Assembly: GCA_963812015.1 (NCBI GenBank)
Contig: CAWETI010000002.1
Coordinates: 1,344,001 to 1,408,000 of the forward strand
Length of the DNA: 64,000 nt
Origin: an uncultured delta proteobacterium
GTDB taxonomy: Bacteria; Desulfobacterota; Desulfobaccia; Desulfobaccales; 0-14-0-80-60-11
Direction of reading: 5' to 3'
Positions 1 through 64,000 of this stretch are shown piece by piece. Made by a program: the position numbers and the translations under genes. Under the pieces are notes generated by a model. That model was not told the origin of the DNA and ran no database searches. It saw only the letters and a program-made list of their open reading frames with translations. Position 1 is the first letter of the stretch, and each line of letters begins with the position of its first letter.

Positions 1-554
1 CCCAGGGCGAAATCAAGACGGTGAAGTTGGCGGATTACAAGGGCAAGTGGGTGATACTCTACTTCTATCCCGGGGATTTCACCTTTGTCTGTCCCACGGA
101 ATTGACGGCGGTTGCCTCTAAATACGAGGAAATTAAGGATCTGGGGGCCGAGGTCCTGGCCATCAGCATCGACAGTCCCTATACCCACAAAGTCTGGCAG
201 GAAACCGAGCTTTCCAAGATGATTCCCGGGGGGCTGCCTTATCCCATGCTCTGGGACAAGGCCGGAAGCATCGGCGAGGCCTACGACGTCTATGACGAGG
301 CCACCGGGGTGGATATCCGGGGCCGTTTCCTCATCGACCCTGACGGCGTTCTCCAGGCTATGGAGGTGCTGGCCCCGGCGGTGGGCCGCAACGTGGCCGA
401 GATGATCCGGCAGATCCGGGCCTGCCAGTACGTCCGGGAGAGACCCAAAGAGGCCACCCCCGCCGGCTGGGAACCGGGGAAAAAATCCCTGAAGCCCGGC
501 GAAGAACTGGTGGGCAAGGTCTGCGACATGTGGGCCCCGGATATGGCCTTCTGA
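1..554 (+). CDS. Peroxiredoxin (AhpC/Prx1 family, PrxU-like), 5'-truncated by the window edge
   Basis: FYPGDFTFVCPTE peroxidatic motif, RGRFLIDPDG, GRN and C-terminal TPAGWEPG. The frame is open back to position 3 (QGEIKTVKL), so the true start lies upstream of the window. Confidence 0.93.
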   Translation, partial: QGEIKTVKLADYKGKWVILYFYPGDFTFVCPTELTAVASKYEEIKDLGAEVLAISIDSPYTHKVWQETELSKMIPGGLPYPMLWDKAGSIGEAYDVYDEATGVDIRGRFLIDPDGVLQAMEVLAPAVGRNVAEMIRQIRACQYVRERPKEATPAGWEPGKKSLKPGEELVGKVCDMWAPDMAF

Positions 555-744
555 GATAAACCAGGCCATCGGCGCCAATTATCCGAGAAACCAGCCTTTT
601 TTTTCCACAAACGGAGGGCAGGTTTTACGGGTTTCCTTTAATTTACCGACAATCTCTTAAAAATTGTCTGCGCGGTGAGGTGACGTTTCGGCAAGAGTCG
701 CCCCGGGTCCATTTCCGGGCCCCGGCTCTTAAAAAGGCCATCGA

Positions 745-1581
745 GTGAAGCAGCTCTACGACCAGCGGGAGGTGGCCCGGCTCACCGGCATCTCCGAAAG
801 CCAAATTCGCTCCTGGGCCCGGCAGGGTCTCATCGCCCACCGGGAAAAGGAACGGGGCCGGCTTTGGTTCGACTTCCAGAGTCTGGTGGCCTTCCGGACG
901 GTGAGGGATTTGCGCCGGCAGGGGGTCTCGCTGCACCAGATCAGAAATTGCGTGGAGAAACTGCGGCAGATCATGCCCGGGATCAAGCAGCCCCTGTCGG
1001 AGGTGCGGATCTCCCTGGTCAAAGGCCGGCTCATCCTGGGCAAAAACCGCCGGCGCTTTACTCCCGAAGGCCAGCTTCTCATCGACTTCACCGGCGGGGA
1101 GAGCGCCCCCGTGCCCCTGGCCACGCAGGCCCACGAAGAATTATTTTCCCAGGCCCTGGACGATGAGGAGGCCGGGCGGTTGTCGGAGGCCCGGGAGAAA
1201 TACGAAAAAATCCTGGCGGCGGTGCCGGATCACGTGGAGGCCCTGGTGAACCTGGGCAACATCCTCTACCTGTCGGGCCATGAAACCGCTGCGGCCTCCC
1301 GTTACCTCCAGGCCCTGGGCATCAATCCGGATAACGTGGAGGCCAACTACAACCTGGCCAACCTTCTGGAAGGCCAGGGGGAAATGGATGCGGCCGTCCT
1401 CTTTTATAAAAAGGCCATCCAGGTGGAGCCTGAGTTTGCCGACGCCCACTTCAACCTGGCCATGGTCCTGGAGGCCGTGGGGAATGTCCGAAGCGCCCGG
1501 GATCACTGGCGGCGCTACCTGGAGATAGACCCGGAGAGCAAGTGGGCGGATTTCATCAAGCGGCGGCTGGAAGAAACCTGA
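745..1581 (+). CDS. MerR-type HTH plus TPR-repeat protein
   Basis: N-terminal EVARLTGISESQIRSWARQGLI (MerR HTH); C-terminal TPRs (ALVNLGNIL, ANYNLANLL, AHFNLAMVL). Confidence 0.85.
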   Translation: MKQLYDQREVARLTGISESQIRSWARQGLIAHREKERGRLWFDFQSLVAFRTVRDLRRQGVSLHQIRNCVEKLRQIMPGIKQPLSEVRISLVKGRLILGKNRRRFTPEGQLLIDFTGGESAPVPLATQAHEELFSQALDDEEAGRLSEAREKYEKILAAVPDHVEALVNLGNILYLSGHETAAASRYLQALGINPDNVEANYNLANLLEGQGEMDAAVLFYKKAIQVEPEFADAHFNLAMVLEAVGNVRSARDHWRRYLEIDPESKWADFIKRRLEET

Positions 1582-1604
1582 GGCCAGGCGACGGGAGTGT
1601 CCAG

Positions 1605-1955
1605 GTGATTAATCTGAAGCGGGCTTACGAAAAACCGGCCCGGGAAGATGGCTTCCGGGTCCTGGTGGAACGGCTCTGGCCCCGGGGCCTGACGAAAGAG
1701 GCGGCGGCCCTGGATTTGTGGCTCAAGGACATCGCCCCCAGCCCGGGGTTGCGCCGGTGGTTCGGGCATGATCCGTCCAGGTGGGAGGAATTCTGCCGGC
1801 GCTACCGGGCCGAACTGACGGACCGACTATCCGCCGTCAAAATCCTCCGGGAGAAACTGCGTGAGGGGCAGGTCACCCTGGTGTACGGATCCCGGGACCA
1901 GGAACACCACGCCGCCGTGGCCTTAAAAAAATTCCTGGAAACCGAGGCATCTTAA
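1605..1955 (+). CDS. DUF488/YeaO family protein
   Basis: LKRAYE..DGFRVLVERLWPRG..WLKDIAPS..LRRWFGHD signature. Start moved to GTG 1605, downstream of GGGAG. Confidence 0.9.
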   Translation: MINLKRAYEKPAREDGFRVLVERLWPRGLTKEAAALDLWLKDIAPSPGLRRWFGHDPSRWEEFCRRYRAELTDRLSAVKILREKLREGQVTLVYGSRDQEHHAAVALKKFLETEAS

Positions 1956-2019
1956 AAGCTGTAAGAGAAGGCGGGTTCACCAAGCAAGGTCATAAGATCC
2001 CCGATCGGGAGGTGTTGTC

Positions 2020-2568
2020 ATGCAACGGTTTGTGGTCTTTTGGTGTGTGATCGCCATGGTTCTTACTTTTACCGCGGTGTGCGGCTCAGGAGGGCAACCC
2101 ATGCAGATAATATCCAGCGCCTTTCAAGATGGCGGCAAAATTCCTCTCCACTACGTGATGCCCGGAGCCGGGGGCCAAAACCTCTCGGTGCCACTGGGCT
2201 GGTCCAACGCCCCGGCGGGCACCCAGTCGTTCGCCCTGGCCATGGTGGACCCCCATCCCATCGCCAATAACTGGGTGCACTGGCTGGTGATCGACCTCCC
2301 CAAAGACGCCACCTCCCTGGCCGAGGGGGCATCCGGTAAGAGCATGCCGAAAGGTGCGAAGGAGTTGAAAAACTCCTTTGGCGACCGGGGTTACGGTGGC
2401 CCGCAGCCTCCCCGGGGCAGCGGCGACCATCCTTACGTCTTCACCCTCTATGCCCTGAGCGCTCCAAACGTCGCGCTCGGCCAGAGCTCCAGCCTGGCCG
2501 CCTTTCAGCAGGCCCTGGAGGGCAAAATCCTGGCCAAAGCCACCCTCACCGGTTATTTCGGCAGATAG
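2020..2568 (+). CDS. YbhB/YbcL family (PEBP, Raf-kinase-inhibitor-like) exported protein
   Basis: N-terminal hydrophobic signal ending AVC; DP..WVHW, GYGGPQPP, GDHPYVFTLYAL motifs; GGAGG RBS. Confidence 0.9.
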   Translation: MQRFVVFWCVIAMVLTFTAVCGSGGQPMQIISSAFQDGGKIPLHYVMPGAGGQNLSVPLGWSNAPAGTQSFALAMVDPHPIANNWVHWLVIDLPKDATSLAEGASGKSMPKGAKELKNSFGDRGYGGPQPPRGSGDHPYVFTLYALSAPNVALGQSSSLAAFQQALEGKILAKATLTGYFGR

Positions 2569-2679
2569 GTTTCCCTTCCCCCACGGAATCATGGGAAGAG
2601 CGGGGCGGCGCCACACCGCCCCCTCCCCCCCGCTTTTCTGATGCCCCTATCCTGATCTGGCCGAGGAAGAGATTTTGCC

Positions 2680-2814
2680 TAGAAGCTATTTCAAAACCGG
2701 TTTATTGTGTTACCCTGAGCGCCTGCGAAGGGTATATGTTATTGGAAAGACTAGATTCTTCGCTTCGCTCAGAATGACAAACTGGCGCAAAAAGAGGTTT
2801 TGAAATAGGTTCTA
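2680..2814. mobile_element. 135-bp MITE-like palindromic element
   Basis: Terminal inverted repeats TAGAAGCTATTTCAAAACC (2680-2698) and GGTTTTGAAATAGGTTCTA (2796-2814), 18/19 match, TA at both ends. Internal inverted pair TGTTACCCTGAGCGCCTGCGAAGGGT / AGATTCTTCGCTTCGCTCAGAATGACA. Confidence 0.7.
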
Positions 2815-2981
2815 TGAAATTGATTATTCGAAAAAGTTTGTGCTATGATGCTCCCCACGATTGGATCTGGCTTCGAGAAGATGCTGGTTGTGGAAATTCG
2901 CCTCGGGACCAGAGGTCTCACATGCCATGTTAAGACGGGAGCAAGTGAGACTGCCGCATAATCTCGAATAAGGAGGCTTTC

Positions 2982-3398
2982 ATGACCCTGAGACGCGCCC
3001 TTACCGGCCTGGCACTCTGTGTGATGGCCCTGACTTTCCTCATGGGCTGTGTGGAACCGGGCCCGCCGCCGCCGCCCCCGCCGATGGTGGAGCCGCCGCC
3101 GCCCCCACCGCCCCCGCCGCTTTACTTCGTGAACGTTTCCAGCCTGGCCCTCCGGGACGGCCCGACCACCGCGGCGCCCCAGATCGGCACCCTGGAGTTT
3201 AACGATGAAGTGGAGATCATGGAATCCACCGGGAGCTGGGCCCGGGTGATGGACCTGCGCCGCAATATCGTCGGCTGGGCCTCCATGCGCTATCTGCAGC
3301 CGGTACCGGCTGACCGGCCGCGGTCCGTGCCCCGGCGTCGGGCGCCGGCTCCCGAGGAGCCAGCTCCCAAGCCCCCCGCCGCCCCCAAGGCCATGTAG
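2982..3398 (+). CDS. Proline-rich lipoprotein with bacterial SH3 domain
   Basis: Lipobox LMGC, two poly-Pro tracts, LALRDGP..WARV..GWAS SH3b pattern; AAGGAGG RBS. Confidence 0.85.
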   Translation: MTLRRALTGLALCVMALTFLMGCVEPGPPPPPPPMVEPPPPPPPPPLYFVNVSSLALRDGPTTAAPQIGTLEFNDEVEIMESTGSWARVMDLRRNIVGWASMRYLQPVPADRPRSVPRRRAPAPEEPAPKPPAAPKAM

Positions 3399-3521
3399 GG
3401 GCTATTCTCCGGAGCACATATGGGGAGAAAAACTCGCCGGGTTTCCTGGGTGCAACGGGGATGAATTCCGGCGCCAGCCAGGGCTTGGAGCTGTGAGAAA
3501 ACCGGCCGATAGGCCAACGGG

Positions 3522-3553
3522 CCGGGGCGTGAGACCATACGCCCCGGTTTTTT
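3522..3553 (+). terminator. Probable intrinsic terminator
   Basis: CCGGGGCGT-gagaccat-ACGCCCCGG stem-loop followed by TTTTTT. Confidence 0.6.
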
Positions 3554-3702
3554 GTCATCCCTGGGGAAGATTCTGCGCGGTGGCCTCAACGCCCATAAGA
3601 AGCCGTTGCCAATCCGGCGGGGTCCGGCTCCGGGGGGGTGGCAGCGACCCTGTCGCCAGGGCCAGGGGAAAAGGGGACAGATCGATCAGGAGGTTATAGA
3701 TT

Positions 3703-4365
3703 TTGGAGAAATTTCACGAACGGACCCGATATAGTTTTCTCCTGGTGTGCCTGTTTTTTGTTATTGCCTTAATGCCGATTATTGAAGATTATTTCGATAT
3801 AAGATTTCTTGTATCTATTGCATTATCATTACTCGCTATTTCGGCAATCTATGCGGTTACTGGGAAAAAGATAATTTTTAGCGTAGGTATAATATTAATA
3901 ATTCCAGTAATTATTGCCTTATGGTTAAGTTTTATTATAAAAAATAATTTTACACAAGCAATTTATCTCGCAGCTCATATAATTTTTTTAGGATTTATTA
4001 CATTATATATTTTTTTATCAACATATAAAGCCAAAGAAGTCAACAGAGGCGTTATCCATGGAGCCATAGTAGTATATTTATTGATCGGTTTCAGTTGGAG
4101 CTTTATATATGCATTAATCGAATGCCTCCATCCAGGCTCGTTTTCCCATATAAGTGACTCCTCATTATTTGGACACCGGCCTTTCGTGTACTTTAGCTTT
4201 GTCACCCTGACCACTTTGGGCCTCGGAGATATCGGCCCCACAACCCCCATAGCCCGATCTCTGGTTATCCTGGAGGCGATTATCGGTCAGCTCTATCTCA
4301 TCATAAATGTTTCCTGGCTGGTCGGCCTTTACGTCGCCCATACCCGCGATGAGAGAAAACCATAA
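3703..4365 (+). CDS. Potassium-channel-family membrane protein (Ion_trans_2 pore domain)
   Basis: Several TM helices; YFSFVTLTTLGLGDIGP pore motif then ILEAIIGQLY; TTG start after AGGAGG; AT-rich. Confidence 0.85.
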   Translation: MEKFHERTRYSFLLVCLFFVIALMPIIEDYFDIRFLVSIALSLLAISAIYAVTGKKIIFSVGIILIIPVIIALWLSFIIKNNFTQAIYLAAHIIFLGFITLYIFLSTYKAKEVNRGVIHGAIVVYLLIGFSWSFIYALIECLHPGSFSHISDSSLFGHRPFVYFSFVTLTTLGLGDIGPTTPIARSLVILEAIIGQLYLIINVSWLVGLYVAHTRDERKP

Positions 4366-4492
4366 AGATTCCTCAAGGTTCTCCTGAGGATCAGGTGAAG
4401 GCTCTTTGCTTCCGCCGCCGTACCCGGTCTCTTATAGTTCAGCCCTGAGGCGCCAAAAATTTACCCTCTGATGAAGGTCATGGGAGGTCCCT

Positions 4493-7249
4493 ATGCTTAA
4501 ACCTATCCCCCTCTGTGTTTGGATCATGATCGCCGCGCTGACGGCCACCCCCGGTTGGGCCGGGAAAAAAAGTGAGGCACCTCCTGCGGCCGCGCCGGCT
4601 CAGGATATCTCGAACCCGGAGCAGGCAGGGGAAGGGGGCGAAGCCGCTGAGTTAATCCGCCAGACCAGGGAATTGATGAAGGCGGGGAAATTCGAGGAAG
4701 CCCTACCCTTAGCTCGGCAGGCTTTAGAGATTCGGGAGAAGAAGCTGGGTCCAGATCATCCCGGCACCGCCGGCAGCCTCATGTTGGTGGGCAGAATTGA
4801 AGACGCCCAGTTTCGTTTTTATAAAGCCCTGCCCCTGTACCAGCGCGCCTTAAAGATCAGGGAAAAGACCCTGGGGCCGGATAACCCGGATACCGCCGCC
4901 AGCATGGCTCTGCTGGCCAGGATCTATGCCATCCTGGGCTTCTTCGACAAGGGCTTGCCCCTGGCCCAGCAAGCCTTGAAGATCAGGGAAAAGGCCCTGG
5001 GCCCCGATAACCCGCAAACCGCTCTGAGCCTGATGATCCTGGGGTTCCTCTATGGACAAATGGGTGACCACGACAAGGCCCTGCTCTTAACCCAGCAATC
5101 CTTAAGGATAAGCGAAAAGGCCTTGGGTCCGAATGACCCGCAGACTGCCACCGCCCTGGACAATTTGGCCCAGCTCTACTCCCGTCAGGGTTTGTATGAT
5201 CAAGCCCTGCCCCTGGCCCAGCGAGCCGCCCGGATTAGAGAACAGACGTTAGGGCTGGAACACCGGCGGACCGCAATGGCTCTCAAATTTTTGGGATTTT
5301 TGTACCTGGCTAAGAAAGATTATGGCCAGGCGGAGGCCTGTTTCCGGCGGGCCGCACATCAACAGGGGGAACAGGGCATGGTGGAACTCTATCTGGCCAC
5401 CGGGCGGTATGAGGCTGCCCTGGACACCTTATCCCGCATTGCTCCCGCGGCCTGGACGAGACCCCAATACCAGGCCCAGTTTTATACCCAAAAAGGGCTG
5501 GCCCTGAAGGGGCTGGGACGCCGGCAGGAGGCGTATACCGCCTTCACGGAGGCCATCGGCACTATTGAAGAGCTTCGGGCCCGGACCCCGGGGGCGCGCA
5601 CCTCCTTCTTCGAAACCGGCATTCTCAGTGGGTATTTTCAGGCCTATCGGGGCATGGTGGAGGTTCTAGCCGAGATGGCCCAGAAGGGCGATGCTCTCCC
5701 TGCTCCCGGGCAAACTTACGGCCCGGACCCCGGGGCGGCGGCCTTCTATTTTGCTGAATCCATCAAGGCCCGATCGTTGCTGGAGGCCATGGCCGCCGGG
5801 GCGAGTCGGGTAAGCGACCCCATAGCTCCGGATTTGGCGGCCAAGGAAAACAGCCTCCGGGAACGCCTGGAGACTCTGGAAGCCCAGAGGGAGGAAAAAT
5901 TACAGGAACGGGGTAAAGGTTGGGACCGGAAAGAACAACCCGTGCAGGAATTCAAGCTCAAAATAGCCGCCTTACAAAAAGAGCAGCAGCAGTTGGTGGA
6001 GGAAATGCGGCGTCGGAATCCCCGCTATGCGGCCCTGCGTTATCCTCAACCCTATAAGGCTCAGGAACTGCCCCTGAAACCGGGCGAGGTGCTGTTGGAG
6101 TATGCCCTGGGAGATAAGGAGAGTTTTATCTTCCGGGTGGAGCCCGGGTGCAAGGTGCAGGTTTTCCGTCTTCCCCTGGGACAAGAGGCGTTGGAGAAGC
6201 GACTGGCCGTGGTGCTGGCCCCCTTCAGGCAGAGTGTGCTGCGCCGGGAGGATTTGACGCGCTTTTCTCTCAGCGAGGCCGCCGGGCTGTATGGCGAACT
6301 CCTGGCGCCGGCCCTGGCCGGGGTGGCCCCGGGGACCCACCTGATCATCGTGCCGGATGGGGCCTTGGGAGCCTTCCCCTTTGAGGCGCTGGTGGTGGAG
6401 GCGAAGGGGGATTGGGGCAAAAGTGTCCTGGTGGGGGACCGCTGGCCCGTGACCTACTCCCAGTCGGCCGCCATCCTGGCCCTGAACCGTCATCTGGCGA
6501 CCTCCCGGGCTTCCCAGGCCCTCTTCGCCCTGGGCGACTGCATCTATGATAAAGGCAGTTCTCGGTATCAGGCCTATAAGGCGCACCAGGGACAGGCGGG
6601 GGAACTGCGCCATGCCGGGCCGGAAAAAGTCCTCACCATGTCGGCCACTGGCGTCAGAGGGGTTCAACTGCAGTTTCCGCCGCTGCCCGAGACCCGGAAG
6701 ACGGTGGAGGATCTGGCTGCCCTGTTCGGGGAGGCGCCCCGGCCCCCCCAAGTCCTCCTGGACGTAGAGGCCACCGAGACCCGGGTGCGTCAGACGCACC
6801 TAGAACAATACCGCTATCTCTTCTTCGGCACCCATGGGTTTCTGGCGGACAATCTGGCCGGGGTGCAGGAACCAACCCTGGTGCTAACCCAGGTGGAGAA
6901 TAAGTCACCCGACAACGGGTTTCTCAGCTTCAGCAAGGTTCTGCAGCTCAAGTTGGACGCCGATCTGGTGACTCTGGCGGCGTGCATGACCGGCGCCGGG
7001 CAGATTATGCAGGGAGAGGGGGTGCTGAATTTCGCCCGGGCCTTCCAGCAGGCCGGGGCCCGCAGTGTCATGGTGACCCTGTGGAACATCCCGGTGGAAG
7101 AATCCCTCACGTTTTACCACACGTTTTATCAGGGCGTGAAAAGCGGCAAGACCAGGCTCCAGGCCCTTCAGGCGGCCCGTAAGTCTGTCCGGGATAAAGA
7201 ACCCCACCCCTATTTTTGGTCAGGCATCATTCTCCACGGCGAGGGGTAG
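4493..7249 (+). CDS. Exported TPR-repeat plus CHAT (caspase-like clan CD) domain protein
   Basis: Signal peptide; 42-aa TPR repeats (ALKIREKALGPDNP); LIIVPDGAL..PFEAL, FGTHG (His), LVTLAAC (Cys), HPYFWSG CHAT motifs. Confidence 0.92.
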   Translation: MLKPIPLCVWIMIAALTATPGWAGKKSEAPPAAAPAQDISNPEQAGEGGEAAELIRQTRELMKAGKFEEALPLARQALEIREKKLGPDHPGTAGSLMLVGRIEDAQFRFYKALPLYQRALKIREKTLGPDNPDTAASMALLARIYAILGFFDKGLPLAQQALKIREKALGPDNPQTALSLMILGFLYGQMGDHDKALLLTQQSLRISEKALGPNDPQTATALDNLAQLYSRQGLYDQALPLAQRAARIREQTLGLEHRRTAMALKFLGFLYLAKKDYGQAEACFRRAAHQQGEQGMVELYLATGRYEAALDTLSRIAPAAWTRPQYQAQFYTQKGLALKGLGRRQEAYTAFTEAIGTIEELRARTPGARTSFFETGILSGYFQAYRGMVEVLAEMAQKGDALPAPGQTYGPDPGAAAFYFAESIKARSLLEAMAAGASRVSDPIAPDLAAKENSLRERLETLEAQREEKLQERGKGWDRKEQPVQEFKLKIAALQKEQQQLVEEMRRRNPRYAALRYPQPYKAQELPLKPGEVLLEYALGDKESFIFRVEPGCKVQVFRLPLGQEALEKRLAVVLAPFRQSVLRREDLTRFSLSEAAGLYGELLAPALAGVAPGTHLIIVPDGALGAFPFEALVVEAKGDWGKSVLVGDRWPVTYSQSAAILALNRHLATSRASQALFALGDCIYDKGSSRYQAYKAHQGQAGELRHAGPEKVLTMSATGVRGVQLQFPPLPETRKTVEDLAALFGEAPRPPQVLLDVEATETRVRQTHLEQYRYLFFGTHGFLADNLAGVQEPTLVLTQVENKSPDNGFLSFSKVLQLKLDADLVTLAACMTGAGQIMQGEGVLNFARAFQQAGARSVMVTLWNIPVEESLTFYHTFYQGVKSGKTRLQALQAARKSVRDKEPHPYFWSGIILHGEG
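4730..5300 (+). repeat. Intragenic 126-bp tandem units encoding 42-aa TPRs
   Basis: GGGA(G/A)AAG..CTGGG.CC.GAT.A.CC-like unit recurs at about 4733, 4859, 4985, 5111 and, degenerate, 5237. Confidence 0.75.
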
Positions 7250-7344
7250 GCGCGGTTCTTCTCAAGCTTGGGGCTTTTCGAGGCTGGGGTGGCGATTTCT
7301 GACGGAAGGGAGCGCCGGTCCCGCCCGGGAGACCGGACCGGCCC

Positions 7345-7647
7345 TCAAAGGGTCCGGCGGTACACAAACACATACGCTTCAGCGTTGATGTCGATAACCA
7401 GGTCACCGCCCCGGGATTCGGCGTAAGTCAGCCAGGCGGGCTTGTCGTCGCGGCAGCACGTCACCCGGGGCGAGAATTCGCCGGTGCCGCGGTTATACCA
7501 GGCCAGGAGCATAGGGTCGTCCCCCACCTCCCGGGCCCGCCGGTCGGCGATAGCCCGGGCCTGGGGAAAATCCAGGGGTTCATCGGCAACGCCGATGTCG
7601 ATGGGATCTTTGAGCATTTCCCTGCTCAAGGGGATGCAATCGGCCAT
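7345..7647 (-). CDS. AF1514-family (DUF5619-like) small protein
   Basis: PMLLAWY..GEFSP..CC..KPAW..YAESRGG..IDIN..YVFVY pattern; GGAGGT RBS. Confidence 0.75.
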   Translation of the reverse strand: MADCIPLSREMLKDPIDIGVADEPLDFPQARAIADRRAREVGDDPMLLAWYNRGTGEFSPRVTCCRDDKPAWLTYAESRGGDLVIDINAEAYVFVYRRTL

Positions 7648-7724
7648 GTCACCTCCCGGGGCGCAGTCAGGCCCGCATTTCGGAAATAATTACTACAATC
7701 TCTCATAGCGTCTCGTCTCAGGAT

Positions 7725-7882
7725 TATCTTACAAAATGTTGAGGGTTTTTTCTCCCTCCCCCTTGATGGGGGAGGGTTGGGGTGGGGGTGAAATTGCTGG
7801 GCATTGCTGCAACTTATCCCCCTCCCCCCAACCCCCTCCCACCAGGGGAGGGGGAGTTATTGAAGACACATTTTGCAAGGTA
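7725..7882. repeat. Palindromic element with G/C-tract double hairpin
   Basis: Outer IR TATCTTACAAAATGT / ACATTTTGCAAGGTA (13/15). Inner CCCTCCCCCttgatGGGGGAGGG hairpin plus an inverted counterpart (CCCCCTCCCaccaGGGGAGGGGG). Confidence 0.7.
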
Positions 7883-8177
7883 CTAGGTACAAGCCATGCC
7901 GTGCCCGTCACCCAAGCCACCGGTATATCGTCCGTACCACTCTTTATTATAAGGGTAAGGATTTACGATAAGAATGTAAAGCGGAGCGGGCCGGGGGGCT
8001 GCCGCCGCCGATCCCCGGGTGAGACGGGTGTTCCCACCTGACTCTTGGTTCGCATCATTTCCGTTGCTATTGGCACCATGAATCATTACTATCAAAAATT
8101 ATGAGGGCCGAGTCAGACGGATGAAACCGGCGGACCGGGCGGTTTTCGGCCCGGAGGTTGAAGTTCGGGAAGGACTC

Positions 8178-8489
8178 ATGTTACCGGATCTGGAAAAAAT
8201 CATGGCCGCGGACCGTCAGGGCAAGGAGATGGTGGCCCAGGCCCAGCAAGAGGCCATGGACCTCAAGAGCCAAGCCGACGCCCGGGTCCGGGAGAGTCAG
8301 GCCCAACTCCAGGAGGATCTGGCCCAGGTGCGTCAGGGGGCCCAGGCGGAAATCTTAGCGGCGGCCGAAGCCCGGGCCGCAGAAATTGCCGGGGCCACAG
8401 ATGGCCAGGTCCAGGTGCTGACCGAAGACCTCAAAACCCGCCAGGCAGACGCGGTGGCCTGGCTGGTCTCCCGGGTGTTAGGGACATGA
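8178..8489 (+). CDS. V/A-type ATPase peripheral stalk subunit G/H
   Basis: Ala/Gln/Glu-rich coiled coil, first gene of the operon, ATG after GAAGGA, ATGA overlap with the next gene. Confidence 0.75.
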   Translation: MLPDLEKIMAADRQGKEMVAQAQQEAMDLKSQADARVRESQAQLQEDLAQVRQGAQAEILAAAEARAAEIAGATDGQVQVLTEDLKTRQADAVAWLVSRVLGT

Positions 8490-9553
8490 TCTTCAAGCTC
8501 TGGCGGTATGCCTATGGCGGCGCCAAGGTTATGGCCCTCAAGAGTTTTCTGCTCTCTCCCGAAGACTATCACTATCTCCTCAGAGCCCGGAACCTGGAAG
8601 ACCTGGTGGGGTACCTCCGGACCACGGCTTATGGCCCCACCCTCTCCGGCTGGGACTGGCGCCGGGGGGACGCGGAAGCCGAACTGAGCCGCCGCCTTTA
8701 CGGCAGCCTGGCTCAGGCCTTTCTCAAGGTGCGCCGGGGGTTGAAGCCGCGGGAGGCCCGTTTCCTGGATCTTTTGCTGGAGCGCTTGGAAGCGGAAAAT
8801 CTCAAGGTCGTGCTCCGGGCCCTCAACCTGCGCCTGGACCCGGTCCAGGCGGAGGAGCGGCTTTTGCCCCTAACGGCCTTATCATCCCTGAATTTCCAGG
8901 CCATGCTGCGTCAGGAGAGCATCCCCCGGTTGGTGGACTACCTGGCTCCCACTGTCTGGGGGCCGCCCCTGGCCCGGGGGCTGTCCCGGTTTGCGCGTGA
9001 GGCCAACCTTTTCCCCCTGGAGATGTCCCTGGACCTCTTTGTGTACGCCTCCCTCTGGCAGGGGTTGGCGCGGTTGGGCTCGGCCGACCGCCGCATCGCC
9101 GGGGAGATCCTGGGCACCCTGGCCGACATCACGAACATCACCTGGGCCGGCCGCTTTCGCGATCTGTACGGCTTCCCGGCGGAAGAGACCTACCAGTATC
9201 TGATTGAGGCCGGGAGCTTCCGCAGCCCCGCCGCCCGCCGGGACCTGGCCTTTGCCGCCAATACCGGGGAGATGATCCTCCGCCTGCCCCGGCCGAGCTA
9301 CATCGAACTGCTCCAGGGGGCGGCAGACCGGGCGGACGTGGAAGCCCGGCTCCGACAGCACTGGCTGGCGACCCTGGAACGGGCCCTGGCCCGGCCGCCC
9401 TTCCAGATCGGTCTGCCCGTCACTTACCTGTTCTTCAAGGAATTGGAGCTGGATAACCTCGTCACCCTGGTGACCGGCAAAATGCTCAACCTGCCGGCCG
9501 AACGGGTGGAGCCGTGGCTGTGGCGTCGGGCGGCCGGAGGCGTGCATGTTTAA
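8486..9553 (+). CDS. ntpC: V/A-type ATPase subunit C (d)
   Basis: YAYGGAKVMALKSFLL, ENLKVVLR, YLFFKELELDNL; operon position. Confidence 0.88.
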   Translation: MIFKLWRYAYGGAKVMALKSFLLSPEDYHYLLRARNLEDLVGYLRTTAYGPTLSGWDWRRGDAEAELSRRLYGSLAQAFLKVRRGLKPREARFLDLLLERLEAENLKVVLRALNLRLDPVQAEERLLPLTALSSLNFQAMLRQESIPRLVDYLAPTVWGPPLARGLSRFAREANLFPLEMSLDLFVYASLWQGLARLGSADRRIAGEILGTLADITNITWAGRFRDLYGFPAEETYQYLIEAGSFRSPAARRDLAFAANTGEMILRLPRPSYIELLQGAADRADVEARLRQHWLATLERALARPPFQIGLPVTYLFFKELELDNLVTLVTGKMLNLPAERVEPWLWRRAAGGVHV

Positions 9554-11507
9554 AGCCGTGCCCCTGGTCCTGATAAATATTCAGGTGGCCCAGGAAGAAA
9601 TTTCCCGGGCTACCGCAGTCTTGACCAGGCTGCGGATCATGCACCTCATCAATCTGGTGGAGACCCCCCTGGGCAAACTGGGGTATATGGGGGAACTGGA
9701 GCGGGACCTGCTCAACCGCTATCAGGAGGTGGGGGAAGAAGTGGACCATTGGGCCCAGGTCCTGGAAATCCCCCCCCAGGTGGTGGAGATGCCCCCCGAC
9801 CTGGACCCCGCCAAGGATATTTATCCCCTGGAAGAAACCATGGAGCACCTGCGGCGCCAGGTGAGCCCGGTGCTCCAGAAAGCGCAGGAAGTCACGGAGC
9901 AGCTGGCCAAGCTGCAGGAATACCAAAAGAATCTGGAATCAGTGGCCCCCGCGGGAATTTCGCCCGGGGACCTGGCCGGCCTCCGGTTTACGTATCTGGC
10001 GCCTGGATGGCTGCCGAGGGAGAATCTCCTCAGGTTGGAACAGGCCCTGGAGCACCTCCACCACGCCCTGATCCCCGTCGCCCAGGCGGAGCCCCGGGTC
10101 CTGGTCCTGGTGGCGAGTTTGCTTACGGATCGGGACACCTTGGACCGGGCCCTGAAGGGCGCCTTCTTCGAACTCCTCTCACTGCCCCCGGAGGCCACCG
10201 GTTTCCTGGAGGAGACCCTGGCGGACCTGAAACAACAGATCCAGGCCCTGGAAGCATCCCGGGAGCAGCTGGATGCCCAGCGGTCCCGGCTGCGGGACCA
10301 GATCGGCCCGGACCTGGTGCGCATCCGCAACCGCATTGACCTGACCCGCACCCTGCTCCGGGCCCGGGTGTTGTTCGGCAAGGTGGACCGCTCCTACCTG
10401 GTGAGCGGCTGGATTCCCGCCAACCTGGTGGATAAGCTCAAGGAGGCCCTGGCCCAGGAGTTGGGAGACCGGGCGGAGGTGGAGATCCTCTCCCCCGAGG
10501 CCATCCCGGGGGTCCGGGAAGGGATTCTGAAGATTCCCATCCTCTTCAATAATCCCTACCTGCTTCGGCCCTTCGAGCGTCTGACCAAGGCCTATGGCAC
10601 TCCCGCTTACGGGGAGGTGGAGCCCACGGCGTTTCTGGCCGTGAGCTTTTTACTGATGTTCGGCCTGATGTTCGGCGACGTCGGCCAGGGCGGGGTGCTC
10701 TTTCTTTTGGGCTACGTGATCTTCCGGAGATTTTTCCGGTACACCGACTACGGCGTTATCCTGATGGAATGCGGGGTGGCGTCCGTCATCTTCGGGTTTC
10801 TCTACGGCAGCGTCTTCGGGGTGGAAAACCTGCTGCCGGCCTTGTGGTTTTCGCCCATGCAGGACATCACCTATTTCGTCAAGATCGCGGTCTTGTTCGG
10901 GGTGGGGGCCATCAGCCTGGGGTTGATCCTGAGTTTCATCAACGCCCTGCGCCTCAAGACCTCGCGCCTGCCCGGGGCCGGCCTCCTGGCGGCCCTGATC
11001 TACTGGATCCTGGCGGGCTTGGGGGTGCGCTACCTCCTCACCGGGGCCCTGGAATGGGATTTCTGGGTGGCCGCGGGGGTGGCCGGCGTCACCCTGCTCA
11101 TGGGAATCATCTACATCTTGCAGCGCCTGTGGCTGGCGCCGCCCCAAGCCGAGGCCGTCACCGAAGGCGCAGGGACCAGGTTGCTGGAGGGGATCATCGA
11201 AGTGGTGGACGGCACCATCCGTTTCGTGGCCAACACCATTTCCTTCATCCGCATCGCCGCCTTTGCCCTGGCCCACGCCGGCCTGTTCATCGCGGTCTTT
11301 TCCCTGGCGGACACCCTGAACCGCATGGGGGGCGGCGGGCTGGTGTACTGGCTCACCATCCTGGTGGGCAACGTGGTCATCATCCTGCTGGAGGGGCTGG
11401 TGGTCTCCATCCAGATTGTCCGGCTGGAATACTACGAATTTATGAGCAAATTTTTCCACGGGGGCGGGGAGCCCTTCAAACCCCTGGAGCGGGGGGCGGC
11501 GCCGTGA
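9546..11507 (+). CDS. ntpI: V/A-type ATPase subunit I (a)
   Basis: YGTPAYGEVEPT, FGLMFGDVGQG, NTISFIRIAAFALAH (essential Arg), RLEYYEFMSKFF. Confidence 0.96.
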   Translation: MFKAVPLVLINIQVAQEEISRATAVLTRLRIMHLINLVETPLGKLGYMGELERDLLNRYQEVGEEVDHWAQVLEIPPQVVEMPPDLDPAKDIYPLEETMEHLRRQVSPVLQKAQEVTEQLAKLQEYQKNLESVAPAGISPGDLAGLRFTYLAPGWLPRENLLRLEQALEHLHHALIPVAQAEPRVLVLVASLLTDRDTLDRALKGAFFELLSLPPEATGFLEETLADLKQQIQALEASREQLDAQRSRLRDQIGPDLVRIRNRIDLTRTLLRARVLFGKVDRSYLVSGWIPANLVDKLKEALAQELGDRAEVEILSPEAIPGVREGILKIPILFNNPYLLRPFERLTKAYGTPAYGEVEPTAFLAVSFLLMFGLMFGDVGQGGVLFLLGYVIFRRFFRYTDYGVILMECGVASVIFGFLYGSVFGVENLLPALWFSPMQDITYFVKIAVLFGVGAISLGLILSFINALRLKTSRLPGAGLLAALIYWILAGLGVRYLLTGALEWDFWVAAGVAGVTLLMGIIYILQRLWLAPPQAEAVTEGAGTRLLEGIIEVVDGTIRFVANTISFIRIAAFALAHAGLFIAVFSLADTLNRMGGGGLVYWLTILVGNVVIILLEGLVVSIQIVRLEYYEFMSKFFHGGGEPFKPLERGAAP

Positions 11508-11523
11508 ATTGAGACTGAAAATA

Positions 11524-11592
11524 TTTTTGGAAGAGGGGGCCATAGGCCGATGGCCCCTGCCCCCTCTCCCAAACCCACTCCCCCAACCCCCA
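11524..11592. repeat. G/C-tract hairpin repeat (family also at 14281, 17653, 30450, 60585)
   Basis: TTTGGAAGAGGGGGCC..GGCCCCTGCCCCTCTCCCAAACCCAC-TCCCCCAACCCCC, similar to the other copies. Confidence 0.6.
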
Positions 11593-11680
11593 TAAGGGAT
11601 TTTGGGAAAAAATCAGTCTCTTATTCAGAAGATCTTTCAAACATTTTCAAACTATTGGTTGGATCGCAAGAGGGATACTG

Positions 11681-12004
11681 ATGATGACAAAGACTTGCCG
11701 ATGCCTGTTGATCTGCCTGGGAACCCTGATTATGGTGAACGGCTGGCTGCCAGTGGCCTGGGCCCAGACCGGGGCCACCCCCACCCCGGAGGTGGTGAAG
11801 TGGGCCTATATGGCCGCCGCCATCGCCGCCGGCCTGGGGGTCCTGGGGGCTTCGGTGGCCGTGGCTGCGGTGGGAGCCGCAGCCATGGGGGCCATCAGCG
11901 AAAAACCGGAACTCTTTGCCCGGGCCTTGATCTTCGTGGGCCTAGCCGAAGGTCTGGCCATCTACGGGCTCATCGTGGCCATCATGATCCTGGGAAGAGT
12001 GTAG
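11681..12004 (+). CDS. ntpK: V/A-type ATPase proteolipid subunit K (c), single hairpin with N-terminal signal-like leader
   Basis: GAISEKPELF..GLAEGLAIYGLIVAIMILG with carrier Glu; leader ending AWA. Confidence 0.95.
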   Translation: MMTKTCRCLLICLGTLIMVNGWLPVAWAQTGATPTPEVVKWAYMAAAIAAGLGVLGASVAVAAVGAAAMGAISEKPELFARALIFVGLAEGLAIYGLIVAIMILGRV

Positions 12005-12008
12005 GATG

Positions 12009-12133
12009 AGTAGTCAGTAGCCAGCAGCCAGTTATGGGTCTCAGGGGCGACCTCAGCCGGAAATGAGACGCTCAGTTACAAGCAATTTAAGAGGCAAAAA
12101 TTTTTACTGCCTCCTGGCAACTGACTACTGCCT
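12009..12133. repeat. Inverted heptamer-arm element (empty)
   Basis: Left arm AGTAGTC AGTAGCC AGCAGCC AGT; right arm ACTGCCT CCTGGCA ACTGACT ACTGCCT; 21/24 complementary. Confidence 0.8.
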
Positions 12134-12146
12134 CAAGGAGGGCGCC

Positions 12147-12461
12147 ATCAAAGCCCAGGGTTTTTTTGTTATCGCCGACGCCCGCACCCTGCTGGCCTTC
12201 GCCCTGGCCGGGATTCCCGGGGGGGCGGCGGACAATGCGGCCGAGGCCCGGCAGTTGCTGGCCGAGGGCCGGGCTGACCCCGGGGTGGGGCTGGTATTGA
12301 TCACCGAACGGCTCTCCCGGGAGATCCGGAATGAGGTGGACGCCATCCGGGGAGAAGGTCGGCCACCCCTGGTCCTGGAAATTCCGGACCTGCAAGGGCC
12401 CCTGCCCGGGGGCCAGTCGCTGCTGGAGCGGCTGCGGGCCCTGATGGGGATACCGAAGTGA
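12147..12461 (+). CDS. ntpF: V/A-type ATPase subunit F (candidate ATC start; alternative ATG at 12063)
   Basis: VIAD..TLLAFALAGI..VGLVLITE..PLVLEIPD. AAGGAG lies 6 nt before an in-frame ATC. Confidence 0.85.
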   Translation: MKAQGFFVIADARTLLAFALAGIPGGAADNAAEARQLLAEGRADPGVGLVLITERLSREIRNEVDAIRGEGRPPLVLEIPDLQGPLPGGQSLLERLRALMGIPK

Positions 12462-12477
12462 GCGGGCTTCAATCATT

Positions 12478-12535
12478 GTCGGGGTGCACCAGGGTGTGCT
12501 CCCCCCGCGGGCGGACATTGAGGTCCGCCCCTATA
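12478..12535. repeat. Degenerate GTAG-type REP doublet
   Basis: GGGGTGCACCagggTGTGCTCCCC plus GGGCGGACattgagGTCCGCCCCTA; related to 45992-46053. Confidence 0.6.
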
Positions 12536-12550
12536 ATAGGTGCTTGAGTT

Positions 12551-13165
12551 ATGCCCCTTTATGACCAGGTGGAACTCCTCTGCCAGGCCATCGCCACCCA
12601 GGCCAAAGGCGAAGTCGAAGAGATCATGGCTCGGGCCCGGGAAGAGGCGGAGCGCCGCCTGAACGAGGCCGAGGCCCGCCGCCAGGAGGTGCTTGCCAGG
12701 ACCAAAGCCGAGGTGGAGGCCCAGGCCCGCCTCGAGGCGAGGAGCCGCATTGACCGGGCTGAGCTTTCGGGCAAGCGGCAAGTCTCCCAGACGAAAGAAA
12801 CCTTTCTGAATGAGGTTTTTGCCCAGGCCCAGGCCCTGCTCCTGGCCTTTCGGGAAACCCCCGACTACCGGGACTGGCTGCGGCGGACGCTTCTGGGCAC
12901 GCTCCAGCAACTGGAAGGGGAGGAGTTCCGGGTCATGGCCAACCCTGAAGAAGTAAAGTGGCTCACCCCTGACCTGCTTCAGGAGATGAGTCAGGCCCGG
13001 GCCTGCCGTCTGGACCTGGCCGCCGACCCGGACCTGCCCGCCGGGGGTTTCGTGGTGGTCCGGGCCGATGGCCGGGTGCGCTTTGACCAGACTTTTGCGG
13101 GCATCATCGACCGCCAGCGGGAAACCTTGCGGGGCGAGATCGCCCGGAAGCTGTGGGGGAGTTGA
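12551..13165 (+). CDS. ntpE: V/A-type ATPase subunit E
   Basis: N-terminal coiled coil, GGFVV..DGRVRFDQTF, EIARKLW; operon position. Confidence 0.9.
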   Translation: MPLYDQVELLCQAIATQAKGEVEEIMARAREEAERRLNEAEARRQEVLARTKAEVEAQARLEARSRIDRAELSGKRQVSQTKETFLNEVFAQAQALLLAFRETPDYRDWLRRTLLGTLQQLEGEEFRVMANPEEVKWLTPDLLQEMSQARACRLDLAADPDLPAGGFVVVRADGRVRFDQTFAGIIDRQRETLRGEIARKLWGS

Positions 13166-13297
13166 GGGGAAGCCCATGGCGGCGTATCCTTAGCCGGCCG
13201 CCTAGTTTTACTTGAGACTTGGCCCAAAAATTTAAGGTCCCCCTTTGGGAAAGAAGGGATTTTACCAAACGTTTGTTTCAAGGTAAGCGATATTTCC

Positions 13298-14239
13298 ATG
13301 AACATCCTGGTGCGACCATTACAGGAGGGCGACCTGCCCCTGGCCGACCGCATTTTCCGGCTGGCCTTCGGCACGTTTAACGGCCTGGCGGACCCGAGCC
13401 GGTTCGGCGGCGACCTGGACAAGGTCCACAGCCGCTGGCTGGCCGACCCCGGCGCGGCCTTCGGGGCGGAGGTGGACGGCGAATTGGCAGGCTCCAATTT
13501 CGTCACCCATTGGGGCAGCGTGGGTTACTTCGGCCCCCTAACGGTGCACCCGGACTTTTGGGACCGGGGCGTGGGCCAACAACTCCTCCCACCCGCCCTG
13601 GCCCTATTCGAGGCCTGGGGCTGCCGCCACACCGGGCTTTATACTTATTCCTGCAGCCCCAAGCACCTGGCCCTTTACCAGAAATTCGGTTTTTGGCCCC
13701 GCTCTCTCACGGCCATCATGTCAAAGGAGGTCAGGCGGGTGGAGAGGGGAGGGGAGGTCAGCTTTTATTCCCAGGCGCCGGCCTCGGAGCGGCCTGGGTT
13801 GGTGGCCGCCTGCGCCGGGCTCACCGATGCCATTTATGCCGGGCTGGAGGTGAGTCGGGAGATTTTCGCCCTGGAGAGCCAGGGGCTGGGCGATACCGTG
13901 CTGGTCTGGGATGATGCGGGACTGGTGGGGTTCGCGGCGGTGCACTGCGGCCCCGGCTCCGAGGCCGGCAGCGGCGCCGGTTTTATAAAATTCGGGGCGG
14001 CCCGGCCCGGACCCACGGCGGGGGAGTGCTTTGACCGGCTCCTCACCGCGTGCGAGGCCTATGCTGTGGCCCGGGGGGCGGCCCGCCTCATGGCCGGGGT
14101 GAGCCTGGCCCGTAAACCCGCGTATGAGCAGATGCGGGCCCGGGGCTTCCAAATCGACATCGTGGGCGTGTGCATGCATAAGCCCGATGAGGCGGGCTAC
14201 CACCGGCCAGATGCGTATGTCATGGATGATTGGCGGTAA
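13298..14239 (+). CDS. GNAT-family N-acetyltransferase, probably tandem GNAT folds
   Basis: GPLTVHPDFWDRGVGQQL acetyl-CoA motif, ALYQKFGF, second degenerate lobe ending ARGF. Confidence 0.85.
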   Translation: MNILVRPLQEGDLPLADRIFRLAFGTFNGLADPSRFGGDLDKVHSRWLADPGAAFGAEVDGELAGSNFVTHWGSVGYFGPLTVHPDFWDRGVGQQLLPPALALFEAWGCRHTGLYTYSCSPKHLALYQKFGFWPRSLTAIMSKEVRRVERGGEVSFYSQAPASERPGLVAACAGLTDAIYAGLEVSREIFALESQGLGDTVLVWDDAGLVGFAAVHCGPGSEAGSGAGFIKFGAARPGPTAGECFDRLLTACEAYAVARGAARLMAGVSLARKPAYEQMRARGFQIDIVGVCMHKPDEAGYHRPDAYVMDDWR

Positions 14240-14280
14240 CCGGATATGGTGCGCAAGGCGCAGCCTCCGTTAATCTTACG

Positions 14281-14364
14281 GGGTTGGGGGATGGGGTTGG
14301 GGGAATTTTTTATAAGAGGGCAGGGGCCACTTACGAAAAAGCCCCTGGCCCCTTTCCCCAAAAT
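14281..14364. repeat. G/C-tract hairpin repeat, reverse orientation
   Basis: Reverse complement reads TTTTGGGGAAAGGGGCCAGGGGCTTTTTCGTAAGTGGCCCCTGCCC..CCCCCAACCCCATCCCCCAACCC, matching 17653 and 60585. Confidence 0.75.
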
Positions 14365-14372
14365 AACAAGCC

Positions 14373-16133
14373 ATGACTGATACCAAAGCCGAAATCATCT
14401 GGGTGAGCGGGCCGGTGATGCGGTCCAGTGGTGGGCAGGTCCTCTCCATGTATGAGATGGTGGAGGTGGGGGAGGAGCGGCTCATCGGCGAGGTCATTGC
14501 GTTGGACGGCGAGGTGGCCACTCTCCAGATTTACGAGGACACCGGCGGCATCCGCCCCGGCGACCCGGTGGTGGGGCAGGGGGCGCCGTTGTCGGTGGAG
14601 ATCGGTCCGGGTCTCTTGGGCCAGATCTTCGACGGCATCCAGCGGCCCCTGAAGGCCCTGGAGCGGGTCACCGGCATTTTTATCGGCCGGGGGGCGCAGG
14701 TGGCCACCCTGGACCGGAAGAAGGCCTGGGCCTTCACGCCCCGGCGCCAGGCGGGGGATCAGGTAGCCGGCGGGGATATCCTGGGAGTGGTGCCCGAGAC
14801 CACCGCCATGGAGCACCGGGTCCTGGCGCCGCCAGGGGTGGCCGGGGAGCTCACCTTTATCGCCCCGTTGGGAGAGTACACTTTACAAGACGTCATCGGC
14901 CGCATCAAGGATGCCCGGGGCCGGGAGACGGAGCTCTTCCTATGGCACCGTTGGCCGGTGCGGCAGGGCCGGCCGTATCGGGAGCGCCTGCTGCCGGCGG
15001 AGCCTTTGATCACCGGCCAAAGGGTTCTGGACGCCCTCTTTCCCCTGGCCAAGGGCGGCGCCGCCGCCATCCCCGGCGGGTTCGGCACCGGCAAGACCAT
15101 CACCCAGCACCAGCTCTCCAAGTGGTGCGAGGCCGACCTCATCGTCTACGTGGGCTGCGGTGAGCGGGGCAACGAGATGACGGGGATATTGACTGAATTA
15201 CCCGCCTTACAAGACCCGCGCACCGGGCACCCCCTCCTGGAGCGCACCATCCTCATCGCCAACACCTCCAACATGCCGGTGGCGGCCCGGGAGGCTTCCA
15301 TATACACCGGCATCACCCTGGCCGAGGCCTTTCGCGATATGGGCTACGCCGTGGCCCTCATGGCCGACTCCACCTCGCGCTGGGCCGAGGCCCTGCGAGA
15401 GATCTCCGGGCGGCTGGAGGAGATGCCGGCGGAGGAAGGCTTTCCGGCGTATCTGGCCACCCGGCTGGCTGAGTTCTATGAACGGGCCGGTTCGGTGGTC
15501 ACCCTGAACGGGGCCAGGGGGTCGGTCTCGATTATCGGCGCGGTGTCACCGCCGGGGGGGGATTTTTCCGAACCCGTGACCCAGCAAACCAAACGGTTCG
15601 TGCGTACCTTCTGGGGCCTGGACAAGGAGTTGGCCGCGGCGCGGTACTTTCCGGCCATCAACCCCAACGACAGCTACAGCGAATATCCCGACATGGTGAA
15701 AGGCTGGTGGGCCGAACACGTGGAGCCGGGGTGGCAGGAGATGCGGGGCCAGGCCCTGGTGCTGCTCCAGGAAGACTACCAGTTGCAGCGCATCGTCAAG
15801 ATCATCGGCGAAGAAGCCCTGCCGGACGCCCAGCGCCTGGTACTGGCCGCGGCTGGCTGGTTCAAGGAGGGGTTCCTGCAGCAGAGCGCCTTTGACCCGG
15901 TGGACATGTTTTGCCCCCCGGCCAAACAGATGAAGATGCTCAAGCTGATCCTCGCGACCTACCGTAAGGCCAAAGAGGTGGTGGCCAAGGGGACGCCGTT
16001 CTATCAGATCCGGGAACTGGAGGAACTGGGGGCAATGCTGCGGATGAAGTCCACCATTAAGGCAGATGAGTTGGAGAAGTTCGACGAGCTGGAGAAGACC
16101 TTGAATGATAAGCTGGAGGCGTTGGCGGGTTAA
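14373..16133 (+). CDS. ntpA: V/A-type ATPase catalytic subunit A
   Basis: GGFGTGKT Walker A, GCGERGNEM, ANTSNMPVAAREASIYTG, VSPPGGDFSEPVTQ. Confidence 0.98.
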   Translation: MTDTKAEIIWVSGPVMRSSGGQVLSMYEMVEVGEERLIGEVIALDGEVATLQIYEDTGGIRPGDPVVGQGAPLSVEIGPGLLGQIFDGIQRPLKALERVTGIFIGRGAQVATLDRKKAWAFTPRRQAGDQVAGGDILGVVPETTAMEHRVLAPPGVAGELTFIAPLGEYTLQDVIGRIKDARGRETELFLWHRWPVRQGRPYRERLLPAEPLITGQRVLDALFPLAKGGAAAIPGGFGTGKTITQHQLSKWCEADLIVYVGCGERGNEMTGILTELPALQDPRTGHPLLERTILIANTSNMPVAAREASIYTGITLAEAFRDMGYAVALMADSTSRWAEALREISGRLEEMPAEEGFPAYLATRLAEFYERAGSVVTLNGARGSVSIIGAVSPPGGDFSEPVTQQTKRFVRTFWGLDKELAAARYFPAINPNDSYSEYPDMVKGWWAEHVEPGWQEMRGQALVLLQEDYQLQRIVKIIGEEALPDAQRLVLAAAGWFKEGFLQQSAFDPVDMFCPPAKQMKMLKLILATYRKAKEVVAKGTPFYQIRELEELGAMLRMKSTIKADELEKFDELEKTLNDKLEALAG

Positions 16134-16135
16134 GG

Positions 16136-16193
16136 TGCCCAAGCAGAGCTTGGGCCAAGAATATACGTTCCCAAGCTGGAGCTTGGGAACGAG
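16136..16193. repeat. Tandem pair of CCCAAGC-N-GCTTGGG palindromes
   Basis: GCCCAAGCagaGCTTGGGC and GTTCCCAAGCTggAGCTTGGGAAC. Confidence 0.7.
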
Positions 16194-16239
16194 ATAAATA
16201 GCTATTTCAGGAAAAAGCGGAAACTAAAAACCGAGAACT

Positions 16240-17670
16240 ATGGACATTCCACCGAAATCCGGAAACCGGAAACCGGAAACCGTACTCCCCGCCTCCGGCC
16301 GGGAGTACCTGGGCCTCAAGTCCATCATCGGGCCGCTCTTGGTGGTGGAAGGCGTCAGAGGGGTGGGGTTTGACGAAAGCGTGGAAGTCACCGCCCCCGA
16401 CGGCTCCCGCCAGACAGGCCGGGTACTGGCCGTGGGCAAGAATGAAGCGGTGATCGAGCTTTTCGGCGAGACCGTGGGCCTGTCCTTACAAAAGACCCGG
16501 GCGCGCTTCACTGGCAGCCCTCTGACGATTTCGGTGTCCACCGATCTTTTGGGGCGCATCTTCGACGGTATGGGCCAGCCCCTGGACGGCGGCCCCATGC
16601 CGGTGGGGGAGGCCAGCCGGGACATCAACGGCCAGCCCATCAACCCCACGGCCCGCACCTACCCCCAGGAGTTCATCCAAACGGGGATTTCGGCCATCGA
16701 CGGCATGAACACTTTGGTGCGGGGGCAGAAGCTCCCCATCTTCGCCATGAGCGGGCTGCCCCACAACGAGCTGGCGGCCCAAATCGTGCGCCAGGCCCGC
16801 CTCCTGGGGGAAGAAGAGGAGCGCTTCGCCATCGTGTTTGCGGCCATGGGGGTGCAGCACGACGTGGCCAACATCTTCCGTCAGTCCTTCGAGGCCAGCG
16901 GCGTCCTCAACAACGTGGTCATGTTCCTCAACCTGGCGAACGATCCGGCCATCGGACGCCTCATCACGCCCCGCCTGGCCCTGACGGTGGCGGAGTTCCT
17001 CGCTTTTGACAAGGATCACCACGTCCTGGCCATCCTCACGGACATGACCAACTACTGCGAGGCCTTGCGGGAAGTGGCCAGTTCCAAAGGCGAGGTGCCC
17101 AGCCGGAAAGGCTACCCCGGGTATCTGTACAGCGATCTCGCGTCCATCTATGAACGGGCCGGCAAGGTCGAAGGCCGCAAAGGGTCCATCACCCAGCTGC
17201 CCATGCTCACCATGCCCAACGACGATATCACGCACCCCATCCCGGACCTCACCGGGTACATCACCGAGGGGCAGATCGTGCTGGACCGGGGCCTGCACCA
17301 GCGGGGGATTTACCCGCCCATCAACGTGCTGCCGTCGCTGTCCAGGCTGATGAGCGACGGCATCGGAGGCGGCCGCACCCGGGAGGACCACAGCCACGTG
17401 TCTTCGCAACTCTACGCCGCCTACGACCACGCCCGGCGCATCCAGTCCCTGGCGGCCATCATCGGGGAAGACAGCTTGTCGACGGGGGATCGCCAGGTGC
17501 TCAATTTCGGCCGGGCCTTTGAAGAAAAGTTCCTGCGACAGCGGCCGGATGAAAACCGCACCATCACTCAGACCCTGGACCTGGCCTGGGAGATCCTCAA
17601 GGAATTGCCCCGGGGCGACCTCACCCGGGTGACGGAGGAGGAGATTGAGAAATTTGGGGGAAGGGGCTAG
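16240..17670 (+). CDS. ntpB: V/A-type ATPase subunit B
   Basis: [69 protein letters not shown]. Confidence 0.98.
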
Positions 17671-17803
17671 GGGCTTTTTCGTTTTTTCGTAAATGTGGCC
17701 CTTACCCCTTCCCCCAAACCCCCATCCCCAACCCTGTACAGGGGGTTGGGAGGGGAGGGCGGGGGACTCTTACGAAACATGTCCCCCGGTCCTCCCCTCA
17801 AAA
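17653..17803. repeat. G/C-tract double-hairpin repeat overlapping the ntpB stop
   Basis: TTTGGGGGAAGGGG..CCCCTTCCCCCAAA, CCCAACCC..GGGTTGGG, GAGGGGAGG..CCTCCCCTC. Confidence 0.75.
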
Positions 17804-17823
17804 CCATATTTCAAGAGGCAGCT

Positions 17824-18453
17824 ATGGCGCGCTTGAGCCTTCCCGCCACTAAAGGGAACCTTTTAAAGATCAAGGACGAGCATCTCCTGGCTAGTGAGGC
17901 CGTCACCTTCCTGGAGGAGAAGCGGGACCTGCTGTTGGGGGAATTGCTGCGGCTCCAGGGGCAGGCCGCCACTTTCCGGCGCCGGGTGGAGCAGGCCCTC
18001 AACGCCGCCTATGGCCATCTGGTGGAGGGTCTGCTCTCCCTGGGCCGGGAGGGCGTGGCCCGGGCCGCCCTGGGGGTCTCGGGCGAGGATCGGGTAGTGA
18101 TCAAGGACCGGGGTTTTTTGGGGATGCCCATGCCGGTGGTGGAATTTACTTCCGGGGAGCAGCGGCCCCAGATAAGTTTCGGGGGCACGGTCAGCGCCCT
18201 GGACGAGTGCCAACTGGCCATCCGGGAGGCCCTGGCCCCCCTGGCCGAACTGGCGGAGGTGGAGGCCATTCTCTGGCGGCTGGCCGAGGAGCTGAAACGG
18301 ACCGTGCGGCGCACCAATGCCTTGAATTATATGATCATCCCCACGTATCAAGAGACTATCCACTATCTGGAAGGCGCCCTGGAAGAACGGGAACGGGAAG
18401 GGTTATTTCATCTCAAGCGGGCCAAGGCCCGTAAAGCAGCCAGTAGCCAGTAG
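17824..18453 (+). CDS. ntpD: V/A-type ATPase subunit D
   Basis: PATKGNLL..LEEKRDLL, ELKRTVRRTNAL..IIP, LEEREREG. ATG 17824 chosen over the repeat-derived upstream GTG. Confidence 0.95.
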   Translation: MARLSLPATKGNLLKIKDEHLLASEAVTFLEEKRDLLLGELLRLQGQAATFRRRVEQALNAAYGHLVEGLLSLGREGVARAALGVSGEDRVVIKDRGFLGMPMPVVEFTSGEQRPQISFGGTVSALDECQLAIREALAPLAELAEVEAILWRLAEELKRTVRRTNALNYMIIPTYQETIHYLEGALEEREREGLFHLKRAKARKAASSQ

Positions 18454-18643
18454 TCAGTGAAAGGGGACCGCTGGCGGCAAGTTATTTCAACCCCCTTCAC
18501 CTCAATCCTCTCCCCCTCAGGTGGGATGAGGAGGTGAGGCGAAAGCCAAGGTTATCCCATCACCCCAGAAGACCGGAACTGGGAGAGGCAGGTCGTGAAA
18601 TGGCATATACCGGCAACTGATTGCTGACAACTGACAACTAACA
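18435..18643. repeat. Inverted heptamer-arm element (empty) overlapping the ntpD stop
   Basis: Left arm AGCAGCC AGTAGCC AGTAGTC AGT; right arm ACCGGCA ACTGATT GCTGACA ACTGACA ACTAACA. Confidence 0.7.
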
Positions 18644-18657
18644 AAAGGGAGGGCAGG

Positions 18658-19107
18658 GTGGCGCAGATCACCAAAATTCTGGTACCCGTGGACGGCTCGG
18701 AGGCCTCCCTGGCGGCCCACCGCCTGGCCCTGGTGGCGGCCCGGGCCCTGGGGGCCGAAGTCATTTTGCTCTACGTAGTGGATTCTTCGGCCCTGGATGA
18801 AATCGTGCGCCTGTCCGGCCGGGAACGGCCCCACTTGTTGAGCGAGATGGAGGAGAGTGGCCAAAAGCTGCTCCTGTCCCTGAGTCAGGAGGCGCAGAAG
18901 CAGGGAGTTGCCGTCCGGGTGGACATCCAGACCGGTATGCCTGACGAAGTCATCCTGGACGAGGCCATCCGCCAGCAGGCCGGGTTGATCGTCATGGGCA
19001 AGATCGGCCGAAAAAGACACCGGCGGTCGCTTCTGGGCTCGGTAACGGAACGCATCCTGGAGGCGGCCGACCTGCCGGTGCTGGTGGTCAGCCCCAAGCA
19101 GCCCTGA
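18658..19107 (+). CDS. Universal stress protein (UspA family)
   Basis: KILVPVDGS, LIVMGKIGR..LLGSVTERIL..PVLVV. Confidence 0.95.
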   Translation: MAQITKILVPVDGSEASLAAHRLALVAARALGAEVILLYVVDSSALDEIVRLSGRERPHLLSEMEESGQKLLLSLSQEAQKQGVAVRVDIQTGMPDEVILDEAIRQQAGLIVMGKIGRKRHRRSLLGSVTERILEAADLPVLVVSPKQP

Positions 19108-19329
19108 AGCTCACCCGGCTGCGGCAGGGCCCCGGGCCGGCGGTCGCGGTGGCAGCCTGGATGAGGGTCCAAAACCCTGGGCCGAGGAACCTGAGATCAA
19201 CGCAGCACATAATATCGACCTCCTCTGAGTATCCTTTTGCCTTGCGGCACGTTTCCCGGTAAAATGGGGACGGCTCGATGCAGGCCGAGAATTTCAGCAG
19301 TAGTGCCGCAGGCCGACGTGGAGGAGCGC

Positions 19330-20352
19330 ATGAAGATTACCCGGCGTCTTATTCCTATCATTCTGGTCGCAGTGGCGGTCGTGGGCGGCCTGGCCTACTG
19401 GCTGGTATGGTGGGAAACCCGGCAGTCCAACAATACCTTGCCTCTGCAAGGGCACCTGGAGGCCACCGAGACCGATCTGGCTTTCAAGGTTTCCGGCATC
19501 ATCCAGTACATTTTTTTTCAGGAGGGCGACTGGGTCTCCACGAACCAGGTGGTGGCCGGCCTGGAGGCCAAGGACCTCAGAGATGAGGTGGATCGGGCCC
19601 GGGCTGCCCTGGCTGCGTCGAAGGCCAACCTGGACAAGTTGGAGCACGGTTACCGGCCCCAGGAGATCAAAGAAGCCGAAACCCAGGTGGCCAAGACCAA
19701 GGCTGACCTGGTGAATAAGAAGCTGGATTATGAGCGGTACGAAAACCTCTATAAAAGAAAGGTCGCACCCGCCATCACCCGGGATAAGTTTGAGGCCGAT
19801 TACCTCATGGCCAAAGAGACTCACAAGAGTGCGGTGGAGCAATACAGCATGTTGAAGGAAGGCTACCGGGTGGAGGACATCAACCAGGGCCGGGGCCAGT
19901 TTAAAGAGGCCCAGGCCTCGCTGGAATTGGCTCTCACCCGGCTGGGGTACGGCACCATCAATTCCCCGGTGAACGGCGTGGTCCTGGTGCGGCCCATGGA
20001 GCCCGGCATGACCGCGGCGGTGGGGGCCCCGGTGCTCACCGTGGGAGATATGGACAATATCTATTTTCAGGGGTATATCCCGGAAACCGACCTGGCCAAG
20101 GTCAAATTCGGCATGAAGGCCTATGTCACCTCCGACACCTACCCGGGCAAGAAGTACCCTGCCTGGGTCTCCTTCATCAACTCCAAGGCGGAGTTCACCC
20201 CCAAGACGGTGGAAACCCAAAAAGAGCGGGTGACCCTGGTCTATCGCTGCAAGATCCGGGCGCAAAACCTCAACTACGAATTGAAGCCGGGGATGCCGGC
20301 GGAAGCGGTCATTCTCCTTGACAGCCAAGCAGCAGACCACCCCCAGCAGTGA
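19330..20352 (+). CDS. HlyD/YbhG-like membrane fusion protein of an ABC exporter
   Basis: N-terminal TM, lipoyl halves, AEFTPKTVET..LVYR, LKPGMPA; ATG 19330 after GGAGGAG. Confidence 0.92.
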   Translation: MKITRRLIPIILVAVAVVGGLAYWLVWWETRQSNNTLPLQGHLEATETDLAFKVSGIIQYIFFQEGDWVSTNQVVAGLEAKDLRDEVDRARAALAASKANLDKLEHGYRPQEIKEAETQVAKTKADLVNKKLDYERYENLYKRKVAPAITRDKFEADYLMAKETHKSAVEQYSMLKEGYRVEDINQGRGQFKEAQASLELALTRLGYGTINSPVNGVVLVRPMEPGMTAAVGAPVLTVGDMDNIYFQGYIPETDLAKVKFGMKAYVTSDTYPGKKYPAWVSFINSKAEFTPKTVETQKERVTLVYRCKIRAQNLNYELKPGMPAEAVILLDSQAADHPQQ

Positions 20353-21274
20353 ACCGGCCATTCGAGTCGAAGGGCTGACCAAACGGTTCGGGACCCTTAC
20401 CGCAGTGGATCACCTCACTCTTGCGGTGTCGCCGGGAGAGGCCTTTGCCTTGGTGGGGCCGGATGCCGCCGGCAAGACCACCACCATCCGCATGCTCGTG
20501 GGCATCATGGACCCGGACGAAGGCCGGGCCGCGGTCCTGGGTTTCGACACGGTGAAGGAATCGGAGGCTCTCAAGGAGCAGATCGGTTATATGCCCCAGC
20601 GCTTCGGTCTCTACGACGACCTGACCGTGGCCGAGAACATGGTTTTCTATGCCGATATCTATGGGGTGTCCCGGGCAGAACGGGCCGAGCGGATGCCCGA
20701 GCTCCTGGGCTTTTCCAACCTCACCCCCTTCCAGGACCGGCTGGCCCGCAATCTCTCCGGGGGGATGCGCCAGAAGTTGGGTCTGGCCTGCGCCCTCATC
20801 CATAGGCCCCGGCTGCTGTTTCTGGACGAGCCCACCTTCGGGGTGGACCCTATCTCCCGGCGGGAGTTCTGGGAGATCCTCTACCGGCTCCTGGGCACCG
20901 GCCTTACCATCTTCCTGTCCACCGCCTACATGGATGAAGCCGAACGGGCGCACCGGGTCGGCCTGATACATCGCGGCCGGTTACTGGTGGTGGACACGCC
21001 CAAGGCCATCAAGGCCTCCTTTGCGGGGGAACTCCTGGAGACCCGGGCTTCCAACCTGTGGACGGCCAGAAAAGTGTTGAACGCCAACCCCCTGGTGCAT
21101 CTCTCCCTGGCCATGGGGGACCGGCTGATGGTGACGGTGGACGACGCCGCGGCGGCCATGGGTCCCCTCCAGGAGGTTCTGGAGCAAGCCGGCCTCACCG
21201 AGGTGTCCCTGGCGCGGGCCAACCCCGACCTGGAGGATCTCTTCGTCCAGATTGTGCGCCGGGGGGAGAAGTGA
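20318..21274 (+). CDS. ABC transporter ATP-binding protein (YbhF N-half-like)
   Basis: GPDAAGKTT, LSGGMRQK, FLDEPTFGVDP, STAYMDEA. Confidence 0.93.
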   Translation: MTAKQQTTPSSEPAIRVEGLTKRFGTLTAVDHLTLAVSPGEAFALVGPDAAGKTTTIRMLVGIMDPDEGRAAVLGFDTVKESEALKEQIGYMPQRFGLYDDLTVAENMVFYADIYGVSRAERAERMPELLGFSNLTPFQDRLARNLSGGMRQKLGLACALIHRPRLLFLDEPTFGVDPISRREFWEILYRLLGTGLTIFLSTAYMDEAERAHRVGLIHRGRLLVVDTPKAIKASFAGELLETRASNLWTARKVLNANPLVHLSLAMGDRLMVTVDDAAAAMGPLQEVLEQAGLTEVSLARANPDLEDLFVQIVRRGEK

Positions 21275-21356
21275 AGAGAAGGGGCGAAAAGGGAAGGGCC
21301 TAAGGCAATTTTTTGCAGGACAGGCACAGGTGGGTAACCAGAATTTTAAAAGATAC

Positions 21357-22292
21357 ATGACAGACGACAAAGCCATTGTGGTCAAAAATCTTTCCCGACA
21401 TTTCGGGGACTTCAAGGCGGTGGACAACATCAGCTTTGAGGTCTCCCGGGGGGAGATCTTTGGCTTCCTGGGACCCAACGGGGCGGGCAAATCCACCACC
21501 ATCCGCATGCTCAACGGGCTTCTCTTGCCCACCAGCGGCGAAGGCCGGGTGGGGGGGTTCGACATCATCCGGGAGAACGCCCGGATCAAAACCCATATCG
21601 GTTGCATGTCCCAGCGCTTCTCCCTCTATGAAGACCTGACCGGGGAGGAAAACCTCAGCTTTTTCGGGGGCGTCTACGGCCTCGCCCCGGATCGTCTCAA
21701 GGGGCGCATTACCGAAGTGCTGACCGAGGTGGGACTGGAGGACCGCCGCCACGACTTGACCCAGACCCTGCCCCTGGGCCTGAAGCAGCGGCTGGCCCTG
21801 GCCTCGGCCATCATCCACCGGCCTTCCATCCTGTTTTTGGATGAGGCCACCAGCGGGGTGGACCCCATATCCCGGCGCAATTTTTGGGACCTGATCTACG
21901 CCATGGCCCAGGAGGGCCGGACTATTTTGGTCACCACCCACCACATGGAGGAGGCGGAGTTCTGTGACCGGCTGGTGCTGATCTACCAGGGGCGCATCAT
22001 CGCCCAGGGCACCCCCAGCGAGCTCAAAGGGGAAGTGAAGGAGGCGATCCTGGCGGTTTACCCCGACCAACTGCACAGCGCCCTGGATTTGATCAAGCAG
22101 TTGCCCCAGGTGGCCGAGGCCGCGGTGTTCGGGGACGGCCTCCATATCGCCACCACCCGGCCCGAGGAAACCGAACCGGCCATTCAAGACACCCTGACGG
22201 CCCATCACATCGCCTTTGGCCGTATCGAGCGGGTGCAGCCCAGCCTGGAAGACGCCTTCATCTCCCTGGTGCAGCGGGCGGAAGGGGCGTAA
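21357..22292 (+). CDS. ABC transporter ATP-binding protein (YbhF C-half-like)
   Basis: GPNGAGKST, LPLGLKQRLAL, FLDEATSGVDP, TTHHMEEAE. Confidence 0.93.
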   Translation: MTDDKAIVVKNLSRHFGDFKAVDNISFEVSRGEIFGFLGPNGAGKSTTIRMLNGLLLPTSGEGRVGGFDIIRENARIKTHIGCMSQRFSLYEDLTGEENLSFFGGVYGLAPDRLKGRITEVLTEVGLEDRRHDLTQTLPLGLKQRLALASAIIHRPSILFLDEATSGVDPISRRNFWDLIYAMAQEGRTILVTTHHMEEAEFCDRLVLIYQGRIIAQGTPSELKGEVKEAILAVYPDQLHSALDLIKQLPQVAEAAVFGDGLHIATTRPEETEPAIQDTLTAHHIAFGRIERVQPSLEDAFISLVQRAEGA

Positions 22293-22410
22293 AGCAGCTG
22301 TCAGCAATCAGCTAAAAGCAGGAAAAATCCTTAAGGAAAAAAGCGGATAATTAAAAAAACCGAAAACCGAAAACAAGAAGCTGAAAGCTGACCGCTGAAA
22401 GCTGAGAGCT
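22293..22410. repeat. Inverted heptamer-arm element (empty) with a nested AAAACCG arm
   Basis: Left arm AGCAGCTGTCAGCAATCAGCT; right arm AGCTGAA AGCTGAC CGCTGAA AGCTGAG AGCT; internal AAAACCGAAAACCGAAAAC. Confidence 0.75.
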
Positions 22411-22417
22411 ATAAGCC

Positions 22418-23551
22418 ATGGACCTCAACCGTACCTGGGCCATTTCCCGGAAAGAACTGATTCACATCCGGCGGGACCCCATCAGCCTCCTCCAGATCAT
22501 CCTGCTGCCGGTGGTGCTCCTCTTGCTTTACGGCTATGCCCTCACCTTCGACATCAAGAACGTCACCATCGCGGTTTACGACCAGGAAGGCAGCCAGCTC
22601 AGCCAAGATTTCATCAACCGCTTCCGGGGCACCGAATACTTCCGGTTGGAGAAGTTTACCAATAATTACCAAGAGTTGAAGCGTCTGATCACGGAGCGCC
22701 AAGTCCAGGTGGGACTCATGCTTCCCTATGATTTTTCCTGGCAGTATCAGACGGGGAAGACCGCTAAGGGGCAGGCCTTGGTGGACGGCACCGACTCCAA
22801 CACCGCCAACATCGTCCTGGGTTACATCCAGGCGGTGACCTCGGCTTACAATCAGAAACTCCTGGAGCAGCGGGTCACCGCCAAGGGGCCGGGCCGCAAC
22901 GAAATGCCGGTGGACTCCCAGACCCGCTTCTGGTTCAACGAGGACCTGGAGTCTCGCAACTATATCGTCCCCGGCCTGATTGCGGTCATCATGACGGTGG
23001 TGGGGGCCCTGCTCACCTCCCTGACGGTAGTGCGGGAACTGGAGCGGGGCAGCATGGAGGGCCTGATGGCCACCCCCCTCAAGCGGACGGAACTCCTGCT
23101 GGGGAAACTCGGTCCCTATTTCATCATTGGTATGTTCGATATGGCCGTGGTCTTGGCCATGGGCAAGTTCCTCTTTCAAGTGCCTTTAAGGGGTAGCCCC
23201 TTGCTGTTGATCGCCATGGCGGCGGTTTTCCTGGTCGCCACCCTGGGGCAGGGGTTGCTCATTTCGGTGACCTCCCAAAACCAGTTGCAGGCCTTCCAGA
23301 TGGCCATGCTCACCACCTTCTTGCCGTCGTTTCTCCTGTCCGGCTTTGTGTTCTCCATTTACCTGATGCCCTTGCCCCTGCAGATCGCTTCCTATATCGT
23401 GCCGGCCCGGTACCTGGTGGCCATTGCCAAGGGCATCTACCTCAAGGGCCTGGGAATTCGCTATTTGTGGCCCAGCGCCTTGATGCTGGCCGGGGCCGCC
23501 ACGTTTTTCGTGGTCATGTCCATCAAGAAGTTTGTCAAGAAGATCAGGTGA
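22418..23551 (+). CDS. ABC-2 permease (YbhS-like)
   Basis: KELIHIRRD, VPGLIAVIM, RELERGSMEGLMATP, LLSGFVF. Confidence 0.93.
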   Translation: MDLNRTWAISRKELIHIRRDPISLLQIILLPVVLLLLYGYALTFDIKNVTIAVYDQEGSQLSQDFINRFRGTEYFRLEKFTNNYQELKRLITERQVQVGLMLPYDFSWQYQTGKTAKGQALVDGTDSNTANIVLGYIQAVTSAYNQKLLEQRVTAKGPGRNEMPVDSQTRFWFNEDLESRNYIVPGLIAVIMTVVGALLTSLTVVRELERGSMEGLMATPLKRTELLLGKLGPYFIIGMFDMAVVLAMGKFLFQVPLRGSPLLLIAMAAVFLVATLGQGLLISVTSQNQLQAFQMAMLTTFLPSFLLSGFVFSIYLMPLPLQIASYIVPARYLVAIAKGIYLKGLGIRYLWPSALMLAGAATFFVVMSIKKFVKKIR

Positions 23552-23555
23552 GGGG

Positions 23556-23718
23556 AGCGGTTAGCAGTTAGTTTAAAAGATGAAAGAAGATGACAAGACG
23601 ACAAAGGGAAGTTAAACCGCCATTCGAGGTGGTAGTAGATGAATATCTTAAAAAATGCCGTGTCAGGTCCATCTTACTGTTTCACGTGCTGACAGCTAAC
23701 AGCTAACGGCTAAGAGCT
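23556..23718. repeat. Inverted heptamer-arm element (empty)
   Basis: Left arm AGCGGTT AGCAGTT AGT; right arm GCTGACA GCTAACA GCTAACG GCTAAGA GCT, ending a few nt before the next ATG. Confidence 0.72.
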
Positions 23719-23722
23719 ACCC

Positions 23723-24859
23723 ATGTTTCGTCGCATCCGACACATCATCATCAAAGAATTCATCCAGGTCTTGCGGGACAAGAAGCTCCGCTTTTTCCTC
23801 ATTGTGCCGCCTCTGGTGCAGCTGCTCACCTATGGCTACGTGGTCAACTTCGACATCAAGCATGTGGCCCTGGCCGTGTTCGATGAAAGCCACTCCATGG
23901 AGTCCCGGCAGCTCATCGATCGGTTCGCCTCCAATGACTGGTTCAATGTGAAGTACTTTGTTAAGAGCCAGAAGGAGTTGCTGCACCTCATCGACCGGGG
24001 CGACATCACCATGGCCCTGTGGGTCCAGTGGGATTTCGCCACCCGGATGCGCCAGGGCAAGTCGGGCCGGCTCCAGGTGATCGTGGACGCCACCGACTCC
24101 AATGCCGCCCTCATCGTCAACCGTTATGCCGGCACGGTGATCGCCGATTATAACCAACAGCAGATGGACCAGCGGTTTGCCCGCCAGGGGCAGGAGTGGA
24201 CGGGCCAGATCAGCGTTCCCCTGGACATGGAGTCCCGGGCCTGGTTCAACCCCAATCTCATCAGCCGCTACTCCATGATTCCCGGGGTTATCGCCATGGT
24301 GGTGCTACTGATCAGCCTGATGCTGACCGCCCTGTCGGTGGTGCGGGAAAAAGAGATCGGCACCATGGAGCAGATCCTGGTGACCCCCATCCGGCCCATC
24401 GAGTTGATGCTGGGCAAGACCATCCCCTTTGTCATCATCTCCATGCTGGAAGTGGTCATGGTCACCGTGGTGGGGATTGTTTGGTTTGAGGTGCCGTTTC
24501 ACGGCAGCATCCTGGTGCTCCTCCTGGGCACCCTGGCCTTTCTCTTTAACTCCGTGGGGCTGGGGCTGCTCATTTCCACGGTCTCTTCCACCCAGCAGCA
24601 GGCGATGATGGCCGGCAACCTGTTTTTGACCCCGGCCATTCTTTTGTCCGGGCTGGTCTTTCCCATTGCCAACATGCCGGTATTCTTCCAGTACCTGACG
24701 CTGCTGAATCCCTTAATGTACTTCATCATCGTGACCCAGGGGGTCTTTCTCAAGGGCGCCGGGCTGGCCCTCCTGTGGCCTCAAATGACGGCCATGACCG
24801 TCCTGGGCCTGGGCATGCTGGCCCTGGCCGTGGCCCGCTTCAAGGTCCATATCGCCTGA
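23723..24859 (+). CDS. ABC-2 permease (YbhR-like)
   Basis: KEFIQVLRD, VREKEIGTMEQILVTPI, LLSG..PIANMP. Confidence 0.93.
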   Translation: MFRRIRHIIIKEFIQVLRDKKLRFFLIVPPLVQLLTYGYVVNFDIKHVALAVFDESHSMESRQLIDRFASNDWFNVKYFVKSQKELLHLIDRGDITMALWVQWDFATRMRQGKSGRLQVIVDATDSNAALIVNRYAGTVIADYNQQQMDQRFARQGQEWTGQISVPLDMESRAWFNPNLISRYSMIPGVIAMVVLLISLMLTALSVVREKEIGTMEQILVTPIRPIELMLGKTIPFVIISMLEVVMVTVVGIVWFEVPFHGSILVLLLGTLAFLFNSVGLGLLISTVSSTQQQAMMAGNLFLTPAILLSGLVFPIANMPVFFQYLTLLNPLMYFIIVTQGVFLKGAGLALLWPQMTAMTVLGLGMLALAVARFKVHIA

Positions 24860-25001
24860 GGCGAGAAGATGGCAGACCGAAGAATTTGCTTGGCGGTGGC
24901 GGAGAGGCACACTATAATTGGCTAATTGGGCCGGCTGAGCCCGAATCACAGTTCTGGCGCCGTTTGGACTGGTTCACTATGAAGCCTGTCCCGGTAAAAC
25001 C

Positions 25002-26147
25002 TTGAGACAGCAATCCTCCATGATCAGCTCCCGAAAATATCGCGGTTTTCAGTCTGGGCCCCTGGCCTGGTTAGTCCTGCTGCTGACTGTTCCCCTCATG
25101 ATGGCCTCCTGTTCCGAGCAGAAGAAACCCCCGCCCCCGCCGATGCCGGTCCTGGTGGCTACGGTGACGGAGAAGACGGTGCCCGTGGAGTTGAAGGCCA
25201 TCGCCAACGTGGAGGCTTACTCCACCGTGTCCATCAAGTCCCGGCTGGCCGGTCAGCTGGTCCAGGTGAATTTTAAGGAAGGCCAGGACGTCAAAGAAGG
25301 CGAACTCCTCTTCGTCATCGATCCTCGCCCTTATGAAGCCGCCCTCAAACAGGTGGAAGCCAACCTGGTCCGGGATAAAGCCCTGGCCACCAAGGCCAAG
25401 ACGGACGCGGTGCGCTATGCCGAACTGATTAGGAAACAGTTTGTCAGCCAACAGGATTATGACCAGGCCAAGGCCACCGCCGACTCCCTGGGGGCCACGG
25501 TTAACGCCGATGAAGTGGCAGTGCAAAATGCCAGGCTTAATTTGAGTTATTGTTATATCAAGGCCCCCCTTAGCGGCCGCACCGGCAGCCTGATCGCGCA
25601 GCAGGGGAACATGATCAAGGACAACGCCGATATCGCCATGGTGGTCATCAACCAGATACAGCCCATCTACGTGTCGTTTGCCATCCCGGAACAAAACCTG
25701 GCGGAAATCCGGAAGTACATGGCGGTGGGAAAGGTGCCGGTGGAGGCCGTCATCGCCGGGCAGGAGGACAACCCCGAGGTGGGGGTCCTCAGCTTTATCG
25801 ATAACACCGTGGACAAGGCCACGGGGACCATCTTGTGTAAAGCCACCTTTGCCAACGAGCACAAGCGTCTGTGGCCCGGCCTGTTCGTCAACGTGGTGGT
25901 GAAGCTCTCCAGCCAGCCCCACGCCATCCTGGTTCCGTCCCCGGCCCTGCAGACGAGCCAGGAAGGCCAGATCGTTTTCGTGGTGAAACCCGATCTCACG
26001 GTGGAGGTCCGCCGGGTGGAAGTGGACCGGAGCCTTGGTGGCGAGACCATCATCAAGCAGGGACTCACGCCCGGGGAACAGGTGGTGACCGACGGCCAGC
26101 TCCGCTTGGTGCCGGGAGCCAAGGTCCAGATCAAGACCGGGCTCTAA
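25002..26147 (+). CDS. RND periplasmic adaptor (MdtA/AcrA family)
   Basis: Lipobox-like ASC, FKEGQDV..IDPRPY, IDNTVDKATGT, LWPGLFV. Exact start uncertain (25002 or 25020). Confidence 0.93.
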   Translation: MRQQSSMISSRKYRGFQSGPLAWLVLLLTVPLMMASCSEQKKPPPPPMPVLVATVTEKTVPVELKAIANVEAYSTVSIKSRLAGQLVQVNFKEGQDVKEGELLFVIDPRPYEAALKQVEANLVRDKALATKAKTDAVRYAELIRKQFVSQQDYDQAKATADSLGATVNADEVAVQNARLNLSYCYIKAPLSGRTGSLIAQQGNMIKDNADIAMVVINQIQPIYVSFAIPEQNLAEIRKYMAVGKVPVEAVIAGQEDNPEVGVLSFIDNTVDKATGTILCKATFANEHKRLWPGLFVNVVVKLSSQPHAILVPSPALQTSQEGQIVFVVKPDLTVEVRRVEVDRSLGGETIIKQGLTPGEQVVTDGQLRLVPGAKVQIKTGL

Positions 26148-26165
26148 GCAGCCCGGGGCGCCCCT

Positions 26166-29100
26166 ATGCACTTCACCGAGCTCTTCATCCGCCGGCCGAT
26201 CATGACCACCCTGGTCATGCTGTCCATCCTGATCTTCGGGGCCATGAGCTATCGCTACCTGCCGGTGAGCGATCTGCCCAACGTCGACTTTCCAACCATC
26301 CTGGTTTCCGCCAGCCTGCCCGGGGCTTCGCCTGAGACCATGGCCTCCGCAGTGGCCACCCCGCTGGAACGCCAGTTCTCCACCATCGCCGGTCTGGACA
26401 ACCTGAGTTCCACTAACGCCCTGGGGCTCAGCCAGATCACCCTGCAATTCGCCTTGAGCCGGAGCATTGACGCCGCGGCCCAGGACGTCCAGGCCGCCAT
26501 CGCCAAGGCCGGAGCCCAACTTCCCCCGGAAATGCCCACCCCCCCCACCTATATGAAGGTGAATCCGGCGGACCAACCGGTTCTCTACCTGGCCGTAAGT
26601 TCGGATACCCTGCCGCTGTCCACCGTGGATGAATACGGCGAAACTCTGATGGCGCAGCGGATCTCCATGGTGGACGGGGTGGCCCAGGTCCAGGTGTTCG
26701 GTCCCCAAAAGTATGCGGTGCGCATCCAACTGGACCCCAAGGCCCTGGCCAGCCGGGGCCTCGGCATCAACGAGGTGGGGGATGCGGTTAAGAACCAAAA
26801 CGTCAATCTGCCCACGGGGACCCTGTACGGCACCCACAAGGCCGTTACGGTCCAGGCCACGGGCCAGCTCACCAATGCGGCGGCGTACCGGCCCGTGATC
26901 GTGGCCTACCGGAACGGCCAACCCGTGCGCCTGGCGGACCTGGGCCAGGTGCTCAACAGCGTCGAGACTGATAAGATCGCCTCCTGGTATAAGAACTCCC
27001 GGGCCATTATTTTGGCCATCCAGCGCCAGCCCGGCACCAATACCATCCAGGTGGTGGACTCCATTAAGAAAATTTTCCCCACCTTGAGGAACCAGATTCC
27101 GGCGTCGGTGAATATCGATACGCTGTATGACCGCTCCGCCACCATCCGGGAATCGGTGAACGACGTCCAGTTCACCCTGCTGTTGGCCCTGGGTCTGGTG
27201 ATCCTGGTGATCTTCCTCTTCCTGCGCAACCTCTCCGCCACCGTCATCCCCAGCCTGGCGCTGCCCATGTCAATCGTGGGCACGTTCTCCGTCATGTATC
27301 TGCTGAACTACAGCCTGGACAACCTCTCCTTGATGGCCCTGATCCTGGCGGTGGGCTTCGTGGTGGACGACGCCATCGTGGTGCTGGAAAACATCGTGCG
27401 GCACATGGAGATGGGGGAGAAGCCCTTTGCGGCGGCCCTCAAGGGTTCCCGGGAAATCGGTTTCACCATCCTGTCTATGACCCTGTCTCTGGCCGCGGTC
27501 TTTATCCCGGTGTTTTTCATGGGGGGCATCCTGGGGAGGCTGCTGCACGAGTTCGCGGTGACCATCGTGGCCGCCATCCTGATGTCCGGCCTGGTCTCCC
27601 TGACCCTCACCCCCATGCTGTGCAGCCGCTTCTTGAGGCCGCCCCGGGAAGAGCAGCATGGCCGCCTTTACCTGCTGACGGAGCGGTTTTTTGACGGCAT
27701 GCTCCGGCTCTATGAGTCAACCCTCCAATGGGTGCTCAGGCACCGGCGAAGCACCATGGCGGTTTCCGCCGTGCTCCTGATCATCACCTTCGTGCTCTTC
27801 GGCATCATGGGCAAGGGCTTCCTGCCCAGCGAAGACACGGGCTCCGTCTTTGCCTTCACCGAAGCCGCGGAGGGTATTTCTTTCGAGGCCATGGTGCGGG
27901 AACAAAAGGCGCTGGCAGCCATTGTCGCCAAGAATCCTTACGTGGACAACTGGATGTCCAGCGTCGGGGCCGGCGGCCCCAACGTGGCGGGCAATACCGG
28001 GCGCATTTTCATCCGCCTCATTCCCCGGAACAAGAGGCCGGGGGTGGATGAAATTATCCAGCAGTTGCGGGTCCAACTGTCCACGGTCCCGGGCATCCGG
28101 GTCTACCCGCAGAACCTCCCTCCCATTCGTATTGGCGGCATGCTGACCAAGGGCCTGTACCAGATCACCCTGCAAAGCCCGGACATTGATGAACTCTATA
28201 AATATGCCCCTTTGCTCCAGGACAAGGTCCGGACCTTGCCGGGGCTGGTGGATGTGAACAGCGATCTCCAGATCAAGAACCCCCAGGTGAACGTGTTGAT
28301 CAACCGGGACAAGGCGGCCACCCTGGGAGTTTCGGCCCAGCAGATCGAGGACGCCCTCTACTATGCCTACGGCTCCCGGCAAATCTCCACCATCTACGCT
28401 CCGAATAATGAGTATCAGGTCATCATGGAGTTGGATCCCCGGTATCAGATGGACCCCACAGCCCTGCAATGGCTGTACGTGAGGTCCAATAGCGGGCAAC
28501 TGGTGCCATTGGATGCATTAGCGAATTTAACCCAGACCCTGGGGCCCCTCACCATCAACCATGCGGGTCAGTTGCCCGCGGTGACCATCTCCTTCAATCT
28601 GAAACCCGGGACGGCTTTGGGCGATGCCGTGGCCGAAGTGCAAAAACTGGCCCGCCAGATGCTGCCGGCCACCATCACCCCCAACTTCCAGGGGGCGGCC
28701 CAGGCCTTCCAGGCCTCCATGCAGGGTCTGTGGCTGCTGCTGATCATGTGCATCCTGGTGATCTACATGATCCTGGGTATCCTGTACGAGAGCTTCATCC
28801 ACCCGGTGACCATCCTGTCGGGGCTGCCCTCCGCCGGCGTGGGGGCCCTGCTGGCCCTGCTGCTGTTCCACATGGACCTGGACATCTATGCCTTCGTGGG
28901 GATAATCATGCTGGTGGGGATCGTCAAGAAAAACGCCATCATGATGATCGACTTCGCCCTGGAAGCCCAGCGCACCGAAGGCAAAAGCCCCCTGGAGGCC
29001 ATTTACTCCGGGGCCCTGGTCCGCTTCCGGCCGATTATGATGACCACCATGGCAGCTCTCATGGGGGCGCTGCCCATCGCCCTGGGGTTGGGGGCCGGAG

Positions 29101-29288
29101 CCGAATCCCGCCGGCCCCTGGGCATCTCGGTGGTGGGCGGCCTCTTGGTCTCCCAGCTCCTCACCCTCTACATCACTCCGGTCTTTTACCTCTATATGGA
29201 ATCTTTCCAGAAGAAGATGGGCAAGCTGTTTAAGCGGCGGCGCCCGGAGGGCGTGGTTGGCCAGGAAGCGGAGGGGCCCGGGGCTTAA
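26166..29288 (+). CDS. RND permease (MdtB/MdtC-like, AcrB family)
   Basis: FIRRP, GFVVDDAIVVLENI, GIVKKNAIMMIDFA, RFRPIMMTT; 1040 aa. Confidence 0.96.
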   Translation: MHFTELFIRRPIMTTLVMLSILIFGAMSYRYLPVSDLPNVDFPTILVSASLPGASPETMASAVATPLERQFSTIAGLDNLSSTNALGLSQITLQFALSRSIDAAAQDVQAAIAKAGAQLPPEMPTPPTYMKVNPADQPVLYLAVSSDTLPLSTVDEYGETLMAQRISMVDGVAQVQVFGPQKYAVRIQLDPKALASRGLGINEVGDAVKNQNVNLPTGTLYGTHKAVTVQATGQLTNAAAYRPVIVAYRNGQPVRLADLGQVLNSVETDKIASWYKNSRAIILAIQRQPGTNTIQVVDSIKKIFPTLRNQIPASVNIDTLYDRSATIRESVNDVQFTLLLALGLVILVIFLFLRNLSATVIPSLALPMSIVGTFSVMYLLNYSLDNLSLMALILAVGFVVDDAIVVLENIVRHMEMGEKPFAAALKGSREIGFTILSMTLSLAAVFIPVFFMGGILGRLLHEFAVTIVAAILMSGLVSLTLTPMLCSRFLRPPREEQHGRLYLLTERFFDGMLRLYESTLQWVLRHRRSTMAVSAVLLIITFVLFGIMGKGFLPSEDTGSVFAFTEAAEGISFEAMVREQKALAAIVAKNPYVDNWMSSVGAGGPNVAGNTGRIFIRLIPRNKRPGVDEIIQQLRVQLSTVPGIRVYPQNLPPIRIGGMLTKGLYQITLQSPDIDELYKYAPLLQDKVRTLPGLVDVNSDLQIKNPQVNVLINRDKAATLGVSAQQIEDALYYAYGSRQISTIYAPNNEYQVIMELDPRYQMDPTALQWLYVRSNSGQLVPLDALANLTQTLGPLTINHAGQLPAVTISFNLKPGTALGDAVAEVQKLARQMLPATITPNFQGAAQAFQASMQGLWLLLIMCILVIYMILGILYESFIHPVTILSGLPSAGVGALLALLLFHMDLDIYAFVGIIMLVGIVKKNAIMMIDFALEAQRTEGKSPLEAIYSGALVRFRPIMMTTMAALMGALPIALGLGAGAESRRPLGISVVGGLLVSQLLTLYITPVFYLYMESFQKKMGKLFKRRRPEGVVGQEAEGPGA

Positions 29289-29356
29289 CCGCGCCCCAAC
29301 GCTCCAATCCTCCGTGATTTGATCGTCAATTAAATGGATTGTCTGGGCCTGGACGC

Positions 29357-29385
29357 GGCAGGGGCGGTTCGAGAACCGCCCCTGC
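29357..29385. repeat. REP-like palindrome between convergent genes
   Basis: GCAGGGGCGGTTCgaGAACCGCCCCTGC; same family as 49609 and 51210. Confidence 0.7.
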
Positions 29386-29425
29386 GTCATTCTGCCCGAC
29401 GAATCGACTGCTGGCGGGATATGTG

Positions 29426-30424
29426 CTAACAAATCCGGGGCAGCATATCCCCCGAAGGTGCGTCCAGGATGCGGGCGGTGCCGATGACGGTGCGGACCTG
29501 GACCCGGCCGGGGGGCGCCTCGCTCACCCGGCCGATGACCCGGGCCGCCTCCCCGTAAGGGCTGCGCCGGATGATGAACAGGGCCTTGGCCGCGTCTTCG
29601 GGGGCCACTATGATGAGCATCTTGCCTTCGTTGGCCACCTGGAAGACGTCCAGGCCCAGGGCCTCGCAGGCCGCGGCCACGGCGGGCTGCACCGCAACCC
29701 GGGCCTCGATGATTTCCATAGAGACCTGGGATTGGCGGGCGATTTCGTTCAAAGCCGCGGCGATCCCCCCCCGGGTGGGGTCACGCATGGCGTGGATTTC
29801 GCAGCCTTCCTCCAGCAGGTTCAGGACGAGCCCGGTGAGGGGGGCGGCGTCGCTGGCGATGGTTTCGCCCTCCAGGAGCTTTTCCCGGGCCAGCATCACC
29901 GCGGTGCCGTGATCACCCACTGACCCGGTGAGGATGATCTCATCCCCGGGGAGGGCGGCGGCCCCGGAGACGCCGGGGCGCAGGACCAGCCCCACCCCGG
30001 CGGTGGTGATGAAGACCTTGTCGGCGGAGCCTTTGGGCACCACCTTGGTGTCCCCGGTGACGATGGCGACCCCGGCTTCGGCCGCGGTGGCGCGCATGGA
30101 CTCGGCAATGACCCTCAAGGTGTCGATTTCCAGGCCCTCCTCCAGGATGAAGGACGCGGATAGCACCAGGGGCCGGGCCGCGGCGGTGAGCAGATCGTTT
30201 ACCGTGCCCGCCACCGCCAGCCGGCCGATGTCGCCGCCGGGAAAAAAGAGGGGGTCCACCACGAAGGAGTCGGTGGTAAAGGCGAGCCGGTGGGAGCCCA
30301 GCAAGACCGTGGCGCTGTCGTCGCCCACTCGATTGGGGTCGCCATACCGGGCTAAAAAGACCTCGTCGATGAGCGCCGTCATCTCCCGGCCGCCGGCCCC
30401 GTGACTGAGCAAGATTCGTGACAT
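29426..30424 (-). CDS. hypE: [NiFe]-hydrogenase maturation protein HypE
   Basis: LSHGAGG, TTDSFVVDPLFFPGGDIG, MRDPTRGG, C-terminal LPRIC. Confidence 0.98.
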   Translation of the reverse strand: MSRILLSHGAGGREMTALIDEVFLARYGDPNRVGDDSATVLLGSHRLAFTTDSFVVDPLFFPGGDIGRLAVAGTVNDLLTAAARPLVLSASFILEEGLEIDTLRVIAESMRATAAEAGVAIVTGDTKVVPKGSADKVFITTAGVGLVLRPGVSGAAALPGDEIILTGSVGDHGTAVMLAREKLLEGETIASDAAPLTGLVLNLLEEGCEIHAMRDPTRGGIAAALNEIARQSQVSMEIIEARVAVQPAVAAACEALGLDVFQVANEGKMLIIVAPEDAAKALFIIRRSPYGEAARVIGRVSEAPPGRVQVRTVIGTARILDAPSGDMLPRIC

Positions 30425-30449
30425 GGTGGGTCACATCCTTTCAGGATAG

Positions 30450-30578
30450 TGGGGGAGGGCCGGGGGAAGTCAATTCCCCCGCCCTCCCCCACACCCCCTC
30501 CCAACCCCCCGAAAAGGGTTGGGGGAGGGAGTTTGAGGGAGGGGGCAGGGACTCGCGTCCCTGGCCCCCTCCCTCAAT
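30450..30578. repeat. G/C-tract double-hairpin repeat between hypD and hypE
   Basis: GGGGGAGGGC..GCCCTCCCCC, CCCAACCC..GGGTTGGG, TGAGGGAGGGGGC..GCCCCCTCCCTCA. Confidence 0.72.
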
Positions 30579-30590
30579 TTCATTCACCAT

Positions 30591-31679
30591 TCATCTTTCA
30601 TATCGGTACGCCGCGGCGCAGGCGCCTTCGGTGGAAACCATGCAGGGGCCCAGGGGTTGGGCCGGGGTGCATTTTGCCGCGAACAGGGGGCATTCCGCCG
30701 GGCGCAGGACGCCCCGGAGGACCTCGCCGCAACGGCAGGGCGACGGCGGCGGCAGGGTGAGGCCTTCCCAAACCTGGGGAAACCGGGCCCGGGCGTCGAA
30801 CCGGGCGTAGGACTCGCGAATTCTGACGCCGCTGCCGGGGATGACTCCCAGGCCCCGCCACGGGGCGTCGTCGGGCGCGAACACCTCCGCCAGTAACTCC
30901 CGGGCCCGGCGGTTGGCCGGCACCTGTACCGCCCGGGTATAGACGTTGTCCACGATGGCCTGACCTGCCTTAATTTGCCGCAGAATCGATTCGATTCCCA
31001 ACAGCATGTCCACGGGCTCAAAGCCCGTGACCGCGCAGGGAAGGCCGAATTGCGCAGGGATGAAATCGTAGGCCGCGGCCCCGATGATGGTGGTGACGTG
31101 GCCGGGGCAGAGCAGTCCGGAGACCCGCACCTCGCCGCTGGCCAGGAGCGCCTTGAGGGCGGCGGGCATGGTCTTGTGAACGCACCAGACGGAGAAATTA
31201 TCCAGGCCATAGCGGGCCGCGGTCTGGATGGCCAGGGCGGTGGCGGGCATGGTAGTTTCAAAGCCCACCCCGAAGAACACCAGGTGTTTCTCCGGCGTCT
31301 GGCGGGCCAGTTCCACCGCATCCAGAGGCGAGTAAACCACCCGCACCTCGGCCCCCTGAGCCCGCAGGCCTTCCAGGGAGATATGGGTGCCGGGCACCCG
31401 GAGCATGTCGCCGAAGGAGGCCAGGACGATATGAGGTTCCTGCCCCAGGGCCAGGAAGGCGTCCAGGTCCACCTGGTCGGTGACGCACACCGGGCAGCCG
31501 GGGCCGGAAATGAGCTGCACCTGAGGGGGCAGGAGGGATTTGAGGCCGAAGCGGGCCGCGGCCATGGTGTGGGTGCCGCAGACCTCCATGACGGTGGCGG
31601 GACCGCTATCCAGGGCCGCCAGGCGTCGGGCCAGGTCCTTTACCAGGGTCTGGTCCCGGAACTCGTCAATAAACTTCAT
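30591..31679 (-). CDS. hypD: [NiFe]-hydrogenase maturation protein HypD
   Basis: MEVCGTHT, GPGCPVC, GFETT, PGHV, GPCMVSTEGACAA; start MKFIDEF at 31679. Confidence 0.98.
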   Translation of the reverse strand: MKFIDEFRDQTLVKDLARRLAALDSGPATVMEVCGTHTMAAARFGLKSLLPPQVQLISGPGCPVCVTDQVDLDAFLALGQEPHIVLASFGDMLRVPGTHISLEGLRAQGAEVRVVYSPLDAVELARQTPEKHLVFFGVGFETTMPATALAIQTAARYGLDNFSVWCVHKTMPAALKALLASGEVRVSGLLCPGHVTTIIGAAAYDFIPAQFGLPCAVTGFEPVDMLLGIESILRQIKAGQAIVDNVYTRAVQVPANRRARELLAEVFAPDDAPWRGLGVIPGSGVRIRESYARFDARARFPQVWEGLTLPPPSPCRCGEVLRGVLRPAECPLFAAKCTPAQPLGPCMVSTEGACAAAYRYER

Positions 31680-31887
31680 CGGCCAGACTCCGGAGGAAGG
31701 TGAGGGTTTCCTCGGCATGCTCGGCATCCACCCGGGCAATGGCCAGTCCGGCGTGAATGAGCACGTAATCCCCCAGGACCGCCTCGGGGAGCAGATCGAG
31801 GCGCACCGCGCGGGTCACCCCATCCACTTCGGCCACAGCGGAGACCCCGTCGATTTCAATGAGACGCATGGGAATGGCAAGGCACAT
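31666..31887 (-). CDS. hypC: Hydrogenase assembly chaperone HypC
   Basis: MCLAIP N-terminus, GDYVLIHAGLAI. Confidence 0.97.
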   Translation of the reverse strand: MCLAIPMRLIEIDGVSAVAEVDGVTRAVRLDLLPEAVLGDYVLIHAGLAIARVDAEHAEETLTFLRSLADEVY

Positions 31888-31947
31888 AATAGAATCCTGT
31901 TTAACAGATTTATCTGGTTTTAAAAAGATAAGATCTTTTTAAAACGA

Positions 31948-32055
31948 GGGAGAAAAGGGTAAAAGGCGAAAAGGGAAAAAAGGAAAAGAAAGAGAGAATC
32001 AAACAAGGAATTATTCCTTTTCGCCGTTTCCCCTTTTTCCCTTTTTCCCCTCTTC
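31948..32055. repeat. Inverted octamer-arm element (empty) overlapping the hypF 3' end
   Basis: Left arm GGGAGAAA AGGGTAAA AGGCGAAA AGGGAAAA AAGGAAAA; right arm TTCCTTTT CGCCGTTT CCCCTTTT TCCCTTTT TCCCCTCT. Confidence 0.78.
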
Positions 32056-34347
32056 CTCCAGCCGGGCGGCGGCCACGGCCACCTGTCCCAGGGAGATGCA
32101 GCCGTCGTTGGGGGGCGTCAGTTTATGAGTGAGCACCGCAAAGCCCCGCTCCTCCAAAGTTTGTTTCAGTCGGCTGAACAGCAGGGCGTTCTGCATCACC
32201 CCACCGGATAGGGCCACCAGTTCCAGTCCGGTCCGATCACGGATCAGGTCGCAGGCGTCCGCCAGGAGCCGGACCAGGGAGTTATGGAAGCGGGCGGCGA
32301 TGGCGGCCGCGGCCACGCCGGCCAGGTGATCGGTGACCGCGCCGCCGAAAATGGTCAGGGTGTCGAGCACCAGGGCGGCCCCCCCAATTTTTATGGCGGC
32401 GGGATAGAAACCGTCTTCGTCTTCGTCGGCGACCATTTCCAGTTCCATGGCCGGCTGCCCCTCGTAGGTCCGGGTCCGGCAGACGTTAAGGGCCGCGGCC
32501 ACGGCGTCGAAGAGGCGTCCGGCGCTGGAGGTGAGGGGCGAATTCAGCCCCTGAGCCAGCTGGCGGCGCAGGATGCGTTCTTCCAAGGGGGGAAAGTGCA
32601 AACCCAGCCGCCGGGCCTGGTTGCCGAAGTCCTCGCCGTAGAGGCCGTAAAGATAGGCTGCGGCCATGCGGCCCGGATCCCGCACCGCGGCTTCTCCTCC
32701 GGGAAGGCGGACGCAGGCGAGATGGCCGGCCCGGGTAAATCCGGCCAGGTCCGCCACCAGAAGTTCACCGCCCCAGACGGTGCCGTCGGGGCCGTAACCC
32801 GTGCCGTCCAGGGCGATGCCGATAACGCGATCGGTGCGGCGGTTTTCCGCCAAACAGGCGGCGATATGGGCGTGATGGTGCTGCACCCCCATGAGGGACA
32901 CCCCGGTGAGACCATGGGCATAGCGGGTGCTCAGATACAAGGGGTGGAGATCGTGGGCGACGATGGCCGGGTCCTTGCGGCACAGGGCTTTGAAATGGGT
33001 GATGGCGTGCTGGTAATAATCCAAGGTCTCCACCCGGTCCAGGTCGCCGATGTGCTGGCTGAGCAGGGCGACGCCCTGGGCGGCCAGGCAGAAGGTGTTT
33101 TTTTGTTCGGCCCCGACGCCCAAAATAGCCTCCGACTGCAAAGGCAAATAAATGGGGGCGGGGACAAAGCCCCGGGCCCGCCGGACCGGGATCACGTCAG
33201 AGCTCTTGACGGGGCGCACCACGGAGTCGTCGCAGGGCACCTGGATATCCCGGTCATGAAGCAGAAAGGCGTCGGCCAGGCCGGTTAGTTTGCGCCGGGC
33301 CTCGTCGTTGCCGTAGGCCAGGGGCTCTTCGCTGAGGTTGCCGCTGGTCATCACCAGGGCGGCGGGGCCGTGCTCCATGAGCAAAAAGTGCAGGGGAGTG
33401 TAAGGCAACATGAGTCCCAGGTAGCGGTGGCCCGGGGCCACGTGGGCCGAAACGCCGCCCTCGGGGCGCCGGCGGGCCAGGACGATGGGCCGCTCCCGGG
33501 AGAGCAGGAGTGACCGTTCCAGGTCGCCCAGCCGGCAGAGCCGCTCGGCTTCGGCCAGGTCCCGCACCATGAGGGCAAAAGGTTTGGCCACCCGGCCTTT
33601 GCGTTCCCTCAGGGTTTGGACGGCTCCGTCATGCCGGGCGTCGGCGGCCAGGTGAAAGCCCCCCAGGCCCTTGACGGCCACGATCTTCCCATGCATAAGC
33701 AAGCGCGCCGCGGCCGGGATGGCTTCTTGGTCCAGGCGCCGGTCCCCTTCTTCGAGCCAGACCCGGGGCCCGCAGACCGGACAGGCAGTGGGCTCGGCAT
33801 GAAAGCGCCGGTCCTCGGGATTCTCATATTCCGCCCGGCATTGGGGGCACAGGTCGAAGACAGCCATGGTGGTGTGGGGGCGGTCGTAGGGGACCTTCCG
33901 GATGATGGTGAACCGGGGGCCGCAGTTGGTGCAGTTGGTGAAGGGATACCGGTAGCGGCGATTCCGGGGGTCGGCAATGTCGGCCAGGCAGTCGTCACAG
34001 GTGGCCACGTCCGCAGGGATCAGGGCCGCAGTGGCGGCCAGATGCCGGCTCTCCCGGATGGCGAACCCGGTGCTTCCCTCGGGCCGGGATTCGATACTGA
34101 CCACCGCATCGATGCGGGCCAGGGCCGGGGCCTCCTGTTGAAGCTGGCCGATAAAGGTGTCCAGGGAGGTGAGGGGGCCTTCGATCTCGATTTCCACGCA
34201 CTGGGAAGTGTTGCACACCCAACCGGCCAGACGATGCAACCGGGCCAGCCGGTAGACAAAGGGCCGAAAACCGACCCCTTGTACCACGCCGGTCACCTGC
34301 AGCCGTTTTCGGGCCAGAGTCTCTGAAATCGCCATGGGCAGCGTCAC
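32011..34347 (-). CDS. hypF: Carbamoyltransferase HypF
   Basis: GVVQGVGFRPF acylphosphatase domain, CxxC zinc fingers, KGLGGFHL, QHHHAH, LDGTGYG, PPNDG. Confidence 0.98.
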   Translation of the reverse strand: MTLPMAISETLARKRLQVTGVVQGVGFRPFVYRLARLHRLAGWVCNTSQCVEIEIEGPLTSLDTFIGQLQQEAPALARIDAVVSIESRPEGSTGFAIRESRHLAATAALIPADVATCDDCLADIADPRNRRYRYPFTNCTNCGPRFTIIRKVPYDRPHTTMAVFDLCPQCRAEYENPEDRRFHAEPTACPVCGPRVWLEEGDRRLDQEAIPAAARLLMHGKIVAVKGLGGFHLAADARHDGAVQTLRERKGRVAKPFALMVRDLAEAERLCRLGDLERSLLLSRERPIVLARRRPEGGVSAHVAPGHRYLGLMLPYTPLHFLLMEHGPAALVMTSGNLSEEPLAYGNDEARRKLTGLADAFLLHDRDIQVPCDDSVVRPVKSSDVIPVRRARGFVPAPIYLPLQSEAILGVGAEQKNTFCLAAQGVALLSQHIGDLDRVETLDYYQHAITHFKALCRKDPAIVAHDLHPLYLSTRYAHGLTGVSLMGVQHHHAHIAACLAENRRTDRVIGIALDGTGYGPDGTVWGGELLVADLAGFTRAGHLACVRLPGGEAAVRDPGRMAAAYLYGLYGEDFGNQARRLGLHFPPLEERILRRQLAQGLNSPLTSSAGRLFDAVAAALNVCRTRTYEGQPAMELEMVADEDEDGFYPAAIKIGGAALVLDTLTIFGGAVTDHLAGVAAAAIAARFHNSLVRLLADACDLIRDRTGLELVALSGGVMQNALLFSRLKQTLEERGFAVLTHKLTPPNDGCISLGQVAVAAARLEEEGKKGKRGNGEKE

Positions 34348-34521
34348 CTTCCGGCCGGGAACCTCCTGAATGCGCGGCTGATTACTGCAATATTCTTGAA
34401 GTATAGCAAATTTTTCGGGGCGCAGGCAGGATTTGCTCGCCGGGGAGGGAGGAGAAAATTCGGGAGGAGCGCTTCGGGCAAAACCGCCAGGCAGGACCGG
34501 CCGTGCAGAGGTTGGCTGAAA

Positions 34522-34863
34522 TTACGGCTGGTAGGCCCTGATCTCCAGGATGCCGTTGTTACAGGAGAACCGCAGTTGATGACGGGAATGAGGGCCCGGC
34601 AGCAGGACCTCTTTATAGTACCGCCTGCCGCCCCGGGCCGCAGAGATGGTCAACAGTTCATCCCTGAGCGTGAGCTTGACGTCCTTCTTGGTGATGCCGG
34701 GGAGCTCGGCCAGGATCAGGGTGAAACCGGCCTCCTCCAGGATGTCGATGGGGGGCTCCCTGATCTCCAGGACCGGCACTTCCAAAGGTTTCTCCCGGTT
34801 GGAGTGCTGCTGGTCAGCGAGCTCATCGAGTCCGAATGAAATGGAAAATCCCGCCCGTATCAT
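34522..34863 (-). CDS. Hsp20/alpha-crystallin-like small protein
   Basis: REPPIDILEE..AELPGI..YYKEVLLP..NNGILEI. Confidence 0.8.
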   Translation of the reverse strand: MIRAGFSISFGLDELADQQHSNREKPLEVPVLEIREPPIDILEEAGFTLILAELPGITKKDVKLTLRDELLTISAARGGRRYYKEVLLPGPHSRHQLRFSCNNGILEIRAYQP

Positions 34864-35038
34864 GAAACTCTCCCCCAAGGATCGCCGACGACGGCGAAGT
34901 CATAATTGCTTCAGGCCACGGGCCGATGGCGGTTAGTCCAGGCAACTTGAGCCTGGTTTAAATCGAGCAGAAGTAATGAATAAGAAAAAATTTTTATCAT
35001 AACTAAAGGTTGTTGCTAAAAATTGCTTAGGATAACAT

Positions 35039-35054
35039 TCAAATTCTATGCCAA
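35039..35054 (-). promoter_or_regulatory. Candidate sigma54 (-24/-12) promoter for the Hsp20-like gene
   Basis: Minus strand TTGGCATAGAATTTGA: GG-N10-GA, one mismatch to the GG-N10-GC consensus. Confidence 0.35.
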
Positions 35055-35340
35055 CCGAGGGTGCGGCTTTGGCCAGTTTTTCCGAAAGCCCGGTATAGGC
35101 CTATTTCTCAGCCCTCAGTCCCTAAATTAAGAACCATCCCCCGGGGGAGGATGGCCCACCCTGGCCGTCGGGAGAGCTGGTCGTGCGTTCAGCTTGCTGA
35201 ACAGTCAGGGGCATTGGGTTGAAAACCTGAAAAATTGCCGAAAAAATGTGCTATATTAAATACGCTCGGGGGTTGTTGCCGGGGCGGCAGTCAAGACAAG
35301 GGGCGACTTACCCGGCCCGATGCGGCGGAGGAACATTACC

Positions 35341-35784
35341 TTGGAAAAACTCAATGAAGTAGAAATAGTCTTGGTGGAAGACAACCCGTTTGATGCCGAA
35401 CTTACCCTCAGGGCCCTGAAGAAAAAGGGGTTGGCCAACAAGTTGTTGACCTTTCCGGATGGGGTGGAAGTGCTGGACTTTCTTTTCGGTACCGGGGTTT
35501 ATGCCGGGCGGAACCTGGAACCGAGTCCCAAGGTGATTTTCCTGGATTTGAAGCTCCCCCGGGTCAACGGGTTGGAAGTGCTGGCCAAGATCAAAGCCGA
35601 CGAGCGGACCAGAAGGATTCCGGTGGTCATTTTGACTTCGTCCCAGGAAGAGACGGATATCCTCAGGAGCTATAACCTGGGAGTTAACAGCTACATGGTC
35701 AAGCCGGTGGACTTTGACCATTTCTTCCAGGCAGTGGAAGATTTGGGCCTCTACTGGCTGTTGCTCAACAAGGTTCCGAGTTGA
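35341..35784 (+). CDS. Single-domain response regulator (Rcp1-like)
   Basis: [44 protein letters not shown] start after GGAGGA. Confidence 0.92.
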
Positions 35785-35840
35785 CCATCTGAGGTTCTGC
35801 AGAGAGGCGGCAGAAATCCGGATAGGAGTCGGAGCGATTC

Positions 35841-37745
35841 ATGGAACAGGCCCTACGCATATTGATTCTGGAGGATTTGCCCAGCGATGTGGAGCTGATG
35901 GTCTATGAACTACGGGAAGCGGAGATTGCCCACACTTACCGGCACGTCACCGACCGGGAGAATTTTCTTGCCGCCCTTCAAAATGATCCGCCGGACCTGA
36001 TCCTGTCGGACTTCCACCTACCGAGATTCGATGGACTGGAGGCCCTGGCTCTGGCCCAGGCCACCTGCCCGGATGTTCCCTTTATCTTTGTTTCAGGGGC
36101 CATGGGGGAAGAGGTGGCCATCGACGCGGTGAAGCGCGGGGCCACTGACTATGTGCTCAAGGACCGCCTGCCCCGCCTGGGTCCCGCGGTCCAGCGGGCC
36201 CTGCGGGAGGCCGAAGCGCGCCGGGAGCGCCGACACGCCTTGGCCGCCCTGAGGGAAAGTGAGGAAAACTATCGTCTCCTGGTCAAGAACATCCCGGCCG
36301 TGGTCTATAAAGGCTATCCGGATTGTGCGGTGGATTTTATCGATGGGAAAATTGAAGAGCTCACCGGCTACGCGAAGAGTGAGTTCGACACCCGGCACCT
36401 GAAGTGGTTTGACGTATTGATCCAAGAGGACCTGAGGAAGTTCAAAGAGGCGTTTCTCAAAGGACTGAGGGATTCAGGGTCATACCTCAGAGAATACCGG
36501 ATAAGGCGAAAAGACGGTGGGGTCATCTGGATTCAGGACCGGGGCCAGATCATCTGCAGCCCGGACGGCCGGGTGGAGTACATCAGCGGGGTGTTTTTCG
36601 ACATTACTGAGCGCCGCCACGCCGAAGAAGCCCTGCGGGCGAGCGAAGCGCGGTTCGCCTCCTTTATGCGGCACCTCCCCGGTATAGCGGTCATGCGGGA
36701 CTTTAAGGGGAATTATCTCTTTGCCAATGAAGCCTGGGAAAGGCTCCAACGCCGACCGTCTCAGGCCTTGTCGGGCAAGTCCACCGATGCCGCGCCGGCG
36801 GCCGCGCCGGCGGTCTACCCTAACGACCGGGAACTGCAGGTCATCACCCGGGGGGAGCCCGTGCAGACCATCGAGGAGATTCCCCAGGAAGACGGCATCC
36901 ACACCTGGCTGGTCAATAAATTCCCCATCCTGGACCAAGACAATCAGCCGATCCTGATGGGTGCGGTGGGCATTGACATTACCCGGCGGCGGCGGGCGGA
37001 AGAAGCCCTGCGGGAATCGGAGCAACGGCTGCGTTTCCTGACCTCACAGCTCCTGAGCGCTCAGGAACGGGAACGGAAACGGATTTCCATGGAGCTGCAC
37101 GACGAACTGGGGCAGAGCCTGGCGGTGCTGAAACTCCAAATCAGGGCTATTGAACGGGGCCTGACGGAAGATCAGCAGGATTTGAGAGAGGGATGCCGGG
37201 AATTGCTGCGCTATCTGGACGGGGTGATCGACAATATCCGCCGCCTCTCCCGGGATCTGAGCCCCGTGATCCTGGAAGATTTAGGCCTGCAATCGGCGTT
37301 GAAATACTTGATCAATGGGGTCAGTAAGCACTATACTGTCAGCCATTCCTTTGAGGTGGAAGATTTGGACCATCTGTTCACGTCTGACGCCCAGATCATT
37401 ATCTACCGGATTTTTCAGGAATGCCTGACCAACATATCGAAGCATGCCGACGCCACCGAAGTCGGTATTAGCCTGAAAGAAGATAATAGTTTGATTTCAT
37501 TGATTTTTCATGATAATGGGACAGGATTTGACCCGGGCCAGATTTCGGACCGCCGGGCCGCTGGCCGGGGATTGGGTTTGGCCGCCCTGGATGAACGGGC
37601 CCGGATGCTGGGGGGGGGCCTGGAGATCCGGAGCCAGCCGGGGTCCGGTACCCGAGTGACCGTGGTCATTCCCATTGATCAGGCGAGAAGAACCACAAGC
37701 AATCAATCCGGGAGCGGTGCTTCCCGAGGCGTCAAACCAGGTTAG
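35841..37745 (+). CDS. REC-PAS-PAS histidine kinase (HisKA_3, NarX/UhpB type)
   Basis: REC (ILED..LSDFHLP..YVLK), two PAS/PAC domains, ERKRISMELHDELGQ, QECLTNISKHA, DNGTGF, GLGL. Confidence 0.94.
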   Translation: MEQALRILILEDLPSDVELMVYELREAEIAHTYRHVTDRENFLAALQNDPPDLILSDFHLPRFDGLEALALAQATCPDVPFIFVSGAMGEEVAIDAVKRGATDYVLKDRLPRLGPAVQRALREAEARRERRHALAALRESEENYRLLVKNIPAVVYKGYPDCAVDFIDGKIEELTGYAKSEFDTRHLKWFDVLIQEDLRKFKEAFLKGLRDSGSYLREYRIRRKDGGVIWIQDRGQIICSPDGRVEYISGVFFDITERRHAEEALRASEARFASFMRHLPGIAVMRDFKGNYLFANEAWERLQRRPSQALSGKSTDAAPAAAPAVYPNDRELQVITRGEPVQTIEEIPQEDGIHTWLVNKFPILDQDNQPILMGAVGIDITRRRRAEEALRESEQRLRFLTSQLLSAQERERKRISMELHDELGQSLAVLKLQIRAIERGLTEDQQDLREGCRELLRYLDGVIDNIRRLSRDLSPVILEDLGLQSALKYLINGVSKHYTVSHSFEVEDLDHLFTSDAQIIIYRIFQECLTNISKHADATEVGISLKEDNSLISLIFHDNGTGFDPGQISDRRAAGRGLGLAALDERARMLGGGLEIRSQPGSGTRVTVVIPIDQARRTTSNQSGSGASRGVKPG

Positions 37746-37887
37746 GCAAAGAATCGGCGGGGTGGTGCAGCTGGCCTCGGGCCCTGCTGCCAGGAAGCCC
37801 TCCGGGAGGAACAAGCTTTAACATAACCGCTTGGCAGAACTGGCGGTTCCCCTTTATTCAGCCGCAGGTTAATGATGGAGGAGCGCG

Positions 37888-38559
37888 ATGGAGAGCCCTT
37901 TCAAGATTTTGTTGGCTGATGACCATGTGATGTTTCGCCGGGGCGTCAGAAGTATCATTCAGGGCATAACTGATGTGGAAGTGGTGGGGGAAGCAAGTGA
38001 CGGCCTTGAACTTTTGCGGCTCTTGCATGAGGTTACCCCCAACCTGGTGATTTTGGATATCTCCATGCCTAATCTCCGAGGCCTGGAAGCCACCCGGGAG
38101 ATCAAAATGGTCAATCCCGGGGTCAAGGTCTTGATCCTGACCATGCACAAGGATCGGGAATACCTCTATCATGCCTTAACGGCCGGCGCCGAGGGATACC
38201 TGCTCAAGGAAGATGCGGACGGGGAGTTGATTGCAGCCATAGAGACCTTGCGCAAAGGCGGCACCTTCATCTCCCCCCTGCTGTCCACCCAGATGGCGGA
38301 TATTTTTGTAGAAAAATTTCGGTCCGGAGGGGAACTGCGGGCGGCGCCGGGGGAGCCCCTCACGGTCCGGGAACGGGAAATCATCAAACTCATTGCCGAA
38401 GGGAAATCCAGCAAAGAAATCGGCGAACTCCTCTTTATCAGCAGCCGGACGGCGCAACACCACCGCGCCAACATCATGAGAAAACTGCACGTCAAGAAAA
38501 CCGCCGACCTGGTTAAATATGCCATCCAGAAGGGATACGTCATGGATTCGGCCTCCTAA
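37888..38559 (+). CDS. NarL/LuxR-family response regulator
   Basis: LADDH, ILDISMP, LTMH, YLLK; HTH LTVREREII..EGKSSKEIG..HRANIMRKL. Confidence 0.96.
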   Translation: MESPFKILLADDHVMFRRGVRSIIQGITDVEVVGEASDGLELLRLLHEVTPNLVILDISMPNLRGLEATREIKMVNPGVKVLILTMHKDREYLYHALTAGAEGYLLKEDADGELIAAIETLRKGGTFISPLLSTQMADIFVEKFRSGGELRAAPGEPLTVREREIIKLIAEGKSSKEIGELLFISSRTAQHHRANIMRKLHVKKTADLVKYAIQKGYVMDSAS

Positions 38560-38681
38560 GGGCCATCCCCTTGCCCCAGGCTTGTCCTCAACATGCTCCC
38601 TGCATTGCCCTCTCAATTGTGGCCAGTAACGCCCGCGAAATTTATGCCCCTACCATTTTTGCCGATACCGATAAAACGGTC

Positions 38682-38721
38682 TAGGTATTTTTGCCCAGAG
38701 GCAAATAGGCATTAGAGCCAA
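38682..38721 (+). promoter_or_regulatory. Candidate tandem regulator-binding site (TAGG-N8-CCYA, second TAGG 24 bp downstream)
   Basis: TAGGTATTTTTGCCCA at 38682 and TAGGCA at 38706; same architecture as 39283. Confidence 0.55.
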
Positions 38722-38814
38722 TATATTTCCCCGCTCCGATTCGCTACTCTGACAACCAGTCTTTCATCGAAGCTGAACGCCGGGGTCAGACGTAGCCGAT
38801 TGGAGCAGGAACCC

Positions 38815-39282
38815 ATGAACCGCCCCTATTATATTGTCTTAGCCGACGACCATATCCGGTTCCGCCAGGAATTGCGGAAGATCTTGGAAGAGATATCCGG
38901 CATCAAAGTTGTGGGCGAAGCCGGAGACCGTCGCGAACTCTTTGAACTATTAGAGCAATCACGGCCGGAAATGGTGATCCTGGATGTATCGATGGCCGAT
39001 CTGCGGGGCAGGGAAGGAACTCAACTCATCAAGTTGCGGTACCCGGGCATGAAGATCTTGATCATGGTCATGGATCAAGCCAGAGAATACCTGTCGTACG
39101 GATTGGCAGCCGGCGCCACCGGAATCTTGCCGAAACAATATGTGGCGGGCCAAATCGCTGGGGCCATTGCCGCAGTGCGCCGGGGGAAAATCTTTTTACC
39201 GCCTCAAATGCCGGAGAAAAGCAGTCCCTGGACTGCGGCGCCGGCGGCCACGGACCCTGGCCAGTTCGGGGTGAAGGAATGA
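38815..39282 (+). CDS. NarL-type receiver-only protein lacking the HTH
   Basis: LADDH..VVGEAGD..ILDVSM..PK; ends without a LuxR HTH. Confidence 0.8.
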   Translation: MNRPYYIVLADDHIRFRQELRKILEEISGIKVVGEAGDRRELFELLEQSRPEMVILDVSMADLRGREGTQLIKLRYPGMKILIMVMDQAREYLSYGLAAGATGILPKQYVAGQIAGAIAAVRRGKIFLPPQMPEKSSPWTAAPAATDPGQFGVKE

Positions 39283-39328
39283 TAGGTACTTTCGCCTAAG
39301 GGGGAATAGGTAGTTTCGCGGATTGACC
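39283..39328 (+). promoter_or_regulatory. Candidate tandem regulator-binding site abutting a -35 element
   Basis: Palindrome TAGG-TACTTTCG-CCTA at 39283, second TAGGTA at 39307, then TTGACC. Confidence 0.6.
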
Positions 39329-39438
39329 TCATCCCCCCAAACGCGGTTAAATGGCACCATGAAATCGTATGAATTTGCCTTATCCGCCATCCACGAGGAA
39401 TTCTCACACCAACCCGGGGGACATTGAGGAGCTGGCGC

Positions 39439-40542
39439 ATGGCTAAGTACGACATTCTGTTGATCAGCGATGGCACGAATCTCCTACAGGCGATCGGTTG
39501 GGTTTTGGAATATAAAGGCTTTGCGGTCGAGACGACGACCAGCCCGGAAGCCGCTCTGGAAGCCCTGGTGCGCAAGAACTATGATCTGGTGGTTGCCAAG
39601 CTCACCACGGACGATCTGGAGGGTCTGGACATCCTGAAGCGGGCCAAGCGGCTCAACCCTGAAGTTAAGGTCATGGTGGTCAGCGGCAATCATGACGCCA
39701 TCTTTCCCCTGGAAGCGTATGAGATTGAAGTAGACGATTACCTCTTGATGCCGGTGAGCCCCCCGGAACTGTGGCGGCGGGTGAGCCGTTGCCTGGAGGG
39801 GCGGGAGGTCGTAGACCTTGAGCCGGTGGTGGCGCCGAGCTCCAGGGAAGGTGACCAGGCGGGACCGCAGATGAGGCTCATGCTGCACGACATCAGGGGC
39901 GCCATGGTATCCAGCGCCGCATCGCTCAAGCTCTTGGCCCGGGGCTTCTATGGGGAAATGAGTGAAAAGGCCAAGGCCAAACTCCATGAAGTCACCGATC
40001 GGATCGAGACCATGGGTCACCTGACCGAGGAGTGCATCGACAGGCCCTTGGTGGATCACCAGCCTGGAAGCCGGGGGCGGGACGTGGTCGATTTAACCGA
40101 AGACGTGGTCGAGCCGGTTCTGGCTGAACTGGCCACGGAGATCCAGGCTCGTCAGATAACCCTGGTGAACCGGTTGCGTAATCAGCCGGAAGGCAAGATT
40201 CCGATCAGGGGCAGAAAGTCGTGGTTGAAGGGCGTCTTCCGGAATCTCATCAATAACGGCATGACCTATGGCGGCCGCGGCTGCACCATCGTGGTGGATT
40301 TGGAGATGGACGGGTCCAGTTGCCGCTTGCACGTGTATAACACCGGCAAAACCGTTCCCGAGGCCTGCCGGCCCATGCTCTTCTCTTATAGCGAGGGGAT
40401 GCGGCGGTCCAAAAAGAGTCGCCGGGGTTTAGGCCTCGGACTGTCCCTGAGCCGTGACATCATCCAGAACCAGGGCGGTGACATCTGGTATGAGGCGAAA
40501 GTTGACGGTTCCAATTTTGTGGTGTCTTTACCCCAGCATTGA
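39439..40542 (+). CDS. Pseudo-receiver plus atypical histidine kinase
   Basis: REC fold with DLVVAKL; H-box MLHDIRG; N-box FRNLINNG; G2 GLGLGL; ATG after GAGGAG. Confidence 0.8.
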   Translation: MAKYDILLISDGTNLLQAIGWVLEYKGFAVETTTSPEAALEALVRKNYDLVVAKLTTDDLEGLDILKRAKRLNPEVKVMVVSGNHDAIFPLEAYEIEVDDYLLMPVSPPELWRRVSRCLEGREVVDLEPVVAPSSREGDQAGPQMRLMLHDIRGAMVSSAASLKLLARGFYGEMSEKAKAKLHEVTDRIETMGHLTEECIDRPLVDHQPGSRGRDVVDLTEDVVEPVLAELATEIQARQITLVNRLRNQPEGKIPIRGRKSWLKGVFRNLINNGMTYGGRGCTIVVDLEMDGSSCRLHVYNTGKTVPEACRPMLFSYSEGMRRSKKSRRGLGLGLSLSRDIIQNQGGDIWYEAKVDGSNFVVSLPQH

Positions 40543-40620
40543 TCCTGGTTTGGCTTATAATCCATCAGGCGGTTGGCGCTCTTAACCGTCTCCGGGGAGA
40601 GTAGGGGAATTCGTTACCGC

Positions 40621-40654
40621 AGGGGCAGGGGCTGATATGGTCCTTGCCCCTTTT
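40621..40654 (+). terminator. Possible intrinsic terminator
   Basis: AGGGGCAGGG..CCTTGCCCCT stem followed by a short T run. Confidence 0.4.
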
Positions 40655-40730
40655 GGGGTGGGTCTTACCCACGTTGGGGGTTAACGGTCAGCAGGATTTA
40701 CTGAAATATTTGCCTTCCGGCGATTTTATC

Positions 40731-40759
40731 TTGACATTGGCAGGCTGGATCATTAAAAA
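40731..40759 (+). promoter_or_regulatory. Candidate sigma70 promoter of the cold-shock gene (long 5' UTR)
   Basis: TTGACA-17 nt-TAAAAA, about 150 nt upstream of the ATG. Confidence 0.45.
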
Positions 40760-40906
40760 GCGAGTAGGTATGTCAGATTGAAGGCAGGGCCGGGCCCTGG
40801 ACCAAAATTGGAACGGAACGCACTTACCGTTCTTTTTTATCTGACTGCTGGTTCACGTCTCTGCCCCAAACGGCATGGTTTCAATCTTCAGGAGGATTTA
40901 TTCAGC

Positions 40907-41110
40907 ATGAGAGTTAAGGGAAAGGTAAAATGGTTTAATGATGCGAAGGGTTATGGTTTCATTTCCCAAGAGGACGGCACTGATGTCTTCGTGCATCATT
41001 CCGCCATCCAGGGAGAGGGGTTCAAGTCTCTCCAGGAAAACCAGGAGGTTGAGTTTGAAGTGGTCCAGGGCGCCAAAGGGCTCCAGGCCCAGAACGTCAT
41101 CAAGCTCTGA
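40907..41110 (+). CDS. cspA: Cold-shock protein (CspA family)
   Basis: [41 protein letters not shown]. Confidence 0.96.
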
Positions 41111-41131
41111 TATTCAAGGCTAACCGGGCGA

Positions 41132-41169
41132 GACTCCAGGGGTCTTGGGCCCCTGGAGTTTGTTTTTTT
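41132..41169 (+). terminator. Intrinsic terminator after the csp gene
   Basis: GACTCCAGGGG-loop-CCCCTGGAGTT followed by TGTTTTTTT. Confidence 0.75.
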
Positions 41170-41425
41170 CACCTGCCGGCGGCGGGCATCCCGCCTCGCC
41201 GGCTGCCCCCGGCCGGGGGTTGCCGCCAACCGCTCGTGCTCCTGCCGTCGGCCTCTCCCGGCGAGGTCAAAGGGCCGGGAGTTGGAGCGATACCCACCCC
41301 ATCAGCCTGCCGCATCCCCGTGTTTACCCGCTCTCCGCAGCCTGGCCGCCAGAAAAGGATTGACCGGGGCCGGTTTTATTGTTATTTTGTACCTTAATAA
41401 TTGATCAGCCTCAGGGGGCGTTGGA

Positions 41426-42160
41426 ATGTCCAAACTTGCGAATTATTTTACCAAGGCTGACCGCAAGAAGCTGTTTTTTGATTATCTTAAGCTCGTCGGG
41501 ATCCTCGAGATTGTCATTTTTATCGTGGTGGTCCTGTGGGCTTCCGATGATAAATACCACCGGGTGCAGTCCGCCTTCCCCTGGCGGGAATATGTCTTTG
41601 TGGCCTTTGCCTTCCCGATTGTCTTCACCTTCCTCATGGGGGTGATTATCACCGGATTCAACTATTTTCTGGGAGGTGAAGAGGAGGTTAAGGCTGAAAG
41701 CGGGGAAACGCCCATCAACCAGATGGATGCGGTGGTCAGCCAAATCAAGCGCCTGCCCTACCTGAGCATTTTATTTCTGTTGTTGGTGACCATATTCGCC
41801 CTCTACAATATGAACCATATCATGGCCTGGTTGCGCGATTTGGGCTATGACACCTTCCGTTTTCTGAGTTATGTGCTGGCCGGACTGGGCGTCATCGTGG
41901 TCATCTACATGGTGTTCTTCCTATTTTTCAAATACCGCCTCAACCATAAGCACATGAAATACCAATATTATTCTGACATTTCCGCCAGACACGGGCTGAT
42001 TATCCTGGACGACCAGACCGTGCTCCACAAGAACGGCAATCTCCTGGTGAAGGGGCGGCGTTGGCGGGGGCCCAAGCAGGTGGGGACCGCGCCTGCCCAA
42101 CCGGAATTGTATGGTCCGGAGCCACCCAACCGGGACCACCTGCCGTTGCCCAAACCCTGA
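41426..42160 (+). CDS. Hypothetical membrane protein (about 4 TM)
   Basis: Four hydrophobic segments, coding-like codon use, TGATG coupling to the next gene. Confidence 0.75.
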   Translation: MSKLANYFTKADRKKLFFDYLKLVGILEIVIFIVVVLWASDDKYHRVQSAFPWREYVFVAFAFPIVFTFLMGVIITGFNYFLGGEEEVKAESGETPINQMDAVVSQIKRLPYLSILFLLLVTIFALYNMNHIMAWLRDLGYDTFRFLSYVLAGLGVIVVIYMVFFLFFKYRLNHKHMKYQYYSDISARHGLIILDDQTVLHKNGNLLVKGRRWRGPKQVGTAPAQPELYGPEPPNRDHLPLPKP

Positions 42161-43182
42161 TGTCCCCGACGTCTGTGGGCCGGGACGCCACCCGGGCCTG
42201 CCGGATCCTCGTTATGGCTGCACTCCCCCTGGAAGTGCGGCCTTTTTTGCGCCGGGTCAAGGCCCGGGCCCGTCGGGACCTGGGGCTGCCGGCCTGGGAG
42301 TTTGAGCCGGGGCCGGGAGTGGCGGCCCTGTCCGGGATGGGCGCGGCGGCGGCCCGCCGGGCCGGGCAAATCCTGGTGGACCGCTGCCGTCCCGACCTCC
42401 TGGTCTCCCTGGGGTTCGGCGGCGCCCTGGCCCCGGGGTTGGCGGCCGGAGATCTGGTCCTGGGCGAGAGCTTCTGGCACTATAATCCCGACACCCGTGA
42501 GCTCAACCCAGGCCCGCATCCGGCTCCCCCCCGGCCCCTGCCGCTCCTGGTGGGGGCCCTCAGAAAAGGGGGGCTTACCGCGGTCACCGGGAGCCTGGTC
42601 ACCACCACCCGCATTATCCATAAAGAGCGTCAGGGAGTACCATTGGCCGGGCTGCCCCAGCCGGTTCTGGACCTGGAAACCGCGGCCCTGGCGGAGGTGG
42701 CCGCGGCTCAGGGGCTGGCTTTTTTGAGCCTCAGGGCCATGACCGACGTGGCCGGGGAAGAGATCCCGGGATTTCTCCATGATGCCGGGGGCCGGGAGAC
42801 GACTGTGGGGGTATTGCCGGCCCTCAGGTGGCTGGCGGCCGACTTTCGGAGGGTAAAGGACCTCCTGCACCTCTGGCGCCGGAGTTGCGGCGCCGCCCGG
42901 GTTCTGGCCCTGGCCTTGATGATCCTATGGCCTTTACTGCTGGCTGCCGGGGGCGAGCTTGAGGGCCAGCCAGCTCAGGAAGGGGACGTAGATGAAGATC
43001 CCCACCCAGCCCAGGCAGGTTTCCCCGATGCGGAAGGTCATGGCCAGGTTAAAGCCCAGAATGCCCAGGTAGAAAGCGGGGCCCAGAAGGGCTTGGGAAG
43101 GAAAGTGCCACCGGCCCCAATCCCACCAGGGGGAAGGCGGCACCCGGGTGGCGAGAAGCTGCAAGACCCGGATAAGTCCTAA
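42160..43182 (+). CDS. Nucleoside phosphorylase-like protein (HpnG/MTAN-like)
   Basis: VMAALPLE, SGMG, LLVSLGFGGAL..GDLV, LDLETAALA, LRAMTD; the C-terminal tail overlaps the opposite gene. Confidence 0.78.
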   Translation: MSPTSVGRDATRACRILVMAALPLEVRPFLRRVKARARRDLGLPAWEFEPGPGVAALSGMGAAAARRAGQILVDRCRPDLLVSLGFGGALAPGLAAGDLVLGESFWHYNPDTRELNPGPHPAPPRPLPLLVGALRKGGLTAVTGSLVTTTRIIHKERQGVPLAGLPQPVLDLETAALAEVAAAQGLAFLSLRAMTDVAGEEIPGFLHDAGGRETTVGVLPALRWLAADFRRVKDLLHLWRRSCGAARVLALALMILWPLLLAAGGELEGQPAQEGDVDEDPHPAQAGFPDAEGHGQVKAQNAQVESGAQKGLGRKVPPAPIPPGGRRHPGGEKLQDPDKS

Positions 43183-43731
43183 AGCCACCAGAAACCAGCC
43201 GCCGAAGTTGATCAAGGTAATGCCGAAGTAGACCCCGGAATCGGGATAGCCGTAGATTTGCCCCAAAAACCAGCGGTAACCCCGGAGAGCCAGGGGGTCG
43301 ATGACGATATCCAGGGTCACCATCAATACCGCCCCCAGGATTAAAGGGCGCCAGGCCCCCTGCATGGTGGCCTCTCCCCGGAGAGAGAACCGGCCCCCCT
43401 CCCAGCGCCCCGGCGTCAACGCCACCAGGGCCAGGCAATAACTGGCATAGGCCATAAAGACATAGGACAGGGAATCCATGAAGGGCACCCCGGCCACCCA
43501 GATTTCCTGGTTCAGCGTGGCGGGGATGTAAAGGTACTCGCCGAAGGGAAAGCCCACATGAATGGAGGCGAACTCGGCCGCCCAGGAGAGGGAATATCCC
43601 AAAACCAGGAAGGCCAGAGCCCGGCCGCCGCCCAGGTGCCAGGTGGCCAGCAGCAGATAGGCTCCAAAAAAGATGAACACATAGGGCCTGAGCCAGATGG
43701 TGCCCGCCAGGAGCCCCAAAAAGTGGACCAT
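42934..43731 (-). CDS. CruF-like / DUF422 'carotenoid biosynthesis' membrane protein
   Basis: AEF.SI..GFPFGEY.Y, GVP, DIVIDP, YFGI...NFGGW. Confidence 0.8.
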   Translation of the reverse strand: MVHFLGLLAGTIWLRPYVFIFFGAYLLLATWHLGGGRALAFLVLGYSLSWAAEFASIHVGFPFGEYLYIPATLNQEIWVAGVPFMDSLSYVFMAYASYCLALVALTPGRWEGGRFSLRGEATMQGAWRPLILGAVLMVTLDIVIDPLALRGYRWFLGQIYGYPDSGVYFGITLINFGGWFLVALGLIRVLQLLATRVPPSPWWDWGRWHFPSQALLGPAFYLGILGFNLAMTFRIGETCLGWVGIFIYVPFLSWLALKLAPGSQQ

Positions 43732-44049
43732 ACCGATCGTCTCCCTTGGAGGATGTGAGCCAGTGCCCCCGGACCTCCAAACCGCCTCGGATGTAGCGTC
43801 GTGTGACTTGAAACCATACCACAAAGCCGGTTTCCCGGTCAAATGACGGGGCCGGGAAACCGACGGTCGGGGTCTTTTCGCCCAATAAAGGGGCGTAGTT
43901 CAACCAGGGGTGGGGGGACCCTGCCCCTACAAGGGTGCTGATCGGCTACTGATTTACCCCGCACTCTATGATACAATCCTAATGAGATAAACGGCACGGG
44001 TCCTGGAGGGACACCGGCCACATCTCGCCGCCTTGGGAGGAAGTTCTCG

Positions 44050-45789
44050 GTGAAGGTAGTTCTGGCCCAAACCGCCGGTTTTTGCATCGGGGTCAAACGG
44101 GCATTGGAATTGGTCCTGAAGGCCATCAATGAAAACCAGGCTAAGATTTACACCTATGGTCCGCTGATCCACAACCCCCAGGTCCTGGAATTATTGCGAG
44201 AACGGGGGATTTCGATTCTCAAGCCTGGGGAGGACGTCCCCCCGGGACTGGTAGTGATCCGGGCCCACGGCATCCCTCCCCAGGAACGGCGCCTGCTGGA
44301 GCAGGGCGGCGGGCGCATCATCGACGCCACCTGCCCCAGGGTGGCCAAGGTCCAGGCCATCATCCAGCGCTGGGCCGCCAAAGGGTGCGCCACCCTGATC
44401 GTGGGGGATGCCGATCATCCGGAGGTGCGGGGCTTGATGGGCTACACCGAGGGGCGGGGTTACGTGGTGTCCACCTCCCGGGATGTCGCGGCCTTGCCTG
44501 ACTTGGACGAACTGATCGTGGTGGCCCAAACCACCCAGAGCAAATCCCAGTTCGATGCCCGGGTCCAGGAAATTACCGCCCGGTTTCCCCAGGCCCAGAT
44601 TTTTAATACCATCTGCGATGCCACCGCCTCCCGCCAGGCCGAGGTCCAGGAACTGTCCCGGCAGGCGGAGGCCCTGGTAGTGGTGGGGGGACGCAACAGC
44701 GGCAATACCCAAAGGCTGGTGGAGGTCTCCCAGGAGACCGGCATTGCCACCTACCAGGTGGAGACCGAGCAGGAACTGGACCTGGTGGAAATGAGCCGCT
44801 ATCAAACCGTGGCCGTGACGGCCGGAGCCTCCACGCCCCACTGGCTCATCAGCAACGTGGTGAACACCTTGAAGCATGCCTGGGCCTTTCGTCCCGGCTC
44901 CTGGACCAACTATCTGTACCGCGCCTGGCGCTTCGTCCTCAAGTCCAACTTATATGTGGCCATCGGCGCCGGGTCCCTCAGCTACACCTCATCCTTGCTG
45001 CAGCAGGTAGAGCCCCAGTGGAGCTATTTTTTCGTGGCCTTCTTCTATGTCTATGCCATGCACCTCCTCAACCATTTCACCGACACGGCCTCCAAGCTCA
45101 ACGATCCGGTCCAGACCATGTTTTACGGCCGCCACCGGCACTTTCTCCTGGTCACCGGCCTGCTCTCCGCCTGCATGGCCCTGGGCCTGGGAGCCTACCT
45201 GGGGCTGTTGCCGTTTATCTTTGTCTTGGTCATGAGCTGTATCGGCCTGATGTACAGTTTCAAAATCATCCCGGAGCGTCTGGCCCAGGCCACCGGCATT
45301 CACCGGCTCAAGGAGATCCCCGGCTCCAAGACCATGTTCACCTCGGTGGCCTGGGGGGTGCTGGCGGCCCTCATCCCGGTGGTGTGCTCCGACCAGGAAA
45401 TCTCCGGGGCCACCGCCATCGCCTTTTTCTTCGTGGCCGGCATGATCTTCATCCGTTCCGGCCTCTTTGAGATCATGGCCATCGAAGGGGACCGGGTGGT
45501 GGGCAAGGAAACCCTGGCCATCGCCCTGGGCAAAGAGCGCACCTTCATCCTGCTGTTCTGCGGTTCTCTGGCCTTTGTGGCCATGTTGCTCGTGGCCGCC
45601 TGGAGGGGCGCCATCCCTTCCCTGGGCTACACCCTGAGCCTGTCCGGGCTCTATATGCTGGGCTATCTCACCCTTTATCACCGGGGCCTGATGGAATCGA
45701 GCCTGTTGCTGGAGTCCCTGGTGGAAGGCAACATGATCCTGGCCGGCATCCTGGCCTTTATCTGGGATCCATATAACGTGATTTTTTAA
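44050..45789 (+). CDS. ispH: IspH (HMBPP reductase) fused to a C-terminal UbiA-like membrane domain
   Basis: AGFC.GV, IHNP, RAHG, DATCP, HPEV, QTT, NTIC, SGNT, TAGASTP; then about 8 TM helices with NHFTD, KEIPGSK and EGD..VGKET. Confidence 0.92.
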   Translation: MKVVLAQTAGFCIGVKRALELVLKAINENQAKIYTYGPLIHNPQVLELLRERGISILKPGEDVPPGLVVIRAHGIPPQERRLLEQGGGRIIDATCPRVAKVQAIIQRWAAKGCATLIVGDADHPEVRGLMGYTEGRGYVVSTSRDVAALPDLDELIVVAQTTQSKSQFDARVQEITARFPQAQIFNTICDATASRQAEVQELSRQAEALVVVGGRNSGNTQRLVEVSQETGIATYQVETEQELDLVEMSRYQTVAVTAGASTPHWLISNVVNTLKHAWAFRPGSWTNYLYRAWRFVLKSNLYVAIGAGSLSYTSSLLQQVEPQWSYFFVAFFYVYAMHLLNHFTDTASKLNDPVQTMFYGRHRHFLLVTGLLSACMALGLGAYLGLLPFIFVLVMSCIGLMYSFKIIPERLAQATGIHRLKEIPGSKTMFTSVAWGVLAALIPVVCSDQEISGATAIAFFFVAGMIFIRSGLFEIMAIEGDRVVGKETLAIALGKERTFILLFCGSLAFVAMLLVAAWRGAIPSLGYTLSLSGLYMLGYLTLYHRGLMESSLLLESLVEGNMILAGILAFIWDPYNVIF

Positions 45790-45987
45790 GAGCCATCGGC
45801 AATCAGCTTTCAGGGAATACCCCGGAGAAGTGAATGCGGTCCCAAGATAGGGTGGGAACCGCCTAGCCTACCTCGCTTTCCAAAACCGCCGAACGCGGCT
45901 GTTCTCTATTCCTGCCAAACTGCGCTTCCCCCGGGAATTTCCCTCGGTTCGGGAGCGTCTTATACCGAATTGCCAACAACCGACAAT
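45790..45987. repeat. Degenerate inverted heptamer-arm element right after the ispH stop
   Basis: Left arm AGCCATC GGCAATC AGCTTTC AG; right arm ACCGAAT TGCCAAC AACCGAC AA. Confidence 0.5.
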
Positions 45988-45991
45988 TTTT

Positions 45992-46053
45992 TGTAGGGGC
46001 GGACCCATGTGTCCGCCCTGGATTGAGGGCGCACACGCGGGTGCGCCCCTACA
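45992..46053. repeat. GTAG-type REP doublet
   Basis: TGTAGGGGCGGACccatgtGTCCGCCC..GGGCGCACacgcggGTGCGCCCCTACA. Confidence 0.8.
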
Positions 46054-46224
46054 ATTCCGCATTTTTTGATTGCGACTCGGTATTACCCACCCGGAATGAG
46101 GCGTGAGACGCGCCCGTGGGGGTAGTGAAGTTTTTTAAGGTTGGTGATGGCCCCCGACCGAAAACTGCCGGAAACCGCAAGGGGAACAAGTCAAGAGGAG
46201 CGTGCATTTTTTTGCAATTTTTTA

Positions 46225-46253
46225 TTGACAAAAGGTTTGGGCCAATTTAATAT
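46225..46253 (+). promoter_or_regulatory. sigma70 promoter upstream of the porin gene
   Basis: TTGACA-17 nt-TAATAT preceded by an AT-rich UP-like tract. Confidence 0.7.
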
Positions 46254-46373
46254 GGCCGTGGATAAAACCCGTAGAGGGAAGGAGGTGGGAGGGAAGCCAA
46301 CAATAATCAATGCTTTAGGTGAAAATGGAAAGGAGAAACTGGTAACCACTTTCCTAAATTAAAGGGGGGAACA

Positions 46374-47852
46374 ATGAAAAAGTTTATAGTCTTCGCGGTA
46401 GTTCTGGCCTTGCTGGTGCCTTCTTTGGCCCTGGCCACGGAATTCACCTTGGGTGGTTTCATCAAATTGGATGCCTTCTGGGATTCCGTCCAGCAAGGCA
46501 AGAACATGAACGGTACCATTGGCCGCAACAATGACCCCAACTTGGACCACGGCCGGCTGAAGTTCACGGCCCAGGGCTCCCGGTTCAACTTCACCATCAA
46601 GGGTCCGGACCTCTGGGGCGCTAAGACCACCGGCTACATCGAAATGGACTTTGATATTAACGAGCAGGGCGCCACCACTGCTGCCGGTATCCCGGCAGTA
46701 GCGAACACTGCCAGCGCCTCGAACAACTACGCGCCGCGGCTGCGGCACGCCATGTTCCGGTTCAACTGGCCTGAGACCGAACTGCTGTTCGGCCAGTACT
46801 GGTCCATGTTCTGCGAATGGTATCCTGAACTGGCGGAAGACGGCCCGTTCCAGACCACCGGCATTCCCACCGCCCGGATCCCCCAGATCCGCTTCACCCA
46901 GCAGTTCCTGGGCTGGGGGACGGCGTCTGTGTTGGTCGGCAGTGCCAATACCGCGAGCAATGGCCAGGTCTATTCGACCTTTGACACCAGCGGGCAGTCG
47001 ACTGCGACCCCCCAGGTGCAGGGGAAATTGCAGTACGCCCAGGACTTGTGGGGTAAGGCGGCGTATTACGGGAAACCCACTCCCTTCACCGCCCAGGTCG
47101 TAGCGGGTTGGCAGCGGAGTGGCTTTGCGCAAAACTTTGCCAATGCCACTTACTTTACCTTTGGTCAGAATACCTGGTCTAACTTTTTAACTGGCGCTAA
47201 TACCGCTGGGATCAATCTCAAACATACGACCCTGAATCCCTGGATGGTCATGGGAACCGCGTTTATCCCGGTCATTCCCACCCACAGCGCCAATCTCACC
47301 GGGACCGCCTCGCTGTTGGCGAACTGGTGGATCGGGGCCGGGGTTGACTCCTTTGGGATGGCAGGCGCGACCAACCCCATTAAGTTCAATGATAACAATA
47401 ACGGGATCTATTCGTATAACTACGAGTTGGAGCAGCGCTTCGGCGGCTTCGTCCAGGGTCAGTACTACTTCAACAACGAGTGGAATGTCACCGTGGCCTA
47501 CGGCATGAGCAGGGTCTTCGGCCTCAGCCAGTCGGATACGAACGCGGCCGCCGCCCGGGGCCTTGCTGCTGGAGGCATCAATGCGCCCGGTTACGTCTAT
47601 GCCTTTAACGCTGATGCGTCGAAGCTGCAGCAGCAGTTGGAAGGGATTCTGTGGTACCGGCCCATCCAGGCCATCAAATTCGGTCTGGAATACGCCTATG
47701 GCCAAACCACGTGGTTTCAAAGCACGGGACAGGCTGCTGCATTTCCTACGGGTGCGGTCCCCGCTGTTACTGCTTTCAATGCCACCCCGGTCAACACCTC
47801 GAATGTGGGCAATGCCCACCGGGTGGAGTTCGTCGGGTTCTTCTACTTCTAA
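46374..47852 (+). CDS. Outer-membrane beta-barrel porin (DcaP-like)
   Basis: Signal peptide, GGFIKLD, SRFNF, GYIEMDF, RLRHA, GQYWS, RIPQIR, C-terminal aromatic FFYF. Confidence 0.82.
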   Translation: MKKFIVFAVVLALLVPSLALATEFTLGGFIKLDAFWDSVQQGKNMNGTIGRNNDPNLDHGRLKFTAQGSRFNFTIKGPDLWGAKTTGYIEMDFDINEQGATTAAGIPAVANTASASNNYAPRLRHAMFRFNWPETELLFGQYWSMFCEWYPELAEDGPFQTTGIPTARIPQIRFTQQFLGWGTASVLVGSANTASNGQVYSTFDTSGQSTATPQVQGKLQYAQDLWGKAAYYGKPTPFTAQVVAGWQRSGFAQNFANATYFTFGQNTWSNFLTGANTAGINLKHTTLNPWMVMGTAFIPVIPTHSANLTGTASLLANWWIGAGVDSFGMAGATNPIKFNDNNNGIYSYNYELEQRFGGFVQGQYYFNNEWNVTVAYGMSRVFGLSQSDTNAAAARGLAAGGINAPGYVYAFNADASKLQQQLEGILWYRPIQAIKFGLEYAYGQTTWFQSTGQAAAFPTGAVPAVTAFNATPVNTSNVGNAHRVEFVGFFYF

Positions 47853-47875
47853 CCTGAAAACCGGTTGACTTCAAC

Positions 47876-47912
47876 CAGCCCACAGGGTAATATCCCTGTG
47901 GGCTTTTTATTT
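47876..47912 (+). terminator. Intrinsic terminator after the porin
   Basis: AGCCCACAGGG-taatat-CCCTGTGGGCT followed by TTTTATTT. Confidence 0.85.
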
Positions 47913-47917
47913 CTTGA

Positions 47918-48404
47918 CGGTTTTCAGTTTTCAGTTTCCGGTTTTCGGTTAAAAGCATGGAGCAAAAAGGTTATAAGTCAAGATCTTACCGGTATTTAGA
48001 GGTGTGGAAGCTGTCAATCGATTTTGTGAAGAAAGTTTATCAGGTAACGCACAATTTTCCCGCTTCTGAAAATTATGGGCTAATAAACCAGATCAGGAGA
48101 GCCGCGGTTTCCATCCCTTCCAATATTGCCGAAGGCCAGGGCAGAAATTCCACCAAAGAATTTAAACAATTTCTGGCAATAAGCTTGGGTTCCCTGGCAG
48201 AATTAGAAACCCAGTTGATCATTGCCAAAGAAATAGAATACTTGACCCAGAATGGACTTGATGCTCTGCTGAGCCCCCTCGATAGAATAAGAAAAATGAT
48301 CAAGGGCTTATCAAAAGGAATATAATAATGCTTATTTTGGCAAAGACTATAGCTTGTCTTTTTCTTTCCGAAAACCGAAAACCGAAAACCGAAAACTTAA
48401 AACG
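47918..48404 (+). mobile_element. Candidate element: inverted heptamer arms enclosing a four-helix-bundle gene
   Basis: Left arm CGGTTTT CAGTTTT CAGTTTC CGGTTTT CGGTT (47918-47950); right arm CCG AAAACCG AAAACCG AAAACCG AAAACT (48368-48397); AT-rich interior. Confidence 0.6.
47957..48325 (+). CDS. Four-helix-bundle protein (23S rRNA IVP / Avd-like family)
   Basis: YRYLEVWK, FP..ENYGL..QIRRAAVSIPSNIAEG.GR, FL.IS.GSL.ELETQL. Confidence 0.93.
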   Translation: MEQKGYKSRSYRYLEVWKLSIDFVKKVYQVTHNFPASENYGLINQIRRAAVSIPSNIAEGQGRNSTKEFKQFLAISLGSLAELETQLIIAKEIEYLTQNGLDALLSPLDRIRKMIKGLSKGI

Positions 48405-48413
48405 GAGTGCGGA

Positions 48414-49562
48414 ATGCTAAAGAGATTCGTGTTGGTGCTGCGACTGGGGCTTCTGCTGTTCGTGTCGGCCTCCCTGCTGGTGGGGGGATGCAGCACGGTG
48501 AAGAAGTGGGCGGGTTATGGGGGCGAGGGCGAAGATGAAGAAACGGCGCCACCCGAGGCCCAGCAAGAAACGGTGATGATTGACGGCAAACCCTATGTTC
48601 GCAGCAAAAATCCCTACTGGCTCAGCTACGCCAACGCCCCGGAATATCTCTATGTCGAAAAGGGCACGGAGTTCGTGACCGCCCAACAGCACCTGGTGCA
48701 ATCCCTGGCCAAGGCCATCGGCCAACAGCAGACCCAGGCCGCGGGCAAGACCATTCCCCCGGATAAACTCCAGGAAATGGTGCGGGCCGAGGTGGACCGC
48801 ATCCTGAGGGAGCAGGGGCTGGGAGGTTTTGTCTCCCAGGCCAAGGGGGGCGGCGTCTCGGCCGTTGTGGGACGGGCCGTGGCGGTCATTCCCGATCTGG
48901 ATACGCCCCGGACCTATGACGGGATGAACCGCACCCTGGCCATGTCCCTGGGAGATGCCATGGGCCGGACCAAAGATCTCAAGGTGAGCGCTCCGGATCA
49001 GGTGCAAGAGGCCCTGCGCAAGGCGGGGGCGGCAGGCAAACTGACGCTCAGCCCCAATATCAAGGCTCTGGGGGATGCCCTGGGGGTACAGGGCATTGTC
49101 CTGACCGGGGTGATGCCGCCGGAAGGCGGGACGCCGGGAGCCATGGTCCTGCAAGTCTTTGATACCTTCACCGGCCTCCAGGAAGAAGCCATCGTGGCGC
49201 CGGCGGGCGCTGAGGGGATGAAGCCCGAGACGGTCACGAAGTTCGCCCAGGCCAACGCCCTGCGGGTGGCCGGGGACCTCATCAAAATTTCGTGGTTCGG
49301 GCGGGTGGAGTTTGTCAAGGAGGGCAAAGTCTACCTGAACCTGGGCCAGAACTCGGGCCTCAAGGTGGGCGACCGCCTCAAGGTGGTGCAACCGGGCAAA
49401 GAGGTGGTCAACCCCAAGACCCAGGCGGTCCTGGGTTACACTGCGGATACCCCCCAGGGGGAGATCAAGGTGACGGAGCTCCTGGGAAACAGCGGAGCTG
49501 TGGGCCTGCCGGTGAGCGGCGGCCCCTTCCAGGCCAACGATAAGGTGAAGGCGGTTAAATAA
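48414..49562 (+). CDS. Lipoprotein with a FlgT-C-terminal-like beta domain
   Basis: Lipobox VGGC; C-terminal VYLNLG..SGLKVGD.L.V..G.EV..P.T..VLG motif; ATG 48414 after GGAG. Confidence 0.75.
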   Translation: MLKRFVLVLRLGLLLFVSASLLVGGCSTVKKWAGYGGEGEDEETAPPEAQQETVMIDGKPYVRSKNPYWLSYANAPEYLYVEKGTEFVTAQQHLVQSLAKAIGQQQTQAAGKTIPPDKLQEMVRAEVDRILREQGLGGFVSQAKGGGVSAVVGRAVAVIPDLDTPRTYDGMNRTLAMSLGDAMGRTKDLKVSAPDQVQEALRKAGAAGKLTLSPNIKALGDALGVQGIVLTGVMPPEGGTPGAMVLQVFDTFTGLQEEAIVAPAGAEGMKPETVTKFAQANALRVAGDLIKISWFGRVEFVKEGKVYLNLGQNSGLKVGDRLKVVQPGKEVVNPKTQAVLGYTADTPQGEIKVTELLGNSGAVGLPVSGGPFQANDKVKAVK

Positions 49563-49608
49563 AGACTGTTTTCGGTTTTGGGTGAAAAGATCATAACCCG
49601 TAGATAAT

Positions 49609-49636
49609 CGTAGGGGCGGTTCGGGAACCGCCCCTT
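49609..49636. repeat. GTAG-type REP
   Basis: CGTAGGGGCGGTTCggGAACCGCCCCT. Confidence 0.7.
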
Positions 49637-49679
49637 TGTTGTTCTTATGCCTTGGTTAGTTATCATCCGAAAACCGTCT

Positions 49680-49770
49680 AAAATTCCCCCCTTTACCAAG
49701 GGGGGGGTAGGGGGGATTTTATAACTATCTTAAAATCCCCCTAAATCCCCCTTTTTCAAAGGGGGACTTT
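49680..49770. repeat. CCCCCTTT-N-AAGGGGG double-hairpin palindrome
   Basis: CCCCCCTTTaccAAGGGGGG, TAGGGGGGATTTT..AAAATCCCCCTA, CCCCCTTTttcAAAGGGGG; partial copy near 13237-13263. Confidence 0.72.
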
Positions 49771-49839
49771 GATGACATTTTGCATTTTAAGCATTTTCGG
49801 ATGGATTCTCGTTAGTTTGCAGGCAGCTCTGGTTAAAAA

Positions 49840-51120
49840 CTACAAACCGATCTTCTCCAATCCCCCCATATAGGGGCGCAGTTTCTCGGGAATCACCACA
49901 CTGCCGTCGGCCTGCTGGTAGTTCTCCAGGATGGCAACCAGGGTGCGGCCTGCCGCAAGGCCGGAGCCGTTCAGGGTATGGACCAGTTCGGTGCCCTTGG
50001 CCCCGGGACGCCGGAAGCGGATGGCGGCCCGGCGGGCCTGGTAGCTTTCGAAGTTGCTGCACGACGAGATTTCCCGGTAGAGGTCCTGCCCCGGCAGCCA
50101 GACCTCGATGTCGTAGGTTTTGGCCGCGGCAAAGCCCATATCCCCGGTACACAGGACCACCACCCGGTAGTGCAGGCCCAGTTCCTGCAAGACCTCTTCC
50201 GCGTCTTGCAGCAAAAGCTCCAATTCGTCGTAAGAGGTCTCGGGTGAGGTGAACTTGACCAACTCCACCTTGTTGAACTGGTGCTGCCGAATCAGGCCCC
50301 TCACATCCTTGCCGTGGGAACCCGCCTCGGAGCGGAAACAGGGGGTGTAGGCGGTGTAATAGAGGGGCAGGTCTTCGGCCTTGAGGATCTCATCCCGGTG
50401 GATGTTCGTGACCGGGACCTCCGCGGTGGGCACCAGGAAGAAGTTCAGGCCTTCCAGCTTGAATAAATCCTCCTGAAATTTAGGGAGCTGTCCGGTGCCT
50501 CGCAGGGAATCTTCATTGACAATGAAGGGGGGCAGCACTTCCGTATAGCCGTGCTTTTTGGTATGCAGGTCCAGCATGAAGTTGATGAGGGCCCGCTCCA
50601 GCAGGGCCCCGGGCCCTTTCAGGAGTGCGAACCGGGCCCCGGTGATCTTGGCGGCCCGTTCAAAGTCCAGGATGCCCAGGTTCTCCCCGATATCCCAGTG
50701 GGCCTTAGGGGGAAAGTCAAAGCGTGGGGCCTCCCCCCAGGTCCGCACCACCGGGTTGTCGTCGCTTCCGGCCCCCAGGGGCACGGACTCATGGGGGATA
50801 TTGGGCAGATTGAGCAGAAACTTCCATACCCAGGAGTCCTGGGCCTCGGCCTGGGCTTCCATTTTTTTTATACTCAAGTTAATCAACGCGACTCGCGCTT
50901 TTGATACTTGGGCCTCATCCCCCTTGCCGGCCTTCATCAAGGCCCCCACGTCTTTCGACAAGGTATTGCGCTCATGGCGCAACTCTTCCAGGCTGGTCAG
51001 GAGCTGACGGCGATGGGCCTCCCGCTCCCGGAACTCATCCAGGGAAATCTTCTGGCCCCGGTTTTTCAAGGCCTGTTCAACTGCTTCCAGATGTTCTCTC
51101 ACAAATTTGAGGTCCAGCAT
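49840..51120 (-). CDS. serS: Seryl-tRNA synthetase
   Basis: [47 protein letters not shown]. Confidence 0.98.
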
Positions 51121-51209
51121 GGGTGACTCCCGGTATGAAAAATATGGGCTGGCGGCGGGTGGTCAGCGGCCAGGGACGAAAAAGGCCGCGGCCATAAACT
51201 TCGCACCCT

Positions 51210-51236
51210 AAGGGCGGTTCGCAAACCGTCCCTACA
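51210..51236. repeat. GTAG-type REP, reverse orientation
   Basis: AGGGCGGTTcgcAAACCGTCCCTACA. Confidence 0.6.
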
Positions 51237-51281
51237 GGGAATAATTTCTCTTGACCAGACTTTGCGATAAATCCGCCCGGC

Positions 51282-52040
51282 TTATTTAATTTCCTCGATC
51301 AGGCGCACCAGCCCGTCGGCGTCCTGGCGTTGAATGAAGTAAAGAATATCGGCCACCGCACCCTCCAGGGCCCGCAGCACAATCCGGTTGGCGGGATTCT
51401 GCAGTTGGATGCAAGCGTACAATTTGGCGTCCTGGCTCAGGAGGCGCCGGGTCAGGTTATGCAGGGTGGCAAAGGTAGGGGTGGAAAATTCCTCCAGATC
51501 TTCAGGGGAGACCCCCAGGTCCCGGATAACCGTCCCGAAGGCGATGAGCATGAAATGCGCCAGGCCCTGGACGACGGCCATAATGCGGTCATGTTCAGTG
51601 GCGGTGGTGATCTTTACCCTGGCCCCGGCCTGGGTGAGGAGGTCTTTAAGCCAGTGAAACCAGCGCTCCCCCCGCCCCTGACAGAGCACCACGGTCCGTC
51701 CCTCGATGGTTTCTTCCCCGGGGCCGAAAAGGGGGTGAGTGCCCACCACTTCCCCGGGGAAAGCCGCCATCATGGCCGCCATGGGTCTTTGCTTCACGGA
51801 GGTGAGGTCCACCAAGGCGGCATCCGGCTTGAGATGGGGGGCCACTTCCCGGGCTACTTCGGTCACCTTGGGGATGGGCACCGAGATGATCACCACATCG
51901 GCCAGGGCGGCCACCTCCTGGGAAGTCTGGGGGGTGTCGACGTCCGCCACCAGGACCTCGAGGCCCTGGCTTTCAAAGAAGCGTTTGAACCATTGGCCCA
52001 TCAACCCCTGGCCGCCGATGAGGGCTATTGTGGGTCTCAT
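51282..52040 (-). CDS. tyrA: Prephenate/arogenate dehydrogenase
   Basis: IGGQGLMG Rossmann motif, DLTSVK, THPLFGP, EHDRIMAVVQGLAH. Confidence 0.92.
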   Translation of the reverse strand: MRPTIALIGGQGLMGQWFKRFFESQGLEVLVADVDTPQTSQEVAALADVVIISVPIPKVTEVAREVAPHLKPDAALVDLTSVKQRPMAAMMAAFPGEVVGTHPLFGPGEETIEGRTVVLCQGRGERWFHWLKDLLTQAGARVKITTATEHDRIMAVVQGLAHFMLIAFGTVIRDLGVSPEDLEEFSTPTFATLHNLTRRLLSQDAKLYACIQLQNPANRIVLRALEGAVADILYFIQRQDADGLVRLIEEIK

Positions 52041-52087
52041 GGGAGTGATGACCAATTGCGGTTATCTTTCGACAATCCATGCTTTGG

Positions 52088-52141
52088 GCTGAAAGCTGAA
52101 AGCTGACCGCTGTAAGCCACTTTAATCTGACCGCTGATAGC
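52088..52141. repeat. Heptamer arm(s) between aroC and tyrA
   Basis: GCTGAAA GCTGAAA GCTGACC GCTGTAA and CTGACC GCTGATA GC; same unit as 22379-22410; partner arm not clear. Confidence 0.65.
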
Positions 52142-52146
52142 AATTT

Positions 52147-53199
52147 TCATGCAATAGCCCTTTGGCGCAGCAGAAAGTCCGCCAGGGTGAGGCGCACCAT
52201 GGCCCCGATGACGGGGACGATGCGGGGAATGGCGCTGATGTCGTGTCTCCCCTTAACCGTGAGGGTGCGAGGCCGGCCCCCCAGGTCGATGGTCTGCTGT
52301 TCCCGGGCGATGGAGGGGATGGGCTTCACCGCGGCGTTGAGGATGATCTCATCGCCGTTGGAAATGCCGGCCAAGATGCCCCCGGCGTGGTTGGAGGCGA
52401 AACCTCCGGGGATCAGGGGGTCATTGTTCTCTGAGCCCAGCAGCCGGGCGGCGGCAAATCCGGCGCCGATCTCCACCCCTTTGACCGCGCCCACGGACAT
52501 CACCGCCGCGGCCAGGGCCGCGTCCAATTTATCGAAGACCGGCTCCCCCAAGCCCGGGGGGCAGCCCCGGACCCGCACCTGGACCAGCCCGCCCAGGGAG
52601 TCGCCCAGCGCCTTGACCTCCTGGACCCGGGCCTCCATGGCGGCCACGGTCTCCGGGTCGGGGCAGCCGAAGGGGTTGTCCCAGATCGTGCTTTCATCAA
52701 TTTTCTGCACCCGGACCCCGCCTAGTTCCAGGGTATAGGCCAAGACCTGGACGCCTTCCCGGTCCAGGACCCTTTGGGCCACGGCGCCGGCGGCTACCCG
52801 GGCTGCGGTTTCCCGGGCCGAAGCCCGACCCCCGCCCCGGTGGTCCCGGATGCCGTATTTGGCCTGGTAGGTGAAATCGCCGTGGCCGGGGCGGAAAAGC
52901 AGCCTGAGTTCGTCGTAATCCTGGCTGCGGATGTCGCGGTTGTAGATAATCAGGCTGATGGGGGTGCCGGTGGTCAAGCCGTCGAATACCCCGGACAGGA
53001 TCTCCACCTTATCGGGCTCCCGGCGGCTGGTGGCGTGGGCCTGCACCCCCGGGCGGCGCCGGGCCAGGGCTGCGTCGATGTCGGCGACGCTGAGGGACAA
53101 CCGGGGCGGGCAGCCGTCGATGACGGCTCCCAAGGCCGGGCCGTGGGACTCGCCCCAGGTGGTTACCCGAAAAACCTTTCCAAAGGTATTACCCGCCAA
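52147..53199 (-). CDS. aroC: Chorismate synthase
   Basis: GESHG, RPGHGD, GGGRASARET, KGVEIG, GGILAGIS, GRHD. Confidence 0.98.
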   Translation of the reverse strand: MAGNTFGKVFRVTTWGESHGPALGAVIDGCPPRLSLSVADIDAALARRRPGVQAHATSRREPDKVEILSGVFDGLTTGTPISLIIYNRDIRSQDYDELRLLFRPGHGDFTYQAKYGIRDHRGGGRASARETAARVAAGAVAQRVLDREGVQVLAYTLELGGVRVQKIDESTIWDNPFGCPDPETVAAMEARVQEVKALGDSLGGLVQVRVRGCPPGLGEPVFDKLDAALAAAVMSVGAVKGVEIGAGFAAARLLGSENNDPLIPGGFASNHAGGILAGISNGDEIILNAAVKPIPSIAREQQTIDLGGRPRTLTVKGRHDISAIPRIVPVIGAMVRLTLADFLLRQRAIA

Positions 53200-53758
53200 A
53201 ATTTTTGGTCTCCTCGTTTTTTAAGGCCGCCAGCACCAGTTCCACCACCTGGTCGACGGACCGGTGCGTGGTGTCCACGATAATCTGGGCCGCAGCGTCA
53301 TAGAGGGGGGAGCGATCCTTGAGAACTTCCTCGACCTCCCGGATGGTGTCTTTCCCGGTAAGACTGGGGCGGTTGGCATCCCGGGGCTGATCCTGGACCA
53401 GGCGGGCCTGGATAACCGCCGGATCGGCGGTCAGCCAGATGACCAGGCCGTTTGCCCGGAGGGCCGCCACATTGTCCCGGTCCAAGACGACACCGCCGCC
53501 GGTGGCTAAAATCTGCCCTTCAACGTGGCGGTAACGGGCCACCAACTCCTTTTCCAGCCGACGAAACTCGCCCCAGCCGCCCTGGGCCACGATCTCGGCG
53601 ATGGGCCGGCCGGCCTCCCGCACCAGCACCTGGTCCAGGTCCACGAAGGGGCGGTGCAGCAGTTCCGCCAGTCGGGCCCCCACGGAAGTCTTGCCGGTGG
53701 CCCGGTAGCCGATGAGGACCAGATTGAGTTGGTGATCGGGATGACGACGCCGTGGCAT
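53189..53758 (-). CDS. aroK: Shikimate kinase
   Basis: LIGYRATGKTSVG, DLD, FRRLE, ATGGG, RPSL, R.PLY. Confidence 0.95.
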   Translation of the reverse strand: MPRRRHPDHQLNLVLIGYRATGKTSVGARLAELLHRPFVDLDQVLVREAGRPIAEIVAQGGWGEFRRLEKELVARYRHVEGQILATGGGVVLDRDNVAALRANGLVIWLTADPAVIQARLVQDQPRDANRPSLTGKDTIREVEEVLKDRSPLYDAAAQIIVDTTHRSVDQVVELVLAALKNEETKNFGG

Positions 53759-53906
53759 GAAAATACCGCTTCGCTGCTCTATAAAATATCAATAATGGCA
53801 ACTGGTTGGCTTTAGTTTACTAAAAGCGGCGACTGAAAGGAAGAGGGCAAAGGGTCTCAACACTTTTAGAAGAGCTTTTTTCGCGCTCCACCACGAAAAG
53901 TCAGGA

Positions 53907-54476
53907 TCACTGCAGCGCTCCAATTCCTTGAACCAAAGAAAAAAGGCCAAAAGCCAGGAAAATGGCGGCCGCGCCCATCTTCACGGCCCTTTCCGGCAGC
54001 CGTTTTCCCATAATCTGTCCGACCCAAATGGCCAGGGCATCAGAAATAACCATACCCAAGGTCGAGCCGAGCCAAACCTGCGTCGGCGAGTATTGGCTGG
54101 CCAGGGTCACGGTGGTCAGCATGGTCTTGTCGCCCAGCTCCGCCAGAAAAAACGTCACCGTCACAATCAGAAAAGGGGAGGTGATGCGCCTGACCTGCTG
54201 ATCTTCATCCTCCAACTTATCACCACGCCAGGTCCAGATGGCAAAGGCGATAAAGGCCAGGCCCGAGAGCACCATGATCCAGCCATGCGGCAGGAGCTTA
54301 CCGGTGATTCCTCCCAAGACCACGGAAAAGGCGTGGACTAAGAGAGTCGCCACGAAAACGCCGGCTAATACGATGCCGGCTTTGAAGCGCGTGGCCAACA
54401 TGAGGGCGACCAATTGCGTTTTATCGCCCAATTCGGCGAGGAAAACCAGGGCCAGGGATAACCAGAAACCGTAAAT
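53907..54476 (-). CDS. TMEM165/GDT1 (UPF0016) Mn2+/Ca2+ transporter, candidate ATT start
   Basis: Two ELGDKT motifs. The frame extends 15 codons above the called TTG to IYGFWLSLALVFLAE, bounded by an upstream TGA. Confidence 0.88.
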   Translation of the reverse strand: MYGFWLSLALVFLAELGDKTQLVALMLATRFKAGIVLAGVFVATLLVHAFSVVLGGITGKLLPHGWIMVLSGLAFIAFAIWTWRGDKLEDEDQQVRRITSPFLIVTVTFFLAELGDKTMLTTVTLASQYSPTQVWLGSTLGMVISDALAIWVGQIMGKRLPERAVKMGAAAIFLAFGLFSLVQGIGALQ

Positions 54477-54543
54477 TGGCTTAACCTTTCAGCACAAGGA
54501 ATTGGATTGGAAAAGAGACCAAACTGCAGCTTGCCCCAAGGAA

Positions 54544-55386
54544 CTACGGCAACCGGTAGCAGGTCCCTTCCCGGGCCGCGTCGATATAGGGGGGATTGCT
54601 GTGGGCTGCCGCCATTTCCCGGGACAGGGCCACGATCTTGCCAACCTCTGCATCGCTGCGGCCGGGATCATGATGGGTGAGGAGCAGGTTGCGCACCTCC
54701 GCCTGTTGCGCCATGGACACCACCTCATCATAGGTGGAATGGCCCCACCCCCGACGTTCGGCGATTTCCTTGGGCAGATACTGGGCATCGTGGATCAACA
54801 GGTCGCACCCCAGGCAAAATTCCACGAATTCCGGAATGCGCCTGCCTCGGGCGGCGCCCAGTTCGTTGTCGGTGATGAACACCATGGTGTGCTTGCCTTC
54901 CCGGAACCGGAACGCCAGGCCCCCCTGGGGATGGTTGAGGCGCATGGATTCAATCACCACCCCATCCAGGTCCAGGGGGCCGTGGGCCAGGGTATTGAGA
55001 TAATCGATCCTGGCCTTGAGGTGGTCGAAGGCCACCGGGAAGAAGCCATCTCCCATGTGGCTGTCGAAGACCCGGGTCATGGCCTGGAAGGCGGGGGGCC
55101 AGCCATCGACGATGACCTTGGTGGATTCGTGGTAAATGGGCTCAAAGAAGGGGATTCCCAACAGGTGATCCCAGTGGCCATGGGTGAGGAGCAGGTGAAA
55201 GCGGCTGGGAATCTGGTTTTCGATAAGATGTTCGCCCAGGAGGCGTAGGCCGGTGCCGCCGTCGATCACGACCCTTTGCCCGTTGTCCAACACCACCTCC
55301 ACGCAGGTGGTATTGCCGCCGAACTCCAGGGTATTGGGGCCGGGAGCCGGGATGGAACCCCTGGTGCCCCAGAATTTAATCTCCAT
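54544..55386 (-). CDS. Metallo-beta-lactamase-fold hydrolase (RNase Z / phosphodiesterase-like)
   Basis: FWGTRGSIP, GGNTTC, THGHWDH, HDAQY, WGHS, HHDP. Confidence 0.92.
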   Translation of the reverse strand: MEIKFWGTRGSIPAPGPNTLEFGGNTTCVEVVLDNGQRVVIDGGTGLRLLGEHLIENQIPSRFHLLLTHGHWDHLLGIPFFEPIYHESTKVIVDGWPPAFQAMTRVFDSHMGDGFFPVAFDHLKARIDYLNTLAHGPLDLDGVVIESMRLNHPQGGLAFRFREGKHTMVFITDNELGAARGRRIPEFVEFCLGCDLLIHDAQYLPKEIAERRGWGHSTYDEVVSMAQQAEVRNLLLTHHDPGRSDAEVGKIVALSREMAAAHSNPPYIDAAREGTCYRLP

Positions 55387-55461
55387 ATGGACTTCCTCCT
55401 CCTGCCGGCAGGTGTGGTGGGAAAAGCGGCCCTACAACTTTCACCTAAAGATGGCCCCCGG

Positions 55462-56520
55462 TCAATAGTCGGCCAGATTCACCGCATGATCTCCAAGTTC
55501 CAAAAAAGCCGCCACCAAGCCAAAACAGCCGGAAAGCATCATATCACCGAAGGGGGTGGCGTAGACCCCGGGCCAGCCCTGGGCCAGGCGCCGGCGGGGG
55601 CCGGTGATGACAGTGAACGCAAAGGAACCACTGGCGGTAAAGTCCGGGACGTAGGCGCACCCATGCCCCTGATCGTCAAAGATCTCAGTGTTGGTCAGCT
55701 GGCCCTGCTGAAATCGCTCCAGATGAGCAAAAAGTTTCTCCGGGTTCAGAAGCCCGGTGTGATGTTCATAAATCCCCCACAGGCGGTCGCCCCGGACCAA
55801 GGCCGCAAAGGTGTGAGCATTGCCGACGTTGACCACCGTGAGGCCTTGTTCCCGATGATCCCGGGCCTGGGGATCGAGGAGCGCCCCCCGGACCCCGGCG
55901 GCGCAGGTGTCCATCAGCACTACCCCGGGCAGGGCCTCGGCCACGGCCGCCATCCGGGTGAAGTGGCTGGGGGGCTGCCGGTAGGCCAGGTCCGCCAGTC
56001 TGCCCCCCTGGGCCAGGAAATTTTCCCAGCCCTGGAAGCGGAAACGGCGGTTGCTCCCCTGGGGATGAAAGCCGTGGTCCTGGACCGCCACGGCAAAATG
56101 GCTGGGGAATGGGACTTCGAAGGCCCCCAGGACCTGACGCCAGCCTTCCGCCTCCACATCTCCCAGGGTCAGGGTCACGGCTTCGGGGGGCGGAGACTCG
56201 GTGAGAATCACGCCCCACTCCTCCACTGCCTCCAGGCGGTCGCTAAAGGTGAAAGCCGCCTGGGGCGTGGCATAAACCGGCAGGCCGTGGCCCATATGCC
56301 AACGTACCGCCGCGGTTACGGCGCCGCCGCCCATGATCCGGCCGTTCAAGAAAAGGGGCTGCCCCTGATTGGTGAAGCGACGGATGCGCCGGGCCAGGAC
56401 CTGGGTGGGCGCCGGCAGGACCAGCTTGACGCCGTTTTCCACGGGCTGGCCCGGCTCCCAGATAAAGATATCCTGGGTGCCGCCCCCCACGTCCACGGCC
56501 AGGAGCGAGCCTTCAAACAT
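55462..56520 (-). CDS. DUF1786 family protein (ASKHA-like fold)
   Basis: LAVDVGGGTQD, AVQDHG, SNR..RF, NVGNAH, YEHHT, GHG, GDMM..GCFG. Confidence 0.85.
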   Translation of the reverse strand: MFEGSLLAVDVGGGTQDIFIWEPGQPVENGVKLVLPAPTQVLARRIRRFTNQGQPLFLNGRIMGGGAVTAAVRWHMGHGLPVYATPQAAFTFSDRLEAVEEWGVILTESPPPEAVTLTLGDVEAEGWRQVLGAFEVPFPSHFAVAVQDHGFHPQGSNRRFRFQGWENFLAQGGRLADLAYRQPPSHFTRMAAVAEALPGVVLMDTCAAGVRGALLDPQARDHREQGLTVVNVGNAHTFAALVRGDRLWGIYEHHTGLLNPEKLFAHLERFQQGQLTNTEIFDDQGHGCAYVPDFTASGSFAFTVITGPRRRLAQGWPGVYATPFGDMMLSGCFGLVAAFLELGDHAVNLADY

Positions 56521-57325
56521 GGCCATCTTCCCATTGGGCCGCCGCGGCCAGCACCAAGCGGACGGCCCGATCCCGGGCCCGGCGAAAAGGCTCCGAGCGG
56601 TAGCCAGGCTTCCATTGCCCGGTGGCCAACTCATCCGATACCACCAGCAGGCCGGCCGCCGGCACCTGCCGGAACCGGGCCACGGCAAATAAAGCCGCCA
56701 TTTCCATGTCAACCCCCAGGACTCCCTGATCCTGGTAGCGCTTTACCAGGGGCACCGTTTCCCGGTAGAACCCGTCGGTAGACCAGACGAGCCCTTCCTG
56801 CCAACGATTATCCGAGGCGCCCAACAGTTGCCGCAAAATGCCGCACAGGCCCGGGTCCGGGTCCGGGGGCTGCCCCTTGAGGGGATAATGTCGGGAGGTG
56901 CCTTCGGTGCTCACCGTGGTGGTGGGGAGCACCAGGTCGCCGATGGTAAGATGGGACTGCAGGGAACCGCACCATCCCAGGGCCAGGACCATGCGGGCAC
57001 CCAGGGCAATGAGCTTTTCCATCACCATAACCGCATAGGGCGCCCCCAGGGCCGGGGCCATGAAGGTTATGGGCACCTCAGCCCAGCGCCCTTCCCGCAA
57101 GGCGCAGTTGTAGATATAACGCGGCGGCTCCGGCGGTTGCACCAGGCGGCAGAGCTCCTGGTAGTCGGGCAGGGTGAAGGTGAGAATCACCCGGGGGGTC
57201 ACCAAAGCGTCCCAGGGTTCCCGCGTCGGATTGATGATCGCCTCACCGGGTGGGGCCTCGCGGCCAGGGGCTCCCGGGTGGTCCGGGAAGCCAAGCCGCA
57301 CCGCCGCCTCAATTTCACTGCTCAT
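56513..57325 (-). CDS. Nucleoside phosphorylase (PNP/UDP family)
   Basis: GAP.A..EKLIALG, GWCGSL, EGTS.HY, WSTDGFYRET, VDMEMAALF, VVSD. Confidence 0.92.
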   Translation of the reverse strand: MSSEIEAAVRLGFPDHPGAPGREAPPGEAIINPTREPWDALVTPRVILTFTLPDYQELCRLVQPPEPPRYIYNCALREGRWAEVPITFMAPALGAPYAVMVMEKLIALGARMVLALGWCGSLQSHLTIGDLVLPTTTVSTEGTSRHYPLKGQPPDPDPGLCGILRQLLGASDNRWQEGLVWSTDGFYRETVPLVKRYQDQGVLGVDMEMAALFAVARFRQVPAAGLLVVSDELATGQWKPGYRSEPFRRARDRAVRLVLAAAAQWEDGHV

Positions 57326-57933
57326 GCCGGGTTCCGTGCCTTATTCAGTTTCCAGAAAAAATAAACCGCGACGCCGATAAGTCCGGCGACCACGAAGTAG
57401 TCCAGAATGTGGGTGTATTGCTGGATGATGCGCCAGTTCTCTTTGAGCCGCACCCCCAGGTAGGTGAGAAATCCGTTCCATAGGGTGGCCCCCACCGCAG
57501 TATAGAGGATAAAGGGGATGAGGGACATGCGGGCCAGACCCGCGGGGATGGAGATGAGATGGCGGACCACCGGAATAAATCGGGAGATGAAGATGGTCTT
57601 GCCGCCGTGACGGTCGAAAAAGTTCTTGGTCCACTCCAGGTGGTGCGGGTTGAGGAGCAGGTAGCGGCCGTAGCGTAGCACTACGGGCTCCCCCAGCCTC
57701 CCCATGCCGTAGGACAGGAGCGAGCCCAGGATGGACCCTAGGCTGCTGGCCACCATTACCGGCACCACGCCAAAATCCCCCGTGAAGATCAGGAACCCGG
57801 CAAAAGGCATGACCAGCTCGCTGGGGATAGGGGCAACCATGCTTTCCAGGGCCATCAATAGGAAGATGCCCACGTAGCTGCATTGATTGATGAACAGCGT
57901 ATTATAGTAACAGAGGGATTCAGTCACTCCCAT
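57322..57933 (-). CDS. DedA family membrane protein
   Basis: LES..PIPSE..PFAG, F.RHG..IFISRFIPVVR..ISIPAG. Confidence 0.95.
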   Translation of the reverse strand: MGVTESLCYYNTLFINQCSYVGIFLLMALESMVAPIPSELVMPFAGFLIFTGDFGVVPVMVASSLGSILGSLLSYGMGRLGEPVVLRYGRYLLLNPHHLEWTKNFFDRHGGKTIFISRFIPVVRHLISIPAGLARMSLIPFILYTAVGATLWNGFLTYLGVRLKENWRIIQQYTHILDYFVVAGLIGVAVYFFWKLNKARNPA

Positions 57934-57937
57934 AGAA

Positions 57938-59311
57938 TCAGCTTTCTCCCAATTCCCGGTGCCGGATCTGCTGCATTATCCGGGATTGTAACTCCTCAAG
58001 ACCCGGACTCAAACTCACCGGGTAGAGGGTGGGGTCCTGGAGGGCCTTGTGGGCTGCGGGCAGCCGGGCAAACTGGTCCTGAAAATAGTCCCGGCCCTCC
58101 CTCAGCGACGGCTGCGGCCGGGTGATCCGGCCATTCGCCATCACCGGCTGGAGGAGCGGGGTGCCTTCCGGCCTGGCCTCGCGCCGCAAGGCGATGGTAT
58201 CCCGCTGCATGGCGCCCTGAGCGTCGAAAGTTCGCCAGACCTGCTTTTTGTCTACCAGGGTGACCTTGCCGGTGGACAGCTTCATCACCGGCTGATCGGC
58301 GTAGCGCACCAATTTATAGGCAATGTCGAAGTAGGGGGCGTCCGCCGAGACCCCCATCTTGGTGCCCACGGCGAAGGCGTCGATCCGGGCCCCGTCGGCC
58401 AGCACCCGGGCGATTTTATGCTCGTCAAAGCCGCCGCTGGCCAGGATGCGCACGGAGGTGAGGCCGTTCTCGTCCAGGATTCGGCGCACGTCCTTGCTGA
58501 TGGCCGCCAAGTCGCCGCTGTCCAGACGCACGTAGTCCAGACGCTGGCCCCGGGCCTCCATCTCTTTGGCCACCGTCACGGCGTGCCGGGCCCCGGCGAT
58601 ATTGTCATAGGTGTCGATGAGCAGGGTGGCGGCGCCGGGGAAGTTCCGGGCGAACACCCGGAAGGCGTCGATTTCGTGCGGAAAACTGGTGATATAGGAA
58701 TGGGCCATAGTTCCGAAGATGGGCAGGCCGTAGATTTTGCCCGCCAGGACGTTGCTGGTGCCGGCAAACCCGGCCAGATAGCTGGCCCGGGCCACCTTGA
58801 GACCGGCGTCGCTCCCCTGGGTGCGCCGGAGGGAAAAATCCACCAGGGGTCTGCCCGCGGCCGCGTGGACGGAGCGGGACGCCTTGGTAGCGATCATGGT
58901 CTGGAGGCTGATGGCGTTGATGATGAAGGTCTCCACCAGTTGGGCCTCGATGATGGGGCCGCTCACCTCGACGATGGGCTCGTTGGCGAAAAAGATGCTC
59001 CCTTCGGGGAGGGCCTGCACCTCGCCGGTGAAGCGCACTCCTTTCAGGTAGTCCAGGAAGCGGGCTTGAAACAGGCCGGTGGACGCCAGATAATCCAGGT
59101 CGGCGGCCGAGAAGCGCAGGGTTTCCAGATAATCCAAGGCCTCGGCCAGCCCGGCGGCCACCATGTAGCCGCGCTGAGGCGGGTACTTGCGGATGAACAG
59201 GCTGAAGGTGGCCTCACCGGACATGTCCTGGTCGAAATAGCAGGCCGCCATGGTCAGCTGGTAGAGGTCCGTCAGGAGCGCCAGCCGTTCACCCAATGGT
59301 TGTTGGTCCAA
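57938..59311 (-). CDS. pncB: Nicotinate phosphoribosyltransferase
   Basis: LLTDLYQLTM, DFSLRR, GTMAHS, LIDTYD, VRLDSGD, ASGG, YKLV. Start approximate (TTG 59311 after GAGG). Confidence 0.95.
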   Translation of the reverse strand: MDQQPLGERLALLTDLYQLTMAACYFDQDMSGEATFSLFIRKYPPQRGYMVAAGLAEALDYLETLRFSAADLDYLASTGLFQARFLDYLKGVRFTGEVQALPEGSIFFANEPIVEVSGPIIEAQLVETFIINAISLQTMIATKASRSVHAAAGRPLVDFSLRRTQGSDAGLKVARASYLAGFAGTSNVLAGKIYGLPIFGTMAHSYITSFPHEIDAFRVFARNFPGAATLLIDTYDNIAGARHAVTVAKEMEARGQRLDYVRLDSGDLAAISKDVRRILDENGLTSVRILASGGFDEHKIARVLADGARIDAFAVGTKMGVSADAPYFDIAYKLVRYADQPVMKLSTGKVTLVDKKQVWRTFDAQGAMQRDTIALRREARPEGTPLLQPVMANGRITRPQPSLREGRDYFQDQFARLPAAHKALQDPTLYPVSLSPGLEELQSRIMQQIRHRELGES

Positions 59312-59572
59312 GTTCACCTCAGTGGGGGGTGGAGGAGGGGCCGATGCCGTACCCTGCCAACGCATTCCAGACGGAAACCAGGCGCTGCGGCCGCCCGGGC
59401 CATCCGCTGAGCGGGCGGGCGGCTAGCGCCCCGGCCATTCCCGGTATCTCTGGGAAATTCCCCTTATCTTATTACAATAGCTCAATGGTTTCCATAATTT
59501 TGGTTATTTTTTCGGAAATCAGCGGCGGGCATGACGGCGTTCCAGGACCGGCAGCGCCTCCTGGACGGGTCC

Positions 59573-60571
59573 TTACCCCCGGGAAAAGACATCGCCGGAA
59601 AGGTCCAGGCGGTCACCGGCCATCAGGCGCCGGTACCCCAGGGCAGCCACCATGGCGGCGTTGTCGGTGCACAGGGACAGGGGTGGGAGGAACAGCTCGA
59701 TGCCCTCGGCCTGGGCCCCGGTCACCAACGCCTGGCGGAGATTGCCGTTGGCCGCCACCCCGCCGCAGACCACCAGGCGAGTGCAGCCGGCCTCGGTGAG
59801 GGCCAGCCAGGCCCGGCTGGTCAGGCTCTCCACCACTGCGGCCTGGAAGCTGGCGGCCAGGTCGCGCCGGGAGGCGTCATCGGCGAGGATTTCCGGGTGC
59901 TGCTTGAGTTGGTAGGCCACCGCGGTCTTGAGACCGGAAAACGAGAAGGTGAGGGGCTCCTTCTGGATGCGGGGCCGGGGCAGGTGGTAGGCCGAGGCAT
60001 TGCCGGCTGCGGCCAGGGCCTCGATCTTGACCCCGCCCGGGTAGCCCAACTCCATGAGCTTGGCCACCTTGTCGAAGGCCTCCCCCGCGGCGTCGTCCCG
60101 GCTACGGCCCAAAAGTGCCATCTCACCGAAACCGGCCACCCGGTAGAGGTTGGTATGGCCGCCGGAGACCACCAGGGCTACGAACGGGAACTCAGGCGGG
60201 GGCTCGGTCAGAAACGCCGCCATGATGTGGGCCTGTAAGTGGTGGACGCCCACCAGCGGTTTATGCAAGGTGTAGGACAAGACCTTGGCCGCGGCCATGC
60301 CGATGACCAGGGCGCCGATGAGTCCGGGCCCCTGGGTCACGGCCAAGCCGTTCAGGTCGGAAAGGGTGATGCTGGCCTGATCTAACGCCCCCTGGATCAC
60401 CGGCAGGATATTTTCGAGATGCCGCCGGGCGGCGATCTCCGGCACCACCCCGCCGTAGGCGGCGTGGGACTCGAACTGGGTCGCCACCACCGAGGACAAC
60501 ACGGTGCGTCCATCAGCCACCACCGCCGCCGCGGTCTCATCGCAGGAAGTTTCGATTCCGAGTATGAGCAT
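59573..60571 (-). CDS. tsaD: tRNA threonylcarbamoyladenosine transferase TsaD
   Basis: LGIETSCDET, GGVVPE.A.R.H, HHLQAH, VSGGHT, DDAAGEAFDK, TDNAAM. Confidence 0.98.
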   Translation of the reverse strand: MLILGIETSCDETAAAVVADGRTVLSSVVATQFESHAAYGGVVPEIAARRHLENILPVIQGALDQASITLSDLNGLAVTQGPGLIGALVIGMAAAKVLSYTLHKPLVGVHHLQAHIMAAFLTEPPPEFPFVALVVSGGHTNLYRVAGFGEMALLGRSRDDAAGEAFDKVAKLMELGYPGGVKIEALAAAGNASAYHLPRPRIQKEPLTFSFSGLKTAVAYQLKQHPEILADDASRRDLAASFQAAVVESLTSRAWLALTEAGCTRLVVCGGVAANGNLRQALVTGAQAEGIELFLPPLSLCTDNAAMVAALGYRRLMAGDRLDLSGDVFSRG

Positions 60572-60584
60572 TTTGACTGGATAT

Positions 60585-60650
60585 ATGGGACAGGGGACCA
60601 GGGGCTTTTTCGTAAGCGGCCCCGGCCACCCTCCCCCAAACCCCCACCCC
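60585..60650. repeat. G/C-tract hairpin repeat
   Basis: GGGACAGGGGACCAGGGGCTTTTTCGTAAGCGGCCCC..CCCCCAAACCCCCACCCC; shares the GGGGCTTTTTCGT core with 14281 and 17653. Confidence 0.7.
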
Positions 60651-60696
60651 TTAAATTTTTCAGAAATTGTTGGGGGGCGCCCCCCACCCTACGCAC

Positions 60697-61245
60697 CTAT
60701 TTATTGATGATCAAATACGGTTTGATCTGCCTTACCTTCTTCGGGCCGAAGCCCAAAACCTTCTCCTCCAGCTCTTCAATCTTTTTATACGGGCCGTGCT
60801 TCTGACGGTAATCCACTATCCTTTGGGCCAGGGCCGGCCCGACCCCCGGGACGGCTGCCAGGTCCTCGGCGGTAGCCCGGTTGAGGTCAAGGGGCAGCCC
60901 CAGGGTGATAAGCTGGGCTCCGGGCATGGCCGTGACGAGGTAGCCGCCCTCCGGCGTCACCTCCACCCGGGTGCCGCTGGCGATGATTTTATTTGGGTCC
61001 TGGGCGGTCCCCGGAGCCCCGGCCTTCGTCCAGACTTCACCCAGGCTGGGTGGCTTCGGGAAGGAATAGACCCCGGGGTGGGAAACCTTCCCGGTGACCT
61101 CCACAAAGGCCAGGTTCAGGATCCCGGGCGGGGGCGGGGAGGGGGGAAAGAGCACGTGGGCCCGCCAGGCGTATAAAAGGAGGAGCGCGGCTCCCAGGAT
61201 AAGAATAACGCCTAATTGGGGGGGGCTGAAGTAAGGCAAACGCAT
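60697..61245 (-). CDS. comEA: ComEA-like helix-hairpin-helix DNA-binding protein
   Basis: N-terminal TM, V.V.G.V..PGVY (SLBB), LDLNRAT..L..VPGVGP.LAQRIV.YR...G. Confidence 0.88.
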   Translation of the reverse strand: MRLPYFSPPQLGVILILGAALLLLYAWRAHVLFPPSPPPPGILNLAFVEVTGKVSHPGVYSFPKPPSLGEVWTKAGAPGTAQDPNKIIASGTRVEVTPEGGYLVTAMPGAQLITLGLPLDLNRATAEDLAAVPGVGPALAQRIVDYRQKHGPYKKIEELEEKVLGFGPKKVRQIKPYLIINK

Positions 61246-61250
61246 GGTCA

Positions 61251-61422
61251 AGGGGCGAAAAGGGAAAAAGGCGAAAAGGGAAAAAGGGGAGAAAAAAAGT
61301 CAGGCATCACTCGTGGCGCTCCCGTGTTTAGTGGGGAGAAGTGGAACGAGAAAAGTTAAGAGGCACCTGATTGACAGGTCCTTTCCCTTCTCGCCTTTTT
61401 CCCTCTTCTCCTTTTTTCCCCT
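61251..61422. repeat. Inverted octamer-arm element (empty) between cimA and comEA
   Basis: Left arm GGGCGAAA AGGGAAAA AGGCGAAA AGGGAAAA AGGGGAGA; right arm TTTCCCTT CTCGCCTT TTTCCCTC TTCTCCTT TTTTCCCC; about 90-nt unique spacer. Confidence 0.8.
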
Positions 61423-61425
61423 GCT

Positions 61426-63084
61426 TTATCTGGCCCCTTGTTCATCCCTAAAAAGTTTATAGGTGATGCTGTCCACCAACGCCTGCCAGGAGGCGTCGAT
61501 GATATCGGTGGCCACCCCCACCGTATTCCACCACTCGTGGCCGTCCCGAGAGATGATGAGGACCCGCACCATGGCGCCGGTGCCGCGCATGCCGGGGAGC
61601 ACCCTGACCTTGTAGTCTTCCAGGATGATTTCCGTCAAGCGGGGATAAAACCGCACCAGGGCCTTGAGCAGGGCGTTGTACAGGGCGTCCACCGGGCCGT
61701 TGCCGAAGGCCGCGGTATGGACTTCATGCGCCCCTACCCGCACCCGGAGGGTAGCTTCAGGCACCGGGGGCTCCAAGCCTCCTACCTTCTGATCGATAAC
61801 CCGGTAGGACTGGAGCTGAAAGTATTCCTTGTGCTGGCCCAAGGCGGCCCGGAGGAGCAACTCCAGGGAGGCCTCGGCGTCTTCGAACTGGAAGCCCTGG
61901 GACTCCAGGTCCTTGACCTTGTCCAGGACGGTCTTGACGTTGCTCTCAAAGGGCGGTAGTTGCACCCCTTCATCCAGGTTGAGAATCTGCCTCAATTTAT
62001 CCAGGGCATGGCGCACCGCAGTATCGTGGGTCCCCAAATCCAGCCCCAATTCCTGGGCTCTCATGAGGATGTTGCCCCGGCCTGACAGGTCGGAGACCGG
62101 AATCACCCGAACATTACCCACCAGGGCCGGGTCGATATGCTCATAGGCCTTGGGATTGCGTTTCACCGCGGCGGCATGGATGCCCGCCTTGTGAGCGAAG
62201 GCGCTCTTGCCCACGTAGGGCTGGTAACGATTGGGACGGACGTTGGCCGCCTCGTAGACGAACCGGGAGACCTCGGTGAGGCGCTTGAGCTTGTTGTCGC
62301 CCAGGCAATCTATCCCCATCTTCAACTGGAGGTTGGGAATGATGGAACAGAGATTGGCGTTGCCGCAGCGCTCCCCCACGCCGTTGATGGTCCCCTGGAC
62401 CTGGCCGCACCCCAGTGCCACCGCGGCGATGGAGTTGGCCACCGCCAGTTCGGAATCATTGTGGGCGTGGATCCCCAGGGGTGCTTCGGGGAAGCGTTCC
62501 TGGACCGTCTTGATGATCTCGATCAACTCGCTGGTCAGGGTGCCGCCATTGGTGTCGCAGAGCACCAGGCACTCTGCGCCGCCGTTCAAAGCGGCCTGCA
62601 GGGCTTTCAGGGCGTAGTCCCGGTCGTCCTTGAAGCCATCGAAGAAATGCTCGGCGTCATAAAACAGCTCTTCCACCCGGGGCTTGAGATAGGCCAGGGA
62701 GCCGGTGATGAGTTCCAGGTTGCGCTCCGGGGTGGTTTGCAGGATCTCCTTGACCTGGAAGAGGGACGACTTGCCGAAGAGAGTCACCACTGACGCCCGG
62801 CTGATGAGGAGTTCCTGGAAAACAGGATCGGACTCCGGCGGCCGGTCCTTGTGGTGGGTGCTGCCAAACGCGGCGATGCGACTGACGCCCAACTCATAAT
62901 TGCGAATTTCGCCGAAGAAGTCCTTGTCCTTGGGGTTGGCCCCGGGCCAGCCGCCTTCAATGTAATGAATGCCCAGATGCGCCAGCTTTTGGGCGATGCG
63001 GATTTTGTCGGCCAGGGACAGATTGAAATCCTCGGCCTGGGTACCGTCTCTCAAGGTGGTGTCATAGATTTTTACCTGGCGCAT
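61426..63084 (-). CDS. cimA: Citramalate synthase (LeuA/CimA family)
   Basis: YDTTLRDGTQ, IEGGWPG.NPKD, DAEHFFDG, HAHND, GERCGNANL, AHKAGIH, W.TVGV..IIDASW. Confidence 0.93.
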   Translation of the reverse strand: MRQVKIYDTTLRDGTQAEDFNLSLADKIRIAQKLAHLGIHYIEGGWPGANPKDKDFFGEIRNYELGVSRIAAFGSTHHKDRPPESDPVFQELLISRASVVTLFGKSSLFQVKEILQTTPERNLELITGSLAYLKPRVEELFYDAEHFFDGFKDDRDYALKALQAALNGGAECLVLCDTNGGTLTSELIEIIKTVQERFPEAPLGIHAHNDSELAVANSIAAVALGCGQVQGTINGVGERCGNANLCSIIPNLQLKMGIDCLGDNKLKRLTEVSRFVYEAANVRPNRYQPYVGKSAFAHKAGIHAAAVKRNPKAYEHIDPALVGNVRVIPVSDLSGRGNILMRAQELGLDLGTHDTAVRHALDKLRQILNLDEGVQLPPFESNVKTVLDKVKDLESQGFQFEDAEASLELLLRAALGQHKEYFQLQSYRVIDQKVGGLEPPVPEATLRVRVGAHEVHTAAFGNGPVDALYNALLKALVRFYPRLTEIILEDYKVRVLPGMRGTGAMVRVLIISRDGHEWWNTVGVATDIIDASWQALVDSITYKLFRDEQGAR

Positions 63085-63097
63085 GGTCATTCCTCTT

Positions 63098-64000
63098 TTA
63101 AGTGGATGCCTTCCGTTTCGGCGGGGGCGTCTCCAACCCGAAGGCGTCGTGGAGCACCCGTACGGCCAATTCGCCGTATTTATCTTCAATGACGCAGGAA
63201 ATTTTGATCTCCGAGGTGCTGATCATCAAGATGTTGATGTTTTCGGCGGCCATGGCTTCGAACATGCGGGCCGCCACCCCGGCGTTGTTCTTCATACCCA
63301 CGCCGACCACGGAGACCTTGGCGATGTTCTCTTCGCTTAATACTTTCTCGGCCCCGATATCGGCGGCCACCGGCTTGACAATCTCGAGGGTCTTCTTCAG
63401 GTCACCCTTGGGCACGGTAAAAGTCAGGTCAGTGTGGCCCTCGATGCTGGTGTTCTGGATGATCATGTCCACCACGATGTTGGCATCAGCCACCGGCTGG
63501 AACAGGTGTATCGCAACTCCGGGGCGGTCGGGAACCCGGGTGATGGTGACCCGAGCATCATTTCGGCTGAGGGCAACCCCGGATACTGGCACAATTTCCA
63601 TTTCTTCATCCTCCACGGTCACCAGGGTGCCCGGCTCCTCGGAAAAACTGCTGCGTACCACCAGGGGTACGCTATACCGCCTGGCAAAACCCACGGATCG
63701 GATCTCCAGAACTTTGGCCCCCATAGAAGCCAACTCCAGCATTTCGTCATACGAGATGCGCTCCAGTTTCCTGGCCTTGGGGTAGATGCGGGGGTCAGTG
63801 GTGTAGACCCCGTCCACGTCGGTATAGATTTCACAGAGGTCGGCTTTCAAGGTTGCGGCAATGGCCACCGCGGTGGTATCGGAGCCGCCCCGGCCCAAAG
63901 TGGTGATGTTCCCCACTTCGTCCACCCCCTGGAACCCGGCTACGGTGACGATGCGGTTTTTTTTCAATTCTTCTTTAATGCGGGCGGTATCGATGCCCAG
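63098..64000 (-). CDS. lysC: Aspartate kinase, 5'-truncated by the window edge
   Basis: [37 protein letters not shown], two ACT domains, ISTSEIKIS. Confidence 0.97.

Follow-up and report, generated by a model that had tools for sequence, protein, structure and literature searches.

A PF05635 gene enclosed by inverted heptamer arrays in the predicted leader of a lipoprotein-like gene: a candidate hairpin cassette of the rRNA intervening-sequence type

The locus and its host genes

The DNA analysed here (the window) is a stretch of 64,000 nucleotides from an uncultured delta proteobacterium of the Desulfobaccales, whose genome is called G000 where it is compared with others. Between two protein genes, the window carries a small gene for a PF05635 four-helix-bundle protein (hereafter IVP), which is enclosed by two inverted arrays of tandem heptamers, the 5' and the 3' arm (Table 1).

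Table 1. Features of the cassette and its surroundings, with positions in the window.
Feature	Positions	Strand	Basis
Upstream host gene, putative outer-membrane beta-barrel ('porin'), 492 aa	46374..47852	+	ORF; porin-like nature read from sequence
Sigma-70-like promoter TTGACT-17-TAATAT, predicted for cassette and lipoprotein gene	47865..47893	+	Consensus match
Terminator-like hairpin of upstream gene, left boundary of insertion site	47877..47904	+	Terminator scan: 11 pairs, T-run
5' arm, 4.4 tandem heptamers C(G/A)GTTT(T/C)	47918..47950	+	TRF, period 7
IVP gene, 122-aa four-helix-bundle protein (PF05635 / TIGR02436)	47957..48325	+	Profile matches
3' arm, 4.1 exact CCGAAAA units and one degenerate unit	48368..48403	+	Repeat detection
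Downstream host gene, GGAG ribosome-binding site, lipoprotein-like, 382 aa from ATG 48414	48404..49562	+	ORF

The 5' arm consists of the successive units CGGTTTT, CAGTTTT, CAGTTTC, CGGTTTT and CGGTT, and ends 6 nt 5' of the IVP start codon. The 3' arm starts 42 nt past the IVP stop codon, runs as CCGAAAA units over 48368-48396 and then as the degenerate unit, and is directly followed by the GGAG and ATG of the lipoprotein-like gene. An earlier inspection of the letters alone (the sequence-only reading) had described about 4.5 copies of C(G/A)GTTTT before the ATG and copies of AAAACCG between the stop codon and the next ribosome-binding site, and TRF and repeat detection recovered both arrays in these places. 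The same reading held that the arms could form a stem of about 30 bp. A repeat search paired 47920-47950 with 48373-48403 at 90% complementarity over 31 nt, which leaves a loop of 422 nt between arms of 31 nt, and in the fold of the region, which that reading had put forward as a check, arm-arm pairing is present in both the MFE and the centroid structures; the z-score of the whole-region fold is only -1.86. With the arm detector described below (ungapped Watson-Crick matching between flanks, threshold 13), the locus scores 22. No other long repeats were found within 47800-48500. The IVP ORF is AT-rich, as had been noted, with a GC content of 0.41 against 0.61 in the window, and no clear Shine-Dalgarno sequence was found at its start.

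The upstream gene had been called a porin. A signal-peptide-like N-terminus and a C-terminus ending in FFYF, both read from the sequence, fit an outer-membrane beta-barrel, but no Pfam family was found for the ORF; its C-terminal 150 aa are 28-54% identical among relatives. The downstream gene has a lipobox-like LVGGC, read from its sequence, and a weak Pfam match to FlgT_C, and 27 of the 31 genomes from this taxonomic family have an orthologue. The terminator that had been placed before the 5' arm was recovered by the terminator scan, and a terminator-like hairpin at this junction is also kept in relatives. The -10 hexamer of the promoter-like site sits in the loop of this hairpin, and the site lies 25 nt upstream of the cassette. 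Within the same taxonomic family, all 25 junctions read by eye have TTGAC(T/A) and a TAnnAT-like hexamer. In G012, a genome of the same genus, only a 107-nt spacer, free of arms and of an ORF, separates the promoter-like site from the lipoprotein gene. Together, the conserved promoter-like site upstream and the empty arrangement of G012 place the cassette in the predicted leader of the lipoprotein gene.

The cassette is not located in 23S rRNA, as it lies between two protein genes, and the G000 23S gene (C3:356676-359689) gave no match when compared with the loci, including all 109 other IVP-homologue loci. A gene for RNase III is present in the genome. The RNA runs found were metatranscriptome contigs only, with word shares of at most 0.18, and stem from relatives; four contig sets match the region at 90-99%, and contigs cannot show RNA ends. 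Contig depth spikes on both arms, owing to many unrelated heptamer hairpins. Several contig joints between the 5' and the 3' arm (with letters unknown between them) were considered as products of excision and are read as other gene-less hairpins or strain variants.

The encoded protein

By its profile scores, IVP is a clear member of PF05635/TIGR02436 (PF05635, E 5.3e-41 and 139.6 bits against a cut-off of 33.8; TIGR02436, 131.8 bits against 24; NF008911, 140 against 137), and it is the only PF05635 match in the studied genome. The predicted model (pLDDT 91.7) has helices at residues 15-31, 42-61, 66-92, and 98-121, and the protein is basic (pI 9.6). The family motif GxxRxxxSxxxNxxE is given in a source that also places the family in cas loci (PMC3936711). 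IVP has R48-x3-S52-x3-N56-x2-E59, in columns that are invariant or at least 90% conserved in alignment A1, and lacks the leading G-x2 at that spacing. No nuclease, recombinase, polymerase or transposase family was found in IVP with Pfam and curated profiles.

In sequence and fold IVP is like Xcc0516 (PDB 2gsc; sequence match E 4.1e-24, Foldseek TM 0.88-0.90, rmsd 0.9 A) and BT_0352 (2rld, also a structural neighbor), proteins to which no function or nucleic-acid partner has been assigned. Both 2gsc and 2rld contain five chains, and a homopentamer is described in the title of Lin et al. (2006) and in PMC4990558, so that IVP may, by homology, be homopentameric as well. A likeness of the PF05635 family to Avd is stated in another report (PMC10053308). 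IVP resembles Avd (4dwl, 8ub7) in being a basic four-helix bundle with weak sequence matches, and the Foldseek TM of about 0.76-0.79 to 4dwl/8ub7 ranks behind 2gsc and 2rld; the earlier placement of the protein in the rRNA-intervening-sequence and Avd-like family is borne out by this likeness, the four-helix model and the PF05635 score. 8ub7 is a solved RNA-protein complex containing Avd. Unlike Avd, IVP stays below both curated Avd cut-offs (NF033474, 24 bits against 80; PF22296, 35.6 against 40, E 1.4e-8), and neither a reverse transcriptase nor template/variable repeats were found beside the cassette, where the neighbors are porin-like and lipoprotein-like genes.

The number of PF05635 matches per relative ranges from 0 to 20, with 36 of the 40 relatives searched having 1-20, and several of these matches carry in-frame stops. 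IVP is under purifying selection: intact copies have dN/dS values of 0.07-0.39 in the 6 pairs with unsaturated dS.

Arms around homologues in other genomes

Homologue flanks were scored with a detector that takes the best ungapped Watson-Crick match between the 160 nt upstream and the 160 nt downstream of the gene, a score of at least 13 being counted as arms. The scored set comprised 108 loci, 28 from relatives and 80 from a broad scan of MAGs and isolates of many phyla; two additional loci, with flanks too short, were left unscored. The sequence-only reading had proposed that homologues be checked for inverted tandem arms, and arms are present at 73 of the 108 loci (27/28 in relatives, 46/80 across many phyla). 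Among the controls, none of 108 shuffled flanks reached the threshold, and 2 of 192 windows did that kept the geometry but were moved by 560 nt. Visual reading of 16 additional copies, from five members of the genus, showed both arms in about 14. Arm packaging is a property of the PF05635 gene family.

Among the 73 armed loci the repeat period is 7 in 64, 8 in five, 9 in three, and 5 in one, with a median arm of 26 nt and a median inter-arm distance of 419 nt. The heptamer varies by locus (CAGTAGT, GGCAGTA, AGTTTCG, GTGAATA, CGTGGAT, and others), yet the two arms match within each cassette. A clade of about 38% identity carries 8-mer arms (GAAAAGGG/CCCTTTTC), and a cyanobacterial homologue (Chamaesiphon, locus L069) is also armed.

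The orientation of neighboring genes was assigned with a simple ORF rule for 58 cassettes, after 12 had been dropped for short flanks and three for unclear ORFs. Both neighbors are co-oriented with IVP in 46, only the upstream neighbor in nine and only the downstream neighbor in three, while none of the cassettes is antisense to both. This bias indicates that the cassette is sited where read-through from host genes would transcribe it.

Natural history at the junction and at a neighboring site

Across 28 genomes, the porin/lipoprotein junction (site 1) holds 12 intact cassettes, five decaying ones (with a frameshift, stop or truncation, and arms remaining), two pairs of arms only, and nine arrangements without arms, namely G012 and eight other genomes. 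An alignment of this junction had been proposed as a way to find empty sites, and G012 with its 107-nt spacer provides one; by eye, no target-site duplication was seen against the G012 empty site, the spacer of which also differs. The lipoprotein/serS gap (site 2) has arms in most of the 28 junction genomes, with the IVP gene forward, reverse or absent, and G000 retains only two-unit relics there (about 49566-49583 and 49667-49680). A comparison of G053 with G058, a species of the same genus, finds the entire cassette of this gap in reverse complement (474 nt at 75% identity), between flanks that align in the forward direction and with break points inside the arms. Several sites at which relatives carry a cassette are cleanly empty in G000 (L007, L026, L029), while the L008 site holds a gene-less hairpin of another arm type and the L013 (window 16251-16282) and L023 sites hold relics. 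Gains, losses, decay and inversion of the cassette thus occur at exact intergenic sites. The earlier description of gene and arms as a self-contained cassette agrees with these intact, decayed, arms-only, absent and inverted states and with the recurrence of the unit at 73 of the 108 homologue loci.

Site-1 proteins with TGGTTTT/TAGTTTT (T-type) arms form one clade with 98/98 support, which spans three genera, and CGGTTTT-armed site-1 proteins lie on the other side of the tree; both kinds occur within genus g1 and within g16, and the IVP tree is incongruent with genus. Between G000 and G005 the lipoprotein genes have a dS of 0.36, while the IVPs are 65% identical. Against its own idea of a mobile or intervening element, the sequence-only reading had set synteny and vertical inheritance of the gene. 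This objection holds in part: the cassette occupies the junction in 17 of 28 genomes, but two deep lineages of protein and arms are found at the site within single genera. Two lineages per genus, and close lipoprotein genes beside diverged IVPs, indicate replacement of the cassette at the junction. Because the neighboring porin is hypervariable at its C-terminus, homologous recombination might alternatively have exchanged a tract larger than the cassette. The link between arm type and protein clade is not a strict one, as a site-2 protein of G018 with T-type arms groups with the non-T clade.

Gene-less hairpins and the array census

G000 has 49 arrays of at least three CGGTTTT-like units, about 10 of them in inverted pairs with dissimilar loops of 30-700 nt, and its one IVP gene carries arms of this same type. 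Other 7- and 8-mer array families are also present in G000, and two other boxed ORFs of this genome gave no Pfam family. When three gene-less C-type (CRGTTTT) hairpins of G000 were sought in five other members of its genus, each of the three sites proved to be armed in at least some of them, which gives no evidence for recent insertion of these hairpins in G000; the sites are old and orthologous across the genus. One orthologous gene-less hairpin has a homologous loop (for G006, 88% over 1.6 kb), and both its arms are of mixed C/TGGTTTT type in G000, of TGGTTTT type in G005 and G006, and of AGGTTT type in G010 and G012.

The array census counts overlapping pattern matches in genomes that are kin, of which G006 is only 73% complete. 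With these terms, T-type (TRGTTTT) matches number 55 in G005, 65 in G006, and 13 in G010, against 0 in G012, eight in G001, and three in G000, and such arrays are frequent only in genomes with a T-type IVP. C-type (CRGTTTT) matches number 49 in G005, 29 in G012, 38 in G010, 87 in G006, 75 in G001, and 38 in G000; no C-type IVP was found in the C-array-rich genomes G005, G012, G010, and G006, and G001 has only a frameshifted copy. The census thus gives a mixed picture, in which T-type arrays go with the T-type IVP and C-type arrays do not go with a C-type one.

Arm sequence beyond complementarity

The 47 distinct heptamers register on a YAGTR core with 4.55 bits, against 3.80 +/- 0.12 (maximum 4.10) in 40 control sets made by shuffling each heptamer internally. 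G outnumbers C in the 5' arm at 64 of 73 loci (44 of 46 in the broad set). As this polarity is unchanged by reverse complementation, it describes the hairpin and not the orientation of the gene. Arm mismatches comprise 41 of the G.U type and 32 of the A.C type (p = 0.35), and this lack of a significant G.U excess gives no sign of pairing selected specifically in sense RNA. Neither the 7-nt period nor the conserved core seen in the arms is required of a stem that RNase III is to cut. The unit patterns of the arms vary among close orthologues, but within each cassette the two arms mirror one another; these mirrored patterns and the inversion fit conversion between the arms as well as they fit selection, and inversion together with gene conversion between arms could maintain complementarity at the DNA level. 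The YAGTR core and the 7-nt period would point to recognition by a protein, for which IVP is the obvious candidate.

Comparison with known systems

To our knowledge, no function has been assigned to the PF05635/S23p family, which came to light in rRNA intervening sequences (IVSs) in 1993, and bacterial tandem heptamer repeats likewise have no known explanation. Ralph and McClelland are said to have described in that year an ORF-bearing IVS in the 23S rRNA of Leptospira.

The closest parallel is the IVS of Coxiella burnetii, a 428-nt element in 23S rRNA with an S23p ORF. RNase III cleaves it in the middle of its 28-bp terminal stem, and its S23p ATG is preceded by GACAGAT heptamers in two or three tandem copies (Warrier et al., 2016; PMC4990558). 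The ORF shows decay and the protein is seemingly not made, according to the same source (PMC4990558). The G000 cassette shares with the Coxiella IVS a PF05635 family ORF inside terminal inverted repeats with a stem of about 28-31 bp, heptamers of variable copy number just before the ATG, a decay-prone ORF, and a size of about 430-490 nt. It differs in lying in the leader of a protein gene rather than in 23S rRNA, in its heptamer (CGGTTTT vs. GACAGAT), and in that cutting by RNase III is demonstrated in Coxiella and predicted for the G000 cassette. The sequence-only reading had tied the family to RNase III-cut rRNA intervening sequences, and the ORF, stem and heptamers of Coxiella uphold that tie; its suggestion of a novel element is overstated, as the kind was already known from rRNA. 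In the literature searched, which covers subscription journals poorly, the only source found that links the PF05635 family to heptamer arms was PMC4990558, and none was found that extends such arms to the family at large or reports them outside rRNA. The rRNA IVS would, on our reading, be one landing place of a wider cassette that also settles in mRNA leaders and operon gaps.

A REPtron is a RAYT transposase gene between inverted REP sequences, accompanied by many gene-less REP/BIME copies. The cassette is like a REPtron in that one gene is boxed by inverted repeats, gene-less inverted pairs are dispersed, and the repeat type partly tracks the clade. Unlike a REPtron, it encodes no HUH/Y1 (RAYT) transposase, since only PF05635 and bAvd-like families matched IVP; its repeats are tandem heptamer arrays instead of single palindromes, and no catalytic activity is known for IVP. 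The STRR heptamers of cyanobacteria are intergenic tandem heptamers without a known function. The arms resemble them in being intergenic tandem heptamers, and one armed homologue is the cyanobacterial one of Chamaesiphon; no publication was found that connects STRR with PF05635, with a gene between such repeats or with their arrangement as inverted pairs.

Interpretation

We lean, with guarded confidence, towards a hairpin cassette of the rRNA-IVS type that sits in the leader of the lipoprotein mRNA, its arms pairing in the transcript and probably being cut by RNase III. Transcription from the host promoter (47865-47893) would read through the cassette; the 5' arm would have no partner for about 420 nt, until the 3' arm has been transcribed, at which point a stem of at least 31 bp would close. 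Host RNase III would then cut this stem, on the model of the Coxiella IVS, and the lipoprotein mRNA would keep a near-native leader after excision, so that the insert would do little harm. Excision at the RNA level is argued from the anatomy and the orientation bias, together with the RNase III gene of the genome and the Coxiella experiments; it would explain how leaders, operon gaps and rRNA can tolerate such inserts. It would not account for the 7-nt period, for the core that the heptamers share or for the paired rewriting of the arms.

A more speculative step is that IVP, basic and by homology pentameric, may bind the heptamers; it is proposed because arm sequence and period are constrained beyond the needs of a stem. 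Taken further, each subunit of an IVP pentamer might read one unit of the protein's own 7-nt repeat, and the pentamer might drive the making, rewriting and spread of hairpin arms, a tentative idea that we hold to be rather unlikely. If it were true, PF05635 cassettes and hundreds of gene-less heptamer hairpins would be one protein-plus-repeat system resembling RAYT/REP, the rRNA IVS would represent the best-known insertions of that system, and a protein partner would have been found for the heptamer repeats of bacteria.

A related alternative places everything at the DNA level: the arms would be protein-binding terminal inverted repeats of a REPtron-like element, a pentamer of IVP, recognising its own type of repeat, would act with host enzymes to make, rewrite or mobilise them (gene-less hairpins included), and pairing in RNA would be incidental. 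The constraint on the arms (the YAGTR core above its shuffled control), the excess of G in the 5' arm with the strict 7-nt period, and inversion of the cassette between its arms would all suit such an element. So would the partial tracking of protein clade by arm type (the T-type clade and the separate 8-mer clade), and co-inheritance alone predicts that correlation, which the T-type arms on a non-T-clade protein at site 2 of G018 moreover break. The match in type between the single IVP gene of G000 and its 49 arrays, the change of type in both arms of an orthologous gene-less hairpin between G000 and G005/G006, and the restriction of frequent T-type arrays to genomes with a T-type IVP point the same way; however, the T-type correlation may be a single lineage event, and C-type arrays are abundant in genomes with no detected C-type IVP. 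Further against mobilisation by IVP, the protein is a 122-aa helical bundle that matches no family of nucleases, recombinases or polymerases, the empty site shows no visible target-site duplication, and the gene-less hairpins are old and orthologous across the genus instead of recent insertions. We consider this DNA-level account doubtful.

The cassette might instead be a regulatory module, in which IVP binds RNA or DNA, the heptamer arrays act as operators for autoregulation and for tuning of the lipoprotein gene, and the gene-less arrays constitute a regulon. Arms that abut start codons, stop codons and ribosome-binding sites, at the studied locus and elsewhere, would be well placed for this, and a basic protein with homology to Avd (and hence to the protein of the 8ub7 complex), purifying selection on IVP and conservation of gene-less hairpins at orthologous sites across the genus would all be in keeping with it. 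A regulator of this kind is nonetheless improbable, as the neighboring genes are unrelated from locus to locus, the IVP gene is often lost while its neighbors stay, G012 and eight further genomes use the same junction without arms, and a copy number of 0-20 per relative is the behavior of a selfish element. That IVP is simply a fixed, vertically inherited small gene, its flanking repeats being slippage by-products with at most a terminator-like role, is hardly credible, even though the cassette is syntenic in 17 of 28 related genomes and the heptamer copy number varies, because slippage cannot create a matching inverted array across a gene, at 73 of 108 loci and with different units, and because it leaves the two deep lineages at one site in single genera (dS 0.36 beside IVPs 65% identical), the clean empty sites and the inversion unaccounted for.

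Under the preferred reading of an excisable hairpin in the lipoprotein leader, one site offers a natural series of empty, full, decaying and arms-only states with two arm types, and the next-door gap adds an inverted copy. For genome annotation, such hairpins would mark relics of cassettes, which can supply stop codons and reshape leaders.

IVP Cassettes at Other Loci and in Relatives

Within one operon, three different gene gaps carry cassettes of the IVP gene (PF05635 four-helix bundle) and its inverted heptamer arms, each gap in different relatives (loci L007, L008, L012, and L028). The source genome (G000) has the same operon at C2:1089838-1094111; where the relatives have cassettes, one gap is empty, and a gene-less hairpin as well as an 8-mer array are present. 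The gap 3' of the lipoprotein gene, which holds only relic two-unit arms in the window, contains a full cassette, in either orientation (forward or reverse), in approximately 10 related genomes. A REP-like palindrome lies between the relic arms.

In the related genome G027 (C1:3064838-3086641), some 15 PF05635 matches, full or partial, fall into two clusters approximately 18 kb apart; most of these matches have in-frame stops. A Methanophagales archaeon MAG (L079) is an archaeal record that encodes a 50%-identical IVP homologue; no arms were detected at this locus (score 6), where just 51 nt of upstream flank were scored.

Repeat Arrays and Gene-Less Hairpins

Several further arrays in the window (see table) have counterparts in relatives. 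The related genome G011 has a full cassette (L013); of its counterpart in the window, the 3' arm survives as the CCGGAAA array, and another repeat stands in place of the 5' side. The arm types of the two heptamer-armed gene-less hairpins border IVP genes in relatives, and 8-mer arms like those of the two remaining hairpins border a separate IVP clade in four members of the genus; this clade is approximately 38% identical to the 122-aa protein of the source genome, from which it is absent. The two 3'-type arrays are without an obvious partner.

Arms of the CGGTTTT/AAAACCG type also box two other small ORFs in the source genome, of 166 (L139) and 163 aa (L140), neither of which matched a Pfam family. 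One is AT-rich; the other is GC-rich and on the opposite strand.

Features in the window and at two other loci of the source genome
Feature	Position	Remarks
CCGGAAA x4.6 array	16251-16282	
Gene-less hairpin, arms CAGTAGC / CTGACAA	18437-18458 / 18624-18650	
AAAACCG x2.7, then directly GCTGAAA x4.7	22356-22410	3'-type; just 5' of ATG
Gene-less hairpin, arms GTTAGCAGTTAG / CTAACAG	23560-23575 / 23688-23719	
Hairpins, 8-mer arms GAAAAGGG / CCCTTTTC	31952-32056 and 61258-61416	
579-aa ORF, N-terminal half IspH/LytB-like, C-terminal half hydrophobic	44050-45789	Translation only
Promoter-like site	47865-47904	-10 hexamer in loop of upstream gene's terminator hairpin
Relic two-unit arms CTGTTTTCGGTTTTGGGT ... 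CCGAAAACCGTCTA	49566-49583 and 49667-49680	Directly 3' of lipoprotein stop
Lone GCTGAAA x4.3	52088-52117	3'-type
Boxed small ORF, L139	G000 C3:955918-956629	CGGTTTT/AAAACCG arms
Boxed small ORF, L140	G000 C2:16900-17529	CGGTTTT/AAAACCG arms

The Porin-Like Gene and Its Surroundings

Upstream of the cassette, the promoter-like site and the terminator hairpin are both kept in every junction read from the same taxonomic family's genomes (25 of 25). The porin-like protein (window 46374-47852) and its orthologues share 28-54% identity among relatives over the C-terminal 150 aa, whereas the neighboring lipoprotein is 50-84% identical in those same relatives, a difference that suggests diversifying selection or allele exchange at the porin-like C-terminus. 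As judged from its translation, the separate 579-aa ORF is an apparent fusion.
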